Shown here: one piece after another, positions 1-64,000 of the stretch
How the letters are laid out: every line of letters starts with the position of its first letter
Position numbering within the stretch: the stretch's first letter is position 1
Assembly: GCA_963775805.1 (NCBI GenBank)
Contig: CAVZKG010000004.1
Location: 70,296 to 134,295, forward strand
Direction of reading: 5' to 3'
DNA from: an uncultured Verrucomicrobiae bacterium
Lineage (GTDB): Bacteria; Verrucomicrobiota; Verrucomicrobiia; Chthoniobacterales; JAFAMB01
Length of the DNA stretch: 64,000 nt
The notes under the pieces: generated by a model
What the model was told of the DNA's origin: nothing
Databases searched by the model: none
Seen by the model: the letters and a program-made list of their open reading frames with translations, nothing else
Made by a program: the position numbers and the translations under genes

Positions 1-1287
1 TTCTCGTTCGCTGGTTACTTTCACTTGCAGGCGATCCCAGGGGATGTGAGGGCTCGGCTGTCGGAAGTTTAGATGCTTTGGAATCTCCCGGTGTTCGAGA
101 GCTAGCACCACCTTGATTAATCCGCTGATGCCCGCTGCTGCTTCCAAGTGCCCGACATTGGTCTTTACGGAGCCGATCATTAGTGGCTGCGCGCCCTCTC
201 GACCCGGCCCGAAGACGGCGTTAAGCGCTTGCACTTCGATTGGGTCGCCAAGAGAAGTCCCTGTGCCGTGAGCTTCGACATAGCTGACTTGCTCGGGAGT
301 TACCCGCGCATTGGCCAAGGCGTCACGGATCACCGATTGTTGGGCGGGGCCGTTCGGCGCAGTCAGTCCGCTGCTTGGACCATCCTGATTTACCGCCGAA
401 CCACGGATCAGAGCCAAGATGCGGTCGCCATCTTCCATTGCATCGGTCAATTGTTTTAGAACGATGACGCCGCAACCTTCGCCTCGGACAAACCCATCGG
501 CTGCAATATCAAACGTTTTGCACTTCCCGTCGGGCGCGAGCATCCGGGCACGCGATAACGCAGAAAAGACTTCGGGCGAAAGAATGACATTCACCCCGGC
601 CGCCAGGGCGATACGACATTCATTGTTCCGCAGCCCTTGGCAGGCAAGATGGACTGCAACGAGGGACGAGGAACAAGCTGTGTCGATTGACATGCTTGGC
701 CCTTGGAGGCCGAGGAAGTAAGATAGTCGCCCCGAAGCGATACTGCGTGCGATGCCGGAGGCGTAATACATATCGATTAGCGCCGGATCGCCCGCCTCCA
801 ACAGCAGCTGCGCGTAATCGCTGCCGCAGACACCGACATATACCCCTGTTCGGGTTTGTCCGAGCTTGGCGGGCGATTGGCCAGCATGCTCAAGGGCTTC
901 CCAGCTTACCTCGAGCAGCAGGCGTTGCTGCGGATCCATCGTCAGCGCCTCCCGAGGAGCGATGCCAAAAAATTGCGGCTCGAAGCGATCGATCCTCTCA
1001 AGGAACGCGCCATAACGCGTAGCGATCTTCCCTGGAGAATCGGGGTTCGGATCGTAGTACTCCTCGACATCCCAACGATCCGGTGGGATTTCGCGAATTC
1101 CACTACGTCCCTCACGCAGCAATCGCCAAAATTCGTCCGGCCCGGCCTCGCCTCCCGGAAAACGACATCCTACTCCGATAACCGCCAAAGGCGCGCTCCG
1201 CTGATCCTCGACGGCACCCAGCTTCGCCTGCAATTCTTCAATCGCAAGCAACGCGCGCTTCAATGGCGAGAGGTCAGTCGGTTTCAT
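1..1287 (-). CDS. Type I modular PKS, N-terminal part only (docking helix + ketosynthase); 3' end lies beyond the left window edge
   Basis: Absent from the ORF track because there is no stop in the window. My reverse-complement translation from the ATG at ~1287 gives MKPTDLSPLKRALLAIEELQAKLGAVEDQRSAPLAVIGVGCRFPGG...DTACSSSLVAVHLACQGL...VEAHGTGTSLGDPIE...SVKTNVGHLEAAAG. These are the KS Cys-His-His motifs. The + strand ORFs at 229-1452 are antisense artefacts. Confidence 0.9.
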   Translation of the reverse strand, partial: MKPTDLSPLKRALLAIEELQAKLGAVEDQRSAPLAVIGVGCRFPGGEAGPDEFWRLLREGRSGIREIPPDRWDVEEYYDPNPDSPGKIATRYGAFLERIDRFEPQFFGIAPREALTMDPQQRLLLEVSWEALEHAGQSPAKLGQTRTGVYVGVCGSDYAQLLLEAGDPALIDMYYASGIARSIASGRLSYFLGLQGPSMSIDTACSSSLVAVHLACQGLRNNECRIALAAGVNVILSPEVFSALSRARMLAPDGKCKTFDIAADGFVRGEGCGVIVLKQLTDAMEDGDRILALIRGSAVNQDGPSSGLTAPNGPAQQSVIRDALANARVTPEQVSYVEAHGTGTSLGDPIEVQALNAVFGPGREGAQPLMIGSVKTNVGHLEAAAGISGLIKVVLALEHREIPKHLNFRQPSPHIPWDRLQVKVTSERE

Positions 1288-1318
1288 GTTGGTCAGAAGA
1301 GACGTTTCAGCTGGCGAG

Positions 1319-4300
1319 CTATTTTTTGTCCAGTCGCTTCAGTAAAAGGTCTTCCACCTCCTCCTCAGTCAACGCTTCAATTTCCTGGGCTCGAGAACCC
1401 GACTGTTCATTTTGGCGCGGTTCCGCGGCGGGCTCTGTGCCCGTGCTGGTGAGTGACAGAGATTTCAAAAGAAAGTCGGAGATAGATTCGATCGTGGGGT
1501 AGTCAAACATCAACGTCGCTGGCAGTGCGCCCTTCAGGTCGATGCCCGTTTCGAGGAAGTTGCGCAATTCGACTGCCATTAAGGAATCCATGCCAAGATC
1601 CATCAACCGATCCCGAATCCCGGGACGGCGATCTGCGTCCACGCGGAGGACAGCCATTACCCGTGCCTGGACATATTCGATCATTCTCTCTTGTCGTTCG
1701 TCGGGAAGCGCTGACTCGAGGCGTTGCCGAAATTCACGAGCCGCTTCTGCAGAGTGAGAGAAGTTCGTATCAGGCGCCGGGGCCGAAGCCCGTTGGTTGA
1801 TTGGAGCGATCGGCGTGGATCCTATTTCAGCGGAGGATTGAGGTGTTCTCGCGAGAATCACATGCTGGCCGAAAACCTCTGCCGGCGAGTTTTCTTCTGG
1901 AAAAGCGGCTACTTCGTCAAATCCGCGGTCCGATAGAGCCCTCGTCCACCGTTCGCGGTCGAGAAGGGGGTGATCTCGGCGTAGGTCATCTTGAAAGTGT
2001 TCCCAGCCTTCAATAAGGCCCGTTGTTATGTCAAACCAAGCATGGTGGTGGGTTGCTTCGATCAGGAGCAAAAAGCCGCCAGGTGCCATGAGCCGGCGGA
2101 TTCGTCTCAATGCCGCGTCGAGGTCTCGAGCAGCATGAACGACGTTTGCCGCCACGATCACATCGAACGAGGCGGAAGCGAAGCCCTGAGCTTCGAGGTC
2201 CTTCTCTAAATCGAGCGCCGCAAAGCGGACGAACGAAAAGTCTGCAAAGCGCTCTTGGCCTCGAGACAAGAATAGTTCTGACACATCAGTGAACAGGTAT
2301 TCCGTCTGATCCGGGTCCAGCAAAGGCAGGAGCGTTGAGGATGTGGCGCCGGTGCCGGCGCCGATTTCCAGGATCCGCAAAGGCCGGGGTAGGTCGGATG
2401 CCAGCGATGCTGCTTCAACGGCTGCGGCTGCGATGGCATTCGCATAGCGGTTAATATTGGCGCCCGCATACAAGCGTTCGGCTAAAACAGAAGAGCCTCC
2501 GGGAAAGAGGGTCTCAAGTGCGCTCTCTTTGCCAGCCATTACGCCCGGGAGCTTTTCGGCGCAGTTACGGAGATACGCGAGCAAATCTGGATCGTCTGCG
2601 AGGAGTTGGTCCGCCTCTCGAGTACAGGAGGGCAAATCGAGGTCCGGCAACGCTTTTTCGCTTACGAATCCGCCAACCTCGGCCCGCAGCAATCCTGCCC
2701 CAGTCAGACGCATCATCCATCTGGTCAGTAGAGGTCCATACATCGATGGTATTCGGAACCTCTGAACAAGCGAATCCGCATCGTGCACCTCTCCGGGGCG
2801 GGTGAAAACGCCGAACGAACGTAAAATTTCGGTCGTATTCGCAACAGTCAGACGTTCGAGGCAGGCCCATTTCTCGGCATAGCTATCGACGTTTACTCCA
2901 ATTGGAGTCTGGGTCGATTGTCGGAGCGCCGCTCTGCGTACTGTTCGCCAGAGATTTGCCGGGTCTCTGCGCGTCCTCCTTACCTGGCGGTCTTCTGCTT
3001 CGATCCAATAACGACGTCGCTGAAAAGGGTAGGTTGGCAAAGCCAGGCGTGTCCGGACATAATCACGATCAAATTCCGCCCAGTCGATTTCAGCGCCTGC
3101 AAGATAGAGCACTCGGAGGGATTCGAGCATTTGTAGCCAGTCTCCGCGCCCCGAACGAAGGGAAGGCAGGAATAAGAATTGATCTTTATGCAGTATATGT
3201 CGCGCCATACCCAGCAGGACTGGGTTCGGGCCGATTTCTACGAACGCTTTGACGCCAAGCGTCTCGGCCGCGCGAATGGCGCCTAAAAACTGCACGGGCT
3301 CTCGAATATGGCGGCGCCAGTATTCAGGCCGTCCAATGTTCGGCGCGTCTATTTGTACACCTGTTAGGTTCGAAATAAACCCGATCTCTAAATCCCGATA
3401 GGTCATTCTCGATGCCGCAGCTTCGAATGCATCCAAAATCGGCTCCATGAGCGGCGAATGAAACGCATGAGAAACCTCAAGATCCTTGCTCCGAATTCCC
3501 TGTTCGGTAATTCGTTTCCGTACGGTCTCGACCTGAATTGCGTCGCCTGAAATAACCACGAGATCGGGACCATTGATCGCCGCGACAGAAACTGAATTTG
3601 CGTCTGAAATCGCGGCCTGTACGATCTCCAACCTTGCGAATACAGCCACCATCCGGCCCCGGCTTGAGAGGGATTGCATCAGTCGGCCGCGTTCGGCTAT
3701 GAGTCTTAAACCATCTTCCAGGCTAAAGGCGCCCGCTACGCATGCCGCAACGTATTCCCCGAGGCTGTGACCTAACACGACCGCCGGCTGTATCCCCCAC
3801 GAGCGCCACAATTCCGCCAATGCGTATTCGATTGCAAACAATGCGGGCTGACCCAACGCGGTATTGTTGATCCCGTCAGTGGACCCGCCGGCTGGATAGA
3901 GTATCGAAAGCAACGGTCTTTCAAGAATTGTGCGAAGTAGTTCATCGCACCGGTCAATAGACCGCTTAAAGGTGGGCGATGTTTCGTACAACTCTCGCGC
4001 CATACCCGTGTATTGGGCACCTTGACCCGTAAAAAGGAAGGCTACGGGCGCAGGCGACAGACTCGTGGCCAGCGTATCAGTTCCGTCCACGTTCGCAGGC
4101 GCCTCGTCTCCTGCAAATTCGATCAAATGGCTCCGAAACTGATCTCTCCTTTCGCCAACAATCGCCATCCGCTGTGAGAAATGGGAACGGCCCGAGTTCG
4201 CGGTAAAGCAGACGTCTGCGATATGACTGGTGTCCGCCGTCTCAATACGGTTCGCGACGTTCGTTGAAAGCTGCCTCAACGCTTCAGCGTTTCTGGCGGA

Positions 4301-5743
4301 AAGAGCGAGAATGTGAACTGGTCGATCTTGCTCAGCACGGTGGTTTGTGACTGTCGGAGCCTCTTCGACGATTAGATGAGCGTTCGTGCCACTGAAACCG
4401 AAAGAGCTTATGGCGGCCATGCGTTTCGCATTGACAGGTTCCCAAGGTGTCAACTCCGTTGGGACTGCGATTGCCTCATGATCCCAGTCGATGAATGGGT
4501 TCTTTTTCGTCAAATGAAGATGTGGCGGGATCTCCTTCCGCCTGAGTGCAACTATCACTTTGAGAAGGCCGGCCACCCCAGCTGCGGCCTCCAGATGACC
4601 GATATTTGTCTTGATCGATCCAACCGAAAGCAGACTGTCCGGCGTCCGTCCCTTACACAGGGCTGCGCAAGCGGCGCGTACTTCTATCGGATCACCAAGG
4701 GACGTTCCTGTCCCGTGGGCTTCCAGGTAGCTAATTTCGCCAGGTGCGATTCCAGCCAGGGCCAGTGCCTGGCGGATAACGGCCTCCTGTGCCGGACCGT
4801 TGGGGGCGGTCAGGCCGCCGCTTCGACCATCCTGGTTGACGGCTGATCCTCGAATGACGGCAAGAATCCGGTTTCCCTCGGTCAGTGCGGCTGACAACGG
4901 TTTCAAGACAACGACTCCGCAGCCCTCACCTCTTACGTATCCGTCGGCCGTTGCGTCGAACGTTTTGCATCGACCATCGCGCGCGAGCATTCGCGACTTG
5001 GAGAAGTTAATATGCGCTTCAGGCGAAAGAATCAGATTCACTCCTCCAGCCAGAGCAAGACTGCATTCGCGGGATCGCAGACTTTGACAAGCGAGGTGCA
5101 CCGCCACCAGTGACGCTGAACAAGCCGTGTCGATCGCCATCGATGGACCATGGGTTCCAAGAAAATAAGAGAGCCGCCCTGCTGCGACGCTGTAGGAATT
5201 TCCGAGCGCTGAGTATGCATCGATTCGTTCCTGATCGCGATAAACCATTCGCCAGTAATCGCTGTTGCCGATCCCTACGAAAACGCCGGTTTGACTGCCA
5301 CGAAGCGACGCAGGTGCGATCGCCGCATTTTCCAGCGCCTCCCACGCGCTTTCCATCAGCAACCGATGCTGTGGATCCATGCTAATCGCCTCACGTGGAG
5401 AGATGCCAAAGAACTCCGCATCAAATTGGTCGACGTCGGTTAAGACTGCGCCGTGGCGCGCGTTCATCTTGCCGGGTTTATCCGGATCAGCATCGAAATA
5501 CGCTTCAACATCCCATCGGTCGTTTGGGATTTCTGTAATCGTGTCGATACCGCGTGAGAGTATTTGCCAGAGCGACTCTTCATCGCGGGCACCTCCCGGC
5601 AGCCGAAGCCCCATACCAACAATTGCGATGGGTTGATTCTGGCGATGCTCGCTTTCGTCGAGCCTAGCACGGAGCTCGCGCAGCTCCAAAATGGCGCGTT
5701 TGAGTGGGGATAGCTGGTCCTGCGTATTGGCTGCGTTACTCAT
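1319..5743 (-). CDS. Type I modular PKS, KS-AT-MT-ACP (no reductive domains)
   Basis: ORF track 1319..5857. I place the start at Met39 (MSNAANTQDQLSPLKRAILELRELRARL, ~5743), which overlaps the upstream stop by a few nt. KS: DTACSASL / EAHGTGT / KTNIGHLE. AT: GHSLGE, Arg at +25, SHAFHS (malonyl-type). SAM-MT: LEIGAGTGATSS...ANVVHAARD. ACP: LGMDSLMAVEL. Acidic C-terminal docking tail: EEEVEDLLLKRLDKK. Confidence 0.93.
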   Translation of the reverse strand: MSNAANTQDQLSPLKRAILELRELRARLDESEHRQNQPIAIVGMGLRLPGGARDEESLWQILSRGIDTITEIPNDRWDVEAYFDADPDKPGKMNARHGAVLTDVDQFDAEFFGISPREAISMDPQHRLLMESAWEALENAAIAPASLRGSQTGVFVGIGNSDYWRMVYRDQERIDAYSALGNSYSVAAGRLSYFLGTHGPSMAIDTACSASLVAVHLACQSLRSRECSLALAGGVNLILSPEAHINFSKSRMLARDGRCKTFDATADGYVRGEGCGVVVLKPLSAALTEGNRILAVIRGSAVNQDGRSGGLTAPNGPAQEAVIRQALALAGIAPGEISYLEAHGTGTSLGDPIEVRAACAALCKGRTPDSLLSVGSIKTNIGHLEAAAGVAGLLKVIVALRRKEIPPHLHLTKKNPFIDWDHEAIAVPTELTPWEPVNAKRMAAISSFGFSGTNAHLIVEEAPTVTNHRAEQDRPVHILALSARNAEALRQLSTNVANRIETADTSHIADVCFTANSGRSHFSQRMAIVGERRDQFRSHLIEFAGDEAPANVDGTDTLATSLSPAPVAFLFTGQGAQYTGMARELYETSPTFKRSIDRCDELLRTILERPLLSILYPAGGSTDGINNTALGQPALFAIEYALAELWRSWGIQPAVVLGHSLGEYVAACVAGAFSLEDGLRLIAERGRLMQSLSSRGRMVAVFARLEIVQAAISDANSVSVAAINGPDLVVISGDAIQVETVRKRITEQGIRSKDLEVSHAFHSPLMEPILDAFEAAASRMTYRDLEIGFISNLTGVQIDAPNIGRPEYWRRHIREPVQFLGAIRAAETLGVKAFVEIGPNPVLLGMARHILHKDQFLFLPSLRSGRGDWLQMLESLRVLYLAGAEIDWAEFDRDYVRTRLALPTYPFQRRRYWIEAEDRQVRRTRRDPANLWRTVRRAALRQSTQTPIGVNVDSYAEKWACLERLTVANTTEILRSFGVFTRPGEVHDADSLVQRFRIPSMYGPLLTRWMMRLTGAGLLRAEVGGFVSEKALPDLDLPSCTREADQLLADDPDLLAYLRNCAEKLPGVMAGKESALETLFPGGSSVLAERLYAGANINRYANAIAAAAVEAASLASDLPRPLRILEIGAGTGATSSTLLPLLDPDQTEYLFTDVSELFLSRGQERFADFSFVRFAALDLEKDLEAQGFASASFDVIVAANVVHAARDLDAALRRIRRLMAPGGFLLLIEATHHHAWFDITTGLIEGWEHFQDDLRRDHPLLDRERWTRALSDRGFDEVAAFPEENSPAEVFGQHVILARTPQSSAEIGSTPIAPINQRASAPAPDTNFSHSAEAAREFRQRLESALPDERQERMIEYVQARVMAVLRVDADRRPGIRDRLMDLGMDSLMAVELRNFLETGIDLKGALPATLMFDYPTIESISDFLLKSLSLTSTGTEPAAEPRQNEQSGSRAQEIEALTEEEVEDLLLKRLDKK
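1853..2905 (-). other. SAM-dependent methyltransferase domain in the KS-AT-MT-ACP module
   Basis: LRILEIGAGTGATSSTLLPLL ... YLFTDVS ... DVIVAANVVHAARDL ... GGFLLLIEA ... GWEHFQDDLRRDHPLL. It is clearly paralogous to the MT at 14491-15528. Confidence 0.75.
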
Positions 5744-8700
5744 GAGCGTCCAATTTTCCAGGGTGATCGAGCTCTGCCAGTAGGAGTGATTCTGCTTCAC
5801 TTTCGGACATCTCTTGGAGCCGCTTAAAATCGGGGTCGTCTGCGGGTCCTTCGCCATGCGTTGACGGCTGCGACGAGGGACCCAGATTCAAAACCGCTTT
5901 GGCGAGGTGACCGCAAAGCAAATCGATAGTCGGAAAGTCGAAAAGAACTGTCGGCGACAAGGAACAGTCCAAGGCACTCGCAAGCGTATTACGCAACTCG
6001 ACTGACATGAGCGAGTCGAGACCCAATTCATGCAGCGGACGATGCCTGTCGATCGGCTTGCCTGAGGCAAATCCAAGGGCGCGTGCGACTTCTACTTTCA
6101 CAAAATCCCTCAATCGATCGAGGCGCCGTGCACGCGGCAGCGTGTTCAGCTCTTCAAGAAAATTCGGGCCCTTCCGTCGCAAATCGGAGGAGGATCGGTT
6201 TTCAAAAAAGTGTCCGAAGAGCGCGGCAGAACTCCCGTGCGGAAGCCTTCGGATATACGAATCCCAGTCCGCTTTGACAGCGACAACCTGAGTCATCCCA
6301 AGTGTCAGAACTCGTTCCAGCGCCGCAATTCCTTCGGGAATCGCGATGGGCCGGAAGCCAAGCGCCACCAGCCGATCGCTCTGCTTGGAGCTGAGAGCTG
6401 ATGCCATCCCTGCACCGGCCCATACGCCCCAATTGACAGTCGTTGCCGGCAATCCCTTTTGATGCCGATAGTGAGCCAACGCGTCTAAAAAAGCATTCCC
6501 ACTCGCGTAGTGACTTTGTCCAGATGATCCGAGGACGGAGGCTGCCGACGACAGCAGAATGAAAGCGGCAAGCTGGTCGTGCAACGTCGCTTTGTGCAAA
6601 TTCCAGGCGCCATCTATTTTTGGTTTCATTACCGCGCGATAACGGGACCAATCCAATTGCACGATCGTACCGTCGTCTAGAACGCCAGCAGCATGAATGA
6701 CTCCGCGCAACGGCCCAAGCCGGCTTCGAACTTGATCGAGCACTTCTCGCAATTGCTCCTCCTCACACACGTCGGCGTGAAACGTCTCGACCAAACAGTC
6801 GTCTTTACGAAACAGCTCCAAATGTCCAAGCGCACGGGCATCAGGCGGATGTCGGTTGATGAGTGCCAACCGTTTCACACCATGCGCAATAAGCCATTTA
6901 GCAAGCTCCAGTCCTAGTCCGCCGAGTCCCCCGGTGATGACCCATGTTCCGTCTGTCTGCTGGCTCGAAAAAGGTAGGGCGTCGGTTCGTTCCTCCACTG
7001 CGAGCCGAATCACAATCTTACCCGTATGTCGGCCTTGGGCCATGTGCCGGAAGGCGAGATCGATCTGGTCTGAGGTGAAAAACTCAGTGGGTAAGGCTCC
7101 CACCTGCCCGGTTTCAATCATTGTTTTGAACTTTGAAAACAGCGATCGGATTAACTCGGGATTTTGTTTCGATACGTCGGCCAAATCGAAGGCTGCGTAA
7201 GATATCCCTGGATATTGCTCTGCAATTTCCACAGGAGTCAGCAATTCGCGCTTACCCAGCTCGATGAAGCAACCTCCAGGGCGGACCAATTTCAGGCTTC
7301 GCTTCGCGAACTCACCCGTGAGCGAATTCAGGACAACATCGATTCCGCGGTCCCCGACCAAACTGCGGATGCTATCCGCAAAATCGACGGTGCGCGAATC
7401 GAATACATGCCGCACTCCCCAGGATTTGAGCAATGCCCGTTTTTCGGGGCTGCCCGCTGTTGCGAAGACTTCCGCGCCAGCCAGTTTTGCCAATTGAACG
7501 GCCGCTAACCCCACGCCGCCCGCGGCTGCATGGATGAGTACATTCTCTCCTTTTCGCAAAGAAGCGACCTCATCAAATGCGTACAACACAGTCAAAAAAG
7601 CGACTGGTAGTCCGGCGGCCTGTTCAAGGGCAACGGTTTCCGGCCTATGAATAATTAAATCCGTGGAAACGGTAACGAAAGAGGCGAAGCCGCCCAGTGC
7701 GAAGGCGATGACTTCGTCGCCGATTTGGAATCGTGTCACGCCTTTTCCGATCGAAACGACCCGCCCTGAGCATTCACCACCCAATCGTTCTTCGCGGTTT
7801 GGCACAACCTTCAACGCGGTCAGCACGTCGCGGAAATTCAAACCTGCACAGGTAACTTGGATTTCTACTTCGCCTTTAGAGGGCATTCGCCGCTCCAGGG
7901 ATCGCCACTGCAGTTCCTCCAGGAGGCCGCTGTCGGCCATCTGAAGAGCGACTGACCGATTTGACTTATCAACCCGTGCGGGTCCGGGCCACTCATCGAG
8001 CCTGCAAAGTCTCGCGACGAAACGGCGGCCGTTCCTGAAGGCGACGCGATTATCATTTCCCATTGTCGAGGAGACCAACTCATCCAGCAATTGATCCACG
8101 TCCGTTTGTATGCCCGCTTGCGGAGTATCCAGATCAACATTTGTGCATCGGAATTCGGGGTGCTCCAACCCGATGGATTGTCCGAGGCCCCAAACCGGGG
8201 CTTGGGTTGGCTCAATCACTAACTCCTCTGCTTCTATGGCCGTTGCAGAGCGCGTGATGAGCCAGAGGCGAGGCGCATTCCGGTCGTGCTCCGCAGCCAA
8301 CGCCTGAACCAGGTGCAACACGCTTCCACAGGACAGAAGTTGATCCACTGTGAGAGAATCATTATTAGAAAGTTCCGCCGATTGCTGGTCCGAAGCCCAG
8401 AAATGGATCACGTCGTGTATTGGCCATTGATCTGAGCGGCGAAGTGCATTTAGCAAGGTGCGGAATGCTTCCGGATCCTCGGGTGCCACTTCGAAACTCC
8501 GTTCCCCCGTCTGACGGAAACCGTTCCCCGGCCATACGACGACGCATTCGGCGCCGAGACGTTCTGCGCTTTCAACAAACGTGCGTGATCGATTGCCGAG
8601 ATCACAAAAAACAAGATAGCGTCCGCGGATATCACTGGTTTTAGTCCTTTCCGTTGCCGCCAGCGGTCGCTCTTCCCAACGGATCTCATGGAGCCAGTCC

Positions 8701-11700
8701 TTGCCGAGAGTCTGACTAGGTTTCCCAAGTTGACCAATTTTAGTGCGTTGGAGCCGAAGACCGGCCACGGCACCCACTAATTCCCCTGAATCGTCAAACA
8801 TCCAAAGGTCAACAACAATGATTTGATCCGATGTTTGGTCGCGCAGACGGGCAAAAGACCAGCGGACCCCTTCAAAACGGCCAGAGATCCAAAGCCGGTC
8901 GATTGCCCTTGGAATATAGGCTGCCGGGCGATTATCTTCGGCCGGTTCGCTCGGAAACACCGCAGCGGTTGCTTGCAAACAGGCATCGAGTGTTTCGGGT
9001 TGAACCGCGTGATCGTCGAGAGCCGGTCGAATATGTGTAGTGATGCGAGCCAGTCCTGATCGTTCACCTCGCCAGAGAGCCTCAATTCCACGAAAAAGAG
9101 GACCAAACTCGATTCCGCGCTTTCGCATCTCTTCGTAGTGCGATTCGACATTCAGAGCCTCGTAACAAGCCGCTTGGGCAGTTTCGAGTGTCATAGGCTC
9201 TGATACGGTGTGAGACAAATGGTCAAACGAAGAGATGTCCCGAATCAACCCTTCCGAATGCAGCGTCCATACATCAGGCGTTTCGCTCGGGCGCGAAGGC
9301 GCTGAGAACAGGCGAAATGACCTGCTGCCTACTGTACCCGGTTCAATGCCAAGTTGAAGGGAACGCGATTCATTGTCCGGGATACTGATTGGCTGATCAA
9401 TCGCGACGCCCTCTAAAAGAAAGATTTCGATAGGCAGGCGCACAGGTGTTGCAAGGCCGCGTTGGTACATCCGTTCTCGTGCCGCTGTCGTGAGTGCGAG
9501 GTCGATTATCGCGGCGGCTGGAACAACTGCTCCGCCTTGAAGGCGGTGCTCATCAATAAAGGGCTCGCTCGAAGAGATCTCGCAGCTGGCGATGATTCCC
9601 GCGTGAAAAGGGGAATGCGAAATACGCCCGGGCCATGCTGTGCCAGTGGAGGGTGGGTTTTTGGTTCTTGCGATTGACTCGCGAGACGGGGTAAACCAGT
9701 GCCGTTCCCGCTGCCAGGGATAGGATGGCAGAGAGACGCTCGCTCCCCCTGCGCGATACAGAGATTTCCATTCGATCGATTTTCCCAGCGAAAATAAGGA
9801 GGCCAACGAATTGAGAAGCGAAGTACGTTCGTCCTGACCGCGACGCATCGAAGCCAACACAGCGCCATTCTTTCTGGACGCTTCGAGGCATTGAGTGAGC
9901 GCCCTCGACAAAACCGGATGCGGACTGAGCTCAACAAATGACGAAAAACCGGCATCGATGCTTGTTAGACAGGCTTTGGCGAATTGGACCTGGTCGCTGA
10001 CATTGCGCCGCCAATATTTTGCATCCAACTGATGCCCGAGAATTGTTGCTCCTGTAACCGTCGAATAGATAGCAGTGTTTCCCCCCACCGGTGTGATGTC
10101 GGACAAGGCCTCCTCCAGAGCTGCGGCGCAAGAATGCATCGCCGGTGTATGGAAAGCTCGATCAACTTTCAAACGGTGACTGTTAAAGCCACGCGAAGCT
10201 AGTTCCTGAAGGCAGGCGTCCAGCGCCTTCAACTCGCCCGACAGAGTGACGCTCTTTGGACTGTTGATTGCTGCGATAGCGACTTTGAATTGGTGCTGGG
10301 TGATGATTTCTTTCGCTGTATAAGCCGAAATATCGACCGCTGCCATTCCGCCTGTCGCCGCTGCGGCTTGCATTAATCGGCCTCGCAACACAGCGATCTT
10401 CGCGCCATCACGCAAATTGATAGCTCCGGCGACGTGCGCGGCTGCAATTTCACCAACGCTGTGCCCTATGACCGCGTATGGCGTAATTCCCCACGATCGC
10501 CAAAGGCTTGCGAGTGCGGTTTGGATGGCGAAAAGCACGGGTTGAAAATATTCGGTACTGTCCAGCCGTGAACGATCCGCGGGAAGTGCGAGTTCATCGA
10601 GCACCGACCAGCCGCTCACGGCTCGAAGAGCGGCGTCGCTCTCTTCGATTGTTTGGCGGAAAACTGGTTCACTCTCTAACAACGAACGTCCCATGCCGGG
10701 CCACTGCGAACCGTGCCCCGAAAAGACGAATGCCAATCGCCCGAATTCGTTGGATTGGTTCTCCCGATTTGTGGCTGCTTCCAAATAGCGTGAAATCCGT
10801 TCCGCTACTTCCTCTGCCGTCTCTCCCACGAATGCGGCACGATACGGATAATGCCAACGCCGGAGACTCGCGGTGTAACAAATATCTCTCAGCGACTTGT
10901 TCACTTCTGGCCGTTTGGCCATGAGAAGTTCTGAATAGTCGAGCGCGAGTTGCGCGAGACCCCGGTGGTCCCTGGCAGAAATAGGGAGTATCCACGGGCC
11001 GCGGTTTGGGTTCGTTGTCGAACCCCTTCGATTCGGCAATCGCGGCGGCTCTTCCAGGATAACGTGTGCATTGGTGCCACCGAATCCAAACGAACTCACT
11101 CCGGCAATTCGAGGCGCGGTTGAGATCGGCCAAGGAATCGCGTCGCTTCCAATCTCCAGGCATGTTCCTTCGAGCGAGATGAGAGGGTTGAGCGCCTTGA
11201 AATGCAGATGAGGCGGGATCATTTCGTGCCGCATGCAAAGTATAACCTTGATCAGACCAGCAATGCCTGAGGCGGCTTCCAGGTGCCCAAGATTTGTTTT
11301 GACCGAACCGACTCTGCAACTGCTCCCGTCCTGTCGCGGGTTTCCAATGACAGCCGCCAGCGCCTCGATTTCAATCGGGTCTCCGAGCGCGGTCCCGGTG
11401 CCGTGTGCCTCGACGTAGGTCAATTGATCGCCGGTTACGCGAGCATTGTTCAGCGCCTGGCGCAGCACCGCCTGCTGAGCGAGACCGTTTGGCGCCGTTA
11501 AAACCGCAGACCTTCCGTCCTGGTTTACCGCAGATCCACGGATTACCGCGTAAATGCGATCCCCATCCGATATCGCGTCTGCGAGCCGCTTCAATGTGAC
11601 GATTCCACAACCTTCGCCGCGCACGAAACCGTTTGCTGACGCGTCGAAGGTCTTGCATCGGCCATCCGGTGCTAACATCCCCCACTTGGAAAGCGACACA

Positions 11701-12422
11701 GTCTCTTCGGGCGTGAGCAGAAGGCTCACTCCTCCGGCTATCGCGAGCGAACATTCACCGGCGCGCAGGCTCTGACACGCGAGATGGATGGCCACAAGCG
11801 AAGACGAGCAAGCAGTGTCGATCGCAATGCTTGGTCCGTGAAGATTCAGCAAGTAAGACAATCGCCCGGCAGCAACCCCATGCGATGTGCCCGAGCTTGT
11901 GTGCGCACCGATCGTTAAAGGATCGCTGAATTGCAATCTGGCGTAATCCGAATTGTAAACGGCAAAGAACACGCCTGTCGTGCTGTCGCTCAATGATTCA
12001 GGCGGATACCCGGCATCACTAAAAGCTTCCCAGGCGACTTCCAGCAGCAACCTTTGTTGCGGATCCATGGCAGCCGCTTCCCGAGGAGCGATCCCGAAGA
12101 ATTCTCCATCGAATTGGTCCACCTGATCCAATAAACCTGCCCAGCGTGTGCTCATTTTTGCAGGAGCAGCCGGGTCAGGATCGTAATATGCTTCGGTATC
12201 CCATCGCTCGCGCGGGATTTCGCGGACGGCATCGGTCCCTGCTTCAAGTATGCGCCAAAATCCTTCAGGCGTTGCAGCGTTACCGGGAAATCGGCAACCA
12301 AGCCCGATGACAGCAATAGGGTCCGACTGGATCAGATCGATCCCGCCCATCTCGGCGCGTAGCCGCTGCGCGGTGAGCGCCAATTTCATGGCAGACATCG
12401 ATTTTGCTCCGTCCGCACTCAT
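5736..12422 (-). CDS. Type I modular PKS, fully reducing module KS-AT-DH-ER-KR-ACP
   Basis: ORF track 5736..12506. The likely start is Met29 ([27 protein letters not shown], ~12422), one nt after the upstream TGA. [32 protein letters not shown], Arg +25, RAFHT. [12 protein letters not shown] and [45 protein letters not shown] (LDD, B-type), [23 protein letters not shown]. Confidence 0.93.
   Translation of the reverse strand: [2228 protein letters not shown]
7002..7949 (-). other. Enoylreductase domain (MDR family)
   Basis: [18 protein letters not shown] ... [33 protein letters not shown] ... GRHTGKIVI. Confidence 0.8.
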
Positions 12423-12423
12423 T

Positions 12424-15400
12424 TCAGTCGCGGCCTCCGTTAAGAAGCGCATTGAGGGCATCCTCGTCGGAAAGTTGCTCAACGTCGGCCAATACGGTTG
12501 AGACACCTTCCGTCGAAGTTGAACCGCTCACGTCCTTTTTATCGTGAACTGCCGCTTCTACCGTGTCCGACAATGACACTTCCATTTTCTCCGCCAAATG
12601 CCCCGCCAGGGCGTAGATTGTCGGGTAGTTCCAGACCATCGTCGCGGACAGTGTCGTCCCAGTGGTTTGCTCGCATCGATTTTTTAATTCGAAGCCCATG
12701 AGCGAATCGAGCCCAAGCATACCCATAGGCTTTTCGATATCGATTGAGTTCGGATCGAGCTTGAGGACCGCCGCCAACAATTTCTTAAGATGCATTTCCA
12801 AGGCTGCGCGTCGCGCGAAGCCCGAACTAATCGCAAGCAACTCATCGCGCATTTGCTCTTGAAACCGCCGGGCCGGAACTTGCGAACTTCTTTGGACCGA
12901 TTCAGGATGGGCAGCCGCTCCAATATCTGCGAGCAACGGAGGCTCTTCGCCCATCGGGAAGGTTTGACGGAATTTTGCCCAATCCATGCGCATCACTGCC
13001 GCCTGGGTCGCGCCTTGCTGGAGTAGTAAATCCAGAGTCTTGACTCCAAGTGACGGTTGAAAACCTAAAATGCCACGTTGTTCCAGCGCTTTTATTGTGC
13101 GCTCTCCCCCCGGCGTTAATGCCAGTCCGGAGCCGTACCAGCCACCCCAGTTTACTCCGAGTGCATGCCGTTTGTTTGCACGTCGATGATGGACGAATGC
13201 GTCGACGAACGCATTCGCTGCGGCGTAACTGGTCTGCCCGGTTTGACCGAGCAGCGCACCGATAGAGGAGCAGCATACAAAGAACTGCAATGGCTCTTCC
13301 GACAAGCATCGTTCAAGAGCGAGAGTGCCGAGGATTTTGGGCCTGAAAACCGCCTCGAAGCTCTTCGAGTCAAGCTGTGGAACAAGGCGGTCGTCCGCTG
13401 CCGCCGCGGCGTGGACTACCCCTCGGACCGGCAACCAACCTTCGTCCCCGAGTATTTTGATTACCTTCAGAATGTCCTGTTCGTCGGCGATATCCGCAGA
13501 GAAGGTTCGTACTACCGCTCCCTCTGCTTCGATCTCCTGGACGCTCGAGACCCGATTAAACTCCGGGGTGCCGCGGTGAAGATTCTCCCACGTCGCTCGC
13601 TCCGGAAGTGGTGTCCGCCCGACAAGAACGATCTTGCGCGCGCCTTGGGCGGCCAGGTTTTGAGCAATCTTTAACCCCATTCCACCGAGTCCACCAGTGA
13701 TCAGGTAACAGCCGGGAATCGACCAATCGACCTGCATTTGCGTGGCCTCGGTTTTCCTTGGCTGGACAAGACGCGGAACGAATCGGATACCGTCGCGAAT
13801 TGAGGACTGATCTTCCTTATCCGGTTTCGTGATTTGCTCAATTATCGCTTCAACATTGTCGGCAATGGACGCGTCCGGATCCAGATCCAGCGATCCCCCC
13901 CAAATCTCTGGATGTTCGACTGCAAGGACCCGGCCCAAACCCCAGAGCGATGCACCTGACAGTGAGGGCAATCGGGATGGATGGGGAGGTTGCGCACCGT
14001 ATGTCACCAGCCATAAACGTGGACCCGTCGGTTGTAGAGGACTGCCGATGATCGACTGCGCCGCGCGGAGAGCATCCGAGAAAAGAGTGACCACCTGGTC
14101 GTATAGAGGTTCGATCTCACCAGGTTCCGGTTGTTCGTTCGTTCCCAATAGAAAAACCACATGGCGGCACGGCAGCGTGGTTGCGGCCAGAGCTGCATCA
14201 ATTGCCTGGCGAATCCGGTCCGGACGACTTGCATCGATCACAAATTGCCCTTTAGCGATAGTCCCGAATGTTTCTCCGCGATCGAGCCTAACAACCTGGT
14301 TACCGCGTAATTTGAGCGACCGGATTGTGGTCTCGCAGAGTGCTGAACCATCACCGAACACCAGCCACGCGCAGGGCCGGGAATCCGCTTGTCCGGTCTT
14401 CTCAATTTCAACCTGTATTTTCGGATGAGGAGCGGTCTTGGCGACAATCACCGCCTGCTCAAATATGCTTGGCTCATTTTCCGGATTTGCTTCAATTCCG
14501 CCTGCGTCGGAGTACCCGGTCGAGAGCAGAAGTTCCTTCCACTTTTCGATCGATAAAAGCGGATGCGAAGATCGCAGATCGGTATCTTCGAACCGCCACC
14601 ATCCTTCGGTCATGCCAAAAACCAAGTCAATCCAGCGGGTTGGCTTGATTCCCTCCAAAAGGGCTAGTAAACCTCCAGACGCCAAAATCGATTCCGTATT
14701 GGCGAGCGAACGGCGAAGATCCCGTGTAGCGTGCAAGACATTCGACGCAATGATTACGTCAAAATGCCGCTCCGTGATTCCCTGGAGCTTGTATGATTTC
14801 TCGACGTCGAAGAGCAAGTAGCGGACAAATGGATATTCCGAGAATCTTTTGCGGGCGTTCTCGAGGAATAATTTTGAAACGTCCGAGAAGACGTATTCGC
14901 ACGGTACATCCTTTAACAGCGGCAACAAGTGAGCCGTGGTGCCTCCCGTCCCAGCTCCAATTTCGAGCACGCGCAAAACTTTCCCTGGTGGGAGCGTTTC
15001 GACGACTTCTTGCAAGAATTCCCGCACCAGCTGGTTCGGTCCCCGCGCCATCCTCGAGCCTTCGTAAAAGTGCGTCGTTTTTTCGACCGACCCTTCAGGG
15101 AAGAGCAGCTGCAGTGGATCGCACACTCCGCGCAATACCTCAGATAAATGGCCGGCGCAGCGTTCAAATAAATCCAGCTCCGCACGGTACTGGGGATAGC
15201 GATCGTTAAGATCGTGAATCGTCAACGCCGAACGGTCCTGCGGTAATCTGGCGATGACCTCCCACTCGTCTCTGACCGCTCGGGCTTTACCTTCTTCGCA
15301 GAGTATCTGCAGCATCCGAGCCACCAACCGGGTATGTTGAGGGGCAATTCCTAATTTTCTGATCAATTCCTCCGTGGAAATATGATCCCCCGGAGCTGGT

Positions 15401-18400
15401 GCCCATCCCAATTCTTGAAACGTGCGAATCACCAGATTTGCGCTGACTACGTCCAGCGCAGCAATCGTTTCCGTCTCTGCATCTGATTCCGTTGGGTGCT
15501 TTGCCAATTCGGTTCGAAGTCGGTTCTCGCATTGTTCAATATCGGGGAGATAGAGCGGATCCGACCGCCGGAGCATTTGCGCGGGAGAACTCCAAGGTTT
15601 CCATTCGACTCCGAACAGCATCCCTGACGCTATTCGGTCTTCCGACGAGGTCAGCGAATCCGGCGATATCGGATGGAAATGGACGGCTTCAATTTCCGCT
15701 ACGATTCGTCCATTCTCATCGGAAACACGGACATCGCCGCGCAGAATACTAGGCGTGGCGTTCTCCGGAGGAACCAGAACCGCATGGCAAATTAATTGAG
15801 TAGCCGTGCTGCGTAAGGCCCTCAAACGCCGAAAGCCACCGAAGCCCCAAAGCGATTCTTCCGTTTCTCTTTTCCCGGCTGTGTGGATACGAGTTAGAAC
15901 AATGGTTTGCAGGGCGGCATCCAGGAGTACTGGGTGGATCAAATAGTCAGAACGCTCCGAAGCGAGGCGTTCGGGCAACCGAATGCGTGCGATCGTTTCC
16001 GATCTACCCGCGTTTGCTTGCTCAACTACTCGAAAAGCCGGGCCGAATTGTGCACCTCTGGCGGCGAAAAGTTCGTAATAGTCGTTTTCAGAAATGGCAG
16101 CCGCACAGCGACTCAAGACCGCGTCTATTTCAAGTCTCTCCGGACTGTCCAAATCTTGTCGAAGAGGTCCTCTGCGCACGATCAATCGGCCTGTCGCATG
16201 CAGAGCCCAATCGAGTTCTGTCTCTTCGAGTCGTTCAGCGCTGTGCAATTCGAATCCTGCGACTCCATCGACCGACGGTTCCAGTACAACGTGAACGATT
16301 CTTTCGCGGTTCTCCGTCAATATCAACGGCCTGTGCACCACAAAATCGTCCACTTCAGCCGGAGTGGAGGAAAATGCTTCCGTTGCACAGGAGAAAACCA
16401 TTTCGGTCATCAATGGCGCCGGCACGACAATTGCCCCGAACACCCGATGGTCTCGCAAAAACCCAAGCGACGCCGGATGCAGAGACGACTCGTAGATGAA
16501 TCCACGAATGCCAGGCGAACTCAATTTGCGGTGGTTCAAAGAGCGTTGAGCAGATTTCAGCGACGGTATTGAGACAGTTGAGAGCACCGGTGTGGGTGGG
16601 GCTTCGAACCAGTGAGGCGTGCGCTGCCATTGATAAGTCGGGAGTTCCGCGACACGGCCGCCGTCCGGGTACACAGTTGACCAATCGATTTTTGCGCCTG
16701 CCGCGTAAATTCCGCCGAGCGATTCAAACATTTGTTGCCGGTCGGAGCGGGCGTGTCGTAACGACGGGAATACATGAGCTTTGCGCGAGACCGAGGCTGC
16801 ACACTGGAGGATCGCGCTGCACAGGACAGGGTGTGGACTCAATTCAACAAACGCGTTGACGCCCGCATCGAGCATCGCGAAGACGGCATCCGCGAAGTGG
16901 ACGGCCTCTCGGATATTACGCTTCCAATAAGCGGCACCAAAATCTTCGTTCGTTGAAAGGGCGCCGGTGACGGTTGAATAGACTGGAACTCTCGCTTTTC
17001 GCGTTGTCAGACCAGAAACCGAGTCGGTCATCTCTGTCAGAAACGGCTCCATTAGAGGGCTATGAAATGCGTACACTCCCTGCAAAATCTTGCTACGCGC
17101 TCCCTCGGATTTAGCTGCTTCCACGATCTCGTTGATCGCCGTTGCCTCGCCAGAGATAACGATCGAGGAGGGGCCGTTGATTGCCGCGACGGATACTCTT
17201 CCGAAATGCTTTCCTATTAGTCGATCGGCCGCGGATCGATTGATTTCCAGCGCAGCCATCCTGCCGGAATTTTCCGCGCGTTGCATCAGGCGGGCGCGAG
17301 TACAGACTACAAGTACAGCCTCCTCAAACGAGAGAATGCCGCCTAGATAGGCCGCGGCGACCTCTCCAACGCTATGACCGACGATCGCGAAAGGGTTGAT
17401 GCCCCACGACCGCCAGACGGCTGCGAGCCCAATTTGCAACGCGAACAAAGCGGGCTGGGCGAATTCGGTCTTGTGCAGCCGGGATTCCGGTTCGTTGCGA
17501 CGCAATTCGTCCAGTAAATCCCAGGTCGCGTGCCGTCTTACTTCGTCGGCGCACCGGGCGACCTCCATGCGGAACGCTGGGTTTGACGCCATAAGCTCAC
17601 GCCCCATGCCCCACCATTGAGGGCCTTGTCCTGAACAAACCAAAGCGATTTGAGACTGTGCGCCGGAACGTACCGTTCCAACAAATGCGTTCGAAGGGTT
17701 TCCACCCTCCGCGAACTCGCGAAGAGTTGAACATAACGCTTCGCGATGGCCGCCAACGACTGCCATGCGGTGTTCGAGATGCGCGTGACGCGCGGCCGCC
17801 GTGTAAACGAAATCGGCCAAGCTGGTGTCGCGTTTCTCTTCAAGCCAGCGCCGGAAGGAGCGCGCTTGGTCTCTTAGAGCATTCGCTGTATGGCCTGAAA
17901 CTGGCAGAACGTAAAGTTTTTCTGTACGGAGATCAACCGGCGCCTCCTGCCATCGCGGGATCGACTGAGCAGGGAGAGCAACGTTATCTTGGCCATCACG
18001 CTCGACCAATTGCCAATCAATCGGCCAGCCCCGAACATAAAGTTCGCCGGCACTTTTTAAGAGCGACAAGCGTTCGTTCTCGGTGCGGCGGCAAGATCCG
18101 ATAGCAATCCCTTCAGCGTCAAGCGCGCCAAGATTTTGCCGCATCGCACCGACCAGCAACGGATGCGGACTGATCTCAAGGAAGAGTGTGCATCCGTCCC
18201 TTGAGAGGCGCTCCACCACAGATCTGAAGAGCACCGGGCGCCGAACATGTTGTGCCCAGTGTTCCGGTCCTAATTCTCCGCCGGCAACATGGTCACCGGT
18301 AACAGAGGAGACGAATTGCGTCGTCGCTCGCGCCGGATTCAATCCGGTCAAAGAGGCCCTTAAAATCTCGGCTGCCGAGTCCATCTGCGGACTGTGTGCC

Positions 18401-20865
18401 GCCACATCGACGTCGATGAGTGAGCAGGTCAGGCCCTCGTTTTTCCAGGTTGCGACAATCGATTCCAGGCAAGATGCATCCCCGGAAAGCACGCTCGAAC
18501 TAGGACTGTTGAGCCCGGCGACAAACACTTTTCCGGTCAATTCTTGAATACGCGCGGCGACATCCGCTTCAGAAAGTTCCACGACAGCCATCCCACCGCC
18601 TTGCCCAGTCCGCGATTGGGCTCGGCTAGACTCAACAACGACCCGCATCGCATCCTCGACCCCTAGAGCACCGGCTGCGCATGCGGCAGCCCACTCGCCC
18701 AGGCTGTGAGCCCCGACAAAGTCAGGTCGTACACCCCAGGAATTCCAGAGATCGGCGAGAGCCACCTGAAAAGCAAAGAGAGCCGGTTGGACCACTTCCG
18801 TGCGGTTCAAACGAGACTCGTCAGGCGTGGCAAGCAACTCGTCGAATAGCGACCACTCGGCAAATTTGGCAAGCGCATGGTCACATTCAGCAAGTTTTGC
18901 CCGGAACCGGGGCTCGGTCTCGATCAGACTTCGCCCCATTCCAAGCCACTGCGAGCCTTGTGGCGAAAAAATGAATGCCAGTTTCGGTCGGACTGCCGGA
19001 GCGCGCCCTATCGCGATGCGTGGGTGTTGTTCGCCCTTTAGAAATGATTTGAGGAGCGTACATAGTTCCTCCGTTGAGCAGGCAGTAAGCGCGACTCTTT
19101 CGGGTCCCGAGTTGCTGTGCTTCATGGCATTGGCGCAGATTTCCGCCAATTTGTGTTTCGGACCTCCAATAGACAGACCAACTTGCAATTCCTCTGCGAT
19201 CCGCTTTAAAGTGACCGGATCCGCTCCGCTTAACGGCAGCAAATGAATGTCACTGCGCATCCGTTCTTCGACGACAACGTGGCAGTTGGTTCCTCCCCAA
19301 CCAAACGCGCTTACACCTCCGACTGCCGGCTTTGCTGGCTCTGGCCAAGTCTCGAGCTCCGTCACGACGCGAAGGCGTGAACTGGCAAAATCGATGTAGG
19401 GATTGGGGCTGCGATAATTCAGGCTTGGCGGAACTTGTCGGTGATAGACTGAAAGTACGAGTTTAATGAGACCTGCGATTCCTGCCGCGCCCTCAAGATG
19501 GCCGATATTGGTCTTAACGGAGCCGATCAATAATGGCTGACTCGCCGGTCGGTCCTTGCCAAAAACTTCGCCCAGCGCATACGCTTCAATTGGATCGCCA
19601 AGAGGGGTCCCGGTTCCATGCGCCTCGACATAATGAATATCGGTGCCAGCGAGATGCGCGCGTGCAGCGGCTTCTTGCAGAACGGCTTCCTGAGCAAGCG
19701 GATTTGGAGCAGTGAGGCCGTTGCTGGCCCCGTCGTTGTTAACGGCGGTTCCGCGAATCACCGCGTAGATTCGGTCTCCCTCGGCCAGCGCTTGGTTTAA
19801 CGATTTCAGAACAACGAATCCACCTCCTTCGCCGCGCACAAAGCCATTCGCTCCGGCGTCGAATGCAGAGAGTTGGTCGGTCGGAGAAAGGCCACCGAAT
19901 TTCGAAAGTGCGACGGTGGTCTCTGGATCAATAATCATATTCACGCCCCCGGCGATCGCCAACGTGCTATCACCGGCTAACAGGCTTTGACATGCTAGGT
20001 GAACGCTTACCAGAGAGGAAGAACAGGCCGTGTCCAGGGCGATGCTGGGGCCCTGAAATCCCACCGCGTACGAAATTCGATTCGCGACAATGCTGAATGC
20101 TTGTCCGGTTCCTGAATGGATCGTGATCTCCGCACCCGTTTTTCGGGCGATAGTTTCGTAGTCGTGCCAAACAACTCCGACAAACAATCCTGTACGGCTG
20201 CCTCGCAGGGTTTCTGGGTCGGCGCCCGCGTTTTCAAGCGCTTCCCACGTTAGCTCGAGAGCCAAGCGCTGTTGAGGATCCATTTGATCCGCTTCGCGAG
20301 GGGAGATTCCAAAAAAGCCGGGATCGAATTGGTCAATCTGTTCGAGCAGACCAGCTCTCCGCGAATTCATTTTTCCTGGTGAGCCGGGATTCGGATCGTA
20401 CCATGCGTCAATATCCCAACGCTGCTGTGGAATAGGACGAATGGCACAACCTCCCGTTCTCAACAGTTCCCAGAAAGCTCCAGGAGAAGGTGCGCCAGGA
20501 AATCGACACGCAATCCCAACTACGGCAACGTCAAGTTGGCGGTTCGACGCCGAAGAAGAGCGGGTAGTTCGATTGTTCGAACTTGATTTCTCCGTTGTAC
20601 ATACATAATTCGCAAGTGTTTCGACTGTCGGATAGTTCCATACGAATGTTAGTGGAATTTTCCGACCCAGGTATTCGCCCATTCGGTTCAGAAGACCGAC
20701 GGCTTTGATGGATTCAAGCCCCAGGAGACTGAACGGCTCGTTTGTAGGAACCGTTTCGGGCCGGACGCCGAGTGCACGGGCAAGCTCCTCTACCAGCCAG
20801 CCTTTTACGGCCTCCACCTGAGGGCGGTTATTTTCTGATTTTTCGCTGACGGCGCTATCCTGCAT
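12424..20865 (-). CDS. Type I PKS, combined loader + first extension module: ACP-KS-AT-AT-DH-MT-KR-ACP
   Basis: 2813-aa ORF. N-terminal carrier domain: LLGLESIKAVGLL. KS: DTACSSS/EAHGTGT/KTNIGHLE. AT no.1: GAHSLGE, Ser instead of Arg at +25, VAAHS. AT no.2: GHSVGE, Arg +25, YAFHS. DH: HRVFGAIVVP, LLDAALQ. MT: LEIGAGTGGTT...SNVLHATRD. KR: TGGLGGMG, SYAAANAF. ACP: LGLDSLMGFEL. Confidence 0.93.
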   Translation of the reverse strand: MQDSAVSEKSENNRPQVEAVKGWLVEELARALGVRPETVPTNEPFSLLGLESIKAVGLLNRMGEYLGRKIPLTFVWNYPTVETLANYVCTTEKSSSNNRTTRSSSASNRQLDVAVVGIACRFPGAPSPGAFWELLRTGGCAIRPIPQQRWDIDAWYDPNPGSPGKMNSRRAGLLEQIDQFDPGFFGISPREADQMDPQQRLALELTWEALENAGADPETLRGSRTGLFVGVVWHDYETIARKTGAEITIHSGTGQAFSIVANRISYAVGFQGPSIALDTACSSSLVSVHLACQSLLAGDSTLAIAGGVNMIIDPETTVALSKFGGLSPTDQLSAFDAGANGFVRGEGGGFVVLKSLNQALAEGDRIYAVIRGTAVNNDGASNGLTAPNPLAQEAVLQEAAARAHLAGTDIHYVEAHGTGTPLGDPIEAYALGEVFGKDRPASQPLLIGSVKTNIGHLEGAAGIAGLIKLVLSVYHRQVPPSLNYRSPNPYIDFASSRLRVVTELETWPEPAKPAVGGVSAFGWGGTNCHVVVEERMRSDIHLLPLSGADPVTLKRIAEELQVGLSIGGPKHKLAEICANAMKHSNSGPERVALTACSTEELCTLLKSFLKGEQHPRIAIGRAPAVRPKLAFIFSPQGSQWLGMGRSLIETEPRFRAKLAECDHALAKFAEWSLFDELLATPDESRLNRTEVVQPALFAFQVALADLWNSWGVRPDFVGAHSLGEWAAACAAGALGVEDAMRVVVESSRAQSRTGQGGGMAVVELSEADVAARIQELTGKVFVAGLNSPSSSVLSGDASCLESIVATWKNEGLTCSLIDVDVAAHSPQMDSAAEILRASLTGLNPARATTQFVSSVTGDHVAGGELGPEHWAQHVRRPVLFRSVVERLSRDGCTLFLEISPHPLLVGAMRQNLGALDAEGIAIGSCRRTENERLSLLKSAGELYVRGWPIDWQLVERDGQDNVALPAQSIPRWQEAPVDLRTEKLYVLPVSGHTANALRDQARSFRRWLEEKRDTSLADFVYTAAARHAHLEHRMAVVGGHREALCSTLREFAEGGNPSNAFVGTVRSGAQSQIALVCSGQGPQWWGMGRELMASNPAFRMEVARCADEVRRHATWDLLDELRRNEPESRLHKTEFAQPALFALQIGLAAVWRSWGINPFAIVGHSVGEVAAAYLGGILSFEEAVLVVCTRARLMQRAENSGRMAALEINRSAADRLIGKHFGRVSVAAINGPSSIVISGEATAINEIVEAAKSEGARSKILQGVYAFHSPLMEPFLTEMTDSVSGLTTRKARVPVYSTVTGALSTNEDFGAAYWKRNIREAVHFADAVFAMLDAGVNAFVELSPHPVLCSAILQCAASVSRKAHVFPSLRHARSDRQQMFESLGGIYAAGAKIDWSTVYPDGGRVAELPTYQWQRTPHWFEAPPTPVLSTVSIPSLKSAQRSLNHRKLSSPGIRGFIYESSLHPASLGFLRDHRVFGAIVVPAPLMTEMVFSCATEAFSSTPAEVDDFVVHRPLILTENRERIVHVVLEPSVDGVAGFELHSAERLEETELDWALHATGRLIVRRGPLRQDLDSPERLEIDAVLSRCAAAISENDYYELFAARGAQFGPAFRVVEQANAGRSETIARIRLPERLASERSDYLIHPVLLDAALQTIVLTRIHTAGKRETEESLWGFGGFRRLRALRSTATQLICHAVLVPPENATPSILRGDVRVSDENGRIVAEIEAVHFHPISPDSLTSSEDRIASGMLFGVEWKPWSSPAQMLRRSDPLYLPDIEQCENRLRTELAKHPTESDAETETIAALDVVSANLVIRTFQELGWAPAPGDHISTEELIRKLGIAPQHTRLVARMLQILCEEGKARAVRDEWEVIARLPQDRSALTIHDLNDRYPQYRAELDLFERCAGHLSEVLRGVCDPLQLLFPEGSVEKTTHFYEGSRMARGPNQLVREFLQEVVETLPPGKVLRVLEIGAGTGGTTAHLLPLLKDVPCEYVFSDVSKLFLENARKRFSEYPFVRYLLFDVEKSYKLQGITERHFDVIIASNVLHATRDLRRSLANTESILASGGLLALLEGIKPTRWIDLVFGMTEGWWRFEDTDLRSSHPLLSIEKWKELLLSTGYSDAGGIEANPENEPSIFEQAVIVAKTAPHPKIQVEIEKTGQADSRPCAWLVFGDGSALCETTIRSLKLRGNQVVRLDRGETFGTIAKGQFVIDASRPDRIRQAIDAALAATTLPCRHVVFLLGTNEQPEPGEIEPLYDQVVTLFSDALRAAQSIIGSPLQPTGPRLWLVTYGAQPPHPSRLPSLSGASLWGLGRVLAVEHPEIWGGSLDLDPDASIADNVEAIIEQITKPDKEDQSSIRDGIRFVPRLVQPRKTEATQMQVDWSIPGCYLITGGLGGMGLKIAQNLAAQGARKIVLVGRTPLPERATWENLHRGTPEFNRVSSVQEIEAEGAVVRTFSADIADEQDILKVIKILGDEGWLPVRGVVHAAAAADDRLVPQLDSKSFEAVFRPKILGTLALERCLSEEPLQFFVCCSSIGALLGQTGQTSYAAANAFVDAFVHHRRANKRHALGVNWGGWYGSGLALTPGGERTIKALEQRGILGFQPSLGVKTLDLLLQQGATQAAVMRMDWAKFRQTFPMGEEPPLLADIGAAAHPESVQRSSQVPARRFQEQMRDELLAISSGFARRAALEMHLKKLLAAVLKLDPNSIDIEKPMGMLGLDSLMGFELKNRCEQTTGTTLSATMVWNYPTIYALAGHLAEKMEVSLSDTVEAAVHDKKDVSGSTSTEGVSTVLADVEQLSDEDALNALLNGGRD
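14491..15528 (-). other. SAM-dependent methyltransferase domain (between DH and KR) in the 2813-aa PKS
   Basis: VLRVLEIGAGTGGTTAHLLPLL ... YVFSDVS ... DVIIASNVLHATRDL ... GGLLALLEG ... GWWRFEDTDLRSSHPLL. Confidence 0.75.
16711..17652 (-). other. Second (extender, malonyl-type) AT of the tandem AT pair
   Basis: CSGQGPQWWGMG ... GHSVGEVAAAYLGGILSFEEAVLVVCTRARLMQ ... YAFHSPLM. Confidence 0.75.
18061..18984 (-). other. First (loading-type) AT of the tandem AT pair
   Basis: FSPQGSQWLGMG ... GAHSLGEWAAACAAGALGVEDAMRVVVESSRAQS ... VAAHSPQM. Counting from the active Ser, position +25 is Ser, whereas the three active-site-Ser extender ATs and the GHGVG AT-like domain (counting from the Gly at that position) in this window all have Arg there. 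Confidence 0.65.
20596..20823 (-). other. N-terminal loading carrier domain (ACP/PCP-like) of the 2813-aa PKS
   Basis: WLVEELARALGVRPETVPTNEPFSLLGLESIKAVGLLNRMGEYLGRKIPLTFVWNYPTVETLANYV. The Ser is in GLES where GxDS is usual. Confidence 0.7.
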
Positions 20866-20874
20866 GCAAAGCGA

Positions 20875-21693
20875 TTAATATTGCGTCAATGTGCCCTCAA
20901 TCCGGCCCTTCCGAACCATCGCTGCAAAAACAGCCAGACTGAGAGGAAGGAGGATTGCCGCCATCAATCCCAGGGTGACTATCGGTTGGACGATCATACC
21001 TATTGAGTATCCTTTCAAGATTGTCAGCCTGAGCGCATCAAGGGAATAGGTGATTGGAATCAGAAACGAGATTTTTTGAACCCACGCTGGAAGGATGTCG
21101 ATTGGAAAATAAGCGCCCCCAAGCATGGTGCCCATCCCGCCGAGTATCCAGGCAAGCGGATCACCTTTCTTGAGCCACAGAATCGTTGCTGCCGACAACA
21201 CTCCGAATGCAACGAAAGTGAGAAGCGAAAATGCTAGAACCAGGATTGTCGAGAGAATATTCACGTGGCTGAGATTAACACCCATCACAAGCACTCCGGC
21301 GGCGATTATTACCAAAGGTTGCAACGCTCCGGAAATCAAGCCGTACAAAGATGACATCAGCACGATCGTTAGTGAATCGGTCTGGCTGCTCAGCATCGCC
21401 TCCAGGCATCCACTTAGCTGAGCTGCACGAATCGAGTCTGAGAACATCCTGAGCGTCAATTGAAAGTACCGAGCAAATGCAACGCCGATCACCACAAATG
21501 CGAGGTAGTTTCCACCATATCGGGCCGTAAATCGCGAATCTCCGCTGGATACTAATCCGTTAAGAAAGTAGAAAAAGATCAGGACCATCAGCGAGTCGAT
21601 GGCGTTCATTACAAAACTCATTTTGTAACTCGACTCGATCTGGAAATCGCGTCTGATAAAAGCGGCAGCTTTGCGTATCAATAGGGCCATCAT
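20875..21693 (-). CDS. ABC-2 type transporter permease (exporter membrane subunit)
   Basis: 272 aa and strongly hydrophobic, with about 6 predicted TM stretches. The N-terminus MMALLIRKAAAFIRRDFQIESSYKMSF is typical of ABC-2 permeases. Its start overlaps the stop of the ATPase gene (21690-21693). Confidence 0.8.
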   Translation of the reverse strand: MMALLIRKAAAFIRRDFQIESSYKMSFVMNAIDSLMVLIFFYFLNGLVSSGDSRFTARYGGNYLAFVVIGVAFARYFQLTLRMFSDSIRAAQLSGCLEAMLSSQTDSLTIVLMSSLYGLISGALQPLVIIAAGVLVMGVNLSHVNILSTILVLAFSLLTFVAFGVLSAATILWLKKGDPLAWILGGMGTMLGGAYFPIDILPAWVQKISFLIPITYSLDALRLTILKGYSIGMIVQPIVTLGLMAAILLPLSLAVFAAMVRKGRIEGTLTQY

Positions 21694-22499
21694 CGTTTCA
21701 CCGCCACGTTTTGACGATAATAGTCGGAAAGAGAGATCCCTCGCGCATTGACATCCGCAATATGGTCGTAAGCCATTAGCTCCCCTTCATTGATCACCAG
21801 AACTCTGTCGCATAGCTTTATTGCTTCTTCGAGCTGGTGTGTCGCGATCAGGATCGTCTTGCGAGAGCCCTTGTGAAGCCGTTCGTTGATCAACTCGATC
21901 AAGTCTTCGCACGCGACAGGATCGAGTGTCCGGGTAGGCTCATCGAGTATCAGCACTTCGGGCTCTGCGATCAGGCCGCGTGCCAGCGCCAAACGCTGTT
22001 TCATTCCCGACGAATAAGTTGAAACGGGTTTGTCCACAGTTTCTTCGAGTCCCACAAAATGGACTAGCTCTCGAATGCGTTCACTCATGCTCTCTCCGCT
22101 CAAGTTGTCGAGTGCAGCGAAGAATTCGAGGTTCTGCGTTCCTGTTAGTCGCCAAAAAAAACTACGCTCTTCGTTCATAACGAATCCGACTGATCTTCTC
22201 GCCGCAGCGTTATGGCGCAAGGTGTCGTGACCGTTCACCAGGATGTCGCCTTCTGTGGGAAGTAAAAGTCCTCCTACAAGTTTGAGAAGAGTTGTCTTCC
22301 CGGCGCCATTTGGTCCCAACACCGCAACCCGGTCGCCTTTTGCGATTTCGAGGTTGATTGATTTGAGGGCGGTGAAAAGGCGCCTTGCCTTGAACGGAGA
22401 CAATAAGATTTCCCGATAACGTTTAGCGATCGGAAATCGCATCGACACGCTTCGCGCTGAAATCAGACCCTGGGTTGGAACGGCTGAACTATTTGGCAT
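21690..22499 (-). CDS. ABC transporter ATP-binding protein (partner of the ABC-2 permease)
   Basis: Walker A GPNGAGKTT, signature YSSGMKQRLALARGL, Walker B LILDEPT. The ORF track starts at 22673, but that extension runs inside the NRPS TE region. I use Met59 (MPNSSAVPTQ, ATG at 22499), which overlaps the NRPS stop by 11 nt. Confidence 0.85.
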   Translation of the reverse strand: MPNSSAVPTQGLISARSVSMRFPIAKRYREILLSPFKARRLFTALKSINLEIAKGDRVAVLGPNGAGKTTLLKLVGGLLLPTEGDILVNGHDTLRHNAAARRSVGFVMNEERSFFWRLTGTQNLEFFAALDNLSGESMSERIRELVHFVGLEETVDKPVSTYSSGMKQRLALARGLIAEPEVLILDEPTRTLDPVACEDLIELINERLHKGSRKTILIATHQLEEAIKLCDRVLVINEGELMAYDHIADVNARGISLSDYYRQNVAVKR

Positions 22500-25400
22500 G
22501 CAGCGGAGTGTTTTCTCCCTGGACGCTTGCAAGACATTTGAGGAGTCGTTTTGCGATCTCTTCTCCATGCAGATACCGAGTCCAGTGGTCGCCTCGTGTG
22601 ACGTGAACTTCGAGACCACCCTTCGGTACGCCACGCCAGCCCATGTTCTTGTCGAAGCTGTGCTGCTTTTCATTTATTATCAATGCGATACTGCCCGGGT
22701 AGGTCTTAACTCGATTGCGATACATTGTTCGCATATAGTCCATTCTTAGTTTGTATAGGCGGCGAGTGGCCGATACCTCCTCGGTTTTTGTCTCTTCCGC
22801 GCCGAGCTTGCGGCGACGCAGATCTTCTAGGATGGCCGACCGTGAGCTTCCAGTGCTCCGGATAATTTGAGCGAGAACATGAATAATATGCTTTGCCCGA
22901 TTCCATGCATTGTACAAATCAAGCCCCAAGGAGCGAAGCACGGTCGGTCGGTGAGTATCAAAAAGGACGAGCAAGCGGACTTCTTCGCCCTGTTGCATGA
23001 GCTTTTCGGCCATGACTAGCGCTACAACACCGCCGGCGCAGTCACCTCCGAGAATATAAGGACCTTTTGCTTGGACGCCTCGAAGTTCAACCAGGAACTC
23101 TGTCGCTACCTCGTTCGCATCTCGGTACCGATCTGACACTCCATCAAGCCAGCGCGGTTGAAACCCGTAAACGGGCTGATCGAGACCAACATGAGGAATG
23201 AGTCTGGAAAGGACACGGAGCGTATCGTCTGCATCCATGAAGCCGGCTACTAGAAAGAATGGTACCCGTGAGCCCTTCGGCTGAGCTGGGACTAGCCGGT
23301 TCCATCTGCAGATTTCGCCTGCGTGATAGTACCTGTCGGCATAGTCGTCGTATTTGATCGTCTTGGACAGCCCAGCAATTGTTGGCTCGATGAAGATACT
23401 TCTCAAAGGGAGATCTATTTTAAATATCGACTCCAAACGCGCGACAAGGCGCGTCGCTGAAAGCGAGTGCCCCCCAAGTTCGAAGAAATGATCAAAGACT
23501 CCGACCTTCGGAATCTCCAGGATTTCACTCCAAGCGTCGGCCATTATCTGCTCTACCTGGTTGCGGGGAGGTACGTACCCCCCTGTGGAATCCGGCTCGT
23601 TTGATTCTGGAGCAGGCAGCGCGTTTCTGTCGACCTTTGCATTCGGCGTAAGAGGAATGCTGTCCAGAAATACAAAGCCGGAAGGAATCATGTATTCGGG
23701 CAGGACAGATTTGAGGCGATTGCGCAATTCCTCGATCGTCGGACGCTGAGAACTTGCTGAAACGACGTATGCTGTCAAGCGCACGTCGCCTGTGTTCGTT
23801 TTGCGAGCTGCTACTACGCACTCTCGTACTCCTGGGTGCGAAGAAAGTGTCGCCTCAATCTCGCCTAATTCGATACGATAACCTCGGATCTTGACCTGGT
23901 TATCAACACGTCCAAGGCACTCCAGACGTCCGTCCGAAAGATGCCTGCCAAGATCACCTGTCCAATACATACGTGTTCCCGGGCGAAACGGATCCGAAAC
24001 AAATTTTTCGGCGGTTAATTCCGTCCGGTTAAGATATCCGCGGGCGACACCGTCGCCGCCGATCCACAAGTCTCCCACCACTCCGCGCGGCACCGGTTCG
24101 AGATTTTTATCCAGTACGTATATTCGCGTGTTGGCGATCGGTCGCCCGATTGTTACCTCGTTGGATTCAATTTGAGCGATCGCCGACCAGATCGTTGTCT
24201 CCGTTGGGCCGTACATATTCCAGGCCGATTTGCATGCTCCAACCAAGCGGAGTGCCATTTCACGGTCCATGGTTTCACCGCCGCATAAGGCCGTTAACCG
24301 CTGGTTGCCTCCCCAACCTGACTCGAATAATAGGCGCCACGTCGCAGGGGTCGCTTGCATTATGGTCGCTCCCGAGTCTTCAAGAACATGTGATAAAGCG
24401 ACTCCGTCTGTAACCGTCTCTCGGCTCGCCACGTGGATCCGTGCTCCGGTGGTTAAAGGCAAGAATAATTCCAAGGCCGCGATATCGAAAGCCGGCGTCG
24501 TTACCGCGAGGAATATATCTACCTCATTAATTCCCGGCTCCCGGGCCATTGAACACAAAAAATTGGTTAGCGCTTTGTGTTCAATTTCGACTCCTTTGGG
24601 CAGACCCGTTGAACCGGAAGTGTAAATGACGTATGCCCGGTCGGACGACTTTGCGATAGTCGGTATCGGTGCGTTGTCGTGCTGTTCAATCGCGTCCTTG
24701 TCGGCGTCCATGCAGACCTTTGTGAGCGTCGAATTCGAAAATAACGTTTCGAGAAGCCCTTTCCGGGTGATTAGCACTCTTGCTCCGGAGTCCTCGAGCA
24801 TGTATCGCAGACGTTCCGCCGGAAAGGCGGGATCCAATGGCAGGTAGGCGCCACCGGCCTTGAGGACAGCCAAGAATCCGACGACCATCTCTAATCCGCG
24901 CTCGATGCACACGCCGACCAATGACTCCGATCCAACTCCGAGCGATTGGAGATGCCGTGCCAAACGCGTAGAAATGGTGTCCAGCTCTTCATACGTGAGT
25001 CCGACCTTTTCGTATCTAACCGCTTCGGCATTCGGTCTGCGGACGACCTGTTGCCGAATGAGGTCTACAACGGTTCGCTCCTTTGGATAGTCTCGGTCGG
25101 TTTCATTTAGTCCTGCTACCAGTTGCTCCCGCTCGGTTCTTGTGAGGATTGGAATTTGCGATGCATTGGTATCCGGTAAAACCACTACTGCCTGTAGCAG
25201 CGTTTTGTAGTTCTCCGCGAGCTGCGTGACCGTCGAATCTTCAAATAGATCCGGGTTGTATTTTAGAACGCCACCATAGGCCCCGGACTTCTCAATGAGC
25301 TCGATTGACAACTCAAATTGACCTTCTTGTTGTGGAATCCAGAACTGTTCCAGAACCAGACCCGCAAACTCGGTTTGCACGCCGGACTCCCCGTATCCGA

Positions 25401-26670
25401 CGATCTCTTCGAGTCCCGCGATTTCTTTGAACTTTTGGAGAATAAATACGGTTTGGAATACAGGTGTGCGCGAAAAATCACGATTTGGGTGCAGCTTTTC
25501 GACTATTAGCGGGAAAGGATAATTTCCATGACGTATGCCGTCGACGACCGCTTGGCGGACCTGTGCAAGAATTTCCCGGAAGGTTGGGTCATTGTGAAAC
25601 GACCCTAACAGCGGAATCATGTTGATAAAGTCACCAACGATATTGCCGAACTCCGGGCGATCGCGACCGTACGTCGGCGACCCAACAATAACCTCCTGTT
25701 GACCGGTATATCGGTGTAAAAGAATGTGATAGGCTGTCAGCAGAACAACGTATGGAGTTGTATTTTCTGCGGCGGCTAGAACGCGTACCGCCTTGCTGAG
25801 TTCCGCGCCCAGATCGACAGGAACCGATGCACCTATTTCAATTAACGAAGCCTGTCGCGGACGATCGGTTGGCAAGTTGAGAGACGAATGGAGGCCCGAA
25901 AGTTTGGATATCCAATAGTCTTCGTGTTCCTTCCCCTCGGGACTCGAGAGCATTGCTTCCTGCCAACGTGCGTGTTCGAGAATATCGTGCCCGGGACGGG
26001 GCGGCGGCGGCGCAGTTCCGCCCCTTTCTGATGGATAGATTTGACGCAAATCGTCTAATAGCAGGAAGAGTGACCAACCGTCCGCGGCAATGTGGTGGAC
26101 GCTGAAAACTAGCACGTAGTCGTCAACCTCACGCGAAAACAGGTCGACTCGCATGAGCGGACCGTTTTGCAGGTCGAACGGGGCTCGAGAAGCCTCAAGA
26201 ACTTCTTTTCGCAGCGCTGGCAATTCGATACCGGGCCGACTATGAAGTTCGAAATGGACCGGCATATAGCCATGAACCACTTGGTTAAGACCATTCAAAT
26301 CGGCGCGAAATGTAGTGCGTAACGAAGCGTGCCGATCTACCAACGCTTGGAACGAGCGGCGCAAAGCAGGCAGATCAATTGAGGACCGAATCCGAGCTGA
26401 AAAGACCACGTTGTACGCGGCGCTCCCAGGGTTCGCCTGATGCACGAACCAAAGGGCTCGCTGCCCATGGGAGGCCGCTTGAGTGACAGTTTCGCGGGTG
26501 GCGCGCTCGCGCCAGTCGACTAGAATCGTATCTTTTTGCGATGCCAGCTGCGATCGCAAATTCTCGGTGAGGGTCCCTTTTGTCGCTCGATACCGAAGCC
26601 GGCTTCCTTCGCCCCAGACCGTCACCCCTTGTTCGCGAAGGGTATCCATCAATGCGATTTTATCGCTCAC
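22489..26670 (-). CDS. NRPS termination module: TubC-type docking domain - C - A - T - TE
   Basis: Dock: LREQGVTVWGEGSRLRYRATKGTLTENLRSQL. C: VHHIAADGWS. A: YTSGSTGLPKGV, NMYGPTETT, YWTGDLG, GRVDNQVKIRGYRIELGEIE, PNAKVDR. T: FFELGGHSLSATRL. TE: PFFLVAG...GPYILGGDCAGG...LVLFDTH...RGDHW. Confidence 0.95.
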   Translation of the reverse strand: MSDKIALMDTLREQGVTVWGEGSRLRYRATKGTLTENLRSQLASQKDTILVDWRERATRETVTQAASHGQRALWFVHQANPGSAAYNVVFSARIRSSIDLPALRRSFQALVDRHASLRTTFRADLNGLNQVVHGYMPVHFELHSRPGIELPALRKEVLEASRAPFDLQNGPLMRVDLFSREVDDYVLVFSVHHIAADGWSLFLLLDDLRQIYPSERGGTAPPPPRPGHDILEHARWQEAMLSSPEGKEHEDYWISKLSGLHSSLNLPTDRPRQASLIEIGASVPVDLGAELSKAVRVLAAAENTTPYVVLLTAYHILLHRYTGQQEVIVGSPTYGRDRPEFGNIVGDFINMIPLLGSFHNDPTFREILAQVRQAVVDGIRHGNYPFPLIVEKLHPNRDFSRTPVFQTVFILQKFKEIAGLEEIVGYGESGVQTEFAGLVLEQFWIPQQEGQFELSIELIEKSGAYGGVLKYNPDLFEDSTVTQLAENYKTLLQAVVVLPDTNASQIPILTRTEREQLVAGLNETDRDYPKERTVVDLIRQQVVRRPNAEAVRYEKVGLTYEELDTISTRLARHLQSLGVGSESLVGVCIERGLEMVVGFLAVLKAGGAYLPLDPAFPAERLRYMLEDSGARVLITRKGLLETLFSNSTLTKVCMDADKDAIEQHDNAPIPTIAKSSDRAYVIYTSGSTGLPKGVEIEHKALTNFLCSMAREPGINEVDIFLAVTTPAFDIAALELFLPLTTGARIHVASRETVTDGVALSHVLEDSGATIMQATPATWRLLFESGWGGNQRLTALCGGETMDREMALRLVGACKSAWNMYGPTETTIWSAIAQIESNEVTIGRPIANTRIYVLDKNLEPVPRGVVGDLWIGGDGVARGYLNRTELTAEKFVSDPFRPGTRMYWTGDLGRHLSDGRLECLGRVDNQVKIRGYRIELGEIEATLSSHPGVRECVVAARKTNTGDVRLTAYVVSASSQRPTIEELRNRLKSVLPEYMIPSGFVFLDSIPLTPNAKVDRNALPAPESNEPDSTGGYVPPRNQVEQIMADAWSEILEIPKVGVFDHFFELGGHSLSATRLVARLESIFKIDLPLRSIFIEPTIAGLSKTIKYDDYADRYYHAGEICRWNRLVPAQPKGSRVPFFLVAGFMDADDTLRVLSRLIPHVGLDQPVYGFQPRWLDGVSDRYRDANEVATEFLVELRGVQAKGPYILGGDCAGGVVALVMAEKLMQQGEEVRLLVLFDTHRPTVLRSLGLDLYNAWNRAKHIIHVLAQIIRSTGSSRSAILEDLRRRKLGAEETKTEEVSATRRLYKLRMDYMRTMYRNRVKTYPGSIALIINEKQHSFDKNMGWRGVPKGGLEVHVTRGDHWTRYLHGEEIAKRLLKCLASVQGENTPLHAK
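22516..23283 (-). other. Type I thioesterase domain with a Cys nucleophile (GGDCAGG; Cys codon TGC at 23038..23040)
   Basis: Residues ~1130-1385 of the NRPS. The alpha/beta-hydrolase TE pattern is PFFLVAG ... VYGFQ ... GPYILGGDCAGGVVALVMA ... LLVLFDTH ... RGDHW. I read the DNA as gga ggt gac tgc gcc ggc ggt. Confidence 0.8.
23617..25083 (-). other. Adenylation domain, hand-extracted specificity code D-I-L-Q-L-G-M-I-W-K (glycine-type)
   Basis: Aligned by eye to the GrsA-Phe landmarks. FDIAALE gives D235 I236 L239. IMQATPAT gives Q278. ALCGGE gives L299 G301. WNMYGPTETTIW gives M322 I330 W331. PNAKVDR gives K517. Confidence 0.6.
26515..26664 (-). other. TubC-like beta-hairpin docking domain at the NRPS N-terminus
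   Basis: MSDKIALMDTLREQGVTVWGEGSRLRYRATKGTLTENLRSQLASQKDTIL matches the remembered TubC_N pattern (L..L...GV.LW.EG..LRY.AP.G.LT.EL...L...K..IL). Confidence 0.7.
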
Positions 26671-29600
26671 AGCACACCCTCCTCAAATTCGAGAACCGGT
26701 GCATTTGACCCTCTTGACATGTCAGGAGTTTGCATTGTGGCCAGCAGCTCGGTTATCCATTCTGTTAGCTCCGCAGGCGTTGGACCCTGAATGAGCTGCG
26801 CCATTGCGACACTCACACCCAAGTCGACATCGATTTGGTTCTTCAACTCGATCGACATGAGTGAGTCGAAACCCATCGCCGATATTGGCTTTTGGGGTTC
26901 AACCGAGTCAATCGGTACCTTGAGAATTCGGGCTATTACCTGCTTCAGATAATCCTGTACGAGGGTCGAGCGGTTACCGGCGTTCGTGGCCAGGATTCGC
27001 TCGCGGGTCTCGACGTCAGCGCTCTTAGCGGGAGATGTCGAACCTTCCCCAGAAACCAGCAGCGACAGATAAGGGGCGATTGCCATATCGCCGTAGGAGC
27101 GCCGCCACTCCTTCCAATCGATAGGCATGACTCCGACTTGGATATCCCCTTCATCCAGGAATAGTTCCATGGCCTCCAAAGCTTCCTGATTCGACAATGT
27201 GCCGATCCCTTTCGTGGCTCCAGTCCGGCCATGGCGTTTCGATTCCTGTTCAGTCTGAAAACGGGTGGCCATTCCCGCTTGCTCCCAGGTACCCCAGTTC
27301 ACACTCAGCGCCGGGAGACCCATCGCTCGCCGATGGTGAGCAAGCGTATCAAGGAAAACGTTCGCTGCCGAATAACCTCCCATCATTGGCGAACCCAAGA
27401 GCGCTGACGAAGACGAAAATAGAACAAACAGTTCCAAAGGAACAGTTGCCAAGAACCGATGCAAAAGCCATCCTCCGATCATTTTGGGCGCCAAGACATC
27501 TCGTATTTGCTGCGGCGTCTGGTTGCAAAATGGTTCGTACTGCATCACGCCGGCGGCATGAAATACACCTCGTAGCGGCGGTTGACCGCCCAATAAGCAT
27601 TGGTTAACGAGTTCCCGCACCGATTCCTCGTTTCCCATATCGACAATTTTTGTTTGCACGTTTGCGCCCCGTTTCTCCAGTTCGCGAATCGCCGCAATCC
27701 GGGATTCTTCGATCGATCCCCGCTCAAAGTTGTTCCATTGCTCGCGTGAGGGCATTGCCGTCCGTCCTGCCAAAGTCAAATGACGGGCGCCATGAGCGAC
27801 CAGCCAATCGGCGATGACCAGTCCAATTCCACCTAACCCACCCGTGAGCAGATAATTTGCATCCGGCCGGATCGAGATCGGGTCAGACGTTGACCTCATT
27901 TTCGACCGCCGCCCCAAGCGGAGGACGTGCTCCCGTCCGCCGCGAAAAGCAAACTGGTCATCAGCGCTACGTTTCTCTAACCGTGCGGCCAGCATATCGG
28001 CCGCTGCGTCCGGAGTATCACTCGGATCAAGGTCAAGTTGCCCGCCCCAGAAGTCAGAACATTCCATCGCGATGGCGCGACCAAATCCCCAGAGCGGAGA
28101 TTGAAGCAAGGAAATAGGGGAAGGCTTCGAATCTGCAGGTTGCGCACCTGCGGTGATCAACCACAGCTTCGGAGGAACCGTTAGCCGCAGGCGATCGAGC
28201 GATTGCGCGACCCTCAAAACGCTGATCGGTCCGAGTGACTGAGCATCTTGAAGAGCTGCTAGGTCAGCGCGTTCGAGGGTTTGCGCGTCAAGACTCCACA
28301 GATGCACAACACGCTTTAGCTCAGGTGTCAGCTTCCTTGCTTCGGAGAAGATTTGGTCATAATCAGAGGCTTGGTCGCGCCGAATCGTAATGAGTGCTTC
28401 GCCCGAACGGGAGAATTGATCCCCGTAATCCACACACAGGCATGTTGCTCCTCGTCCTCTCAGTCGTGCGCACAGTGCGTCGCCAACCCCTTGACGATCG
28501 CGAAAAATGACCCATGTTCCGGTCGCCGATGCGTCTGGAGCCCGTTCGAGATCCCTGTCACTCGGAATCCATCGAGGTTCGTAAAGCCAGTTCTGCACGT
28601 TTCGGAGCGCCTTCTCTTGTTGTTTCGAGTCCAAGTACCACAGCCGCGCTCCGATCGTCTCTGTGATGAGGTTTCCGGCGAGGTCGAACACTTTGACGTC
28701 GCCGACTAGGGTGTTATCCGCAGTAGAGTCCCTGCCGCGAATTTTTGCATAAGCGTAGAATCTTCTGCCCTCAGGCCGCCGATATAGTCGGACTTCGTCG
28801 ATACCCGCACCGACAAAGGCACCACCAAGAGCATCGTTCGATTTTTCAAGAGGAATCGTTGCGGTGAGGATGTGCCCCAAACTATCCGCAAGAGCCGGGT
28901 GAAAAACATAACTCGAGGTCTCTTGTTCGATGCCGATTGGGATTGTCACCTCGCTTAACGCTTCTCCGTTTCCCTGCCAGATCCGAGTGACGCCTTGAAA
29001 GCAGGGTCCCCACTGGTTGCCCCGATCGCTTTGCAATCGATAGAACTCGCTCCCATCCAAGGAACGGGTCAAGTTCCTTTGAAGTGCTACTCGTTCGAGT
29101 TCGTTCCATTTCTCATCCGGAATCCGGATCTCTCCGGTTCTCAGCGCACCCGTGGCGTGCAGTGTCCAATTCGTATTTCGATTTTTTCTTCGGCTGTGGA
29201 TCTGGAACTCAATGATTCCTGAACCCTGTTGCGCGAGGCGAGTTTGGATCTCAAATGTTCGACCCGACTTAAGTTGCAGTGGTCTCGCTATGTCGATCCG
29301 TGTCAAAACCACTGGCAATTCCGAAATCGCTTCGACGGCGGCAGCAATGGCCATTTCGACATACGCAGTCGCAGGGACGACGGATACGCCTTGTACGCGG
29401 TGGTCGTCGATCCAGGAGACTTTTTCCAGACTGATCTCGCCAAACCAGATATGCTCTCCTGGATGGAATGCCAGAGGTACATGCGTTCCAAGTAAGGGAT
29501 GACCGTCAGTCCGTTTGAGGTCGGGGTCAGGGCTCGAGACGGGAATCCAGTGACGCTTCCGTTGAAATTGATAGTTCGGTAGCGTAACGCTTTTGCGACG

Positions 29601-32300
29601 ATACGGTTTATCATAGGACCGCCAATCGGGGGTTGCGCCCGAAACAAAGAGCGCTCCGAGGCTCGACAGCATTTGATAGTGATCCGTCACCGCCGGATTT
29701 AACGAAGTTAGCCATGTCGTCTCCGAGTCTTGCAGACATTGGCGACCAATGCGCGCAAGTGTCGAGGAAGGTCCGACTTCGAGGAAGGTCCGGATCCCGC
29801 GAGTGTGCAGAGTTCGCAGCGATTCTTGGAATTGGATTGGTTCGCGGAGCTGTCGACGCCAATATCGAGCATTCAACGGTAAATCTTCGTCCACCAGGTG
29901 CCCCGTAAGAGTGGAGATCATGTCTACTTTTGGGATGGCACACGGAAGGCCTTCGGCAAATCGCTCTAGTTCTCCCAGGATCGGCTCAACAAGCGGTGAA
30001 TGGAGCGCGTGCGAAGACGACACCAATTGCGCATCGATGCTCAGGGAGCGGAAACGTTCAATTAAACGGTGAATAGCGTCCGATCTCCCAGAAATTACCG
30101 TGTTTTGTGGCGAGTTTACTTCGGCGATAGCGACCAAATCGGCATAGCTTGTGATTTCCTTCCGTACTAGTTCCTGTCCGGAGAACACGCGGGCTATCGC
30201 ACCATCCCGGGGTAAATTTTGAATGAGGCGCGATCGGAAGGCTACTAAACTTATCGCGTCCTCGAGAGCCATCGCCCCTGCAATACAGGCGCCTACATAT
30301 TCGCCTACGCCGTGGCCAAGGATCGCTGACGCTTCAATTCCCCAAGAACGCCACAGGGAAGCAAGCGCATACTCGAGTGCGAACAGAGCTGGTTGGCTGT
30401 AGCGAATTTCATCGGGAATGATCTCAGATTCAAAATGGTCAACGTAGTGGAGGAGTTTCAATAAAGGACGATCGCAGTGCTTGGTAAGCGCAACTGCGCA
30501 TTCCTCAATCGCATTGCGGAATATCGGTTCGGTTTCATACAGGGTCCGTCCCGCGCCCCTCTGTTCCGTTCCTTGCCCAGCAAACAAAAATGCGACTCTG
30601 GAGTCGGAGCGAACGCGCCCGTGCACGAGTTCGGAATTCAATTGACCCAGAGCGAAATCATTGAGCGATTTGCACGCTATCGCAATCTCTGGCGCTGAAA
30701 AAGCCAAGCGGTGGGAGAGGGGTGATCGGTCTGCCATAGCCGAATGACAGATGTCCGCTAAAAATTGTTCTGTGCCTTCTCCGAAATGCTTGGAGTACGT
30801 CAAAGCTAGTTCCTTCAACGCAGGCTCGGTGTCGGCAGAAAGAACAAACAGGTGGACTGAACGATCCTCCCGCGCCGGTTCGGTATCTAACTGCTTTTCA
30901 GGAGGTGGCTCTTCCAGAACAACGTGGGCATTCGTGCCGCTAAACCCGAACGAACTTACTCCTGCCAGACGCGGACGCCAGGATCGGGGCCAACTCACCG
31001 TTTGAGTGCAAATCTCGATCGGTGCCTGACCTAAGGAAATTCGTGAGCTGAGCTTTTGAAAATGAAGCTGAGGCGGTATTTCCTGATGCCCCATCGATAG
31101 GACCACCTTGATTAGGCCCGCGATGCCCGCGGCTGACTCAAGATGTCCTAGGTTGGTTTTTACCGATCCTACACGCAACGGCTGATTTGTCGGGCGATTC
31201 TTACCAAGAACCTTCGCCAAAGCTTCGAGTTCGATTGGGTCGCCGATCGCGGTTCCGGTGCCATGGGCTTCCACGTAGTCCACATCTTCAGGTTGGATGC
31301 GAGCAGCCTTCAACGCGGCTCGAACCACGCTCTGTTGCGCCAGCCCGTTGGGAACGGTCAATCCGCTACTTGCACCATCCTGATTGACTGCACTGCCGCG
31401 GATCAGGGCCATGATTCGGTCTCCTGCCGCCACTGCGTTGTGAAGACGTTTCAACGCAACGACGCCGCACCCTTCCGCTCTTACGAAGCCATCCGCCCTC
31501 TCATCGAAAGTCTTGCATCGTCCATCCATCGCCATCATGCCCCACTTTGCAAAACAGACGAACGGTTCGGGTGTAAGAAGCATGTTGACCCCGCCGGCCA
31601 GTGCCAGGTCGCACTCGCGCGCGCGAAGACTCTGGCAGGCTAGATGGACAGCGACCAACGAGGACGAACACGCCGTATCAATTGCGATGGATGGCCCGGT
31701 GAAACCGAACACAAAAGAAAGCCTGCCCGCTGCGACGTTTAGTGCTCCACCGGTGGCAGTATAGACATCGAGACTCGCTGAGCTGTTTGCCGCCAATCGA
31801 GCGTAATCGGAAGTTGTTATCCCGACAAATACTCCTGTCGGCGATCCTCGCAGACTATTTGCGGCAATCCCCGCGTTTTCCAAAGCTTCCCAAGTGACTT
31901 CCAGCAGAAGTCGCTGTTGGGGATCCATGCTCTCGGCTTCCCTGCCTGAGATGCCAAAAAGCCCTGCGTCAAAGCGGTCGACCTGATCCAGAAAGCCGCC
32001 AAACGGCGCGTGCATTTTACCGGGCGCGGACGGGTCCGGATCGTAGTATGCGTCCTTGTCCCAACGATCGGGCGGCACTTCTTTGATCGCATCGACGCCA
32101 TGGCTCAAAAGTTTCCAATAGGCTTCGGGATTGTCGGCCCCTGGGAATCTGCATGAAAGGCCGACGACAGCGATCGGTTCGTCCTGGGAGCGTTCGGCAA
32201 TTTCGAGACGGCTTTGGAGCGAATCAATCGCCTCCATAGCTTTTCGCAAAAGGACCTTACGCTCGCCTTCTTGGCGAGCGGCAATGTTGAGATCTGCCAT
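26667..32300 (-). CDS. Type I modular PKS, KS-AT(like)-DH-KR-ACP; first gene of the operon
   Basis: 1877 aa. N-terminal coiled-coil dock: RKVLLRKAMEAIDSLQSRLEIAE. KS: DTACSSS/EAHGTGT/KTNLGHLE. AT-like: FAGQGTEQRGAG, GHGVGE, SHALHS. DH: HRVQGVSVVP, LADSLGH. KR: TGGLGGIG, GGYSAANVF. ACP: MGFDSLMSIEL. The stop overlaps the NRPS start (ATGA-type coupling at 26667-26670). Confidence 0.95.
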   Translation of the reverse strand: MADLNIAARQEGERKVLLRKAMEAIDSLQSRLEIAERSQDEPIAVVGLSCRFPGADNPEAYWKLLSHGVDAIKEVPPDRWDKDAYYDPDPSAPGKMHAPFGGFLDQVDRFDAGLFGISGREAESMDPQQRLLLEVTWEALENAGIAANSLRGSPTGVFVGITTSDYARLAANSSASLDVYTATGGALNVAAGRLSFVFGFTGPSIAIDTACSSSLVAVHLACQSLRARECDLALAGGVNMLLTPEPFVCFAKWGMMAMDGRCKTFDERADGFVRAEGCGVVALKRLHNAVAAGDRIMALIRGSAVNQDGASSGLTVPNGLAQQSVVRAALKAARIQPEDVDYVEAHGTGTAIGDPIELEALAKVLGKNRPTNQPLRVGSVKTNLGHLESAAGIAGLIKVVLSMGHQEIPPQLHFQKLSSRISLGQAPIEICTQTVSWPRSWRPRLAGVSSFGFSGTNAHVVLEEPPPEKQLDTEPAREDRSVHLFVLSADTEPALKELALTYSKHFGEGTEQFLADICHSAMADRSPLSHRLAFSAPEIAIACKSLNDFALGQLNSELVHGRVRSDSRVAFLFAGQGTEQRGAGRTLYETEPIFRNAIEECAVALTKHCDRPLLKLLHYVDHFESEIIPDEIRYSQPALFALEYALASLWRSWGIEASAILGHGVGEYVGACIAGAMALEDAISLVAFRSRLIQNLPRDGAIARVFSGQELVRKEITSYADLVAIAEVNSPQNTVISGRSDAIHRLIERFRSLSIDAQLVSSSHALHSPLVEPILGELERFAEGLPCAIPKVDMISTLTGHLVDEDLPLNARYWRRQLREPIQFQESLRTLHTRGIRTFLEVGPSSTLARIGRQCLQDSETTWLTSLNPAVTDHYQMLSSLGALFVSGATPDWRSYDKPYRRKSVTLPNYQFQRKRHWIPVSSPDPDLKRTDGHPLLGTHVPLAFHPGEHIWFGEISLEKVSWIDDHRVQGVSVVPATAYVEMAIAAAVEAISELPVVLTRIDIARPLQLKSGRTFEIQTRLAQQGSGIIEFQIHSRRKNRNTNWTLHATGALRTGEIRIPDEKWNELERVALQRNLTRSLDGSEFYRLQSDRGNQWGPCFQGVTRIWQGNGEALSEVTIPIGIEQETSSYVFHPALADSLGHILTATIPLEKSNDALGGAFVGAGIDEVRLYRRPEGRRFYAYAKIRGRDSTADNTLVGDVKVFDLAGNLITETIGARLWYLDSKQQEKALRNVQNWLYEPRWIPSDRDLERAPDASATGTWVIFRDRQGVGDALCARLRGRGATCLCVDYGDQFSRSGEALITIRRDQASDYDQIFSEARKLTPELKRVVHLWSLDAQTLERADLAALQDAQSLGPISVLRVAQSLDRLRLTVPPKLWLITAGAQPADSKPSPISLLQSPLWGFGRAIAMECSDFWGGQLDLDPSDTPDAAADMLAARLEKRSADDQFAFRGGREHVLRLGRRSKMRSTSDPISIRPDANYLLTGGLGGIGLVIADWLVAHGARHLTLAGRTAMPSREQWNNFERGSIEESRIAAIRELEKRGANVQTKIVDMGNEESVRELVNQCLLGGQPPLRGVFHAAGVMQYEPFCNQTPQQIRDVLAPKMIGGWLLHRFLATVPLELFVLFSSSSALLGSPMMGGYSAANVFLDTLAHHRRAMGLPALSVNWGTWEQAGMATRFQTEQESKRHGRTGATKGIGTLSNQEALEAMELFLDEGDIQVGVMPIDWKEWRRSYGDMAIAPYLSLLVSGEGSTSPAKSADVETRERILATNAGNRSTLVQDYLKQVIARILKVPIDSVEPQKPISAMGFDSLMSIELKNQIDVDLGVSVAMAQLIQGPTPAELTEWITELLATMQTPDMSRGSNAPVLEFEEGVL
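29706..30599 (-). other. Acyltransferase-like domain with the catalytic Ser replaced by Gly (GHGVG; Gly codon GGC at 30309..30311)
   Basis: Residues ~568-865 of the 1877-aa PKS. I read the DNA directly: ctt ggc cac ggc gta ggc gaa = L G H G V G E. The upstream GQGxQ box also deviates (GQGTEQ). Arg +25 is retained. Confidence 0.8.
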
Positions 32301-32400
32301 TTACGACTTTGGTTGGTTAGTGCTCGCTTCGGATACACGACGAGCTACCGCCATTTGTGCCGGTTTGCCGGATGCACGCACTCCTTGTTTCTCCAGGCTC

Positions 32401-32421
32401 AATGAATGGGTGACATTCATT
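32401..32421. promoter_or_regulatory. 8-bp inverted repeat AATGAATG-ggtga-CATTCATT in the divergent PKS/PPTase intergenic region
   Basis: Read directly from the sequence. It lies 101 bp upstream of the PKS operon start (32300) and 191 bp upstream of the PPTase ATG (32612). Function is unknown. Confidence 0.25.
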
Positions 32422-32611
32422 ACGGTTAATCGACATTGGGCGCAATTTATTTAGCTAAATTGTCTTGCAGAACGCGAATAAATTGCAAAATGCAGACCTG
32501 CCCCAAAAAAAGCAAGTGTCTCCTCCAGCGTTTTAGTGCGTTTGTAGAGTTCGTTTGTCTAGAGCGCCCAGGTTTTCTATAACACGGAACAGCCAAGAGG
32601 AAATCGTTTGG

Positions 32612-33367
32612 ATGAATTTGGAAATCGTGAAAGGGGATTCCGCGTTGTTTACCCGCCGGGACGTGCAGATTTGGGGAATCTGGTTAACCGCGCCCGATTC
32701 GGTGGTCGGTCAGTATCAACTATTGCTTTCCGTCGACGAACGTCAACGGTCGGATCGGTTCGGCTCCGCAAAGTTGAAGAGCCTCTATGTTTTATCAAGG
32801 AGCGGATTGCGGATCTTGCTCGGCCACTATCTCAATTCATCGCCAGAAAAGATAGAGTTGACTCACAGGCCAAACGGGAAGCCGGAGTTGCGAAGTGCGG
32901 TACCGCTGCGGTTCAACGTTTCGCATTCAGGGCAGATGGCGGTCTACGCGTTCACGGTTGGCTGTGAATTGGGTATAGACATCGAAGAACTCCGTCCGCT
33001 GGAAGATGCAGAGGCGATCGCGGCACGCCACTTTTCGAACGCCGAGATTAGTGAATTACGATCTCTGGAAGGTGAGGAGAGAAACCTGGCGTTTTTCCGA
33101 TGTTGGACGCGAAAAGAGGCCTATCTGAAAGCGATCGGTGAGGGGCTTACCGTCCCGCTCGATTTGTTTCAGGTCACTCTCCTTCCGGAGACGCCGGCGC
33201 GGCTGGTTCACATTGGAGGGGATATCGCGGCTGCCGGCGATTGGATATTTCACAACCTCGACATGGCCCCGGGATACGTCGGAGCTTACGTTTACCGCGA
33301 CAAGCTGCGTCCGGTCACGATCTATCCGATGATTCGAGCCGACGAGCTCCCGGAATTGCTAGCGTAG
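32612..33367 (+). CDS. Sfp-type 4'-phosphopantetheinyl transferase
   Basis: FNVSHSGQMAVYAF ... LGIDIEE ... CWTRKEAYLKAIGEG are the PPTase motifs. The ORF track begins at TTG 32555. I prefer ATG 32612 (MNLEIVKG), which has an AAGAGG 11 nt upstream. Confidence 0.88.
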   Translation: MNLEIVKGDSALFTRRDVQIWGIWLTAPDSVVGQYQLLLSVDERQRSDRFGSAKLKSLYVLSRSGLRILLGHYLNSSPEKIELTHRPNGKPELRSAVPLRFNVSHSGQMAVYAFTVGCELGIDIEELRPLEDAEAIAARHFSNAEISELRSLEGEERNLAFFRCWTRKEAYLKAIGEGLTVPLDLFQVTLLPETPARLVHIGGDIAAAGDWIFHNLDMAPGYVGAYVYRDKLRPVTIYPMIRADELPELLA

Positions 33368-33397
33368 TCTCGCGCCCATTCTGCTTGGCGAAAATTA

Positions 33398-34312
33398 ATG
33401 AAAATCACTGAATTGAGAAGTTCGTATGATGAAGTAGGCGGGATCGTCCATTTTGGACGGATGATCGACAAAATACGTCTCTGTGCGGCTGGGGATCTGC
33501 CTGGCCAGTACCATGCGTACCTTGGCGAGACAAACCCGTACGCTTTTGATAGCCGCTGTTGCCGGTTTCTGAAAATCGATTACGGCGCATTTGCGACACA
33601 GGTGAAAGAAGGCGAATCGGACGAAGCGCTTTTCGAATGGGCCTGCAATCGCGGGCGGAAACCATCGGAATTCGAGATTGAGGTCTGGAACGGTTTCATG
33701 AAAAAACGGGGCTGGCGAGACAGAACCGCAAAAACGCTGCAGCAAGAAGCGAAAGAGTCCGGAATCTCGGATCGCGTTGTGGCTACGTTTTTCGATTTGT
33801 ACGATGCAGAGGAGGGTCGGCCGTCCCGTTTTCCGAACGATTCGCCAGCAACCGGAATCCCACCGGCGCCGGATCGGGTTACGGTGATCCCAGGATTGCG
33901 GAGCCCGAGGGAGACGGTCGGGGGTGTCTACCATTTTGGCCGCATGCTGGATAAAATCCGATTGCATCACCGCGGAAAACTTCCCGGGCCGTGGGCTGAG
34001 GCGAAGGGTGCTGTGGGCGGATTCGACGGTATCTGTTGCCGCTTCCTGCAGATCGACTATGCCGCTGTGGAAGAAGAGACTCTAAAAGGGCTGGGAGACT
34101 CCGAGTTGTTCGAATGGGCGACGACAGCAGGGCGCAGGCCGAACGACGAAGAAATCGAAATCTGGAACGCCTATCTTTCAAAGCGATGCTGGCGCGACAA
34201 GTACATCCACCGAGTGCACGCCCGCCTTGGGGAAGTCGGAATGGCCGTTGGTTCGGTGTACACTATGTTCGACTTCATCGACCTCGATGAGGGTCGACCC
34301 TACCAAGCCTGA
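33398..34312 (+). CDS. Tandem-duplicated DUF5069-like protein (function unknown)
   Basis: Two internal copies of about 140 aa. Copy 1: GGIVHFGRMIDKIRL...CCRFLKIDYGAF...LFEWACNRGRKPSEFEIEVWNGFMKKRGWRD...DAEEGRP. Copy 2: GGVYHFGRMLDKIRL...CCRFLQIDYAAV...LFEWATTAGRRPNDEEIEIWNAYLSKRCWRD...DLDEGRP. The family assignment is from memory of the DUF5069 pattern. Confidence 0.75.
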   Translation: MKITELRSSYDEVGGIVHFGRMIDKIRLCAAGDLPGQYHAYLGETNPYAFDSRCCRFLKIDYGAFATQVKEGESDEALFEWACNRGRKPSEFEIEVWNGFMKKRGWRDRTAKTLQQEAKESGISDRVVATFFDLYDAEEGRPSRFPNDSPATGIPPAPDRVTVIPGLRSPRETVGGVYHFGRMLDKIRLHHRGKLPGPWAEAKGAVGGFDGICCRFLQIDYAAVEEETLKGLGDSELFEWATTAGRRPNDEEIEIWNAYLSKRCWRDKYIHRVHARLGEVGMAVGSVYTMFDFIDLDEGRPYQA

Positions 34313-34331
34313 CCAATTCCGCATTTCCCAC

Positions 34332-35318
34332 TCACCGGGAAAGAATCTGCGCTGCGATTTCGAACGACCGCAAACGGGCCTGATGATCGTAAAAATGGCC
34401 CGCCAGGATGATTTCGTCGGTCCCTGTTTCGGTAATGAATGCACGGAGCGCCGCTTCCACGGCTGCCGGAGAACCGACTGCGGAACAGGAGAGCGCGTGA
34501 TTGACCTGCGCGATCTCAAACGAAGACGCGTACTCAGTTATATTGTCAATCGGAGGTGGAACCTGGCTCGGCATACCGCGACGAAGATTGACAAACGATT
34601 GTTGAGCGGAAGTGAACAAGCGAGTCGCTTCCTGCTCTGTGTCCGCAGCAAAGACGTTTGCAGCGACCATCGTATGGGGATGGGCAAGGTGAGTGGAAGG
34701 TTTAAACAGCTCACGGTAAATCGCGAGGGCCTGCATCAGGTTATCCGGCGCAAAGTGGGACGCAAAGGCGAACGGCAACCCGAGTTGCGCTGCCAGTTGT
34801 GCGCTGAAAAGACTCGAACCGAGCAACCAAATTGGCACACCGTTCCCACCACCTGGGAGCGCCTGGATCCGGAGCCCGTCTACGGAAGGCTCGGTATAGA
34901 TCAAGAGCTCCTGCACATCGCGTGGAAACGAGTCGGCGCTGGCAACCGGATCACGCCGCAGCGCTCTCGCTGTGGACATATCCGTCCCGGGCGCCCGACC
35001 GAGTCCGAGATCGATTCGATCGGGATAAAGCGCTGCCAACGTACAGAATTGCTCGGCGATGACGAGTGGAGAGTGATTCGGAAGCATAATGCCGCCAGAC
35101 CCGACACGGATTGTTTTGGTCCCGTTGGCGACATAGCCGATCACGACAGCTGTCGCCGCACTTGCTATCCCCGGCATATTATGGTGCTCAGCAAGCCAGT
35201 AACGTTTATACCCCCAGCTTTCCGCGTGTCGGGCGAGATCGAGGGCGTTGTGCAAAGCGTCGGCAGCGGTTTTACCCTCTGCGACCGGCGCGAGGTCGAG
35301 AACCGAAAAGGGAATCAT
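34332..35318 (-). CDS. LLM-class (luciferase-like) flavin-dependent oxidoreductase, YhbW-like
   Basis: [63 protein letters not shown]...[41 protein letters not shown] closely resembles E. coli YhbW. The start is moved to Met37 (ATG 35318). The equal-length + strand ORF 34227..35321 is its mirror artefact. Confidence 0.88.
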
Positions 35319-35398
35319 TAGTAACTCGGTAAGATACAATCGACCGAACGCAAGCCGGGAACAGATTTCGGCCCGATACGTTGGCGATTCGGAAAATT

Positions 35399-35416
35399 GG
35401 TCCAAAAATTTGGACC
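35399..35416. promoter_or_regulatory. Palindrome GGTCCAAA-aa-TTTGGACC upstream of the LLM oxidoreductase gene
   Basis: Read directly from the sequence. It lies about 80 nt upstream of the ATG at 35318, on the minus-strand promoter side. Function is unknown. Confidence 0.2.
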
Positions 35417-35465
35417 GGTTCGGCAAAAATTGCCGTCGGGTTTACTGCAAACTTATTCCTGAGCG

Positions 35466-35519
35466 GATTCCGGGAATTTCTGCGGTATTGCAATATTGGG
35501 ATCGATTTCTCCCGGAATC
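35466..35519. promoter_or_regulatory. 10-bp perfect inverted repeat GATTCCGGGA ... TCCCGGAATC with a 34-nt spacer
   Basis: Read directly from the sequence. It sits in the 870-bp gap that has no convincing ORF. It could be an RNA stem-loop or a protein-binding site. Confidence 0.2.
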
Positions 35520-36186
35520 GGGAAAATGCACGCTCTATCAACGACTTCCATCTGAAAGAACCGTATCGTAACTCTCTAATTTACCTCGGGTTATGATTGA
35601 GTGAATCAAGTTGGCATCGATTGTGCTTTACCTCCCATCATGAGAGAGGTAGCAACAGGTTTCCTAATGCTAATGGTCTGCGGTTCGCTGTATCTCCAAA
35701 GCGATCCGCTGATATGGGATAACCTGGTTCGCTTAGTGGGGCGGATCGTTGGTTGAATGTAGGGAACCATCGTGATGACCAGGATCGAACACGCCTCGGG
35801 GAACTTGTAAGTGTCGCTCACCTAGCAACTAAAGCGGCGCAGCGGGTTCATTAGCACGAAGACAAAGAATCAAAGAATACCAACGACACATATGATAACG
35901 ATCGAGCAAAAACCGAATCAATGGATCGACTCAATTCTAAAGAGACAGGGCGCGACTGTTAAATCGAAGAAATCGAATGGCCTAACAAATTCGCGCCGCC
36001 GCAGCGCTGGTCACGATCGACCGCTGAATGTCCTTGGATGCCTGGCGCTGATCCACGCGGTGCGAACGGCAGAGGCGGCGAGCAAGCGGTAAATGATGTT
36101 AGCGCCGCCGCGCGACGCGTAGCGGCTATTTTCGGTGACGAGAGAAAGAGACGCCGGTTCTTCTCTTCGTCGGTCCACTCAATGAT

Positions 36187-38217
36187 TTACTTATCCGTCG
36201 CTGGCAATCCAACAGTGCGACCGTCGAACCCGGCAGCCTGAAAATAGCAGGTATCGCCTACCAGTTGATAGCTTAGCTTGGTTCGCATTCCCGAGGCGCT
36301 AGCTTCCGATTCTTTGATTCCGCGTTGGAAAGGGATTGTCTCCGGACCTCCCATCAGTGATTCAACGATCACCCGGTTTTTGAGCTGACCTTTTGAGGAA
36401 AGGTCGAACTTGAGGATGTGCGCCAGAGTCGGCGCGATATCCGCGTTGCTGACTGGCGCTTTGTCGATGTACCCCTTTTTAAAATCTGGCCCGATCGCTT
36501 CCATGTTGTTCAGCGTGTCCGCTCGGCTAAAACTCCCGTGCATGCCCTGGCCCTCTTGTAACCCGGCATCGCAAACAGTTACCGCCGATTGAAGCGGATC
36601 CGATACGTCCTCAGAAAAGCTGCGAAAGTTGACGACGATGCCTGGGACCGGCAGAGCTGTAGACCCTTTTAATTTAATATCGCTTAGCGTGAGCGCACCT
36701 TTAATTTGGCCAAACTCAGGGTCTGTAAATACACCGCTGACGTAGTCCAGGCTGGTTAGAAAATCGACCAGATCCTGCACGAACGCCGGGCTGCGATAAT
36801 TTAAATAAATTAAATCGGATCCGCCGTTTGCAGCGACGACCACTTCCGCATCCGTCGGCGTGGCGATTGCGCCTGTCCCGCCAATAAAGCAATTTCCTGA
36901 AAACGGCCGGACGGATTTCTCTGCCGTCGGTTGCCCTATTGTCGGGTCAACCATTCTGTATTGTTCTGTGGCGCCAATCGTTACTGTGTAATCCGAATCG
37001 AAGATCGGAAGATTCAGGTGGTGTGCAAGGTCGATAGCGAGGAAACCGGGCGGCAGAAATCCGCTGTTCACTTCCTGACGAGCGTTCGCATCTCGGTAAG
37101 TTTGTGTCGCTGCGTAGCTGGTGGTGAACGCTTTACCGGTTGAGTCGATCTCATGTTTGCTGATCGTCGAAAACCCGTGATCAGAAGTGATAAAAATGTC
37201 GGTGTCATTAGCGAGGCTCGGTGTTGCCGCAACGAAGTTCATGATCTGGAGAAGATCGTCATCCGCATTGTGGATGGCCGCTTTTGACGTCGCTCCGTTG
37301 ATTCCCGGGGTAAGCCGGTTCAGGCTGTCCCCTTGGTTATGCTGCGTCCCGTCCGGATCACGCGACCAGAAGACCGCTACGAATGGCTTCCCCTCTTTTG
37401 CGAACAAAGGAAGCACAACTTTCGTGAATGCATCGGCGAAATATTGCTGTTGAACCCTGTTCGCCTCTAGGGTTCCTGGGGTGGAGCTATTGCCGGTGAA
37501 TCCGTTATCTTTTTGCGTTTTCGCGGGTCCACCGTTTGATCGATCTGGGGCGATCACGGCGAGCTGGGCTTCAACGAGAGCTTTTGAAATTTTAGGATCG
37601 AGCGGGATACCGCCGCTCTTACCCGTGGTGTCGTCTATAATGACGGTTGCCGGAACGGAGACATTGCCACGGGATGGGGCTGCCTCCCCTGCATCCTGTA
37701 TCAGGACTGGACCCAATTTGCCGATTGCGGCCGTATTATAGCCGTGCTTTGTCGCAACCGAAATCAACGTCTCTTCGTTTAGATAGTTTCCTCCAAAATG
37801 TTCATCCAGGTTTCCGAGCACACGATCATTTTCGATGAACGGCACCTGCGTCTCTCCCGCGACAGAAAGGGGGTAGCCGGCATATAGAAAATTTCCGAAA
37901 TCTCCGGTATCCCCCAAGTTATGTCCGGTTGCGATGGCAGACGCATTCGGTGTGGTGAGGGTCGGAAAAAGCGCATGGCTATTTTCAAAAAACACGCCCT
38001 TCTGGCGGATCAGATTCATTGTCGGAGCATCCGCGCTGTTGACGGAGCCTTGCCGAAGCCCATCCGCGACAAAAAGAATCACGTTGCGCGCCTCCGACTC
38101 GGCGACACTGCACAAGAAAATCAAAAGAGCCCACGTGATCGCGAGAATCGATCGTTTGCAGCTAAACAAAGGGTATGAACAGCGCTGCAGCCTGAATAAG
38201 AGGAGCATATCGATCAT
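36187..38217 (-). CDS. Secreted alkaline-phosphatase superfamily enzyme (nucleotide pyrophosphatase/phosphodiesterase-like)
   Basis: Signal-like N-terminus: MIDMLLLFRLQRCSYPLFSCKRSILAITWALLIFLCSVAESEA. Metal and nucleophile motifs: NVILFVADGLRQG and FPTLTTPNASAIATGH. Distal metal motif: FITSDHGFS. The start is moved to Met78 (38217), because the longer ORF would run into the galT promoter and coding start. Confidence 0.75.
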   Translation of the reverse strand: MIDMLLLFRLQRCSYPLFSCKRSILAITWALLIFLCSVAESEARNVILFVADGLRQGSVNSADAPTMNLIRQKGVFFENSHALFPTLTTPNASAIATGHNLGDTGDFGNFLYAGYPLSVAGETQVPFIENDRVLGNLDEHFGGNYLNEETLISVATKHGYNTAAIGKLGPVLIQDAGEAAPSRGNVSVPATVIIDDTTGKSGGIPLDPKISKALVEAQLAVIAPDRSNGGPAKTQKDNGFTGNSSTPGTLEANRVQQQYFADAFTKVVLPLFAKEGKPFVAVFWSRDPDGTQHNQGDSLNRLTPGINGATSKAAIHNADDDLLQIMNFVAATPSLANDTDIFITSDHGFSTISKHEIDSTGKAFTTSYAATQTYRDANARQEVNSGFLPPGFLAIDLAHHLNLPIFDSDYTVTIGATEQYRMVDPTIGQPTAEKSVRPFSGNCFIGGTGAIATPTDAEVVVAANGGSDLIYLNYRSPAFVQDLVDFLTSLDYVSGVFTDPEFGQIKGALTLSDIKLKGSTALPVPGIVVNFRSFSEDVSDPLQSAVTVCDAGLQEGQGMHGSFSRADTLNNMEAIGPDFKKGYIDKAPVSNADIAPTLAHILKFDLSSKGQLKNRVIVESLMGGPETIPFQRGIKESEASASGMRTKLSYQLVGDTCYFQAAGFDGRTVGLPATDK

Positions 38218-38317
38218 AAATACCGGGATTTTAGCGGCGCGATGTGAAACACTCTTAGTTGGTTGTCGCAATTGAGCGTCAACCCAGCCTTTACTGCCAC
38301 TAACTTCGCACGCAAGA

Positions 38318-39367
38318 ATGTTCCATTTCATGAACTTTGCGAACCCCCATCGTCGCCTTAACGCCCTCACCGGCGATTGGATACTTGTTTCTCCCCAACG
38401 CACTTCCCGCCCATGGCAAGGGAAACAAGAATCTGTCACGTCTGCCACACGACCACAGTATGATCCGAAGTGTTACCTCTGTCCCGGAAACAACCGTGCA
38501 GGCGGGGCAAAAAATCCGACATACGATTCGACATTCGTTTTCACGAATGATTTCGCGGCGATCACCCCCAATGTTGAGACCACCGAAGTCAACGAGGGTT
38601 TGTTGCGAGCGCGATCTGTCTCCGGCACCTGTCGAGTCATTTGCTTTTCACCTCGACACGATTGGACTCTGCCGGAAATGCCGGTCGAAGCTATCTGCGG
38701 CGTGGTGGATGTCTGGGCTGAACAGACCGAAGAGCTCGGACGTGAATATCGATGGATCCAGGTCTTCGAGAATAAGGGGGATATTATGGGATGTTCAAAC
38801 CCGCACCCACACGGTCAGATTTGGGCGAGTGATTTCCTTCCAAACGAGCCGGCCAAAGAAGAGAAGCGCCAGTTGGCGCATTTTCATGAATCAGGTTCGG
38901 TTCTTTTACTCGATTATTTGAAACTCGAACTAGAGCAGGAACGGGAAGTCCGGGTCGTCGTTGAAAACGCAGACTGGGTCGCCATGGTGCCCTATTGGGC
39001 GACCTGGCCATACGAAATTCTGTTGATACCCAGGCGACGGGTGGGTCACTTGCCCGATTTGACCAATTCCGAAAGGCTTTCGCTCGCCCAAATTATGAAA
39101 CGTCTTCTGACTCGTTACGATAACCTCTTTGAGGTCTCGTTCCCGTATTCGATGGGCTGGCATGGGGCGCCGTTCGGCTCGAATGAAACTGAGCACTGGC
39201 AGCTTCACGCGCACTTCTACCCGCCGCTATTGCGCTCCGCGACGGTGAAAAAATTTATGGTCGGTTACGAGATGCTCGGTGAGGCACAGCGCGATTTGAC
39301 TCCCGAACAGGTTGCTGAGACCCTTCGCAACCAGTCCGAATCTCATTTTAAGGAGAAACGCTCATGA
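38318..39367 (+). CDS. galT: Galactose-1-phosphate uridylyltransferase
   Basis: [27 protein letters not shown] ... [13 protein letters not shown] (His-Pro-His active site) ... [12 protein letters not shown]...[39 protein letters not shown]. The protein is near-colinear with E. coli GalT. The start could instead be Met5 (38330). Confidence 0.93.
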
Positions 39368-40368
39368 AAATTCTTGTGACCGGCGGAGCCGGGTACATCG
39401 GCAGTGTGGTTGTCGAGGAGCTGATCAGCAAAGGAGAGTCCGTTGTGGTGTTCGACAACTTGTCTCAAGGGCACCGGGAGGCTGTGCATCCCAAAGCGCA
39501 GTTTGTCGAAGGAGATCTCTCAAATCGGGAACAGATCGACGCAGTTCTCACCCAGCATCGTCCAGATGCAGTAATGCATTTCGCTTCGAAGACGCTCGTT
39601 GGAGAGTCGATGCAAAACCCGTTCTTTTACTTGGGAGACAATGTAACGAACGGTCTCAATCTCTTCCAAAGCACGGTCGACCATGGTGTCAAACGGGTAA
39701 TTCTCTCCTCCACGGCCAATCTTTTCGATCAGCCGGAGAGAATGCCGATCGACGAGTCGGAACGGATCCTCCCTGGCAGTCCGTACGGCGAATCGAAATT
39801 CATCCTGGAGCGGTTACTGCACTGGCTCGACAGGATTTATGGTGTCCGTTTTGCTTGTTTGCGATACTTTAACGCCGCCGGTGCAACTCCGACTCGGGGC
39901 GAAGACCATTATCCCGAACTGCACCTTATTCCGATCGTGATTCAAGTCGCGATGGGGAAACGGGAAAAGGCGCTCATATTCGGTTCTGACTATCCCACGC
40001 GCGATGGTACCTGCGTGCGGGACTATGTGCATGTTGTTGATCTGGCTCAGGCACATATTCTGGCGCTTGAGGCGCTGGACAAAGGGAGCCGCTCTTACAA
40101 CCTCGGGAATGGGGAGGGATTTACGGTGAAGGAAGTGGTTGATACAGTACGCGAAGTGACTGGCACGAAGATCAGCACGGAAATCGCGCCCCGCCGAGCG
40201 GGAGACCCCGCCGTCCTCGTCGCGGCAAGCGGCAAAATCCGGAAAGAGCTTGGTTGGAGCCCTCGGTTCCCTCACGTACGCGAAATCATTGAAAGCGCTT
40301 GGCGCTGGCATGCCGCAAATCCAAATGGGTACTCGCGTTCGACCGCGGGCGTTCCTCAGGCCAACTGA
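39364..40368 (+). CDS. galE: UDP-glucose 4-epimerase
   Basis: [20 protein letters not shown] (Rossmann fold) ... [11 protein letters not shown] (YxxxK) ... RYFNAAGA. The ATGA overlap with the galT stop indicates coupling. Confidence 0.92.
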
Positions 40369-40824
40369 GAACGTCCGTTCTGTTTCTCCCCTGGTTTCTT
40401 CTGATTTGGCATCTCAGCTCATTCTGGTCCATAGATCCCCAGTACAGTTACGGGTCACTCCAGTGATCGCTTGCTTTATTGCGGAATTGGCAAGTACGTG
40501 AGCCCGGAGTTGGCGGATCCTTAACTCGTGAAGAGTATTCTGCGCCCAATCGGTTGCGGCGAATTTTGTTAGGTTAACGGAATGTTGGCCAACAAAGTGT
40601 TGAAATTCTAATCTTCGGCGCGCAAAGCGAGCAGGAGGCTCGCGACGCCATCAAGGCAAAACTGGCGACCTTCGTTCGTATGAATACGCCGCACAGAAGT
40701 TCCTAGCCTGAACATCTCAGAAGTTTTTCAAACTTGTAGGGTGCGCATTTCTCACAGGGATCAGAGGAATGCGGGATAATTCGAGAATTTTACGAGTACT
40801 TTGGCTAGTAAGAACCAGCCGCGC

Positions 40825-40847
40825 AGATCGGCTCGCAGAGCCGATCT
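40825..40847. promoter_or_regulatory. Perfect 10-bp hairpin/palindrome AGATCGGCTC-gca-GAGCCGATCT
   Basis: Read directly from the sequence. It lies 52 nt upstream of the ABC ATPase ATG and is followed by only TTT, so the U-tract is poor. Confidence 0.3.
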
Positions 40848-40857
40848 TTGACGTGGT

Positions 40858-40882
40858 GGATATTGCATCTCATGCAATATCC
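40858..40882. promoter_or_regulatory. Perfect 11-bp palindrome GGATATTGCAT-ctc-ATGCAATATCC immediately upstream of the ABC importer operon
   Basis: Read directly from the sequence. It ends 17 nt before the ATG at 40899. It is a candidate operator or a 5'-UTR hairpin. Confidence 0.3.
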
Positions 40883-40898
40883 AGGCTAGCTTCTACCG

Positions 40899-41960
40899 AT
40901 GATAACGATTGAGCGGCTCTCCAAAAGATTTGGCGCATTCACCGCTCTCGACCGGGTCGACTTCGTTATTAAAGGGGGCGATCTATTTTTCCTTTTGGGT
41001 CCAAGCGGCTGCGGCAAGACAACCCTGTTGCGGCATATCGCCGGATTTTATATGCCGGACGAAGGCCGGATTCTATTCGACGCCAAGGACGTTACAAGCG
41101 TGCCTCCGCATCTTCGAAATGCTGCGATGGTATTTCAGAACTATGCATTGTGGCCACATTTGACGGTCGAAAAGAATGTCGCGTTCGGTCTCGAGGAACG
41201 CAGGCTTGCTAAGACAGAAATCGATCGACGTGTAAATGAAGCGCTCGAAGCTGTCCGGCTCGAGGGTTTTGCCAAGCGGAAGATACATGAGATTTCCGGG
41301 GGCCAACAACAACGGGTCGCCTTGGCGCGTGCGCTGGTCGTCCGACCTGCTTGCCTCCTCCTGGACGAACCATTGTCAAACCTCGACACTAAACTCCGCC
41401 TTGAGATGCGAGCTGAGATCCGGCGGATCTGCCGAGAGTTTAAACTGACCGCTGTATACGTTACTCATGATCAGCAGGAGGCTCTTGCGATCGCGGATCA
41501 AATGGCAATTTTGAATGCCGGGCAGTTGCTTCAGGTCGGAACTCCGACGGAAGTATATCGCCGTCCCAAAAACCGTTTTGTTGCCGAGTTTATCGGAGAT
41601 GGAAACTTTCTAAACGGGCGCGTCGCTGACCGGAGAGACTTAATGCAAGTCGATCTCGGTAACCGCAACCTGTTGGTTCAGATTCCATCCACCGGTGCGC
41701 CAAGCGTCGGTTCCTCGTTGACACTCTGTTTGCGCCCCGAAATTTTCCGCGTCTCTGAATCGCCTCCATCAGGGCAGGCCTGGATCGCGACCCTGGTTGA
41801 AACCGCCTATCTCGGCCAGATTGCGCAGCACCTCTTTCGCTGTGGCGCCGATCTACTGAAGGTGACAGAGTTCAATCCGCGACCGGCTCACTATCGCCCG
41901 GGGATCGAATATTACCTGGGCTTCGATCCGGACGACATCATCCTGCTCGGCGAACAATGA
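40899..41960 (+). CDS. ABC importer ATP-binding protein (PotA/FbpC/CysA-type with C-terminal TOBE-like region)
   Basis: Walker A GPSGCGKTT, Q-loop VFQNYALWPH, signature ISGGQQQRVALARAL, Walker B LLLDEPLSNLD. Confidence 0.9.
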   Translation: MITIERLSKRFGAFTALDRVDFVIKGGDLFFLLGPSGCGKTTLLRHIAGFYMPDEGRILFDAKDVTSVPPHLRNAAMVFQNYALWPHLTVEKNVAFGLEERRLAKTEIDRRVNEALEAVRLEGFAKRKIHEISGGQQQRVALARALVVRPACLLLDEPLSNLDTKLRLEMRAEIRRICREFKLTAVYVTHDQQEALAIADQMAILNAGQLLQVGTPTEVYRRPKNRFVAEFIGDGNFLNGRVADRRDLMQVDLGNRNLLVQIPSTGAPSVGSSLTLCLRPEIFRVSESPPSGQAWIATLVETAYLGQIAQHLFRCGADLLKVTEFNPRPAHYRPGIEYYLGFDPDDIILLGEQ

Positions 41961-43588
41961 TCCGTCGACTTCTACCGATCCTGGTTGCTTTGGCTGTTCT
42001 CCTCTCGGTCCCTTTCTTATTTCGCCATCCGCAGATTGGAACGAACGCAGCCCAGGACAAACTCGTTATTGTTTCACCGCACAACGAGGCAATTCGGTTC
42101 GAGTTCACCCGCGCTTTCTCGGATTACTACCAGAAATTGACCGGGCGCACCGTCTACATCGATTGGAGGTTACCAGGCGGTACCACCGAGATTGTACGAT
42201 ATCTCAATTCGGAATTTGAAGCTTCGTTTCGCGACGAATGGACCCGGAAGTTGAAGCGCCCCTGGACCCGTGAAGTCCTGGACGGTTATTCCAACTCCCA
42301 TTTGAACGCAGAAGTTGACGCCGGTTCAGATGCTCAACGCGCTCGATTCGCATTTCTCCATTCCAATGCCGGGTGCGGGATTGATTTGCTATTTGGCGGC
42401 GGGAGTTTCGACTTCATCAATATGGCTGGCCGTGGTCTTTTGGTGAATAGCGGGGTGCTGGCTCGGTTCCCTGAACTTTTCAGCGGAACAGGGGATTTAT
42501 CCATTCCTCGAACGCTTGGAGGCGAGCAGTTCTGGGATTCCGAAGGGCGCTGGACCGGCGTTTGTCTTTCCGATTTTGGGATTTGCTACAACACCGATAC
42601 TCTGCGTCGACTCGGAATAACCGTGCCGCCGACTCAATGGGTTGATTTGCAGGATGGCCGATTCTTTAATGCGATTGCGCTGGCAGATCCCACAAAAAGT
42701 GGATCGGTCGCCAAAGCGTTTGAACTGATTATTCAGCAGCAGATGAGTCAGCGACTAACAGAGCTGATCTCCTCGAACTCTGGTCTGCAAAAGACTGAGT
42801 TGGAAAAACAGGCCGTCCGTGAGGGATGGGCAAGGGGACTTCAGCTCCTGATTCGGCTTGCAGCGAATTCTCGATACTTCAGCGATGCCGCTCCGAAAAT
42901 CCCTATCGATGTCGCCTATGGAGAGGCCGCTGCTGGGATGTGCATCGATTTTTATGGCCGGTTCGAGAGCGAAGCCGTGGCCGACAACAAGGGCCGAAGC
43001 AGGTTAAAATACGTTGGTGTCGTCGGTGGAACCTCCGTTGGAGCCGATTCTATCGCGCTGTTGCGCGGGTCTCCGCACTCGCAAGTGGCGAAGGCTTTCA
43101 TTGATTTTGTTCTCACCGAAGAAGGCCAAAAACTCTGGAACTATCGGGTTGGTACACCCGGCGGTCCCGTGCGATTTGCGTTGAGACGACTTCCGATTCG
43201 CAAAGAGTTCTACCGACCGCCGCTTCAAGCATTCATGGCCGATGGCGACGCCGATCCCTATCGTTCGGGCCACGCTTTCGAGTACCACGAAGCGTGGACG
43301 GCGCCACTATTTTCCGCCATTCGGTTTCTGGTTCAGGTGATGTGTATTGATTCCCGCGAAGAGCTTGTGGCGGCTAGAATGAAAATCGGCAATCAGTCCT
43401 TCGATTCGCCCGCCTTTCAAAAACTGACCGATGTATCGCGCGTTCGTTATGATGTGGCGATGAGCGAAATCCGTCAGGCGCTCCAGTCGGCAGACCGCTT
43501 GAAAGAAGTTCTGCTGGCAGAAGAATTAACGACCTGGTTTCGTAATCAATATCGGCAAGCTGGAGGGCTGGCTGAACGGAGCAGATGA
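41957..43588 (+). CDS. ABC transporter periplasmic substrate-binding protein (family-1 / iron(III)-type), unusually long at 543 aa
   Basis: N-terminal signal/anchor: MIRRLLPILVALAVLLSVPFLF. It is coupled by ATGA overlaps to the ATPase upstream and the permease downstream. Family assignment rests on context and general composition only. Confidence 0.65.
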   Translation: MIRRLLPILVALAVLLSVPFLFRHPQIGTNAAQDKLVIVSPHNEAIRFEFTRAFSDYYQKLTGRTVYIDWRLPGGTTEIVRYLNSEFEASFRDEWTRKLKRPWTREVLDGYSNSHLNAEVDAGSDAQRARFAFLHSNAGCGIDLLFGGGSFDFINMAGRGLLVNSGVLARFPELFSGTGDLSIPRTLGGEQFWDSEGRWTGVCLSDFGICYNTDTLRRLGITVPPTQWVDLQDGRFFNAIALADPTKSGSVAKAFELIIQQQMSQRLTELISSNSGLQKTELEKQAVREGWARGLQLLIRLAANSRYFSDAAPKIPIDVAYGEAAAGMCIDFYGRFESEAVADNKGRSRLKYVGVVGGTSVGADSIALLRGSPHSQVAKAFIDFVLTEEGQKLWNYRVGTPGGPVRFALRRLPIRKEFYRPPLQAFMADGDADPYRSGHAFEYHEAWTAPLFSAIRFLVQVMCIDSREELVAARMKIGNQSFDSPAFQKLTDVSRVRYDVAMSEIRQALQSADRLKEVLLAEELTTWFRNQYRQAGGLAERSR

Positions 43589-45375
43589 ATGCTACACTTC
43601 CAGCCGGCGATCCGGGCGAAAAAAGCTTTATTGCCCTCCGAATACTCGATCGCATGCGGGTTTCCCTGCACTCCGTTAAAGGGGTTTCCCGCTGGAGCTT
43701 TTCTCTTTACATCGGGTCAATCCTGTTTTTCGCGATTTTCCTGCTCCTGCCAATTGCCGTGGCTGTTCAAGGCGCGTTTACCGACCAGACAGGCGCGTTT
43801 ACTTTCGCCTATATCAGCGAGGTTTTTCGGAACCCGATTTATGTCGAAGGTTTTGTAAACGCTTTAAAACTCGCAATCGGCAGTACGGTTCTCGCATTTC
43901 TCATTGCTGCTCCTTTGGCTTGGATCAGCCAGAGATTCGAGTTCCCACTGAAGGGTGGTTTGTCGGCCTTTTTGTTATTTCCAATGATGTTGCCGCCGTT
44001 TGTTGGGGCAATTGGATTCAGGCAGCTTTTCGGCCAGGAAGGATCCGTTAACGCCATACTCCACGGTGTCGGACTGCTTCAGCCCGATCAAGTAATCGAC
44101 TGGTTCAGCGCCGGACGCGAGTGGGGCATCGTATTGCTGAACGCGCTCCATCTCTATCCGATTCTGTACCTCAATATTGTCGCGGCGCTTGCCAATGTGG
44201 ATCCGGTCCTGTCAGAGGCTGCAGAAAATCTCGGTTGCACGGGCTTCCGCTTGGCTTGGCGAGTGACTCTGCCGCTGGTGATGCCAGGCATTTTTTCCGG
44301 AGGGAGTATCGTTTTCATCTGGGCCTTCACTGAACTCGGCGTGCCATTGATGTTCGATTATTACCGGGTCACGCCCGTTCAGATTTTCAACGGGTTAAGC
44401 ACAATCGATAGCAACCCGTTTACGTATGCCCTGGTCACTGTGACTCTTGCCGGTTCGGCTCTGATCTATCTGGCCATCCGATTTTTTGCCGGTACCCCGT
44501 CGCCCGCGATGCCTGGTCGCGGTGGGCATTTTGGACAAATTGTCCATCTGAGAGGAGTCCGGGGTCTCCTCTGCACTTTTTTTTTCCTGCTTGTTGCCGG
44601 CACAGCCCTTCTACCTCAGATCGGTGTAATTCTCGTGTCCTTCTCCAAGGATTGGTACCGGTCTGTTCTTCCCCATTCCTTCACCCTCGAACACTACGCT
44701 TATGCTCTCGGAAACGATCTTACGGTGCCCGCCATTAAGAATAGCCTCGTGTACGCCTCGTTATCGACTGCTCTTGATTTATTGCTTGGGGTTTCAATCG
44801 CTTGGTTGATCACCAGAACGCGAATTTTCGGGCGGACGCTGCTCGATGCGCTGACAATGCTTCCGCTTGCCGTTCCGGGTCTCATTCTGGCCTTCGGGTA
44901 TCTCGCTCTTACTCGATCCGGCAGCCTTCTAAGCTTTCTGACACCGGCGGGAAGCCCCCTCATCCTCCTGGTTCTCGCATACGCGGTCCGTCGAATCCCG
45001 TATGTAGTCCGCTCCGCCGTGGCAGGCTTTCAACAAGCCAGCGAAACGCTCGAGGAAGCCGCACAAAGCGTGGGAGCCACCCCAATCCGCGCGTTGACAC
45101 GCGTCACGATTCCGTTGATTAGCGCCAATCTTTTCTCGGGCGCAATCCTCGCGTTTGCGTTTGCAATGTTGGAGGTCTCCGATTCTCTCCTTTTAGCCCA
45201 GAAACAGGCGGATTATCCCATCGCCAAAGCCACCTATGAGCTCTCAAACATTCTTGGCGAAGGCCGTTATCTTGCGGCCGCCCTCGGCGTCTGGGCGATG
45301 TTCTTTCTCGGTCTGACGATCGCCGCCGCTGCTCAAGCAATCGGTGGACGCTTGGGTGCACTATTTAGGGGATAA
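43585..45375 (+). CDS. ABC importer permease, duplicated (two fused transmembrane domains, FbpB/ThiP-like)
   Basis: 596 aa with about 12 hydrophobic segments. There are two EAA loops: LSEAAENLGCTGFRLAWRVTLPLVMPG and LEEAAQSVGATPIRALTRVTIPLISAN. Confidence 0.88.
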   Translation: MNATLPAGDPGEKSFIALRILDRMRVSLHSVKGVSRWSFSLYIGSILFFAIFLLLPIAVAVQGAFTDQTGAFTFAYISEVFRNPIYVEGFVNALKLAIGSTVLAFLIAAPLAWISQRFEFPLKGGLSAFLLFPMMLPPFVGAIGFRQLFGQEGSVNAILHGVGLLQPDQVIDWFSAGREWGIVLLNALHLYPILYLNIVAALANVDPVLSEAAENLGCTGFRLAWRVTLPLVMPGIFSGGSIVFIWAFTELGVPLMFDYYRVTPVQIFNGLSTIDSNPFTYALVTVTLAGSALIYLAIRFFAGTPSPAMPGRGGHFGQIVHLRGVRGLLCTFFFLLVAGTALLPQIGVILVSFSKDWYRSVLPHSFTLEHYAYALGNDLTVPAIKNSLVYASLSTALDLLLGVSIAWLITRTRIFGRTLLDALTMLPLAVPGLILAFGYLALTRSGSLLSFLTPAGSPLILLVLAYAVRRIPYVVRSAVAGFQQASETLEEAAQSVGATPIRALTRVTIPLISANLFSGAILAFAFAMLEVSDSLLLAQKQADYPIAKATYELSNILGEGRYLAAALGVWAMFFLGLTIAAAAQAIGGRLGALFRG

Positions 45376-45394
45376 TTCGCCGAAGGGCTAGATA

Positions 45395-46078
45395 TTGCGA
45401 AAAATGCCTTTCCACCCCACAACATATTGTATACTGTGGGCCAAAACCTTCCATGAACAGACACTATCGTTTGCCGCTGAGGACCCGACCGAAAAACGTG
45501 TCGACCACCGTTCGTCGACGCCGGAGTACGCCCAGTCTTGTGACGACCAGTCTAATTGCGGTTGGCGGGATTGCGGCGCTGTTGCCTTTGGTCTTGCCGC
45601 GTTTTTTGTGTACAAGCATTTCTCCCACAAAGGAGCCCGAGTTGTGACCTCGGCTCCGGTCTCGTCCGCTGCGCCTTCCCCAGCTGCTACACCGTTTGTT
45701 GCGACAACTGACGTTCTAAAGCCGCTGTCGGACCCAAACCATCCTGGTTCTCCGGCACCTGCTCCAACGGTTGCCACTGGGATTCAGAGCCCATCGACGC
45801 CTACTTTGACCTCAACGTCGACTCCAACTTCTTCGGGTGCTTCAGTCAGCCAGAACGAAAAGAAGACGGAGGCGACTCCGGTAGATCAGCAGGAAAAAGC
45901 GAACTTGAAAACGGCGCGGAAGAGCCTCGAAAAGAAGAGGCAAACTGCAGAGCGAAAACGGGCACGCCTTGAGCACCAATATCAGAATCACGAAATTTCG
46001 ACCGCCGATTACAATAAGGGCGAGCAGGAATACAAAGACGAGATCCAGAAGTACCGGAAGGAAATGAGCACGGAGTAG
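45395..46078 (+). CDS. Hypothetical membrane-anchored protein with a Pro/Ser/Thr-rich linker and a Lys/Glu-rich C-terminal helix; the 5' end is uncertain
   Basis: The ORF has a TTG start. The C-terminal two thirds look real: APSPAATPF...STPTLTSTSTPTSS...KKRQTAERKRARLEHQYQNHEISTADYNKGEQEYKDEIQKYRKEM. The N-terminal 60 aa look non-protein-like. An overlapping frame (45453..45647) gives a better anchor sequence; see findings. Confidence 0.45.
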   Translation: MRKMPFHPTTYCILWAKTFHEQTLSFAAEDPTEKRVDHRSSTPEYAQSCDDQSNCGWRDCGAVAFGLAAFFVYKHFSHKGARVVTSAPVSSAAPSPAATPFVATTDVLKPLSDPNHPGSPAPAPTVATGIQSPSTPTLTSTSTPTSSGASVSQNEKKTEATPVDQQEKANLKTARKSLEKKRQTAERKRARLEHQYQNHEISTADYNKGEQEYKDEIQKYRKEMSTE

Positions 46079-46080
46079 GT

Positions 46081-46863
46081 TTAATCGATCAGTTTTCTCC
46101 GGACTCGCACATGCGCCCAAAATCCGAGGACGATTCCGTAACCGAGAATTACGGCTAAATGCTCCAAGCCTTGCATCGCCGAATAGCGATTCCACGCCAC
46201 CATTTGCAGCAAGCTCACCCCGTGAAAGAAGGGCGAGACCTGAACGATGGTTCCAAGAACTGGATTATCGCCAATCGGAAAGAATGTGCCGGATATGAAA
46301 TACATTGGCGCGATTAGAAACGAATAAACGGTTTGGAACTGGTTGATGTTCCGAACATAGGTCGACGCGAGAAGGCCGATTGCACCGCAAGGGATAGAAA
46401 GAATTGCCCCAATGAATGGGAATAGAAAAACAGCCCAGGGATTGGGCAACAATCTCAGCGCTACCAACACAAGGCCAACTCCCCCAGCCATTAAACCGGC
46501 TCTGATCGATAGCCAGATAAATTCCCCCAGTACAACTTCTCGAGTCCCGATCGGTGTGGTTAGCATCGCCTTGAAAACGGACTCAAACGCCATCCTGACA
46601 TAAAAGCCGTAGCTGCATTCGAAAAATGCGGTGAACAGCACTGTGGTTGCCGCCATTCCAGGTGCGAGGTACTGAGCGTAACTCAATCCGTGGATGCTGC
46701 CGATAAACGGCGAAAGGCCCATTCCGAGCGCGGTCATCATCAACGCGGGGTCGGCAAGCGTCGGAGAAATATTTGCAAGGAAGTCTTTGCGATAGACGAC
46801 CCAGTTTCTGACAACCACTGACCATGCTAGCCTGAGGGCAATCAGGAGTTCACGCATCTTCAC
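46081..46863 (-). CDS. ABC-2 type transporter permease
   Basis: 260 aa with about 6 hydrophobic segments. Its start overlaps the upstream ATPase gene by 14 nt. Confidence 0.8.
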   Translation of the reverse strand: MKMRELLIALRLAWSVVVRNWVVYRKDFLANISPTLADPALMMTALGMGLSPFIGSIHGLSYAQYLAPGMAATTVLFTAFFECSYGFYVRMAFESVFKAMLTTPIGTREVVLGEFIWLSIRAGLMAGGVGLVLVALRLLPNPWAVFLFPFIGAILSIPCGAIGLLASTYVRNINQFQTVYSFLIAPMYFISGTFFPIGDNPVLGTIVQVSPFFHGVSLLQMVAWNRYSAMQGLEHLAVILGYGIVLGFWAHVRVRRKLID

Positions 46864-47776
46864 TCAGTTGCTCTCCGGTGAGTTTCAGATAGACATCCTC
46901 GAGATTCGCCGGACGCATTTGAATCGCTGTCACCCGCGAAGCGGCCTGTAGCGTGATAAGATCTTCAATTTGTGGCGCACGGACGCAATATTGTTTTGCC
47001 TGGAAAAACGTCTGCCAGTTTGGCGCCAGATGGGTTTTGAGGACACTTTCCTGGTCCGATTCAAATATGCCGACAAACCCCGGTGTCTCTGTCTGGATTA
47101 GCTCTTTTGGCGACCCTGTTGCAACAGCAACGCCATGATTGAGTATGACCACCTCGTCGCAGAGAAGTTCCGCTTCGTGCATATAGTGTGTGGTTACGAG
47201 AACGGTTTTGCCGGCCTCGCGATAGTAAAGTACCTTTTCCCATAAGAGATGGCGCACCGCTGGATCGAGTCCTGTGGTCGGCTCATCGAGAATCAGCAGT
47301 TCCGGATCGGAAAGCAGAGCCCGCACAAATGTGAGTCTTCTTTTCATCCCTCCGGAGAGCGATTTAATCTGAGCATCGCGCTTATGACCAAGTGACATAT
47401 GCTCCAATAGGTCCTCGATCCGGTTCTGCGGATCCCTGACAGACTGGAATCGCGCATAGATATCCATATTTTCGAACACGGTGAGGCCTTCATCGAGCGC
47501 GTTCTCCTGCGGTACAACGCCGATTCGTTCTTTGATGCTCCGGACCTTCAGATTTGGATCAAGACCAAATACCTGAAGCGCACCGCCGCTTCGAGTCACT
47601 GCGCCGTAAAGGCATCCAATGAATGTCGACTTCCCCGCGCCATTCGGTCCGAGCAATCCCACACATTGCCCGGAATGAACCTCGAGGCTTAACTCCTTAA
47701 GTGCTTCGAAATCGCCGAAACGCTTCGTGACACCGCGAGCCGTAACCGGAATCGGGCTGGTTGAATGGATGGTCAT
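46850..47776 (-). CDS. ABC transporter ATP-binding protein (DrrA/NodI-like exporter ATPase)
   Basis: Walker A GPNGAGKST, signature LSGGMKRRLTFVRAL, Walker B LILDEPTTGLD. Confidence 0.88.
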   Translation of the reverse strand: MTIHSTSPIPVTARGVTKRFGDFEALKELSLEVHSGQCVGLLGPNGAGKSTFIGCLYGAVTRSGGALQVFGLDPNLKVRSIKERIGVVPQENALDEGLTVFENMDIYARFQSVRDPQNRIEDLLEHMSLGHKRDAQIKSLSGGMKRRLTFVRALLSDPELLILDEPTTGLDPAVRHLLWEKVLYYREAGKTVLVTTHYMHEAELLCDEVVILNHGVAVATGSPKELIQTETPGFVGIFESDQESVLKTHLAPNWQTFFQAKQYCVRAPQIEDLITLQAASRVTAIQMRPANLEDVYLKLTGEQLSEDA

Positions 47777-47873
47777 CGCTATAGGATTCGCTGCCTACCA
47801 CTACGCGGACGGATCAAACTGGCAAGCCTCAACCCGCTGGAATTAGGCAATTGAACAGTTTACCCTTCGAACG

Positions 47874-48590
47874 GTGACGATTTGGCGGGCCGCATTCCTC
47901 ATCTACCGTGCGATAGACGTTCGATTTCTGGACGCGGCGCACACCGACCGGCGTTTTGCCTATTCCCTTTCAGAAAGTGAACTGCGCGACGCGGTTGAAT
48001 CTTTTGACCATTTTCCTGGGCTGGTCGAATCACTCACTTCTCAGAGAGCAACTGTCCAATACCAGATTCATCCGGTCGAGCGCACGCTGACATCGGTGAC
48101 GAAAATGGGGGATTTTCTTTATTGGCCGTCCCCGGATGACACTCGGAAGGAAATCGACCAGATAGCGACGTCCCGGACTTGTGATTCGATTTTTGTCCTG
48201 TGGCCGCAGCGGAACCTCTTCGACGGGGCGTCAGTTCCGTGCGGCGGTTGGGGGCTTGGGATGGCGGCTTCCTCTTGGTCAAACGGCGCGACTTACGCCG
48301 CCGTCGGCAATGCCCCATCGGACATTTGGCGAATTCCAATTGTCGGAGAAGTATGGCTCCATGAATGGCTGCACGGAGTGTGCGCCCATTTTCGTGACTT
48401 GGGGCACCAGATGCCGGCAGGCGATGCAGATGGCGGTGCCCGCCATGGATATGTACAGTCTCCTGTCTCTGGCTGGACGGACTATTACCGAGATTTGATG
48501 AGCGGAAACGTTCTGGAAGAAAGCCTCAAGACCGGGATCCCTAGAGAGGCCTGGGAACTTCCGCCGTGCTCTGGCCGGTATTTGGGTTAG
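47874..48590 (+). CDS. Hypothetical protein with an HExxH motif (possible zinc-dependent hydrolase)
   Basis: 238-aa ORF with a GTG start. The motif is IVGEVWLHEWLHGVCAHF. I recognise no family. Confidence 0.5.
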   Translation: MTIWRAAFLIYRAIDVRFLDAAHTDRRFAYSLSESELRDAVESFDHFPGLVESLTSQRATVQYQIHPVERTLTSVTKMGDFLYWPSPDDTRKEIDQIATSRTCDSIFVLWPQRNLFDGASVPCGGWGLGMAASSWSNGATYAAVGNAPSDIWRIPIVGEVWLHEWLHGVCAHFRDLGHQMPAGDADGGARHGYVQSPVSGWTDYYRDLMSGNVLEESLKTGIPREAWELPPCSGRYLG

Positions 48591-49045
48591 CCCGCGTCGT
48601 GCCACCGCCTGTAAATCGCTGCTTGTCCATGCAGCGCCCCGACAGCGTCGACAAGTTGCCAGACTGTCACGTCCTCAATCCAGAATCGCCTCCCGGATTT
48701 GGCGATTCTGAGTCCGCGGTAACCTGTTGCGAAGCCCTTTTGCTTGACCTGCTCTAGCAAATGCCGGCGTTCGTTACGGTTCATTTGTTCAGCAGATAGG
48801 CTGGACGGGAGCGATGTCAGCTCCCCCCACGAGTATTCAAAACAGGCCTGGGCCATTTTGTTCCCGTAAATGAAAATCGGATCTTCCGCGGTGTTATGGG
48901 CCAACAGACAAAACGGCGCTGTCTCATAGAGCCAGAGCGCCGCATTCAGAGTTTCCTGTTCCGGAGGAATGAGCCGTTGGCCGACGATTCGAAAATAACT
49001 ACCCGTCAGCAATTCACAAAAGATTGGGTCAGCCGATAGATCCAT
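48587..49045 (-). CDS. MEKHLA-domain (PAS-like) protein
   Basis: APFCLLAHNTAEDPIFIYGNKMAQACFEYSWGELTSLPSSLSAEQMNRNERRHLLEQVKQKGFATGYRGLRIAKSGRRFWIEDVTVWQLVDAVGALHGQAA matches my recollection of bacterial stand-alone MEKHLA proteins. Confidence 0.75.
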   Translation of the reverse strand: MDLSADPIFCELLTGSYFRIVGQRLIPPEQETLNAALWLYETAPFCLLAHNTAEDPIFIYGNKMAQACFEYSWGELTSLPSSLSAEQMNRNERRHLLEQVKQKGFATGYRGLRIAKSGRRFWIEDVTVWQLVDAVGALHGQAAIYRRWHDAG

Positions 49046-49156
49046 CTCACTGCAAGTTATCTCTCTTCAAATGTATGAACAGGAGAGGGCAAAGGAAAAA
49101 CTATCTCCAAGTGTACAAACATTCCCTTTTCTGAAAATTATTGCTAGTATCAACGG

Positions 49157-52100
49157 ATGCGAAATTGTCACGGTTGGCAAAAATCGCTTCGCATCCCATT
49201 CCTTCTCGCGGCGCTTACATTTGTTTGGTTTTCTGGATTGGAATCTTCGCGCGCTCAAGATCTGACTTGGAGTCCCGAAGCGGCGGACGGTAACTGGTTT
49301 ACAGCCGGCAACTGGGTGCTCAACAACGAGGGCGCCACTGCGCCGCCGACTGCGGCCGAAAGCGCGAGTGTCAATGGGACGGCGCCGGCGACCGCGGTCC
49401 CGGCTCCCAATATTGGGACTCCTGGTGCCGTGGCAAATCAATTGCTAATAGGCGCAACTATCGGCGAAGGAGGTGTCATCGCCGCAGCTGCCGGTCAGGT
49501 GAATGTGAGTGGGAACGGTGCCTCCTTGACGCTCTCAGGGACGGATCTAACAGTTGGCCGGTCTTTGGAAGTTGTCGCCGGGACGCTCTCGGTCACGAAC
49601 GGAGGATCTTTGATCACTTCCGGGACGGAAGTTGGGGCGATTGAGGCCGGCGCGCAGTCAGTTGTCGAGATCGAAGGGGCAGGATCGACTTGGACGGAGA
49701 ACGGAACGCTCGATATCGGCGCCGGGAACACTGCGAATGTGATCGTTGCTGATGGGGGTTCGTTTCGAGGAGCGCAGCCGGTGACAATCGAATCATTTAA
49801 CGGCACGATTCAGATCGGTGAGGGAGGAGCCGCCGGTACCTTTAACGCACCATCAATTGTTAACAATGGAGAGATCGTAGCTGACTTTACAGACGCGACG
49901 ACGATCAGCGCGCAGATTTCTGGAGAAGGTGAAGTGGACATGGATGGCCCCGGAGTGCTGACGCTCACCGGAAACAATTCCTTCGCGGGGGAAATTTTCA
50001 TCGACGAAGGCACCATTGTGGCCGGAGCAACGAATGCGTTGGGTTCCAGCTTCGTTCAGGCCACCGGCACTACGAGCACCCTGCAGATCAACGCCGGTAC
50101 GACGCAGACGAACGACGTTACTCTCGCGGGGGGTGCAACTCTGAATAATTTTGGGACACTTATCGGGCCGGTAGAAGAAGGGCCAACCGTCGTCGTCTTT
50201 AGTGATGGAACTGTCAATAACGCGGCTGGAGCCTCCATTATCAATGCATCCGACGTGGCCATCGCTGGGGAAGTAGAAGAAGAGGGAGGACCCGAGGAAT
50301 CGGTGGGAGCGTCTCAGCTGCGCGCTGCCGCAATAGCTCCGGATCCGCTGGTTGTAACGAACGCGGGCATGATCTCCGGCACGACGGGCATTCAAGTGTT
50401 CGACTTGGTCGATGGGTCCATCACGAACGCGTCCACAGGAACGATCATCGGGACTGCTGGAACAGCGATCGATGGAACTCAGGGCGGTACCGTGACGCTG
50501 TCCAACGCCGGTATTATTCGCGGGAATGTGCTTCTCGCCGCGTTCCCGAATACGGTGACACTGATCACGGGAGGGCAAATTGTTGGAGATTTGAACCTGG
50601 GGGACGCCACCGAAGCCAGTCTTATTCTCGACGGAACCGGGGCCTCGAATTTGAGCCAGGCCGTGACCGGTGCGATCACGAATTTTAATTCGCTGACTAA
50701 ACAAAACACCGGCACCTGGACAATCGACGAAGCCCTCACTTATTCCGGGGGGACCAATATTAATGGAGGTACTCTCGTTGCAGGGGTAAACAACGCGTTC
50801 GGCTCCGGCTTGGTGAGCGCAAACGGCTCGGGGGTTTTGCAAGTGAACGCCGGGATAACGGTCCAGAATTTTATCCAATTAAACAACGGGGGAAGCCTGG
50901 TGAACGGTGGTGTCGTAGGAGTTAGCGGGGACGGTTCCTCGCTGACCGCTGCGATTACAGCTGCTGGCGGCGCAACGATCACAAATAACCGGGGCGCAAC
51001 AATAACCGGAACGGGGTTAATCGGGATCCAAAGCGCCAGCGGATCCACAACCGTAACGAACGCCGGATCCATTTCAGGGATTCAAGGCGTTGAACTGAAC
51101 GGGGGCGGCACAGTCACCAACAACGCCACAGGCGTCGTGACCGGATCTAGCGGAACGGCGGTTTCCATGGCAGGGAATAACGCCATGCTTTCCAATTCGG
51201 GCTTGATCAGCGGGAACGTTGCTCTCAACGCACTGAGTAATTCCGTTCAGCTCTTCTCTGGCAGCAGGATAGCTGGGAGCTTGGCGCTGAGTTCTTCTGG
51301 GACGAACCAGCTAATTCTCGATGGAGCCGGGACGGCGACAATCAGCCAGGCCGTGACAGGCTCCATAACCAATGCCGGAACGTTGATCAAACAGGGGAGT
51401 GGGACCTGGGTAATCGATACCCCGACAAGCGCGCCAACAGGTACCGACGTCAATCTCGGAACATTGCAGGTTGACTCGAGACTGGCCACGGCCGTTCTGA
51501 TGGTGCAACAAGGTGCGACGTTGAAGGGGTCCGGCGTTATCGATCTGGCCGGGGGAACCGTCGTAAACGCAGGCATGCTTGCGCCTGGCGATTCGCCGGG
51601 CACACTGACGCTCATAGGAAATTTTACTCAAACTTCCAGCGGCACATTTAATGTGCTGATTCTGTCACCGACCGAATTTGACAGGCTCAATGTGACAGGT
51701 CACGCCAGTTTGGCTGGAACGCTGAAGCTCACGCTCGGCAGCGGATATATCCCTGCACCAGGGACACAATTTACGATCCTGACAGCGGCCGGGGGAATTA
51801 GTGGGACATTCCAAAAAATCGTGACCTCGGGTGGCGGGAACTTTGGGGTCACGTACAAAAATGGAGTCGTCCAGATTGTCGCCAGTAGTCCGGCCAAGAT
51901 TGAACCGACCATATTCCATTTCTCTGATGGAACTCCAAGCAGCACGACCGCTCTAATGGCCGACGCGATGTTCTACGACTTTACATCGTTGTCCACCGAG
52001 ATGGCTGAGTCCGGAAAAGCGAATTCAATCGGTGTCTCATTCGATGGGGGCACCTTCACTTATCAAGGCCACCACGGAGATCAGTACGGTTTCCCTATCA

Positions 52101-52705
52101 GCGGCGAGTTCAAAGTGAGCGACCGCAGCAACCTGGACTATCAAATCCCGCTCCAGTATCTGGAGATTGCGAATACGGCGACGTTTCAGTCAGGACTGAC
52201 ACTATCGCTCCCGACGAGACTGATTATAGCGACACCCGATCAGCCGTTCTCCTGGGATACGTCTCCTGCGGTTGGCGTCGCGGCATCGGGAAGCCGAGAG
52301 ATTATTGGCGCTGGAGCACTTACGAATGTTTTTGCATACCGGTTCCCGGGATTTACGCTCACGTACGGAAACTACATCAGCTTTTTCGACGGAGATGTGA
52401 TGAGCGATGATGACGAGCAGTTTCCAGTCGGGGTGGATCAATCGATCTTGAAAAACGGCCTGAAATTAACGGTGCCGTTCGGCAAGGGGTGGATCGTCCA
52501 ATGCTACGGCATTTACACTGAGTTTTTGCGCACTGCAGCAGTCTCCTCGTACGTCACGGTCGGTTTCGAGCTGGGCCGTCATTTTGTCTGGAACGTGGAG
52601 GGCAAGGATGTCGATCTTGGTTATCTAAGTTTTGGACTCTATACGGAGCAGGGTAACCGATACAGCTCCGGTCACTTTCGCGTCGGGTCCGCGTGGCGGT
52701 TTTGA
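49157..52705 (+). CDS. Autotransporter-like outer-membrane protein with autotransporter-associated beta-strand repeats and a C-terminal beta-barrel
   Basis: Signal peptide: SLRIPFLLAALTFVWFSGLESSRAQ. Repeated G.G.L.L.G.N.F.G...I..GT units include GPGVLTLTGNNSFAGEIFIDEGTIVAG, NTGTWTIDEALTYSGGTNINGGTLVAG and GSGTWVIDTPTSAPTGTDVNLGTLQVD. The C-terminus alternates beta-strands and ends in ...RVGSAWRF, an aromatic terminal residue typical of OMP barrels. Confidence 0.85.
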   Translation: MRNCHGWQKSLRIPFLLAALTFVWFSGLESSRAQDLTWSPEAADGNWFTAGNWVLNNEGATAPPTAAESASVNGTAPATAVPAPNIGTPGAVANQLLIGATIGEGGVIAAAAGQVNVSGNGASLTLSGTDLTVGRSLEVVAGTLSVTNGGSLITSGTEVGAIEAGAQSVVEIEGAGSTWTENGTLDIGAGNTANVIVADGGSFRGAQPVTIESFNGTIQIGEGGAAGTFNAPSIVNNGEIVADFTDATTISAQISGEGEVDMDGPGVLTLTGNNSFAGEIFIDEGTIVAGATNALGSSFVQATGTTSTLQINAGTTQTNDVTLAGGATLNNFGTLIGPVEEGPTVVVFSDGTVNNAAGASIINASDVAIAGEVEEEGGPEESVGASQLRAAAIAPDPLVVTNAGMISGTTGIQVFDLVDGSITNASTGTIIGTAGTAIDGTQGGTVTLSNAGIIRGNVLLAAFPNTVTLITGGQIVGDLNLGDATEASLILDGTGASNLSQAVTGAITNFNSLTKQNTGTWTIDEALTYSGGTNINGGTLVAGVNNAFGSGLVSANGSGVLQVNAGITVQNFIQLNNGGSLVNGGVVGVSGDGSSLTAAITAAGGATITNNRGATITGTGLIGIQSASGSTTVTNAGSISGIQGVELNGGGTVTNNATGVVTGSSGTAVSMAGNNAMLSNSGLISGNVALNALSNSVQLFSGSRIAGSLALSSSGTNQLILDGAGTATISQAVTGSITNAGTLIKQGSGTWVIDTPTSAPTGTDVNLGTLQVDSRLATAVLMVQQGATLKGSGVIDLAGGTVVNAGMLAPGDSPGTLTLIGNFTQTSSGTFNVLILSPTEFDRLNVTGHASLAGTLKLTLGSGYIPAPGTQFTILTAAGGISGTFQKIVTSGGGNFGVTYKNGVVQIVASSPAKIEPTIFHFSDGTPSSTTALMADAMFYDFTSLSTEMAESGKANSIGVSFDGGTFTYQGHHGDQYGFPISGEFKVSDRSNLDYQIPLQYLEIANTATFQSGLTLSLPTRLIIATPDQPFSWDTSPAVGVAASGSREIIGAGALTNVFAYRFPGFTLTYGNYISFFDGDVMSDDDEQFPVGVDQSILKNGLKLTVPFGKGWIVQCYGIYTEFLRTAAVSSYVTVGFELGRHFVWNVEGKDVDLGYLSFGLYTEQGNRYSSGHFRVGSAWRF

Positions 52706-52792
52706 GATGATTGCGAGTGATTTTCAACAACAAGTGTGTCCGACTACCTTTATAATTTGTTTCGTTGACTGGCGCTCTGTTAAATTCCTCCC

Positions 52793-52984
52793 ATGGAATC
52801 AACCAGCACGAAGACATCTTGCGCAGCCTGCGCTTATTGGAAAGGAACTGGAGAAGAAAAAGGGGAATGCCACCGTCACGCACCTCAAGCGATCGTATTC
52901 AACGTCGACGCCGGGCTTAAATTTGAATCGCATTTCCCTGTCACCTCGGGTGACGACTGGTGCGGCGATTTTTTTCAGAAATAG
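52793..52984 (+). CDS. Small Cys-rich hypothetical protein (63 aa)
   Basis: MESTSTKTSCAACAYWKGTGEEKGECHRHAPQ...FPVTSGDDWCGDFFQK. It shows the pattern CxxC ... GxC(H/R)RHAP ... DWCG(D/E)F, which I have seen recurrently in small bacterial hypotheticals. Confidence 0.45.
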   Translation: MESTSTKTSCAACAYWKGTGEEKGECHRHAPQAIVFNVDAGLKFESHFPVTSGDDWCGDFFQK

Positions 52985-53048
52985 AACAACTATTTGTTCG
53001 CTTTGGCGTGCGATTTGCCAAAGTCAAAAAGTTCGATAACTTCCACCG

Positions 53049-53429
53049 GTGTTCAGTGATCCGGTGGAAGCGGTTATTGCAAGGCTTTGCCCCCTCTTTT
53101 CGAGGCAGGCCGACGAAATTCTGGATTTGAGAGATTCCGTTCAAAGGCGTGTCCGACCCGGACTCTGTGTAAGTTGTTATTTCAAGCTTAGCTCCGGCAG
53201 TACTTCCGCTTCGGAGTCTCTTTTATTTCCATTGCGTACATGGTTGGAATCGAACATCGAAGTGGTCGCTTTTGACAGCTCGGCAACTGTGCTCGAACAT
53301 CTTCCTTTGAGGCTTGATCGTCCCGATCTGGAATCTTATTGCACCCAGGTCATTGAGGAATTCAGGGACAACCGCGCCTATTCGAGTGAGGTGTTGACGC
53401 TTGAGTTCCGGTACAAGGAAGCGGCCTAG
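53049..53429 (+). CDS. Hypothetical protein (126 aa, GTG start)
   Basis: This is only an open frame in an otherwise empty gap, with no recognisable motif. Confidence 0.3.
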   Translation: MFSDPVEAVIARLCPLFSRQADEILDLRDSVQRRVRPGLCVSCYFKLSSGSTSASESLLFPLRTWLESNIEVVAFDSSATVLEHLPLRLDRPDLESYCTQVIEEFRDNRAYSSEVLTLEFRYKEAA

Positions 53430-53434
53430 GGCAA

Positions 53435-54481
53435 CTACACTCGCTTCTTTCGAGGAGCCGTGGTGCTTTCGCGAACGATCATTTCCGGCCGGAAGACTCT
53501 CCGAAGATTGGCTCCTGGGGTCCCTCGAATTCGAGCAAATAGAATTTCGAGACTTTCTCGTGCCATGACGCCGAAGTCCGACGTCGCCGTCGTGAGAGGC
53601 GGATGGAAAAAACGGCCTTCCGGCATATTGTCGAACCCGACCACCGACACCTCCCGTGGAACTTCAACCCCGGCTTCATGGAGCGCGAGCAGCGCTCCCA
53701 TCGCGATCAAATCGTTTGCGGCGAATATTGCCGTGAATTTTGATGCCGAATTCTTGATTAACTCCTTCGTCGCCTCGTAGCCGCCTTCCGGAGTCCAGGG
53801 CGTGTCCCTGATTGGACCTGGCGTCAGTCCAGAAGCCTTGAGTTCGGCTAACCATCCGTTTCGCCTCAGTTTCGAACTTCTGTAGGGTTTGTACCCGATC
53901 AATCCCGCGATGTGCCGATGGCCGAGTGCGACGAGGTGCCGGGTCGCCAGTCTCGATCCATGGACATGATCGACTCGATAGGACGGAAACAGATCACCTC
54001 CATCGATATCGAGAGTGACAAACGGAAATTTCCCAAGAGCATTTGCCAGCGCATTTCGGTTGATATCAACCGGCACGTCGACAATCAGTCCCTCGGCCGA
54101 ATTTGCAATCAGCTCCTCGGCACCGATTTTGGCTTCCGCGATAGTCAAATCGCGGAGTCCAAAGATCATGAGCGTATAGCCATGCAACCTTGCCTCCTGC
54201 TCAAGACTAAGGATCGCGTGGGCAGGTCCGTACACGCCTGGGTCATCTGTCACCAGACCGATGAGAGTCGAACGACGATTGGCCAAAAATCTCGCAGCCT
54301 GATTTGGCCTGTACCCCATCACGTCGATTGCTTGAAGGACGCGTTGGCGAGTCTCGGGTAGCACCCTTGGGTGGTTATTTATGACGCGCGAAACTGTCTG
54401 ATGTGAGACGCCCAACGTTTTGGCGACATCGTTTAGTGTTGGACGCTTGCTATCCGGGGGCGAAAGTTGACTCAGTCTCAT
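53435..54481 (-). CDS. LacI-family transcriptional regulator
   Basis: HTH region: PTLNDVAKTLGVSHQTVSRVINNHPRVLPETRQRVLQAIDVMGYRPNQAARFL, followed by a periplasmic-binding-protein-like sugar-binding core. The start is placed at Met40 (ATG 54481, MRLSQLSPPDSKRPTL). Met16 (54553) is also possible. Confidence 0.88.
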   Translation of the reverse strand: MRLSQLSPPDSKRPTLNDVAKTLGVSHQTVSRVINNHPRVLPETRQRVLQAIDVMGYRPNQAARFLANRRSTLIGLVTDDPGVYGPAHAILSLEQEARLHGYTLMIFGLRDLTIAEAKIGAEELIANSAEGLIVDVPVDINRNALANALGKFPFVTLDIDGGDLFPSYRVDHVHGSRLATRHLVALGHRHIAGLIGYKPYRSSKLRRNGWLAELKASGLTPGPIRDTPWTPEGGYEATKELIKNSASKFTAIFAANDLIAMGALLALHEAGVEVPREVSVVGFDNMPEGRFFHPPLTTATSDFGVMARESLEILFARIRGTPGANLRRVFRPEMIVRESTTAPRKKRV

Positions 54482-54715
54482 TAACCTCTCTGATTCTGCG
54501 TTCGCCGGATTGACTGGTCGACTCAAAATTTCGGTTTTGGCTGACTTTCTCATCTTCAGACTGCGTAAATCAACCGATTCGCAAACCGAATGAATCACAT
54601 TTCAAATGGATCATTGTGCAGCAAGTTGAAACGACCTTTTAACCGGCTTCGGGTGTTGGACTCGATGGTCGGATCGCTTTGGACTCAGGCGGAATGAAAA
54701 TTTGACGCTCGACGA

Positions 54716-54729
54716 TGTTCACGCTAACA
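54716..54729. promoter_or_regulatory. Candidate LacI-type operator TGTTCA-CG-CTAACA (10/14 symmetric) between the LacI and GH116 genes
   Basis: Read directly from the sequence. It has a central CG and TGT/ACA ends like LacI/GalR-family operators, but the symmetry is imperfect. Confidence 0.2.
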
Positions 54730-54856
54730 TTCGGTCGGTTTTTTTACCCTCGTCGTAACGCTTCCCCCTAATCGATGCACCTCCGCTTATGCTGCTCGGC
54801 TCGTTAATGGTCCCAAACCAGATAACTGCCATCTCAGGCTTAAAAGGTTAATCTCA

Positions 54857-57382
54857 ATGGAATTCGAATCTGGGTCGAGCTGGCCCATACTGCGTCGTTA
54901 TCAAAAAGAACACACTCATAAGATCGCTTTACCGCTGGGCGGAATCGGGACAGGCACAGTCTCGCTTGGCGGCAGAGGCGATCTGCGCGATTGGGAAATA
55001 GTCAATCGACCCGCGAAAGGATTCGCTCCGCGCCATGGATTTTTTGCAATCCGTGTGGCGGAACCTGGCAAAGATCCGATTGCCAAGGCGCTCGAAGGCG
55101 AGATCCCAGAAGAATTGTATGAGGGCTGGAGCGGCAGCGCAGTCCCAAATGCGGGGTTACCCCGGTTCAATGAACACCGATTCGAAGCGTGTTATCCGTT
55201 CGGGCGTGTCCTCTTGAGCGATCCGGAAATACCCTTGCAGGTCCGATTGGAAGCATTTAATCCCCTCATTCCGCCGGACGCCGACGTGAGCGGCTTGCCC
55301 ATTGCCGTTCTGCGCTTCGTATTAGTCAATGAGCGTGCGGTAGATATCGGTGCTACGATTTGTGGTTCGATTCAGAATTTCATCGGCGCAGACGGATCGC
55401 AGGGCGCGCCGCAGAAAAACCGAAACGCGTTCAGAGAAGACGGCAATCTGAAAGGCATCTATTTCGCTTCGAATGGCGTCAATTCAAGTGCTGAACAATG
55501 GGGGACAATTGCGCTGACGACAACCAGCCCCGGTCAGGTTTCCTATCGTACGAGCTGGGCCGATCTGATCTGGGGCGATTCGCTTCTTGATTTCTGGGAT
55601 GATCTTCTCGTGGATGGGCGTCTGGATGAGCGAAAGAGCGAATTGGATGCGCCTACCGGTTCACTTGCGGTGTCCGTGGTAGTTCCTGCCAATGGGACAT
55701 TGGATGTCACGTTTTTGCTGACGTGGGATTTTCCGAACCGGTTGTCGTGGCGCGCTCCCGACCGGAATCCTCAAACATGGGATAACGATCTTCGCCGCAT
55801 TGGAAACTACTATTCTGAGAAATTTGCCGATGCGTGGGACGTTGCCAGGAGTGTCGCTCCTCAATTGACGGAGCTTGAGCGGCGCTCAAAAGAGTTCGTG
55901 GCCGCGATCTGTGAAAGCGATCTGCCGTTGGCGGTCCGGGAGGCGGCCCTGTTTAATCTGAGCACGCTGCGGACTCAGACCTGTTTTCGCACACCGGACG
56001 GCTATCTGTTCGGGTGGGAAGGATGCCAGGATAAGTTTGGATCCTGTTTTGGGAGTTGCACGCATGTCTGGAATTACGAGCAGGCCACAGCATTTCTATT
56101 TGGTGATTTGGCCAGGAGCATGCGGGAGGTAGAGTTTCTCTATTCCGTGGACGAGCGCGGTTTGATGAGTTTTCGAGTGAACCTTCCGCTCGAGTACGGA
56201 AAGCAATTCGGGGTTGCAGCTGCCGATGGTCAAATGGGGTGCATTATCAAGGTCTTTCGCGATTGGAAACTCTCCGGCGAGGAATCGTTTCTGGCTAAGC
56301 TTTGGCCGCAGGTTCGCAGGACGCTTGAGTTCTGCTGGGTCGAAGGAGGGTGGGATGCCGACCAGGACGGTGTCATGGAAGGATGCCAGCACAATACGAT
56401 GGACGTGGAGTATTACGGTCCCAACCCGCAAATGGGCTTCCTCTACCTTGGCGCACTGAGGGCCGCCGAAGAGATGGCGCGCAGCATGGGTGAAAAGACA
56501 TTTGCAGATCGATGCCGCGCGCTTTTCGAGAATGGCAGCCGGTTGATCGATGAAATCTTGTTTAACGGCGAATATTACGAGCATCGGGTGCAACCGCCCA
56601 AAGGCGGGGAAATAGCCGAAGGTCTGCGATGGAATTTGGGCGCTCAGGACTTTGATAACCCTGAACTGCAGCTCGGTGCGGGCTGTCTTGTAGACCAGCT
56701 TTTTGGACAGTTTTTTGCGCACATTACAGGACTCGGATATTTGGCCAAACCCGAAAACATTTCCCGTGCACTTGCCAGCGTTCTGAAATTCAATTTCAGG
56801 CGCAGCTTTGAAAATCATTTCAATCACATGCGTTCCTATGTTTTGAACGACGAGGCGGCTCTCTTGATGGCCTCCTATCCGCATGGCAACAGACCCACAA
56901 GACCGTTTCCCTATTTTAACGAAGTGATGACCGGATTTGAATACACCGCGGCCGTCGGAATGATCTACGAAGGAGCTCTGGAGGATGGCCTCGTTTGCAT
57001 CGAAGCGGTTCGTAATCGCTATGATGGGAAACGACGCAGTCCCTTCAACGAGGCGGAGTGCGGGCATCACTATGCACGAGCGATGGCGAGTTGGGCTGCC
57101 ATATTGGCGCTGACAGGCTTCCAATACGACGGCGTCGCTGCCGGAATCAGTTTCGCGACTGCCACGAAGCGCTCGCGGCAATTCTGGTCAAATGGTAGTT
57201 CGTGGGGAACGATTCTTCAGGAACCCGAAAGGGACGCGATCACTTGTCACTTGGCTATTGGCGCAGGGATCTTAAAGGTGCAAACATTGACCCTTACCGG
57301 ATTCGGATCCGCAAGCCTCGAGACGAATCAGAGTCTGGCAGCCGGCGAGGTAGTCTCTCTGACTGTCCGGCGAGAGCATTAG
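54857..57382 (+). CDS. Glycoside hydrolase family 116 (GBA2-type beta-glucosidase / glucosylceramidase-like)
   Basis: The N-terminal signature is IALPLGGIGTGTVSLGGRGDLRDWEIVNRPAKGF. The size (841 aa) and the (alpha/alpha)6-like C-terminal half (GWEGCQDKFGSCFGSCTHVWNYEQA) fit GH116. Confidence 0.82.
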   Translation: MEFESGSSWPILRRYQKEHTHKIALPLGGIGTGTVSLGGRGDLRDWEIVNRPAKGFAPRHGFFAIRVAEPGKDPIAKALEGEIPEELYEGWSGSAVPNAGLPRFNEHRFEACYPFGRVLLSDPEIPLQVRLEAFNPLIPPDADVSGLPIAVLRFVLVNERAVDIGATICGSIQNFIGADGSQGAPQKNRNAFREDGNLKGIYFASNGVNSSAEQWGTIALTTTSPGQVSYRTSWADLIWGDSLLDFWDDLLVDGRLDERKSELDAPTGSLAVSVVVPANGTLDVTFLLTWDFPNRLSWRAPDRNPQTWDNDLRRIGNYYSEKFADAWDVARSVAPQLTELERRSKEFVAAICESDLPLAVREAALFNLSTLRTQTCFRTPDGYLFGWEGCQDKFGSCFGSCTHVWNYEQATAFLFGDLARSMREVEFLYSVDERGLMSFRVNLPLEYGKQFGVAAADGQMGCIIKVFRDWKLSGEESFLAKLWPQVRRTLEFCWVEGGWDADQDGVMEGCQHNTMDVEYYGPNPQMGFLYLGALRAAEEMARSMGEKTFADRCRALFENGSRLIDEILFNGEYYEHRVQPPKGGEIAEGLRWNLGAQDFDNPELQLGAGCLVDQLFGQFFAHITGLGYLAKPENISRALASVLKFNFRRSFENHFNHMRSYVLNDEAALLMASYPHGNRPTRPFPYFNEVMTGFEYTAAVGMIYEGALEDGLVCIEAVRNRYDGKRRSPFNEAECGHHYARAMASWAAILALTGFQYDGVAAGISFATATKRSRQFWSNGSSWGTILQEPERDAITCHLAIGAGILKVQTLTLTGFGSASLETNQSLAAGEVVSLTVRREH

Positions 57383-57424
57383 CCGGAAGGTCGGAAGTCT
57401 GCGTCTCCGCATATAGGACGTATC

Positions 57425-60400
57425 CTACCGTAGCCAGACTTCAACGCGCCGATTTTGTTCGCGGCCCTCCTCTGTATCGTTCGGAGCGACCGGCATGGCT
57501 TTCCCGTAGCCGGTAATAAGCGCCGGATTGAGATTTTGCTTTTTCAGTTCTTCCGCGACGACTTGAGCGCGTATCTTCGAGAGCCTGGTGTTTGATCTTG
57601 TTCCACCGATGTTATCCGAGAACCCGAACAACAGCAAAGTTTTGCCTTGGTAAGCAGGACTTTGAAGCAATTCGATCAATCTCCGCACATTCTCCATCGC
57701 TTCGTCGTCAAGCCGGGTGCTCCCCGGATGAAAATGAAGGATGATGTTCAGCTTTCCGGCACCGCGGGCGTCGTCCGCATACCCAGGCGGTGCGTCGGCA
57801 GGGATTACAGGACTGACTAGTTCAATTTTCTGACTCGAGAATTGCAGCCGCCCAATGTTGCTCGCGCCCATATTCTTGGCGGCCTGAACCAGCGCGGTGG
57901 CGAATGTGTCGACGTTCTTATTCTGAACGAACAGTGTAACCGCGTCGTTTAAAGCCTTCTGGAAAGACTCCGGGGCCGCGCCTCCGTGAACACAGCTCGC
58001 AACGAGTTTGTCCTTCGCGAACTCGTCCATTGACCATTGGTGGTATACGTCAAATTTTGACTTGTCTACGTCTGTCCTTGCCGGAATAGAACCTTTCAAA
58101 GGATTGAAGGCTTCCTGAGCTTCCTTGCTGCCGATGCTTTTCAACCACGCGATCGCCGATTCTTTATGCGGCGCGCCTTTCGCGAGCGTAAATCCATCCG
58201 CAACGATAATAAATGATCCGCTGGTTCCTGGATGGTTTACCCACCCGAAGTCCTGATTCTCCTTGAGATTGGCTTTGATGAACTCGCCGTCCGCCCAATC
58301 TCCCATCGAGTTGAACGCAACTTTACCGTCCATTAATTCCTTAACCGCCTGGTCCCAGGTAAGATTGGCGTGATCCGGGTTAATGTAGCTCTGCATCTTC
58401 GCGAAGTACTCCATCGCCTTTTTCACTCTCGGATCGTCCCATCTCGCGCGACCGCTAAAGAGATCAGCCCAATCTTGGGGACCGACTACGCCAAGAAGCG
58501 TATTTTCGAAAAGCTGGGCCGAAGCCCAGATCCCGGAGTCACCCACCCCGAGCGCTGGAATGCCAGCCTGCTTCAATTTGTCGCAAATCGCGAAGAACTG
58601 GTCGAATGATAAATCGCCACTGATTTTAATTCCGTATTTTTCCAGTAACTTCTTGTTGTACCAGAGAACGTTGCCGTGGTGTACACCGGTTAACACGGCG
58701 TAGGCTTTGCCGTCTTGGGACACCATGTCGACGAGTGCTTTTGGATAGGCTTTGTTCCAGTCGTCACTTTGATATAGCTCGGTGATCGGGTCGCAGTAAC
58801 CCGGCGCAACATATTGGCCGATCAATTCCCAACCAGGATGCGTTTGCCAGGTATCGGGCGGGTTATTGACCGCCAGTCGAGTCTGGAGAACCGGTTTGGC
58901 GCCGCTGCCGCCGCCGCCTGCAACGGTGGCGTTGATGATTCCCACACCAGGATATTGTTGTTTGTATGTATTGAACAAAGCGTTGAGCGCCGCCGCTTCA
59001 CCGCCGGATGTCCACCAGGAAAAAACCTCCAGCTTCGGACGTGTGAATTCAACGAACTTGCGCGTCCAGTTGTTTTGAGGATTCGCCGGAATATACAGAT
59101 AAAGCCGGCGGGAGAGAGGGTACGATTGGGTGGCGATAGAGAGCGTTGTCGGCAGAATCGGTTTTCCGGCAGCATCGGCGATTCCGAGAACTTTTGTGCT
59201 TCGTGAAAAGGATTGGCCGGTTAAGCCGATTCCATTCGGATCGGTTGCGACCGCATCGGCAAGCCTCGCGTTGTCTTCAAAACGGGAAGCGCGCGCCGAG
59301 ATCTTTTGCGAACCGAGCACCAACGAATTAAACGTATCCAGCGTACCGGAATTATCATCGGGAGCGTAGAGATAGATTGGACCTGAAGTGCCGCCTAACT
59401 GCGACCAGTCATTCGTCTTACCGGTGAAGATGTCTGCCAACTGCTGTTTCGTTAATGAATTAACCGGATTGTTCCGATTGACGACGATCGCAATTCCGTC
59501 CAGGCCCAGAAGATTCTGGCTCGTTGACGAAGTTAGGTTCCCAAGTCCGGCCGCAGCACATTTGTTGGACTCGTCCGAATTGATAGGGCGAGATGACATG
59601 GCAATGTCGCAGTTGCCACTGGCGAGATCTTGGAAGCCGGTCGAGGAACCGTGCGCTTGAATCTCGAACGTGACGTTCTCGTTAGACTCGCCCGGCAACA
59701 CCGCCTCGATCTCAACTTCATCATCTCTGGAGCCCGGCCTCAGCTGCACAGAGGTTGCTCCTTCGTATTTCAAAAAATCTTCGCACAAGGTCGGGATCAG
59801 CTCTTTCCCGATCGTATTTGAGCCATGGAGTCGTAGCGCGATCTTGTGATCGGCCGGACTTGGAAGAGTTGGTGGGGGAGCAGGGGTGTTTGCCGGTGCC
59901 GGCGCAGGAGTAGAAGCTTGTGCTATAACAGGTGTTGGCTGCGCCGTGACCGGAGCAGGCTGGGAAGTTTGTGTCGCAGTCGGGGCCGGCCGCGGAGATG
60001 CTGGAGCCGCTTGAGCAGCCGGTTCTCCACCTCCTTGTGAACTTGCGTTGATAACCCGGAGGCTCGCAAACTCCCAGGTATTCTGCGTGTTCTGGGCCGA
60101 CCCTCCCGAAATTCCGACGCAGCCGCCGCCTTGCGGCGGCTGACCGTTGATGCTGATGATCTGTTTATCGTTTATGTAAGCTGTCGCCTGGCGACCTTTG
60201 GTTACGACTCGGAGCTTGTTCTCTTGGCCAATGCCTTTGTTGATTGCCGTGCTTTCAGTCCACCCAACAGGAGTGAGCCATCGATCCGTCACGAAATGAC
60301 TGATCTTGAAAGAACCATTTGCTGAAATACTAAAACAATAAAAATTAGAGTAATCTTTTGCCCAGAATATCAGCCCGCCCGGCACGACGGGGTCTCCTGC

Positions 60401-60664
60401 CGCCAGCTTGATGTCGAGCTGAATATCGGCATCGTCGAAAACATTCGACTCATTCAGGACGCTCTGTGTCGTGTTCAGCACCGGCTTGAGCACTAACTTT
60501 CCATCCTTTACGCTCAGGATATCACCCGCCGTTCCCCAACTCGGGTCGAGGTTTGTAAAATCATCCTCGTAGAGGACGTCTGCCCCGTATGTGTATTTCA
60601 CGGAAGTAGAAATCAGAAATGCGATAACTACGGAAATGCAGGCTTTATAAACTGTCGGCTTCAT
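57425..60664 (-). CDS. Secreted four-domain fusion: LamG/DUF1080-like jelly-roll, Pro/Ala/Thr linker, PstS-like phosphate-binding domain, carbohydrate family-1 SBP domain, OmpA-like peptidoglycan-binding domain
   Basis: Signal: MKPTVYKACISVVIAFLISTSVKYTYG. Jelly-roll: aa ~30-205. Linker: aa 210-270 (PAPTATQTSQPAPVTAQPTPV...). PstS-like: aa ~272-540 (LHGSNTIG...GFQDLASGNCDIAMSSRPI...LGLDGIAIVVNRNNPVNSLTKQQLADIFTGK...YPLSRRLYLYIP). Sugar SBP: aa ~543-935 (LEVFSWWTSGGEAAALNALF...DTWQTHPGWE...). OmpA-like: aa ~970-1079 (FHPGSTRLDDEAM...LLLFGFSDNIGGTRSNTRLSKIRAQVV...NRRVEVWLR). Confidence 0.8.
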   Translation of the reverse strand: MKPTVYKACISVVIAFLISTSVKYTYGADVLYEDDFTNLDPSWGTAGDILSVKDGKLVLKPVLNTTQSVLNESNVFDDADIQLDIKLAAGDPVVPGGLIFWAKDYSNFYCFSISANGSFKISHFVTDRWLTPVGWTESTAINKGIGQENKLRVVTKGRQATAYINDKQIISINGQPPQGGGCVGISGGSAQNTQNTWEFASLRVINASSQGGGEPAAQAAPASPRPAPTATQTSQPAPVTAQPTPVIAQASTPAPAPANTPAPPPTLPSPADHKIALRLHGSNTIGKELIPTLCEDFLKYEGATSVQLRPGSRDDEVEIEAVLPGESNENVTFEIQAHGSSTGFQDLASGNCDIAMSSRPINSDESNKCAAAGLGNLTSSTSQNLLGLDGIAIVVNRNNPVNSLTKQQLADIFTGKTNDWSQLGGTSGPIYLYAPDDNSGTLDTFNSLVLGSQKISARASRFEDNARLADAVATDPNGIGLTGQSFSRSTKVLGIADAAGKPILPTTLSIATQSYPLSRRLYLYIPANPQNNWTRKFVEFTRPKLEVFSWWTSGGEAAALNALFNTYKQQYPGVGIINATVAGGGGSGAKPVLQTRLAVNNPPDTWQTHPGWELIGQYVAPGYCDPITELYQSDDWNKAYPKALVDMVSQDGKAYAVLTGVHHGNVLWYNKKLLEKYGIKISGDLSFDQFFAICDKLKQAGIPALGVGDSGIWASAQLFENTLLGVVGPQDWADLFSGRARWDDPRVKKAMEYFAKMQSYINPDHANLTWDQAVKELMDGKVAFNSMGDWADGEFIKANLKENQDFGWVNHPGTSGSFIIVADGFTLAKGAPHKESAIAWLKSIGSKEAQEAFNPLKGSIPARTDVDKSKFDVYHQWSMDEFAKDKLVASCVHGGAAPESFQKALNDAVTLFVQNKNVDTFATALVQAAKNMGASNIGRLQFSSQKIELVSPVIPADAPPGYADDARGAGKLNIILHFHPGSTRLDDEAMENVRRLIELLQSPAYQGKTLLLFGFSDNIGGTRSNTRLSKIRAQVVAEELKKQNLNPALITGYGKAMPVAPNDTEEGREQNRRVEVWLR

Positions 60665-60731
60665 ATTTCGTCCATGGGGTGGGGAACCAGATTTACGGCG
60701 GGTTTTTCCTGCCGAGTCCTGATGCGTGGCC

Positions 60732-63700
60732 TTACTGATTTGGGGGCTCGGCCGGAGAAGACAATGGTTGAGTTGAAGTTTTCGCTCCGGGGTTTTGACC
60801 CGCGTCTAGTGGCAAGGAAATGCCTGATCGGCCCGTCGCTGCAGGTTCCTTGTTCTGGGGATCGGCCGTTGTAGTACCGTTCGACGTCGGGTGCACCTGG
60901 GCCGCGACCAGATCCGCGATCTTTTGCGCCAACTCTGCTTTGTTCTCGGCCTCCTTTAGTTTGGCTTCTAACAAATCACGCCCGCTTGTTACTTCATCGG
61001 CCTGTTGTCGGGCTGTTCGCGCGTTTGCTTCTGATTTTGCGAGTTGCGCCTCCAAAGCCGAAGTTCGAGCAATAGCCTGACTCGCGTTCTGTACGGCCGA
61101 TTCCAACTTCTCCTGAACCTGCTTGAGTTGAGCTTCAAAATCAGATCGTTGAGCCGCGGCTGCGGCGGATACCTGCTGACTTTGCTGGAGCTTGCTCCTG
61201 GCATCCTTCAACTGCGCTTCGAGACCCGACCGCTGCGTAGCGGTAGTGTCAACGGTTTGCTGAGCCTGAACGAGTTTGTCCTGCGCTTCTTTTAGTTGAG
61301 CATCAACGGACGCGAGCTTTGATGTGGCCGCATCTGCGGCCTGCTGGTTTTGCGCCATCTTCTCTTGCGCCTGCTTGAGTTGTGACTCCAGGGAGGAACG
61401 TTGTGCAACCGCTGACTCCGCAGCTGCTTGGGCTGATTGGAGATTGTCCTGCGCTTGCTTCAGCTGCACCTGAATGTCGCCGCGCTGATTTGCCATTTGT
61501 TCAGCGGCTTGCTGCGAGACCTGAAGTCTATCCTGGGCCTGCTTGAGCTGAGCCTCCAGCAATGAACGCTGAGCCGAAACTGATTCTGCGGCCTGTTGAC
61601 TCTGTTGGAGCTGCTGTTCTACCTGCTTAAGTTGAGCCTCCAGGTTGGTCTGAAGAGACTTCGATTGATCCGGTGTCCGTTGAGCTTCTTCAAGTTTGTC
61701 CTGAACCTCTTTGAGTTGGGTTTCCAAGGACGAACGTTGAGCAGTGACGGCGTCGGATGCTTGCTGAGATTGCTCAAGCTTGCTCTGGGTCTCCTTTAGC
61801 TGCGCTTCAACTACAGACCTTTGTGTCGTGGCCGCCTCGGCTCTCAGCTGAGACTGTTTGAGTTTCTCCTGAGCATCCTTTAGTTGAGCGTTGACGATCG
61901 TGAGCTGAGAAGCGGCAGTTTCAGCGGTCTGTTGGTTCTGCTGAAATTTGTCCTGCGCTTCTTTTAGCTGCGTCTGCAGAGCAGCGATCTGTGAAGCGGC
62001 AACGCCGGAAGCCGCTTGCGCCTGCTGCAATTTTTCTTGGGAAGTTTTTAGTTCCGCTTCGGACGCCGAACGTTGGGAGGTTGCAAGGTTGGCTCCCCGT
62101 TCAATCTCTTTTAGCTTGTCCTGCAGGGTCTTGATTTGAGCCTCGAGCGCCGAACGTTGAGACGAAACTTTCTCTCCTTCCTTCTGGCTCAGTTGCTCTT
62201 GATCCGAGCCGTGGCCGTTGTGGGCGAGCTCTGCGATTTTTCGCTCGAGATTGCCGTACTCCAGGATGATCGCTCTTTTTCCATCGCTCGTAAGGCGCTG
62301 AACTGCTGCGATTGTAGCGACGCAAGCCAGCGCGACAAGGACCGCGACAAGCACTCCGTAAGTGGTTCGTCGGCTGCGTTTTTGGTCGGTAATGCTCTTC
62401 TCGATATATTCAATCTGTGCCGCGGAGAGCGAGGCGTGAAAATGGTTTAGCAGGGTCTCGCCATCCGCGAGACTCAGGCCAGGAGTCAAAAGATCATGTG
62501 TTCGTTTCCCATTCTTGAGCCAAAGCTTCATGCAACCGTCAACCCGGTCCCGCATCCGAACGAACTCCTGGTCTGCGTTCAGCCATTCCTGTACTCTTGG
62601 CCAATTTCGAAGAAGCGCCGGATGGGCGACCTGAATCATCAAATCCTGTTTGTGATCTGCCTCGGTGCGAAAGAGACCCTCGGAAACCATGGCATCCACG
62701 AAGGCTTGCGCGCCGGTTTGGAGATGGCTATCCAGTTCACGCGATGAAATAAGATCTCGGTATGGCACCAGGCGGCAACCGGCGCGCCCGTCATGATCAA
62801 GAAAAACGAGCCTGCGCATGACGAAGTCGAACGTCTGTTGGGCCTCGATGCTCAGCGAGTTGAAAACTCTTTCGGCGTGATTCGATAATGCACCAGCAAA
62901 CCCGTCCAAATCTTGATAGTCGGCCCATCGCAATAGCCCATCTTTGCGAACGGTCTGTCGGGCGTATAATTGCGAAAGCAAATACTCGAGCAGTGGCAGG
63001 GAATCAGCAGAAGCGAGAGCCGTATCGACAAGTTTGTCGTCGAGGCTTTGACCGGTTTTCGGCTCCGTTTCAAATCTTAATCCAGCGGCCTGCGCTGGAG
63101 ACCGGATCATCCGGCCGTATTCGTCTCGTGTTGGAGCCTGCAGGTCGAAACGTCCGCTTGGGTTCGTTAAGGCGATCAGCTCAGGAAATTGTTGGTATGA
63201 ACTGTAGTATTCACTTCGCAACGCGGCGAGCACATGAACCCTTTGGCTGTGAACCAAAGCCGAGATGGCCGAAATGAAATCCTGTTGCGTCTTTTCCGGG
63301 TAGTTGCCCGAAAAAAGATCCTCGAGTTGGTCAACAAAGATCGCGAGTTGCGCTTTCGGTTTCGCCCTGCGAAGTCTCCGGTGCCGGGCTAGCTCCACGC
63401 TCTCAATCCGACCGGTTGCCGGTGACAGCTCCTTTTCCCGGATAATAAGTGAATTCAGTTCTTCCGTGCTGATCTGATCGAGAATTTCCCCGATCCGGGC
63501 CGCCAATGCACCCGGGTGGTCCTTGAGTTCAGCGGCGAGTGTTTGAAGCGCCTCTTCGGATTTGCCTTGTTGAAGCTCCGGCAACGCCTTGTCAGATAAA
63601 AGCGCGGCGGCCAGCGCAACAAAGGGATCGGTTGCAGAACCGGGTCGTGCGATTGCCCGGCGCCACGGACCTTCTCCCATAACGGTCGCCAACTCCCCCA

Positions 63701-64000
63701 AAAGCGGGAGAACTCCCCCTCGGATCAGTGAAGATTTTCCTGAGCCGCTCGGACCCAGGACAAGAACAAACGGTTTTCTTCCAATTGCCTGTTCGTTGAG
63801 AGCGTCAACAACTGCGCCGATTGCTTTCGTTCGCCCATGGAAAACTGGCGCATGCTCAAAATCGAAAAATTGGAGTCCGCGGAACGGGTCGAAATCCCAC
63901 GACCTTCCGCTCGCCGGAGTCTTGCGAGGAACAATCTCGTTCTCAACCTGTCTCTTAAGGAAAAGGCGGAAGTGCTCTCGAAAAAGAGACTCAAATTCTT
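60732..64000 (-). CDS. STAND-type (nSTAND-like) P-loop NTPase with one TM helix and a long C-terminal coiled-coil repeat array; 5' end lies beyond the right window edge
   Basis: The ORF track starts at TTG 63701, but the frame stays open to 64000. My translation upstream is ...FDPFRGLQFFDFEHAPVFHGRTKAIGAVVDALNEQAIGRKPFVLVLGPSGSGKSSLIRGGVLPLLGELATV... Walker A GPSGSGKSS is at 63729-63755. Walker B LAIFVDQLEDLF is at ~63321-63347. The TM helix YGVLVAVLVALACVATIAAV is at ~62301-62363. Confidence 0.85.
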   Translation of the reverse strand, partial: EFESLFREHFRLFLKRQVENEIVPRKTPASGRSWDFDPFRGLQFFDFEHAPVFHGRTKAIGAVVDALNEQAIGRKPFVLVLGPSGSGKSSLIRGGVLPLLGELATVMGEGPWRRAIARPGSATDPFVALAAALLSDKALPELQQGKSEEALQTLAAELKDHPGALAARIGEILDQISTEELNSLIIREKELSPATGRIESVELARHRRLRRAKPKAQLAIFVDQLEDLFSGNYPEKTQQDFISAISALVHSQRVHVLAALRSEYYSSYQQFPELIALTNPSGRFDLQAPTRDEYGRMIRSPAQAAGLRFETEPKTGQSLDDKLVDTALASADSLPLLEYLLSQLYARQTVRKDGLLRWADYQDLDGFAGALSNHAERVFNSLSIEAQQTFDFVMRRLVFLDHDGRAGCRLVPYRDLISSRELDSHLQTGAQAFVDAMVSEGLFRTEADHKQDLMIQVAHPALLRNWPRVQEWLNADQEFVRMRDRVDGCMKLWLKNGKRTHDLLTPGLSLADGETLLNHFHASLSAAQIEYIEKSITDQKRSRRTTYGVLVAVLVALACVATIAAVQRLTSDGKRAIILEYGNLERKIAELAHNGHGSDQEQLSQKEGEKVSSQRSALEAQIKTLQDKLKEIERGANLATSQRSASEAELKTSQEKLQQAQAASGVAASQIAALQTQLKEAQDKFQQNQQTAETAASQLTIVNAQLKDAQEKLKQSQLRAEAATTQRSVVEAQLKETQSKLEQSQQASDAVTAQRSSLETQLKEVQDKLEEAQRTPDQSKSLQTNLEAQLKQVEQQLQQSQQAAESVSAQRSLLEAQLKQAQDRLQVSQQAAEQMANQRGDIQVQLKQAQDNLQSAQAAAESAVAQRSSLESQLKQAQEKMAQNQQAADAATSKLASVDAQLKEAQDKLVQAQQTVDTTATQRSGLEAQLKDARSKLQQSQQVSAAAAAQRSDFEAQLKQVQEKLESAVQNASQAIARTSALEAQLAKSEANARTARQQADEVTSGRDLLEAKLKEAENKAELAQKIADLVAAQVHPTSNGTTTADPQNKEPAATGRSGISLPLDAGQNPGAKTSTQPLSSPAEPPNQ
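60894..62162 (-). repeat. In-frame tandem repeat: 14 exact-register 84-nt (28-aa) units plus one degenerate unit, consensus about (A/S)QRSxLEAQLKxAQDKLxQSQQAAxxAx
   Basis: I segmented residues 514-936 of the ORF by hand. Every unit is exactly 28 aa (four heptads) with no indels, for example SQRSALEAQIKTLQDKLKEIERGANLAT / AQRSLLEAQLKQAQDRLQVSQQAAEQMA / AQRSSLESQLKQAQEKMAQNQQAADAAT. Confidence 0.9.

What the first reader, a model, noticed from the sequence alone, without database searches (positions are those of the whole stretch)
57425..60664. Four-domain secreted fusion: jelly-roll + PstS-like + sugar-SBP + OmpA-like, with no cognate ABC membrane components
One 1079-aa signal-peptide protein strings together several modules. 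A concanavalin/LamG (DUF1080-like) module comes first, followed by a 60-aa Pro/Ala/Thr linker. Next is a PstS-type phosphate-binding-protein fold, then a complete family-1 carbohydrate SBP, and finally an OmpA C-terminal peptidoglycan-binding domain. PstS-OmpA two-domain proteins exist as an annotated family. Here the sugar SBP appears to be inserted right after the PstS-like YPLSRRLYLYIP...KFVEFT segment and before the OmpA part, and the jelly-roll is an additional N-terminal add-on. Two different ligand-binding Venus-flytrap modules tethered to the cell wall, with no adjacent permease or ATPase, suggest a sensing, scavenging or anchoring role rather than classical transport. The gene lies beside a GH116 glycosidase and a LacI regulator.
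Basis: partly seen in the sequence, partly recalled or inferred. Interest (0 to 1): 0.6.

Follow-up and report, generated by a model that had tools for sequence, protein, structure and literature searches.

The report
Cell-wall-tethered sugar/phosphate sensor protein
A real, conserved 1079-residue secreted protein of uncultured soil Verrucomicrobia joins a lectin-like domain, a phosphate-binding-type domain, a complete glucose-binding protein and a cell-wall anchor, and is almost always encoded right after a membrane-spanning immune-type switch (STAND ATPase or TIR), so it is most likely that switch's outside sensor, not a transporter part.

Summary
ORF 57425-60664 (-) encodes a 1079-aa signal-peptide protein with four domains: a DUF1080/CBM-like jelly-roll, an S-type PstS-like domain, a full glucose-binding protein (E 2e-101 to T. 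thermophilus GBP) and an OmpA-like peptidoglycan binder.

It is not a chimera. More than 120 protein clusters from independent assemblies share the architecture. All come from one Chthoniobacterales family; none was found among 400 other genomes of the phylum.

- The GH116 and LacI neighbours are not conserved.
- The conserved neighbour is the upstream same-strand gene. It is nSTAND1 NTPase-TM-periplasmic 28-residue-repeat coiled coil in this paralogue group, and TIR-TM-coiled coil in the sister group.
- Relatives carry the PstS-like+OmpA pair fused, through one TM helix, to TIR or Ser/Thr kinase domains.

The glucose-binding module was recruited once from the family's own transporter binding proteins. 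It was placed after, not inside, the PstS-like fold.

Best reading (about 0.5): a wall-tethered periplasmic co-receptor, the sensor arm in trans, for the membrane-spanning STAND/TIR protein. This is a new variant of binding-protein-dependent signalling. The scan had already noted the pairing from the partner gene's side (e1-3345727). No ligand or interaction has been shown.

The parts
57425..60664 (-). Whole ORF, 1079 aa plus stop: secreted four-domain protein (P0001)
60584..60664 (-). Signal peptide, residues 1-27 (MKPTVYKACISVVIAFLISTSVKYTYG|AD); no lipobox
   Evidence: Read from the sequence. The N-terminus is conserved in homologues. The AF2 model shows a helix at residues 3-25.
60044..60583 (-). 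Jelly-roll / concanavalin-like beta-sandwich (divergent DUF1080 / 3-keto-disaccharide-hydrolase family, CBM66-like), residues 28-207
   Evidence: PF06439 scores below its cut-off, but all 11 orthologues tested hit it. Foldseek finds 4B1M (CBM66, TM 0.75) and 4JQT. It is among the most conserved domains, 78-85% identity between orthologues.
59849..60043 (-). Pro/Ala/Thr-rich disordered linker, residues 208-272
   Evidence: Sequence. pLDDT is below 30. No consensus among homologues.
59030..59848 (-). S-type PstS-like (PBP_like_2) domain, residues 273-545. It lacks the last ~17 residues of the fold. Pro435 replaces the usual Arg, as in SphX.
57860..59029 (-). Complete glucose/galactose-binding-protein module (CUT1 family SBP), residues 546-935
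   Evidence: E 2e-101 to 2B3B over residues 4-387 of that chain. It is 73-78% identical to stand-alone SBPs of the family. All fused copies form one clade, support 100/98.
57740..57859 (-). Linker, residues 936-975 (GRLQF...PPGY), which aligns with the PstS-OmpA linker of two-domain relatives
57428..57739 (-). OmpA C-terminal-like peptidoglycan-binding domain, residues 976-1079. The D1017...N1025..LS..R1032-A motif is kept.
   Evidence: Pfam 61.7 bits against a 27.2-bit cut-off. D1017 is invariant and R1032 nearly invariant. Foldseek finds 6JFW and 5U1H.
60665..60731 (-). 67-nt intergenic spacer between the partner gene and this ORF; no promoter-like or terminator-like site on the minus strand
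60732..64000 (-). Partner gene. It continues 604 nt beyond the window and encodes 1290 aa (P0122): unknown N-domain, then nSTAND1 NTPase, then TM helix, then 15 x 28-residue periplasmic coiled coil, then a conserved tail.
62301..62357 (-). Single transmembrane helix of the partner (residues 750-768)
60900..62237 (-). Periplasmic coiled-coil stalk of the partner, period 28 residues, ending in the tail motif LPLDAGQNP..TSTQPL

Best explanation
The ORF encodes a periplasmic protein that is held on the peptidoglycan by its OmpA-like domain. It displays three ligand-binding modules: a lectin-like jelly-roll, an S-type PstS-like anion-binding domain, and an intact glucose-binding protein.

I propose that it is the trans-acting sensor arm (co-receptor) of the protein encoded immediately upstream. 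That protein is single-pass, with a cytoplasmic nSTAND1 NTPase (TIR in the sister paralogue system) and a long periplasmic coiled-coil stalk.

Proposed mechanism: ligand-dependent closure of the binding-protein modules, or a change in their attachment to the wall, alters their contact with the stalk or with its conserved C-terminal tail. The signal passes through the single TM helix and switches the cytoplasmic STAND/TIR module.

Shown here: the domain identities, the conservation, the synteny, the predicted topology, and the covalent fusion of the same periplasmic module to signalling domains in relatives.

Inferred: physical contact between the two proteins, the identity of the ligands (a glucose-type hexose is most likely; phosphate and glycan are possible), and the direction of signalling.

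Open: whether the output is immunity/abortive-type or nutrient-responsive. I rate these two about equally likely.
For: 1. Synteny.
- In this orthologue group the nSTAND1-TM-coiled-coil gene lies directly upstream on the same strand in 10 of 10 assemblies that have enough upstream sequence (window). The gaps are 30-76 nt.
- In the roughly 60%-identical sister group the upstream gene, 1-18 nt away, is TIR_2 (E 4e-19 to 1e-20)-TM-coiled coil.

2. Topology. The partner has one TM helix after the NTPase, and its stalk carries 15 repeats of 28 residues. This ORF has a signal peptide. Both parts therefore meet in the periplasm.

3. Fusion proteins in relatives.
- A genome of the same family encodes TIR-TM-fn3-PstS-like-OmpA as one 849-aa protein.
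- A genome of the same order encodes Ser/Thr kinase-TM-PstS-like-OmpA.
- Among the 58 longest of the 150 closest PstS-like domains, 55 carry OmpA, 34 a kinase, 6 DUF4388, 3 a receiver domain, 1 TIR and 1 PilZ. None carries an ABC component.

4. Paralogues in this genome. The other nSTAND1 proteins carry WD40 arms where this partner has the stalk, and one sits beside a SIR2+TIR protein. The usual sensor position is therefore vacant in the partner.

5. The glucose-binding module is intact and constrained.
- It matches 2B3B over the full length.
- Orthologues are 81-85% identical in this module, against 54-69% for the PstS-like, OmpA and NTPase parts.
- Its branches in the tree are short.

6. Both partner families share a conserved C-terminal tail at the far end of the stalk.

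7. Precedent, from general knowledge: binding-protein-dependent receptors such as LuxP-LuxQ, ChvE-VirA, TorT-TorS and MBP-Tar.
Against: - No interaction, ligand or expression data exist. All relatives are uncultured MAGs.
- Two loci of the sister group have partners with only TM plus coiled coil and no cytoplasmic domain. This fits a structural role better than signalling.
- A third, divergent copy type in one genus has no such partner and sits among sugar-metabolism genes; one of these copies lacks OmpA.
- The partner's N-terminal domain could not be identified, so the output is unknown.
- There is no match to any known defence system beyond generic OmpA/MotB and TIR similarity.
- The glucose-binding module is so close to transporter SBPs (73-78% identity) that docking to their permeases cannot be excluded.
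Confidence: 0.5

Rival explanations
1. Wall-tethered scavenging receptor. The protein concentrates glucose (and phosphate or glycan) at the peptidoglycan and hands sugar to the ABC permeases that serve its stand-alone paralogues. On this view the link to the STAND/TIR gene is incidental or only regulatory.
For: - The glucose-binding module is 73-78% identical to stand-alone SBPs. One of these sits in an SBP-permease-permease operon in this genome.
- The fused module evolves no faster than those SBPs.
- Divergent copies in one genus lie next to oxidoreductase and isomerase genes without a STAND/TIR partner.
- Several orthologous loci have sugar permeases within about 6 kb.
Against: - Those nearby permeases belong to a different SBP type: the adjacent SBP is 24% identical.
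- There is no permease or ATPase within 12 kb here.
- The tight, strand-conserved pairing with TM-coiled-coil proteins occurs in two paralogue groups.
- The PstS-like+OmpA pair is otherwise fused to signalling domains and never, in the sample, to ABC parts.
Confidence: 0.15
2. Structural envelope complex. The TM-coiled-coil protein and the OmpA-anchored protein form an inner-membrane-to-wall tether or periplasmic scaffold, like Pal/TolR or MotB-type anchors. The binding-protein folds act as structural or polysaccharide-holding parts, not as switches.
For: - The conserved core of the partner is only TM plus coiled coil plus tail. Cytoplasmic heads vary (nSTAND1, TIR or none).
- The OmpA-like wall-binding residues are kept.
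- The stalk is very long, about 420 residues.
- The PstS-like domain has lost its C-terminal segment and several positions that are at least 90% conserved in the wider family, including the Arg and the GQ motif.
Against: - NTPase and TIR heads are signalling or effector modules and are kept intact in most loci.
- The strongest constraint falls on the two sugar-type binding modules.
- Kinase, TIR and receiver fusions of the same periplasmic pair point to signalling.
Confidence: 0.2
3. Assembly chimera or frameshift-joined separate genes.
For: None was found. Read-level data could not be examined.
Against: - The same full-length architecture occurs in more than 120 clusters from independent projects and in 22 loci.
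- There are no stops in the frame.
- GC content is smooth across the junctions.
Confidence: 0.01

Closest known systems
PstS-like+OmpA proteins (annotated 'phosphate transport system substrate-binding protein' or 'phosphate ABC transporter substrate-binding/OmpA family protein'). Typical forms are Zn-ribbon-TM-PBP_like_2-OmpA of about 500-550 aa, or kinase-TM-PBP_like_2-OmpA.
   Same: Same PBP_like_2 subfamily (40-60% identity) followed by the same linker (PPGY) and OmpA-like domain.
   Different: - This protein has a signal peptide instead of a TM anchor or cytoplasmic head.
- It has an extra N-terminal jelly-roll.
- A whole glucose-binding protein is inserted between the PstS-like domain and the linker.
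- The family-wide Arg (at least 90% conserved) is Pro, and the C-terminal 'S..GQ..V...GFV' segment is lost.
- No paper on this family was found.
Thermus thermophilus glucose/galactose-binding protein (PDB 2B3B) and Pseudomonas GtsA/ppGBP (5DVF/5DVI)
   Same: Full-length similarity, E 2e-101 and 6e-51. The long motifs are kept: SWW..GE, PPDT.Q.H.G.EL, GDWA, PGT.G.F, NPLKGSI.AR.D and VHG..APESF.
   Different: The module is embedded in a larger protein, has no signal peptide of its own, and has no cognate permease genes.
S-type phosphate-binding proteins, especially SphX of Synechocystis (PMC13614923)
   Same: - Ser at the D-type Asp position (MSSR).
- An SGT loop, with Pro exactly six residues before its Thr (P435...T441, compared with SphX P142...T148). 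The mapping was checked through C. perfringens PBP-1 R125/T131.
- Candidate Asp-Arg-Thr triad residues are present (D389, R519/R520, T284).
   Different: It scores below the PstS family cut-off (158.9 against 206.6 bits), has no pstCAB genes nearby, and its C-terminus is truncated. Binding has not been tested.
nSTAND1 conflict systems (Kaur et al. 2021, PMC8195603; 2020, PMC7159879)
   Same: The partner's NTPase is a strong nSTAND1 match, E 9e-80. Paralogues in this genome have the classic NTPase+WD40 layout, and one lies beside a SIR2-TIR protein.
   Different: - The sensor arm is replaced by a TM helix plus periplasmic coiled coil, and a separate secreted binding protein is added.
- The papers mention OmpA and extracellular PBP domains only in other systems (iSTAND, EACC1).
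Binding-protein-dependent transmembrane receptors (LuxP-LuxQ, ChvE-VirA, TorT-TorS, MBP-Tar; from general knowledge)
   Same: A periplasmic Venus-flytrap protein is encoded next to, and presumed to dock on, the periplasmic part of a membrane signalling protein.
   Different: The output is a STAND NTPase or TIR instead of a histidine kinase or chemoreceptor. The receptor part is a plain coiled coil. The binding protein is wall-anchored and multi-modular.
FtsZl1 (Tubulin_2) operons with OmpA-like proteins (Makarova and Koonin 2010, PMC2875224)
   Same: The same PstS-like+OmpA pair lies directly downstream of a Tubulin_2 gene in the same genus and class.
   Different: The cytoplasmic partner is a different NTPase. 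There the PstS-OmpA protein carries its own TM helix and Zn-ribbon.

Membership tests
PstS, phosphate ABC transporter binding protein (TIGR02136) | Score at or above the curated family cut-off | tested here: not met
   158.9 bits against a cut-off of 206.6; profile positions 63-277 of 295 are matched.
PstS, phosphate ABC transporter binding protein (TIGR02136) | Encoded with pstC/pstA/pstB | tested here: not met
   The neighbours are nSTAND1 and GH116. The nearest BPD_transp_1 domain is 12 kb away.
PstS, phosphate ABC transporter binding protein (TIGR02136) | Phosphate-contact residues of S-type proteins | tested here: inconclusive
   The GSNT, GSST, MSSR and SGT loops are present. The Arg is replaced by Pro, as in SphX, which still binds Pi at micromolar affinity.
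PstS-like+OmpA membrane sensor family | PBP_like_2 domain followed by an OmpA_C-like domain | tested here: met
   Both domains score above the Pfam cut-offs and are in the same order. The linker aligns (PPGY), with a 390-aa insertion.
PstS-like+OmpA membrane sensor family | N-terminal TM anchor with a cytoplasmic head (Zn-ribbon, kinase or TIR) | tested here: not met
   This protein has a cleavable-type signal peptide followed by a jelly-roll. The TM helix and cytoplasmic head are on the separate upstream protein.
CUT1 glucose-binding protein (GtsA/ttGBP type) | Full-length sequence similarity to solved glucose binders | tested here: met
   2B3B, E 2e-101, query 1-387 against chain 4-387. 5DVF, E 6e-51. 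Foldseek top hits.
CUT1 glucose-binding protein (GtsA/ttGBP type) | Stand-alone secreted protein in an operon with two permeases | tested here: not met
   It is an internal module. The stand-alone paralogue at C4:21431 does have that operon.
OmpA C-terminal-like peptidoglycan-binding domain (PF00691) | HMM score above cut-off and the D...N..LS..RA motif | tested here: met
   61.7 bits against 27.2. D1017 is invariant; N1025, S1029, R1032 and A1033 are at least 90% conserved. The register matches the E. coli OmpA motif TDRIGSDAYNQGLSERRA (from memory).
DUF1080 / 3-keto-disaccharide hydrolase (PF06439), concanavalin-like fold | HMM score above cut-off | tested here: inconclusive
   18.9-23.2 bits against 26.8, but 11 of 11 orthologues hit only this family. 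All-beta model. Foldseek finds CBM66 (TM 0.75) and 4JQT, on a low-confidence full-length model.
Binding-protein-dependent transmembrane signalling | Binding-protein gene genetically coupled to a membrane signalling protein that has a periplasmic part | tested here: met
   Conserved same-strand adjacency in two paralogue groups.
Binding-protein-dependent transmembrane signalling | Physical, ligand-dependent contact between the two proteins | not testable with these tools
   No multimer prediction is offered and no experiment is possible.
Known anti-phage defence systems (PADLOC) | Significant match of the components to a defined system | tested here: not met
   Only generic hits: ZorB/MotB to the OmpA domain (E 2e-6), mad8 to the P-loop, and weak TIR hits.

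The most novel reading that the evidence does not exclude
An NLR-like STAND ATPase, and in the sister system a TIR protein, read periplasmic small molecules through a recruited ABC-transporter glucose-binding protein. That binding protein is tethered to the cell wall together with a phosphate-type and a lectin-type module. This would be the first binding-protein-dependent STAND/TIR receptor. It would work as a bacterial 'outside-in' pattern, damage or nutrient receptor that couples extracellular chemistry to an immune-type switch.
Probability: 0.4. Interest if true: 0.75.

Novelty: new variant of a known kind. Interest (0 to 1): 0.56.

Why it matters
STAND/NLR-like and TIR proteins of bacteria are known as cytoplasmic sensors of invaders. 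A version whose sensing part sits in the periplasm and is built from solute-binding proteins would have three consequences:
- It would widen what such switches can perceive to sugars, phosphate, glycans and the state of the wall.
- It would give a tractable ligand, a glucose-type sugar, for probing how an nSTAND1 or TIR module is switched across a membrane.
- It would document how a transporter binding protein was recruited once into a signalling complex.

It also shows that the large, unstudied PstS-like+OmpA family, routinely annotated as phosphate transport, is mainly an extracytoplasmic module of kinases and other signalling proteins.

Tried and rejected
- **Full-length AF2 model** (53 sequences). 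Mean pLDDT was 59.7 and the sugar module was below 50. It cannot decide domain packing or the insertion question. It was used only for coarse Foldseek domain hits.
- **AF2 of the partner's N-terminal domain** from an orthologue. pLDDT was 41.6, which is unusable, so no fold search was done.
- **Other attempts to identify that N-domain.** Profile-profile comparison with the TIR domain of the sister partner gave probability 0.1. A PDB profile search gave no hit. Pfam at E<=1 gave none. Its identity stays unknown; a TIR/DUF4062-like guess from the 'IDIFVSS..D...ER' start is unsupported.
- **PDB profile search with the jelly-roll alignment.** Only chance-level hits.
- **PADLOC.** No system-level match.
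- **Literature.** Searches for PstS-OmpA, PBP-OmpA or TIR+PstS+OmpA found nothing.
- **Loss of phosphate binding.** My early idea that loss of the Arg abolishes phosphate binding was dropped after reading that SphX has Pro at the same place and still binds Pi.
- **The SBP-less permease pairs.** I considered that the sugar permease pairs without an SBP near some orthologues are served by this protein. I rejected this because their own SBP, where present, is only 24% identical, so they belong to a different family.
- **Repeats and reads.** Tandem Repeats Finder sees no DNA repeat in the stalk, although the 28-residue period is clear at protein level.


Full report
**1. The observation**

The minus-strand ORF 57425..60664 is open from an ATG for 1079 codons. 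Pfam finds three domains well above their cut-offs:
- PBP_like_2, residues 325-540, E 3.8e-35.
- SBP_bac_1/SBP_bac_8, residues 556-870, E about 3e-25.
- OmpA, residues 978-1072, E 8.8e-17.

The N-terminal domain is the weak one.
- It matches 3keto-disac_hyd (DUF1080) only below the cut-off, at 18.9 bits in the whole protein and 23.2 bits as an isolated domain, against 26.8.
- All 11 orthologous or paralogous copies tested hit that family and essentially no other.
- The AF2 model is all-beta there, with pLDDT mostly 70-90.
- Foldseek finds CBM66 (TM 0.75), GH16-type glucanases and the DUF1080-type protein 4JQT.

NCBIfam places the second domain in the PstS family but below its cut-off, 158.9 against 206.6 bits.

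- Residues 1-27 form a signal-peptide-like N-terminus without a lipobox.
- Residues 208-272 form a disordered Pro/Ala/Thr linker.
- The nearest ABC permease domains are 12 kb away, at window 43.9-45.3 kb.

**2. Not a chimera, and where it occurs**

A search of 5.8 billion proteins returned more than 120 clusters at 60-86% identity over the full length, with the same Pfam set, from JGI, ENA and NCBI assemblies. At the DNA level, 22 loci show the same four blocks in the same order.

The distribution is narrow.
- Records that carry names are all uncultured Chthoniobacterales/Verrucomicrobiae MAGs.
- In the GTDB family of the window, 41 of 42 other genomes have a match, and full-length copies occur in several genera.
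- In an even sample of 400 other genomes of the phylum, none has a full-length copy.

**3. What the modules are**

*Sugar module.* It is a complete glucose-binding protein.
- It scores E 2e-101 to T. thermophilus GBP 2B3B, aligned from residue 4 to 387 of the mature chain. It scores E 6e-51 to Pseudomonas ppGBP.
- It is 73-78% identical to stand-alone SBPs of the same genomes. One of these heads an SBP-permease-permease operon in this genome.
- In a maximum-likelihood tree of 22 fused and 24 stand-alone copies, with 2B3B as a further row and the root set at the midpoint for drawing only, all fused modules form one clade (support 100/98). That clade groups with the family's own stand-alone proteins and has short branches.
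- The tree fits a single recruitment followed by continued constraint.

*PstS-like domain.* It is of the 'S-type', with MSSR where D-type proteins have the Asp.
- The Arg that precedes the SGT loop in C. perfringens PBP-1 (R125; T131 is in the loop) is Pro435 here.
- That Arg is at least 90% conserved among the 150 closest relatives.
- The cyanobacterial SphX has Pro at exactly this spacing and still binds phosphate with micromolar affinity (PMC13614923).
- Phosphate binding is therefore possible but unproven.

*OmpA-like domain.* It keeps the wall-binding Asp and Arg: D1017 is invariant and R1032 nearly invariant.

*Constraint by domain.* Between orthologues, identity is 78-85% for the jelly-roll and 81-85% for the sugar module. 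It is 64-70% for the PstS-like domain and 62-68% for the OmpA-like domain.

**4. Insertion or tandem?**

Two-domain relatives end their PstS-like domain with '...KF(L/I)xFA(L/T)S..GQ.IV...GFV', followed by a linker with PPGY and then OmpA.
- In this protein the sugar module starts directly after 'KFVEFT'.
- After the module, the chain resumes with 'GRLQF...PPGY'.
- The sister paralogue group keeps 'KFVEFALSELGG....TGFFARKFVESAL' before the sugar module. That is a degenerate but complete PstS C-terminus.

The module was therefore placed after the whole PstS-like domain, in the linker to OmpA. This orthologue group later lost about 24 residues. The AF2 model is too poor in this region to add anything.

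**5. The conserved context**

GH116 and LacI are absent from the orthologous loci. What is conserved is the upstream gene on the same strand.

*The partner in this genome.* It is a 1290-aa protein whose start lies 604 nt beyond the window. Its parts, in order, are:
- an unidentified 238-aa N-domain;
- nSTAND1 NTPase (E 9e-80);
- one TM helix (residues 750-768);
- fifteen in-register 28-residue coiled-coil repeats (self-identity 0.42 at offset 28);
- a Pro/Gln-rich tail.

*Synteny in this orthologue group.* The same arrangement is found in all 10 assemblies with enough upstream sequence.

*The sister group.* These copies are about 60% identical and sometimes occur in the same genomes.
- The gene 1-18 nt upstream encodes TIR_2 (E 4e-19 to 1e-20)-TM-coiled coil.
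- It is intact in four loci and fragmented in two.
- It is reduced to TM plus coiled coil in two loci.
- In one locus IS elements lie upstream instead.

*Shared tail.* Both partner families end in a similar motif, LPLDAGQNP..TSTQPL and PPNPGQNAKP.PLTQTL.

*Exceptions.* Two divergent copies in one genus have no such partner, and one of them lacks OmpA.

I confirmed it independently.

**6. The PstS-like+OmpA pair elsewhere**

- In the same family, one 849-aa protein reads TIR-TM-fn3-PstS-like-OmpA.
- In the same order, a 783-aa protein reads Ser/Thr kinase-TM-PstS-like-OmpA.
- In the same genus and class, a Zn-ribbon-TM-PstS-like-OmpA protein follows a Tubulin_2 (FtsZl1) gene. Makarova and Koonin noted that last association only as 'OmpA-like'.
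- The two-domain family is large, with more than 3600 hits.
- Among the 58 longest of the 150 closest PstS-like domains in 1.8 billion representatives, 55 carry OmpA, 34 a protein kinase, 6 DUF4388, 3 a receiver domain, 1 TIR and 1 PilZ.

The pair is thus typically the extracytoplasmic part of transmembrane signalling proteins, not a transporter component.

**7. The partner's relatives in this genome**

The other strong nSTAND1 proteins of this genome carry WD40 propellers where this partner has the stalk. One of them lies beside a SIR2+TIR protein.

The closest paralogue shares the N-domain and the NTPase. It also has a hydrophobic segment aligned with the TM helix.

The position normally occupied by a sensor arm is therefore a plain coiled coil in the partner, with a ligand-binding protein encoded next to it.

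**8. Interpretation**

The best-supported model (about 0.5) is a periplasmic, wall-anchored co-receptor that supplies ligand sensing in trans to the membrane-spanning STAND (or TIR) protein. It is analogous to LuxP-LuxQ, ChvE-VirA or MBP-Tar (general knowledge).
- Shown: the anatomy, the conservation and the fusions.
- Inferred: the contact between the two proteins, the ligands and the output.
- Open: whether the system serves immunity-type or nutrient-type decisions.

Rivals:
- A structural membrane-to-wall tether (0.2). It is favoured by partners that lack any cytoplasmic head.
- A tethered scavenging receptor for ABC import (0.15). It is favoured by the closeness of the sugar module to transporter SBPs.
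- An assembly artefact (0.01).

**9. Comparison and novelty**

No paper describing PstS-like+OmpA proteins, or their pairing with STAND/TIR proteins, was found. Kaur et al. mention OmpA and extracellular PBP domains only in other systems. No known defence system matches.

I class this as a new variant of a known kind: binding-protein-dependent transmembrane signalling combined with nSTAND1/TIR modules. It is confined to one family of uncultured soil bacteria, and there is no functional evidence.

Noticed in passing
L041:7339-9960, L042:798-3374, L043:5887-8469 (other Verrucomicrobiota genomes): Proteins of 858-873 aa with an N-terminal PBP_like_2 (PstS-like) domain fused to a Na+/Pi cotransporter and a PhoU domain. 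A binding protein is thus joined to a secondary phosphate transporter.
   Followed up: partly
L039:4341-9017, L035:6522-11314, L036 (same genus / same class): A Tubulin_2 (FtsZl1) gene of 1006-1055 aa with no TM helix lies directly upstream of a Zn-ribbon-TM-PstS-like-OmpA gene. The 'OmpA-like' partner of FtsZl1 operons is therefore this PstS-like+OmpA family.
   Followed up: partly
L038:7185-9734 (-), genome of the same family: A single 849-aa protein reads TIR-TM-fn3-PstS-like-OmpA. Its PstS-like domain keeps the Arg (REAESGTRD) and the full C-terminus.
   Followed up: partly
L025:5466-16879: Tandem duplication of the whole sister module (partner gene plus four-domain gene, twice). Both partners lack the TIR domain.
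   Followed up: partly
L001:3424-9195 (= L024/L049): A group II intron reverse transcriptase and three transposase genes (two with rve integrase-core domains) lie just upstream of a sister-group copy. There an nSTAND1 gene lies convergent downstream instead of upstream.
   Followed up: no
L079:2769-9291 (own genome, contig C2 782769-789291): A SIR2+TIR protein (462 aa) lies directly upstream of an nSTAND1-WD40 protein (1726 aa). This is a classic conflict-system layout in the same genome.
   Followed up: no
L078:9838-14634 (own genome, contig C1): The closest nSTAND1 paralogue (nSTAND1+WD40, 1598 aa) has a hydrophobic segment aligned with the partner's TM helix. Its WD40 propellers might therefore be extracytoplasmic.
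   Followed up: no
window 60732-60900 and the ends of the partner genes in L004, L005, L002, L027-L031: A conserved C-terminal tail motif sits at the far end of the periplasmic stalk and is shared by the nSTAND1-type and TIR-type partners: LPLDAGQNP..TSTQPL and PPNPGQNAKP.PLTQTL. It is a candidate docking peptide.
   Followed up: partly
window 43585-45375 (+): A 596-aa ORF with two BPD_transp_1 domains, that is, a fused double ABC permease. It is the only permease in the window and is unrelated to the finding.
   Followed up: no
L032 and L033 (two long-contig MAGs): Both the four-domain gene and its TIR partner are split into several ORFs. This could be co-degradation or homopolymer errors of long-read assemblies; it was not resolved.
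   Followed up: no

Follow-up and report, generated by a model that had tools for sequence, protein, structure and literature searches.

A predicted membrane-spanning nSTAND1 NTPase with a coiled-coil arm, paired with an exported partner in Chthoniobacterales

The window analyzed here is a stretch of 64,000 nucleotides from a contig of an uncultured member of the Chthoniobacterales (CAVZKG010000004.1), and two neighboring genes on the minus strand occupy its right-hand end (Table 1). The first encodes a STAND protein. Translation from 63998 down to 60732 yields 1088 codons in which the sole stop is the terminal one, and the frame is thus open to the window edge, as the initial annotation had stated. 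That annotation also placed an N-terminal region of the protein beyond position 64000, and this was borne out by alignment with L083, a syntenic orthologue of 1284 amino acids whose residue 199 corresponds to residue 1 of the window fragment; the two are 76.5% identical over 600 gap-free residues. The alignment shows a STAND gene that would extend about 198 codons past 64000, the window holding the larger part of it, namely the C-terminal 1088 residues of a predicted protein of about 1286 residues. In L083 the open reading frame is continuous through the N-terminal domain, with no frame break that would make this part a separate gene. The TTG at 63701, an entry from the ORF finder, was rejected as a start; it lies within the NTPase domain, 3' of Walker A, and is therefore not genuine.

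Table 1. Features of the STAND gene and its downstream neighbor (positions in the window; aa, residues of the window fragment)
Feature	Position	Strand	Basis or remark
Linker, last 37 residues, helical, after the N-terminal DUF4062-like domain	63888..63998	-	gap-free alignments and AF2
nSTAND1 NTPase module, aa 38-499: P-loop domain, helical and winged-helix parts	62502..63887	-	Pfam
Walker A GPSGSGKSS, aa 82-90	63729..63755	-	direct sequence reading
Walker B LAIFVDQLEDLF, aa 218-229	63312..63347	-	direct sequence reading
Basic cluster KRSRR (aa 540-544) and predicted single transmembrane helix (core aa 548-566)	62298..62381	-	hydrophobicity
About fifteen 28-residue (4-heptad) coiled-coil repeats, aa ~610-1029, predicted extracytoplasmic	60912..62171	-	self-identity, Pfam
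Pro/Thr-rich C-terminal tail	60735..60911	-	composition and conserved motif
Tail motif GRSGxSLPLDAGQNPxxxTSTQPL (includes LPLDAGQN)	60762-60833	-	conserved in orthologues
Stop codon	60732-60734	-	ends STAND gene
Partner gene, 1079-aa exported protein	57425..60664	-	67 nt 3' of STAND gene, same strand

Within the cytoplasmic part of the protein lies a complete nSTAND1 NTPase whose two Walker motifs are both intact. The Pfam nSTAND1 profile (PF20703) is matched over positions 1-377 of 379 with 270 bits against a cut-off of 27.1 (E 6.5e-80), beginning at the entry motif PFRGLQFFDFEHAPVFHGR (aa 38-56), and AAA_16 also matches within the module (E 3e-11). Residues G82, G85, S86, G87, K88, S89 and S90 of Walker A are invariant among 16 homologues, and in the homologue alignment the same is true of D223, L225, E226, L228 and F229 of Walker B. 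All of the motifs quoted in the initial annotation (entry motif, Walker A, Walker B and KRSRR) were found, and the HMM check upholds the STAND identity that had been read from them. The nSTAND1 clade was defined in predicted counter-invader systems by Kaur, Iyer, Burroughs and Aravind (eLife 2021, PMC8195603). The window protein resembles its members in matching the whole NTPase profile far above threshold and in placing an NTPase switch between an effector-type domain at the N-terminus and a repeat arm at the C-terminus. It differs in having a predicted transmembrane helix between switch and arm, an arm that is a coiled coil instead of WD40, TPR or lectin, and an N-terminal domain that passes no Pfam model. 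Published nSTAND1 examples, such as the DGR-diversified nSTAND1-FGE proteins (PMC10907252), have been treated as cytoplasmic.

Homology shows that a conserved alpha/beta domain, about 198 residues long and probably a distant relative of DUF4062, forms the N-terminus past the window. The linker that joins it to the NTPase aligns without gaps to L083 residues 199-235 and to P0001-P0026, and corresponds to the terminal helix in an AF2 model of the homologous domain (pLDDT 85.9). Nineteen of 22 distant members match the Pfam DUF4062 model over positions 3-80 of 82, all below threshold (best E 2e-4), and the glutamate of an FWE motif is nearly invariant among family members. The fold match in BFVD with the best probability, a deoxyribosyltransferase, also speaks in favor. 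Against the relationship, a Foldseek comparison of the domain with the PDB gave no TIR domain, only Rossmann-like or P-loop-like folds of a generic kind, all with TM-scores below 0.4. DUF4062 domains have been described as TIR-like NADases that adjoin NACHT in TEP1 and NWD1; DUF4062-STANDs include the bacterial NADase Swarozyc and human TEP1, NWD1, NWD2 and NPHP3, which combine DUF4062 with NACHT and WD40 or TPR (PMC13174449). The window family shares with them a DUF4062-like alpha/beta domain directly N-terminal to a STAND NTPase, followed by repeats, and activation by oligomerization is proposed in both. Those proteins are soluble and carry NACHT, whereas the window family has nSTAND1 and a predicted membrane span, and its likeness to DUF4062 stays sub-threshold and finds no support in the PDB fold search.

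Behind the NTPase module, the basic cluster is followed by one strongly hydrophobic 19-mer, GVLVAVLVALACVATIAAV (aa 548-566), which averages 2.81 on the Kyte-Doolittle scale and has a summed Hessa free energy of -2.32 kcal/mol; the scan with both scales revealed no second comparable segment in the 1088-residue fragment. This is the single transmembrane helix that the initial annotation had placed after KRSRR. The calls of helix and topology follow hydrophobicity and charge-bias rules. Among 133 family members, flanks of 15 residues hold 6.3 Lys+Arg on the N-side and 3.6 on the C-side, and the N-side is the richer in 122 members and the poorer in 3. This positive-inside bias supports an N-in/C-out orientation, with the coiled coil outside the cytoplasm as previously proposed. 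The protein is, on this prediction, a bitopic inner-membrane STAND receptor, and its C-terminal 520 residues (stalk and tail) must then be periplasmic, because there is a single transmembrane helix and the N-terminal part is NTP-dependent. It is very improbable that the hydrophobic segment does not span the membrane and that the protein, with its coiled coil, lies wholly in the cytoplasm: the hydrophobicity values and the KRSRR flank speak against this, helix position and charge bias are kept in 133 members that otherwise diverge, and the partner described below is an exported protein.

The helix is a rule of the clade, lying 420-550 residues C-terminal to Walker A. It occurs at the equivalent position in nearly every complete Chthoniobacterales paralogue (about 70), with coiled-coil and WD40 arms alike, and, among 59 distant representatives that bear WD40 or TPR arms, in 56. 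The survey of homologues that the initial annotation had called for thus finds the helix to be general, with arms of coiled coil, WD40 or TPR, and does not sustain the view that the window protein is an oddity in which a cytoplasmic sensor has been replaced. Nor is the topology, of which the initial annotation knew no described case, wholly undescribed, for a 2025 preprint names "transmembrane STAND ATPases" in passing (PMC12642450); in the literature searched, no other explicit mention of STAND proteins that span the membrane was found. The preprint notes them as sensors fused to proteases next to Pepco in Actinobacteria and cyanobacteria and gives no further description. They share a STAND NTPase and membrane spanning with the window protein, and differ from its system, which has no protease or Pepco, in effector, ectodomain and partner alike. 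A parallel in layout comes from the PVC bacteria, in which single-pass kinases with periplasmic WD40, TPR and DUF1080 domains have been reported (PMC11032199), and the WD40 and TPR arms that follow the equivalent helix in the paralogues match these periplasmic domains. Such receptor Ser/Thr kinases, like those of the PknB type, have their enzyme in the cytoplasm, cross the membrane once and carry a repeat or ligand-binding domain on the outer side. In many paralogues of the window gene a kinase of this sort precedes the DUF4062-like domain. The window orthologue differs in having no kinase and in placing a STAND switch between the output domain and the membrane.

The coiled-coil repeats have the consensus xAxSQRSxLEAQLKxAQxKLQQAQQAAD, with Leu or other large hydrophobics at positions 9, 13 and 20. 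Self-identity at a lag of 28 is 0.386, compared to 0.15-0.17 at the highest-scoring lags outside the multiples of 28, and there are no indels, so that the earlier description of a perfectly periodic coiled coil is apt. The array matches Pfam Tropomyosin (E 5e-10), and Tandem Repeats Finder detected no 84-nt DNA repeat beneath it; the periodicity is at the protein level only. Array length after the helix ranges from 228 to 812 residues among orthologues, about a 3.5-fold spread, and an array of roughly 30-120 nm, if straight, would be far too long and too variable for a simple rod spanning the periplasm perpendicularly. The Pro/Thr-rich tail, also foreseen in the initial annotation, comprises the last 58 residues. 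Its pattern [LIV]P[LIV]D[ATV]G[QRT][NST] is confined to orthologue loci that bear the partner, bar one stray off-gene match (L041). Between the window and L083, identity is 85% in the partner, 77% in the NTPase module, 65.5% in the tail and 48.7% in the coiled coil, the last value being close to the 39-47% found from repeat to repeat within one protein. The contrast between coiled coil and tail argues that the stalk is fast-changing and the tail constrained.

The most informative feature of the locus is the downstream partner gene, which was absent from the initial annotation. Its product has a signal peptide and four domains, with a Pro-rich linker after the first: DUF1080/lectin-like, PstS-like, sugar-type solute-binding and, for peptidoglycan, OmpA-like (Pfam: PBP_like_2 3.8e-35, SBP_bac_1 3.4e-25, OmpA 8.8e-17, 3keto-disac_hyd 1.6e-3; NCBIfam: PstS family 1.5e-46, GlcS-like 2.4e-30), giving three putative ligand-binding modules (lectin-like DUF1080, PstS-like and sugar-binding-like). 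A partner homologue follows immediately, on the same strand, in each orthologue locus whose sequence reaches far enough; the partner-bearing loci are ten orthologue loci (L001/5, L002, L006-L010, L012, L028, L037), L083 and the window, and the pair is found in at least a dozen Chthoniobacterales assemblies. The partner is missing from about 65 paralogue loci, the exceptions being L056, where it is on the opposite strand, and a partial match in L025. In the window and L002 the intergenic gap measures 54-67 nt, and that of the window contains no site resembling a terminator or promoter. Judged from sequence, the distinctive trait of the orthologues is this conserved unit of STAND protein and exported partner, not the topology. 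It is solely from the co-occurrence of tail motif and partner gene that we infer an interaction between the two.

Could the coiled coil be simply a constitutive oligomerization device or spacer, with partner adjacency reflecting co-regulation and the signal being sensed in the membrane or cytoplasm? Its low-information repeats, rich in Gln, Ala, Leu, Glu and Lys, would suit such a role, and their quick turnover means that no specific surface is kept along the array. This explanation is nonetheless rather improbable given the restriction of the conserved tail motif to partner-bearing loci, the strict gene order with a short gap that in the window lacks a terminator-like site, and the ligand-binding repeats (WD40, TPR) that paralogues hold in the equivalent extracytoplasmic place. 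We regard as quite improbable a purely structural tether from inner membrane to peptidoglycan, comparable to TolA-Pal or Lpp, in which the NTPase regulates assembly without signalling. With TolA-Pal and TonB there is a functional analogy only: an N-in anchor is followed by a long helical or Pro-rich periplasmic region and a C-terminal element, here a conserved peptide that could serve docking, and the partner has an OmpA/Pal/MotB-like peptidoglycan-binding domain. However, the spread in array length ill fits a spacer of defined length, no TolQR- or ExbBD-like genes lie in the inspected neighborhoods, and the window system has neither such a motor nor a globular C-terminal domain. Furthermore, on the cytoplasmic side there are not just a few residues but a large NTPase switch, and a full STAND switch with invariant Walker motifs and a conserved enzyme-like N-terminal domain would be superfluous in a tether; paralogues, moreover, bear sensor-type WD40 or TPR arms in place of the coiled coil.

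The reading we prefer, tentatively and with slightly less than even confidence, is that of a bitopic STAND receptor that senses a signal in the periplasm or envelope via the partner and switches on a cytoplasmic effector. The coiled-coil stalk, probably a dimer or trimer, would present the tail peptide to the wall-anchored partner, and altered ligand binding by the partner, or a shift in the geometry of the envelope, would change how the stalks associate or their register. This change could pass through the transmembrane helices and free the NTPase module for nucleotide exchange and oligomerization, as in other STANDs, whereupon the N-terminal DUF4062-like domains would meet and become active. 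Cleavage of NAD+ is a likely activity, because DUF4062 domains are TIR-like NADases activated by oligomerization. In canonical STAND autoinhibition the sensor directly touches the NTPase module. The membrane between sensor arm and NTPase would bar such contact here, and the coupling step is therefore hypothetical. Toll-like receptors offer a functional analogy only: they too combine an ectodomain of repeats with one transmembrane helix and, on the cytoplasmic side, a TIR-type domain that receptor clustering activates, and an accessory ligand-binding protein recalls MD-2, or the periplasmic binding proteins of Tar, LuxQ and TorS. Their ectodomain is non-homologous and they lack the NTPase switch, whereas the window protein has such a switch and the opposite orientation, with its N-terminus inside.

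The same architecture could serve immunity, as a transmembrane NLR whose arm detects phage adsorption, DNA injection or a toxin at the envelope, whose oligomerization makes the DUF4062-like domain deplete NAD+ and ends in abortive infection, and whose partner acts as decoy or co-receptor. We rate this as unlikely, though less so than the other alternatives. The definition of the nSTAND1 clade in predicted counter-invader systems (PMC8195603) argues in its favor, as does the part that DUF4062 proteins play in phage defence (Swarozyc, PMC13174449; Evangelion preprint). The N-terminus weakly matches that of the PADLOC candidate PDC-S60 (8 of 11 members), the coiled-coil array is fast-changing, and the family has expanded in a lineage-specific way: a genome has several paralogues, some of them arranged in tandem, whose C-terminal arms vary in the manner of NLR repertoires. 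Against this, orthologue and partner are co-inherited and keep a syntenic place in the chromosome: about 20 kb of the window is collinear with L083 (78-79% nucleotide identity), with genes for GH116, an ABC transporter, a LacI-type regulator and glutamine synthetase as neighbors, and the pair recurs across the assemblies noted above. The three neighborhoods with gene calls that were inspected contain no defence genes, PADLOC yields a weak P-loop match alone at the locus (mad8, E 3.9e-6), and the partner domains suggest solute or glycan binding rather than phage parts. The cytoplasmic Avs and bNACHT proteins recognize phage proteins within the cell and are encoded in defence islands. The window gene resembles Avs1-5 and bacterial NACHT proteins in its tripartite effector-NTPase-sensor layout and in expansion with variable sensors, but it has a predicted extracytoplasmic arm and a conserved non-defence context, and PADLOC Avs models do not match it. 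A defence role for the STAND-partner pair is possible, and the genomic context gives it no backing.

STAND proteins are signalling ATPases, a broad class common to animal and plant immune receptors, and the STAND family with a transmembrane helix and an arm is large and barely described. For the pair found here, the conserved chromosomal context leans toward a role in physiology or envelope surveillance over one in immunity.

The STAND gene lies on the minus strand, and its frame is open to the window edge: the stop codon is at 60732-60734, and 60732-63998 translates to 1088 residues. The TTG at 63701 offered by an ORF lister comes after the Walker A motif in the frame and therefore cannot be the start codon. 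The assignment to the STAND NTPases proposed in the initial annotation is strongly upheld by the Pfam profile PF20703 (nSTAND1; E 6.5e-80, 270 bits against a cut-off of 27.1), which is matched over positions 1-377 of its 379, and by an additional AAA_16 match (Pfam, E 3e-11). The translation gives GPSGSGKSS as Walker A and LAIFVDQLEDLF as Walker B, and the motifs GPSGSGKSS and FVDQLED, which are of the GxxGxGKS/T and hhhhDxxEE types, are unchanged across homologues. Indeed, everything that had been read from the sequence (the NTPase motifs, KRSRR followed by a transmembrane helix, the coiled coil and the Pro/Thr-rich tail) was found again in this analysis. The multidomain layout of nSTAND1-type proteins is also present, with a C-terminal repeat array in the window and an N-terminal domain that lies outside it and is seen in L083, the locus of the syntenic orthologue, and in all full-length homologues. 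A profile search of the NTPase module against PDB sequences returned no solved relative, giving only tropomyosin-type and generic P-loop matches; there is no NCBIfam model for either part of the STAND protein, and no second nSTAND1 copy occurs within the window.

Features of the STAND locus and of the remainder of the window (aa, residues of the 1088-residue fragment, with residue 1 at the window edge)
Feature	Position	Strand	Description
Helical linker	37 residues at the window-edge end of the fragment	minus	
nSTAND1 NTPase module	aa 38-499	minus	Pfam PF20703; AAA_16
Juxtamembrane stretch		minus	Short, helical; ends in KRSRR
Transmembrane helix	aa 548-566	minus	Very hydrophobic 19-mer; Kyte-Doolittle 2.81, Hessa sum -2.32 kcal/mol
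Coiled-coil array	aa ~610-1029	minus	~15 repeats of 28 residues, no indel
Pro/Thr-rich tail	C-terminal	minus	58 residues
Partner gene	57425-60664	minus	1079 aa; 67 nt downstream of the STAND gene, same strand
Partner domains			Signal peptide, DUF1080/lectin-like (weak), Pro-rich linker, PstS-like, sugar-type solute-binding, OmpA-like peptidoglycan-binding
Hybrid type I polyketide synthase/non-ribosomal peptide synthetase cluster	1319-32300	minus	Large (Pfam); four KS-AT megasynthases with DH, ER, KR, methyltransferase and ACP domains; one C-A-PCP-TE module with TubC-type docking domain
ORF	45395-46078	plus	227 aa; one hydrophobic segment, Pro/Ser/Thr-rich stretch, highly charged C-terminal helix
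Repeat protein	49157-52705	plus	1182 aa; Gly/Thr/Ser/Asn-rich; N-terminal signal-like segment

Membership in the nSTAND1 clade marks the module as a putative nucleotide-dependent oligomerisation switch. One sequence difference within the module separates some of the orthologues: P0004, P0005 and P0007 read AALGS(E/D)YY where the window protein reads AALRSEYY. The arginine, which follows the fourth NTPase strand, is a candidate sensor-I arginine, and a glycine at this position might mean that hydrolysis is altered or lost in those copies.

The 19-mer listed in the table is the sole segment of such hydrophobicity in the fragment, in agreement with the single membrane helix of the initial annotation. 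A hydrophobic helix following basic residues, 431-478 residues past Walker A, recurs in nearly every complete paralogue among the Chthoniobacterales loci. Furthermore, 56 of the 59 distant members of the N-terminal domain family that are long enough to judge, drawn from the best 150 representatives of that family, have a helix at the same place. Over 133 family members, the flank on the N-terminal side of the helix holds on average 6.3 Lys plus Arg per 15 residues and the C-terminal flank 3.6, and the N-side has more of these residues in 122 cases and fewer in 3. This charge excess is the positive-inside signature of a protein with its N-terminus in and its C-terminus out. The NTPase also requires cytoplasmic nucleotide, so that the C-terminal arm must be extracytoplasmic, an arrangement in line with that of the single-pass kinases of PVC bacteria, for which WD40, TPR and DUF1080 domains have been reported in the periplasm (PMC11032199). 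Taken by themselves, the architecture and topology predicted from the sequence are very probably correct. What did not survive is the view of the coiled coil as an exceptional replacement for the sensor arm, since the membrane-spanning layout is the rule in the clade and extends to its WD40- and TPR-armed relatives.

The part of the gene beyond position 64000 was reached through its neighbor. The first protein search gave more than 600 relatives, none longer than 1104 aa and none above 60% identity, but this ceiling does not mean that closer relatives are absent, because the word-indexed search with a 633-aa query missed an orthologue of 1284 aa. L083 was found by searching with the partner protein and then taking the contig of the 85%-identical match. 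Its collinearity with the window extends for about 20 kb, where nucleotide identity is 78-79%, and residue 1 of the window fragment corresponds to residue 199 of its 1284-aa STAND product, with 76.5% identity over 600 residues. The L083 orthologue thus carries the N-terminal region within one ORF, and because the alignment is gap-free, it is almost certain that the window gene, too, runs on in a single ORF for about 198 codons beyond 64000.

This N-terminal part opens with MR(R/T)IDIFVSSPxDVQKER, is strongly conserved in all full-length homologues, and passes no Pfam or NCBIfam model. An exhaustive profile search placed 2567 clusters at 50% identity in its family with E <= 1e-3, 1305 of them also at E <= 1e-10; the Glu of an FWE motif is nearly invariant. 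AF2 predicted a parallel beta/alpha fold (pLDDT 85.9) from a 73-sequence alignment that included distant members, and reached a pLDDT of 43 with 11 close sequences alone. In Foldseek, the AF2 model retrieved nothing from the PDB but generic alpha/beta folds (TM-scores below 0.4), with neither a TIR nor any other specific match; against BFVD the best-probability match was a deoxyribosyltransferase (probability 0.99, TM 0.41, E 4e-3), a weak hint. A profile search against PDB sequences likewise gave no solved relative of the domain, only MukF noise. The gathering score of DUF4062 (PF13271, cut-off 24.7 bits) was not reached: one of 11 close homologues gave a match at E 0.14, and 19 of 22 distant members gave sub-threshold matches, the best with E 2e-4 over profile positions 3-80 of 82. 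Recent work has established that DUF4062 domains, which adjoin NACHT in TEP1 and NWD1, are TIR-like NADases (PMC13174449). To regard the N-terminal domain as DUF4062-like, a remote relative at best, and possibly as a NADase is reasonable but unproven.

A genome scan located 78 loci with relatives of the gene, nearly all titled Verrucomicrobiota, Verrucomicrobiae, Chthoniobacterales or Terrimicrobiaceae, and several of these share one genome, some in tandem. Three types of ectodomain follow the helix. In the first, coiled-coil repeats of 28 residues form arrays that are 228 to more than 900 residues long, and the second consists of 14-22 WD40 repeats with a TPR-like end, in proteins of more than 2000 aa in which a Ser/Thr kinase often precedes the DUF4062-like domain. 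In the third (L054, L058 and L059), a coiled coil leads into a distinct, conserved and repeat-free end (...GEFHIVHVAQQ... / ...GEFRIVNVHQLDR). The nSTAND1 module was present in all 7 distant members scanned with Pfam, most of which have WD40 or TPR arms. At L058 (4920-6509 and 10001-11590), L029/L079 and L041/L076, paralogous transmembrane nSTAND1 genes of one genome are arranged in tandem or lie no more than about 25 kb apart on a shared contig, a pattern usual for receptor families that expand locally. Three other homologues (P0026, P0033 and P0072) carry the JGI label 'ketosteroid isomerase-like protein'.

The periodic coiled coil and the Pro/Thr-rich tail described earlier are both real features of the window protein. 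The array has a self-identity of 0.386 at lag 28, with Leu or other large hydrophobics at repeat positions 9, 13 and 20, and its hydrophobic autocorrelation peaks at lags of 7 (0.24), 21 (0.23) and 28 (0.48), where 28 equals 4 x 7, over about 420 residues. Profile matches of the array are to tropomyosin and SMC coiled coils. The repeat is visible in the protein only, and Tandem Repeats Finder detected no 84-nt periodicity in the DNA. Between the window and L083, identity is 85% for the partner, 77% for the NTPase module, 65.5% for the tail and 48.7% for the coiled coil, the last value barely exceeding the repeat-to-repeat identity within one protein (39-47%). Array length ranges among orthologues from 228 to 812 residues, a spread of about 3.5-fold. 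Given the low identity and variable length of the array, the stalk turns over fast; the terminal peptide and the partner, by contrast, are under constraint. The same variation rules out the coiled coil as a simple molecular ruler.

Individual arrays may carry traces of recent change. The L083 gene (6087-9941) contains, at about aa 860-1090 of the orthologue, a nearly identical segmental duplication of 112 residues (4 x 28), and in the window array the signal at lags 84 and 112 nearly equals that at lag 28; these patterns suggest that multi-repeat blocks have been exchanged by recent unequal recombination. In L001/L005 (contig_46299, ~12900-13600) the array is interrupted and the called gene stops early, with the tail motif in another frame, in a 189-aa ORF, a sign of either a frameshift or misassembly within the repeats. 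The partner gene is likewise split in two there.

The tail carries the motif GRSGxxLPLDAGQNPxxxTSTQPL, found solely in orthologues with the partner gene. In the window, the gap between the two genes contains no terminator-like or promoter-like site. If orthologue loci are taken as L083 plus those that share 55% or more identity with the window in the NTPase region, the partner is directly downstream in every such locus with enough downstream sequence, at 59-75% identity. It is absent from about 65 paralogue loci, the exceptions being L056, which has it on the opposite strand, and L025, with a partial match. A third conserved gene was considered and rejected, the STAND gene and the partner being the only ones common to all orthologue loci. 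The co-occurrence of tail motif and partner leads us to infer that the two make contact. The arrangement differs from that of the TolA/TonB force transducers, which have a TolQR/ExbBD motor and a globular C-terminal domain; the window protein ends in a short Pro/Thr-rich C-terminus, and TolQR/ExbBD motor genes are absent from every inspected locus.

Because the membrane intervenes between arm and NTPase, their coupling cannot be the canonical contact of sensor with NTPase. A simple way to model the pathway is that the stalk oligomerises and presents its tail to the wall-anchored partner with its multiple binding domains, and that ligand occupancy or the state of the envelope alters the association of stalks. 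The change would pass through the transmembrane helices and allow the nSTAND1 module to exchange nucleotide and oligomerise, and the clustered N-terminal domains would then switch on, plausibly as NADases. As a whole, this chain from stalk and partner through NTPase switch to N-terminal effector is tentative, and we give it slightly less than an even chance.

The surroundings of the system bear on whether it serves defence or physiology. The STAND-partner pair is inherited in conserved chromosomal synteny with genes for GH116, a LacI-type regulator, an ABC transporter and glutamine synthetase, and the genes around it in the window, L083, L001 and L002 have metabolic, transport and housekeeping functions, with no defence genes nearby. 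This setting weighs against a role in conflict or phage defence, a role suggested by the counter-invader systems from which the nSTAND1 concept arose (PMC8195603), by the NLR-like expansion with variable arms in the STAND family, by the defence role of DUF4062 proteins and by a weak match of the N-terminal domain to the PADLOC candidate PDC-S60. PADLOC otherwise returned no defence model beyond a weak match of mad8 (E 3.9e-6) to the P-loop, along with noise from the coiled coil, and the partner resembles a solute or glycan binder. Unlike the anti-phage STANDs Avs and bNACHT, the window gene has neither a matching defence model nor a setting of defence genes or mobile elements. For the window orthologue, we consider envelope or nutrient signalling more likely than phage defence; its paralogues may differ.

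Other parts of the window deserve brief mention. A 231-aa relative of the 227-aa ORF occupies the same syntenic position in L083 and has no Pfam match. The 1182-aa repeat protein looks, from its translation, like an autotransporter or adhesin. The large biosynthetic cluster is described in the table.

Across animals, plants, fungi and bacteria, STAND/NLR proteins are seen as sensors that work inside the cell, with repeat arms that read cytoplasmic ligands and autoinhibit the NTPase by direct contact. Published nSTAND1 members are treated as cytoplasmic (PMC10907252), and large surveys of bacterial STANDs proceed without discussion of transmembrane sensors (PMC13581612). The initial annotation knew of no described STAND with this topology. 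That statement holds for the ectodomain of coiled coil and putative docking peptide and for the partner, neither of which we found described, but not for membrane-spanning STANDs as such: a figure description in a 2025 preprint on Pepco-linked proteases, the only explicit mention found, uses the phrase 'transmembrane STAND ATPases' (PMC12642450). With nSTAND1 known and its transmembrane forms barely mentioned, the gene is best seen as a member of a known NTPase clade within a large, essentially undescribed transmembrane subfamily.

If the repeat arm lies across the membrane in a large clade, a STAND switch can be driven from outside the cytoplasm, and another coupling mechanism is needed. Bacteria would then also possess a type of receptor with traits of both Toll-like receptors and NLRs. 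The locus is a good entry point to this problem, being a compact two-gene unit with a candidate co-receptor and a short, conserved, putative docking peptide, so that interaction, topology and NADase activity can each be tested directly. The boldest proposal is that it is a founding example of extracytoplasmic sensing by a STAND/NLR switch, with a TLR-like topology (repeat ectodomain, one transmembrane helix and cytoplasmic TIR-like NADase) and a peptidoglycan-anchored multi-domain co-receptor docked through a C-terminal peptide; we consider this rather unlikely. If true, the chassis of DUF4062-like domain, nSTAND1, transmembrane helix and variable ectodomain would define a very large unrecognised receptor family; the N-terminal domain alone accounts for more than 1300 clusters at 50% identity in public data. 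Even if the system served envelope or nutrient signalling of an ordinary kind, periplasmic binding-protein sensing in Verrucomicrobiota would gain a new output pathway.
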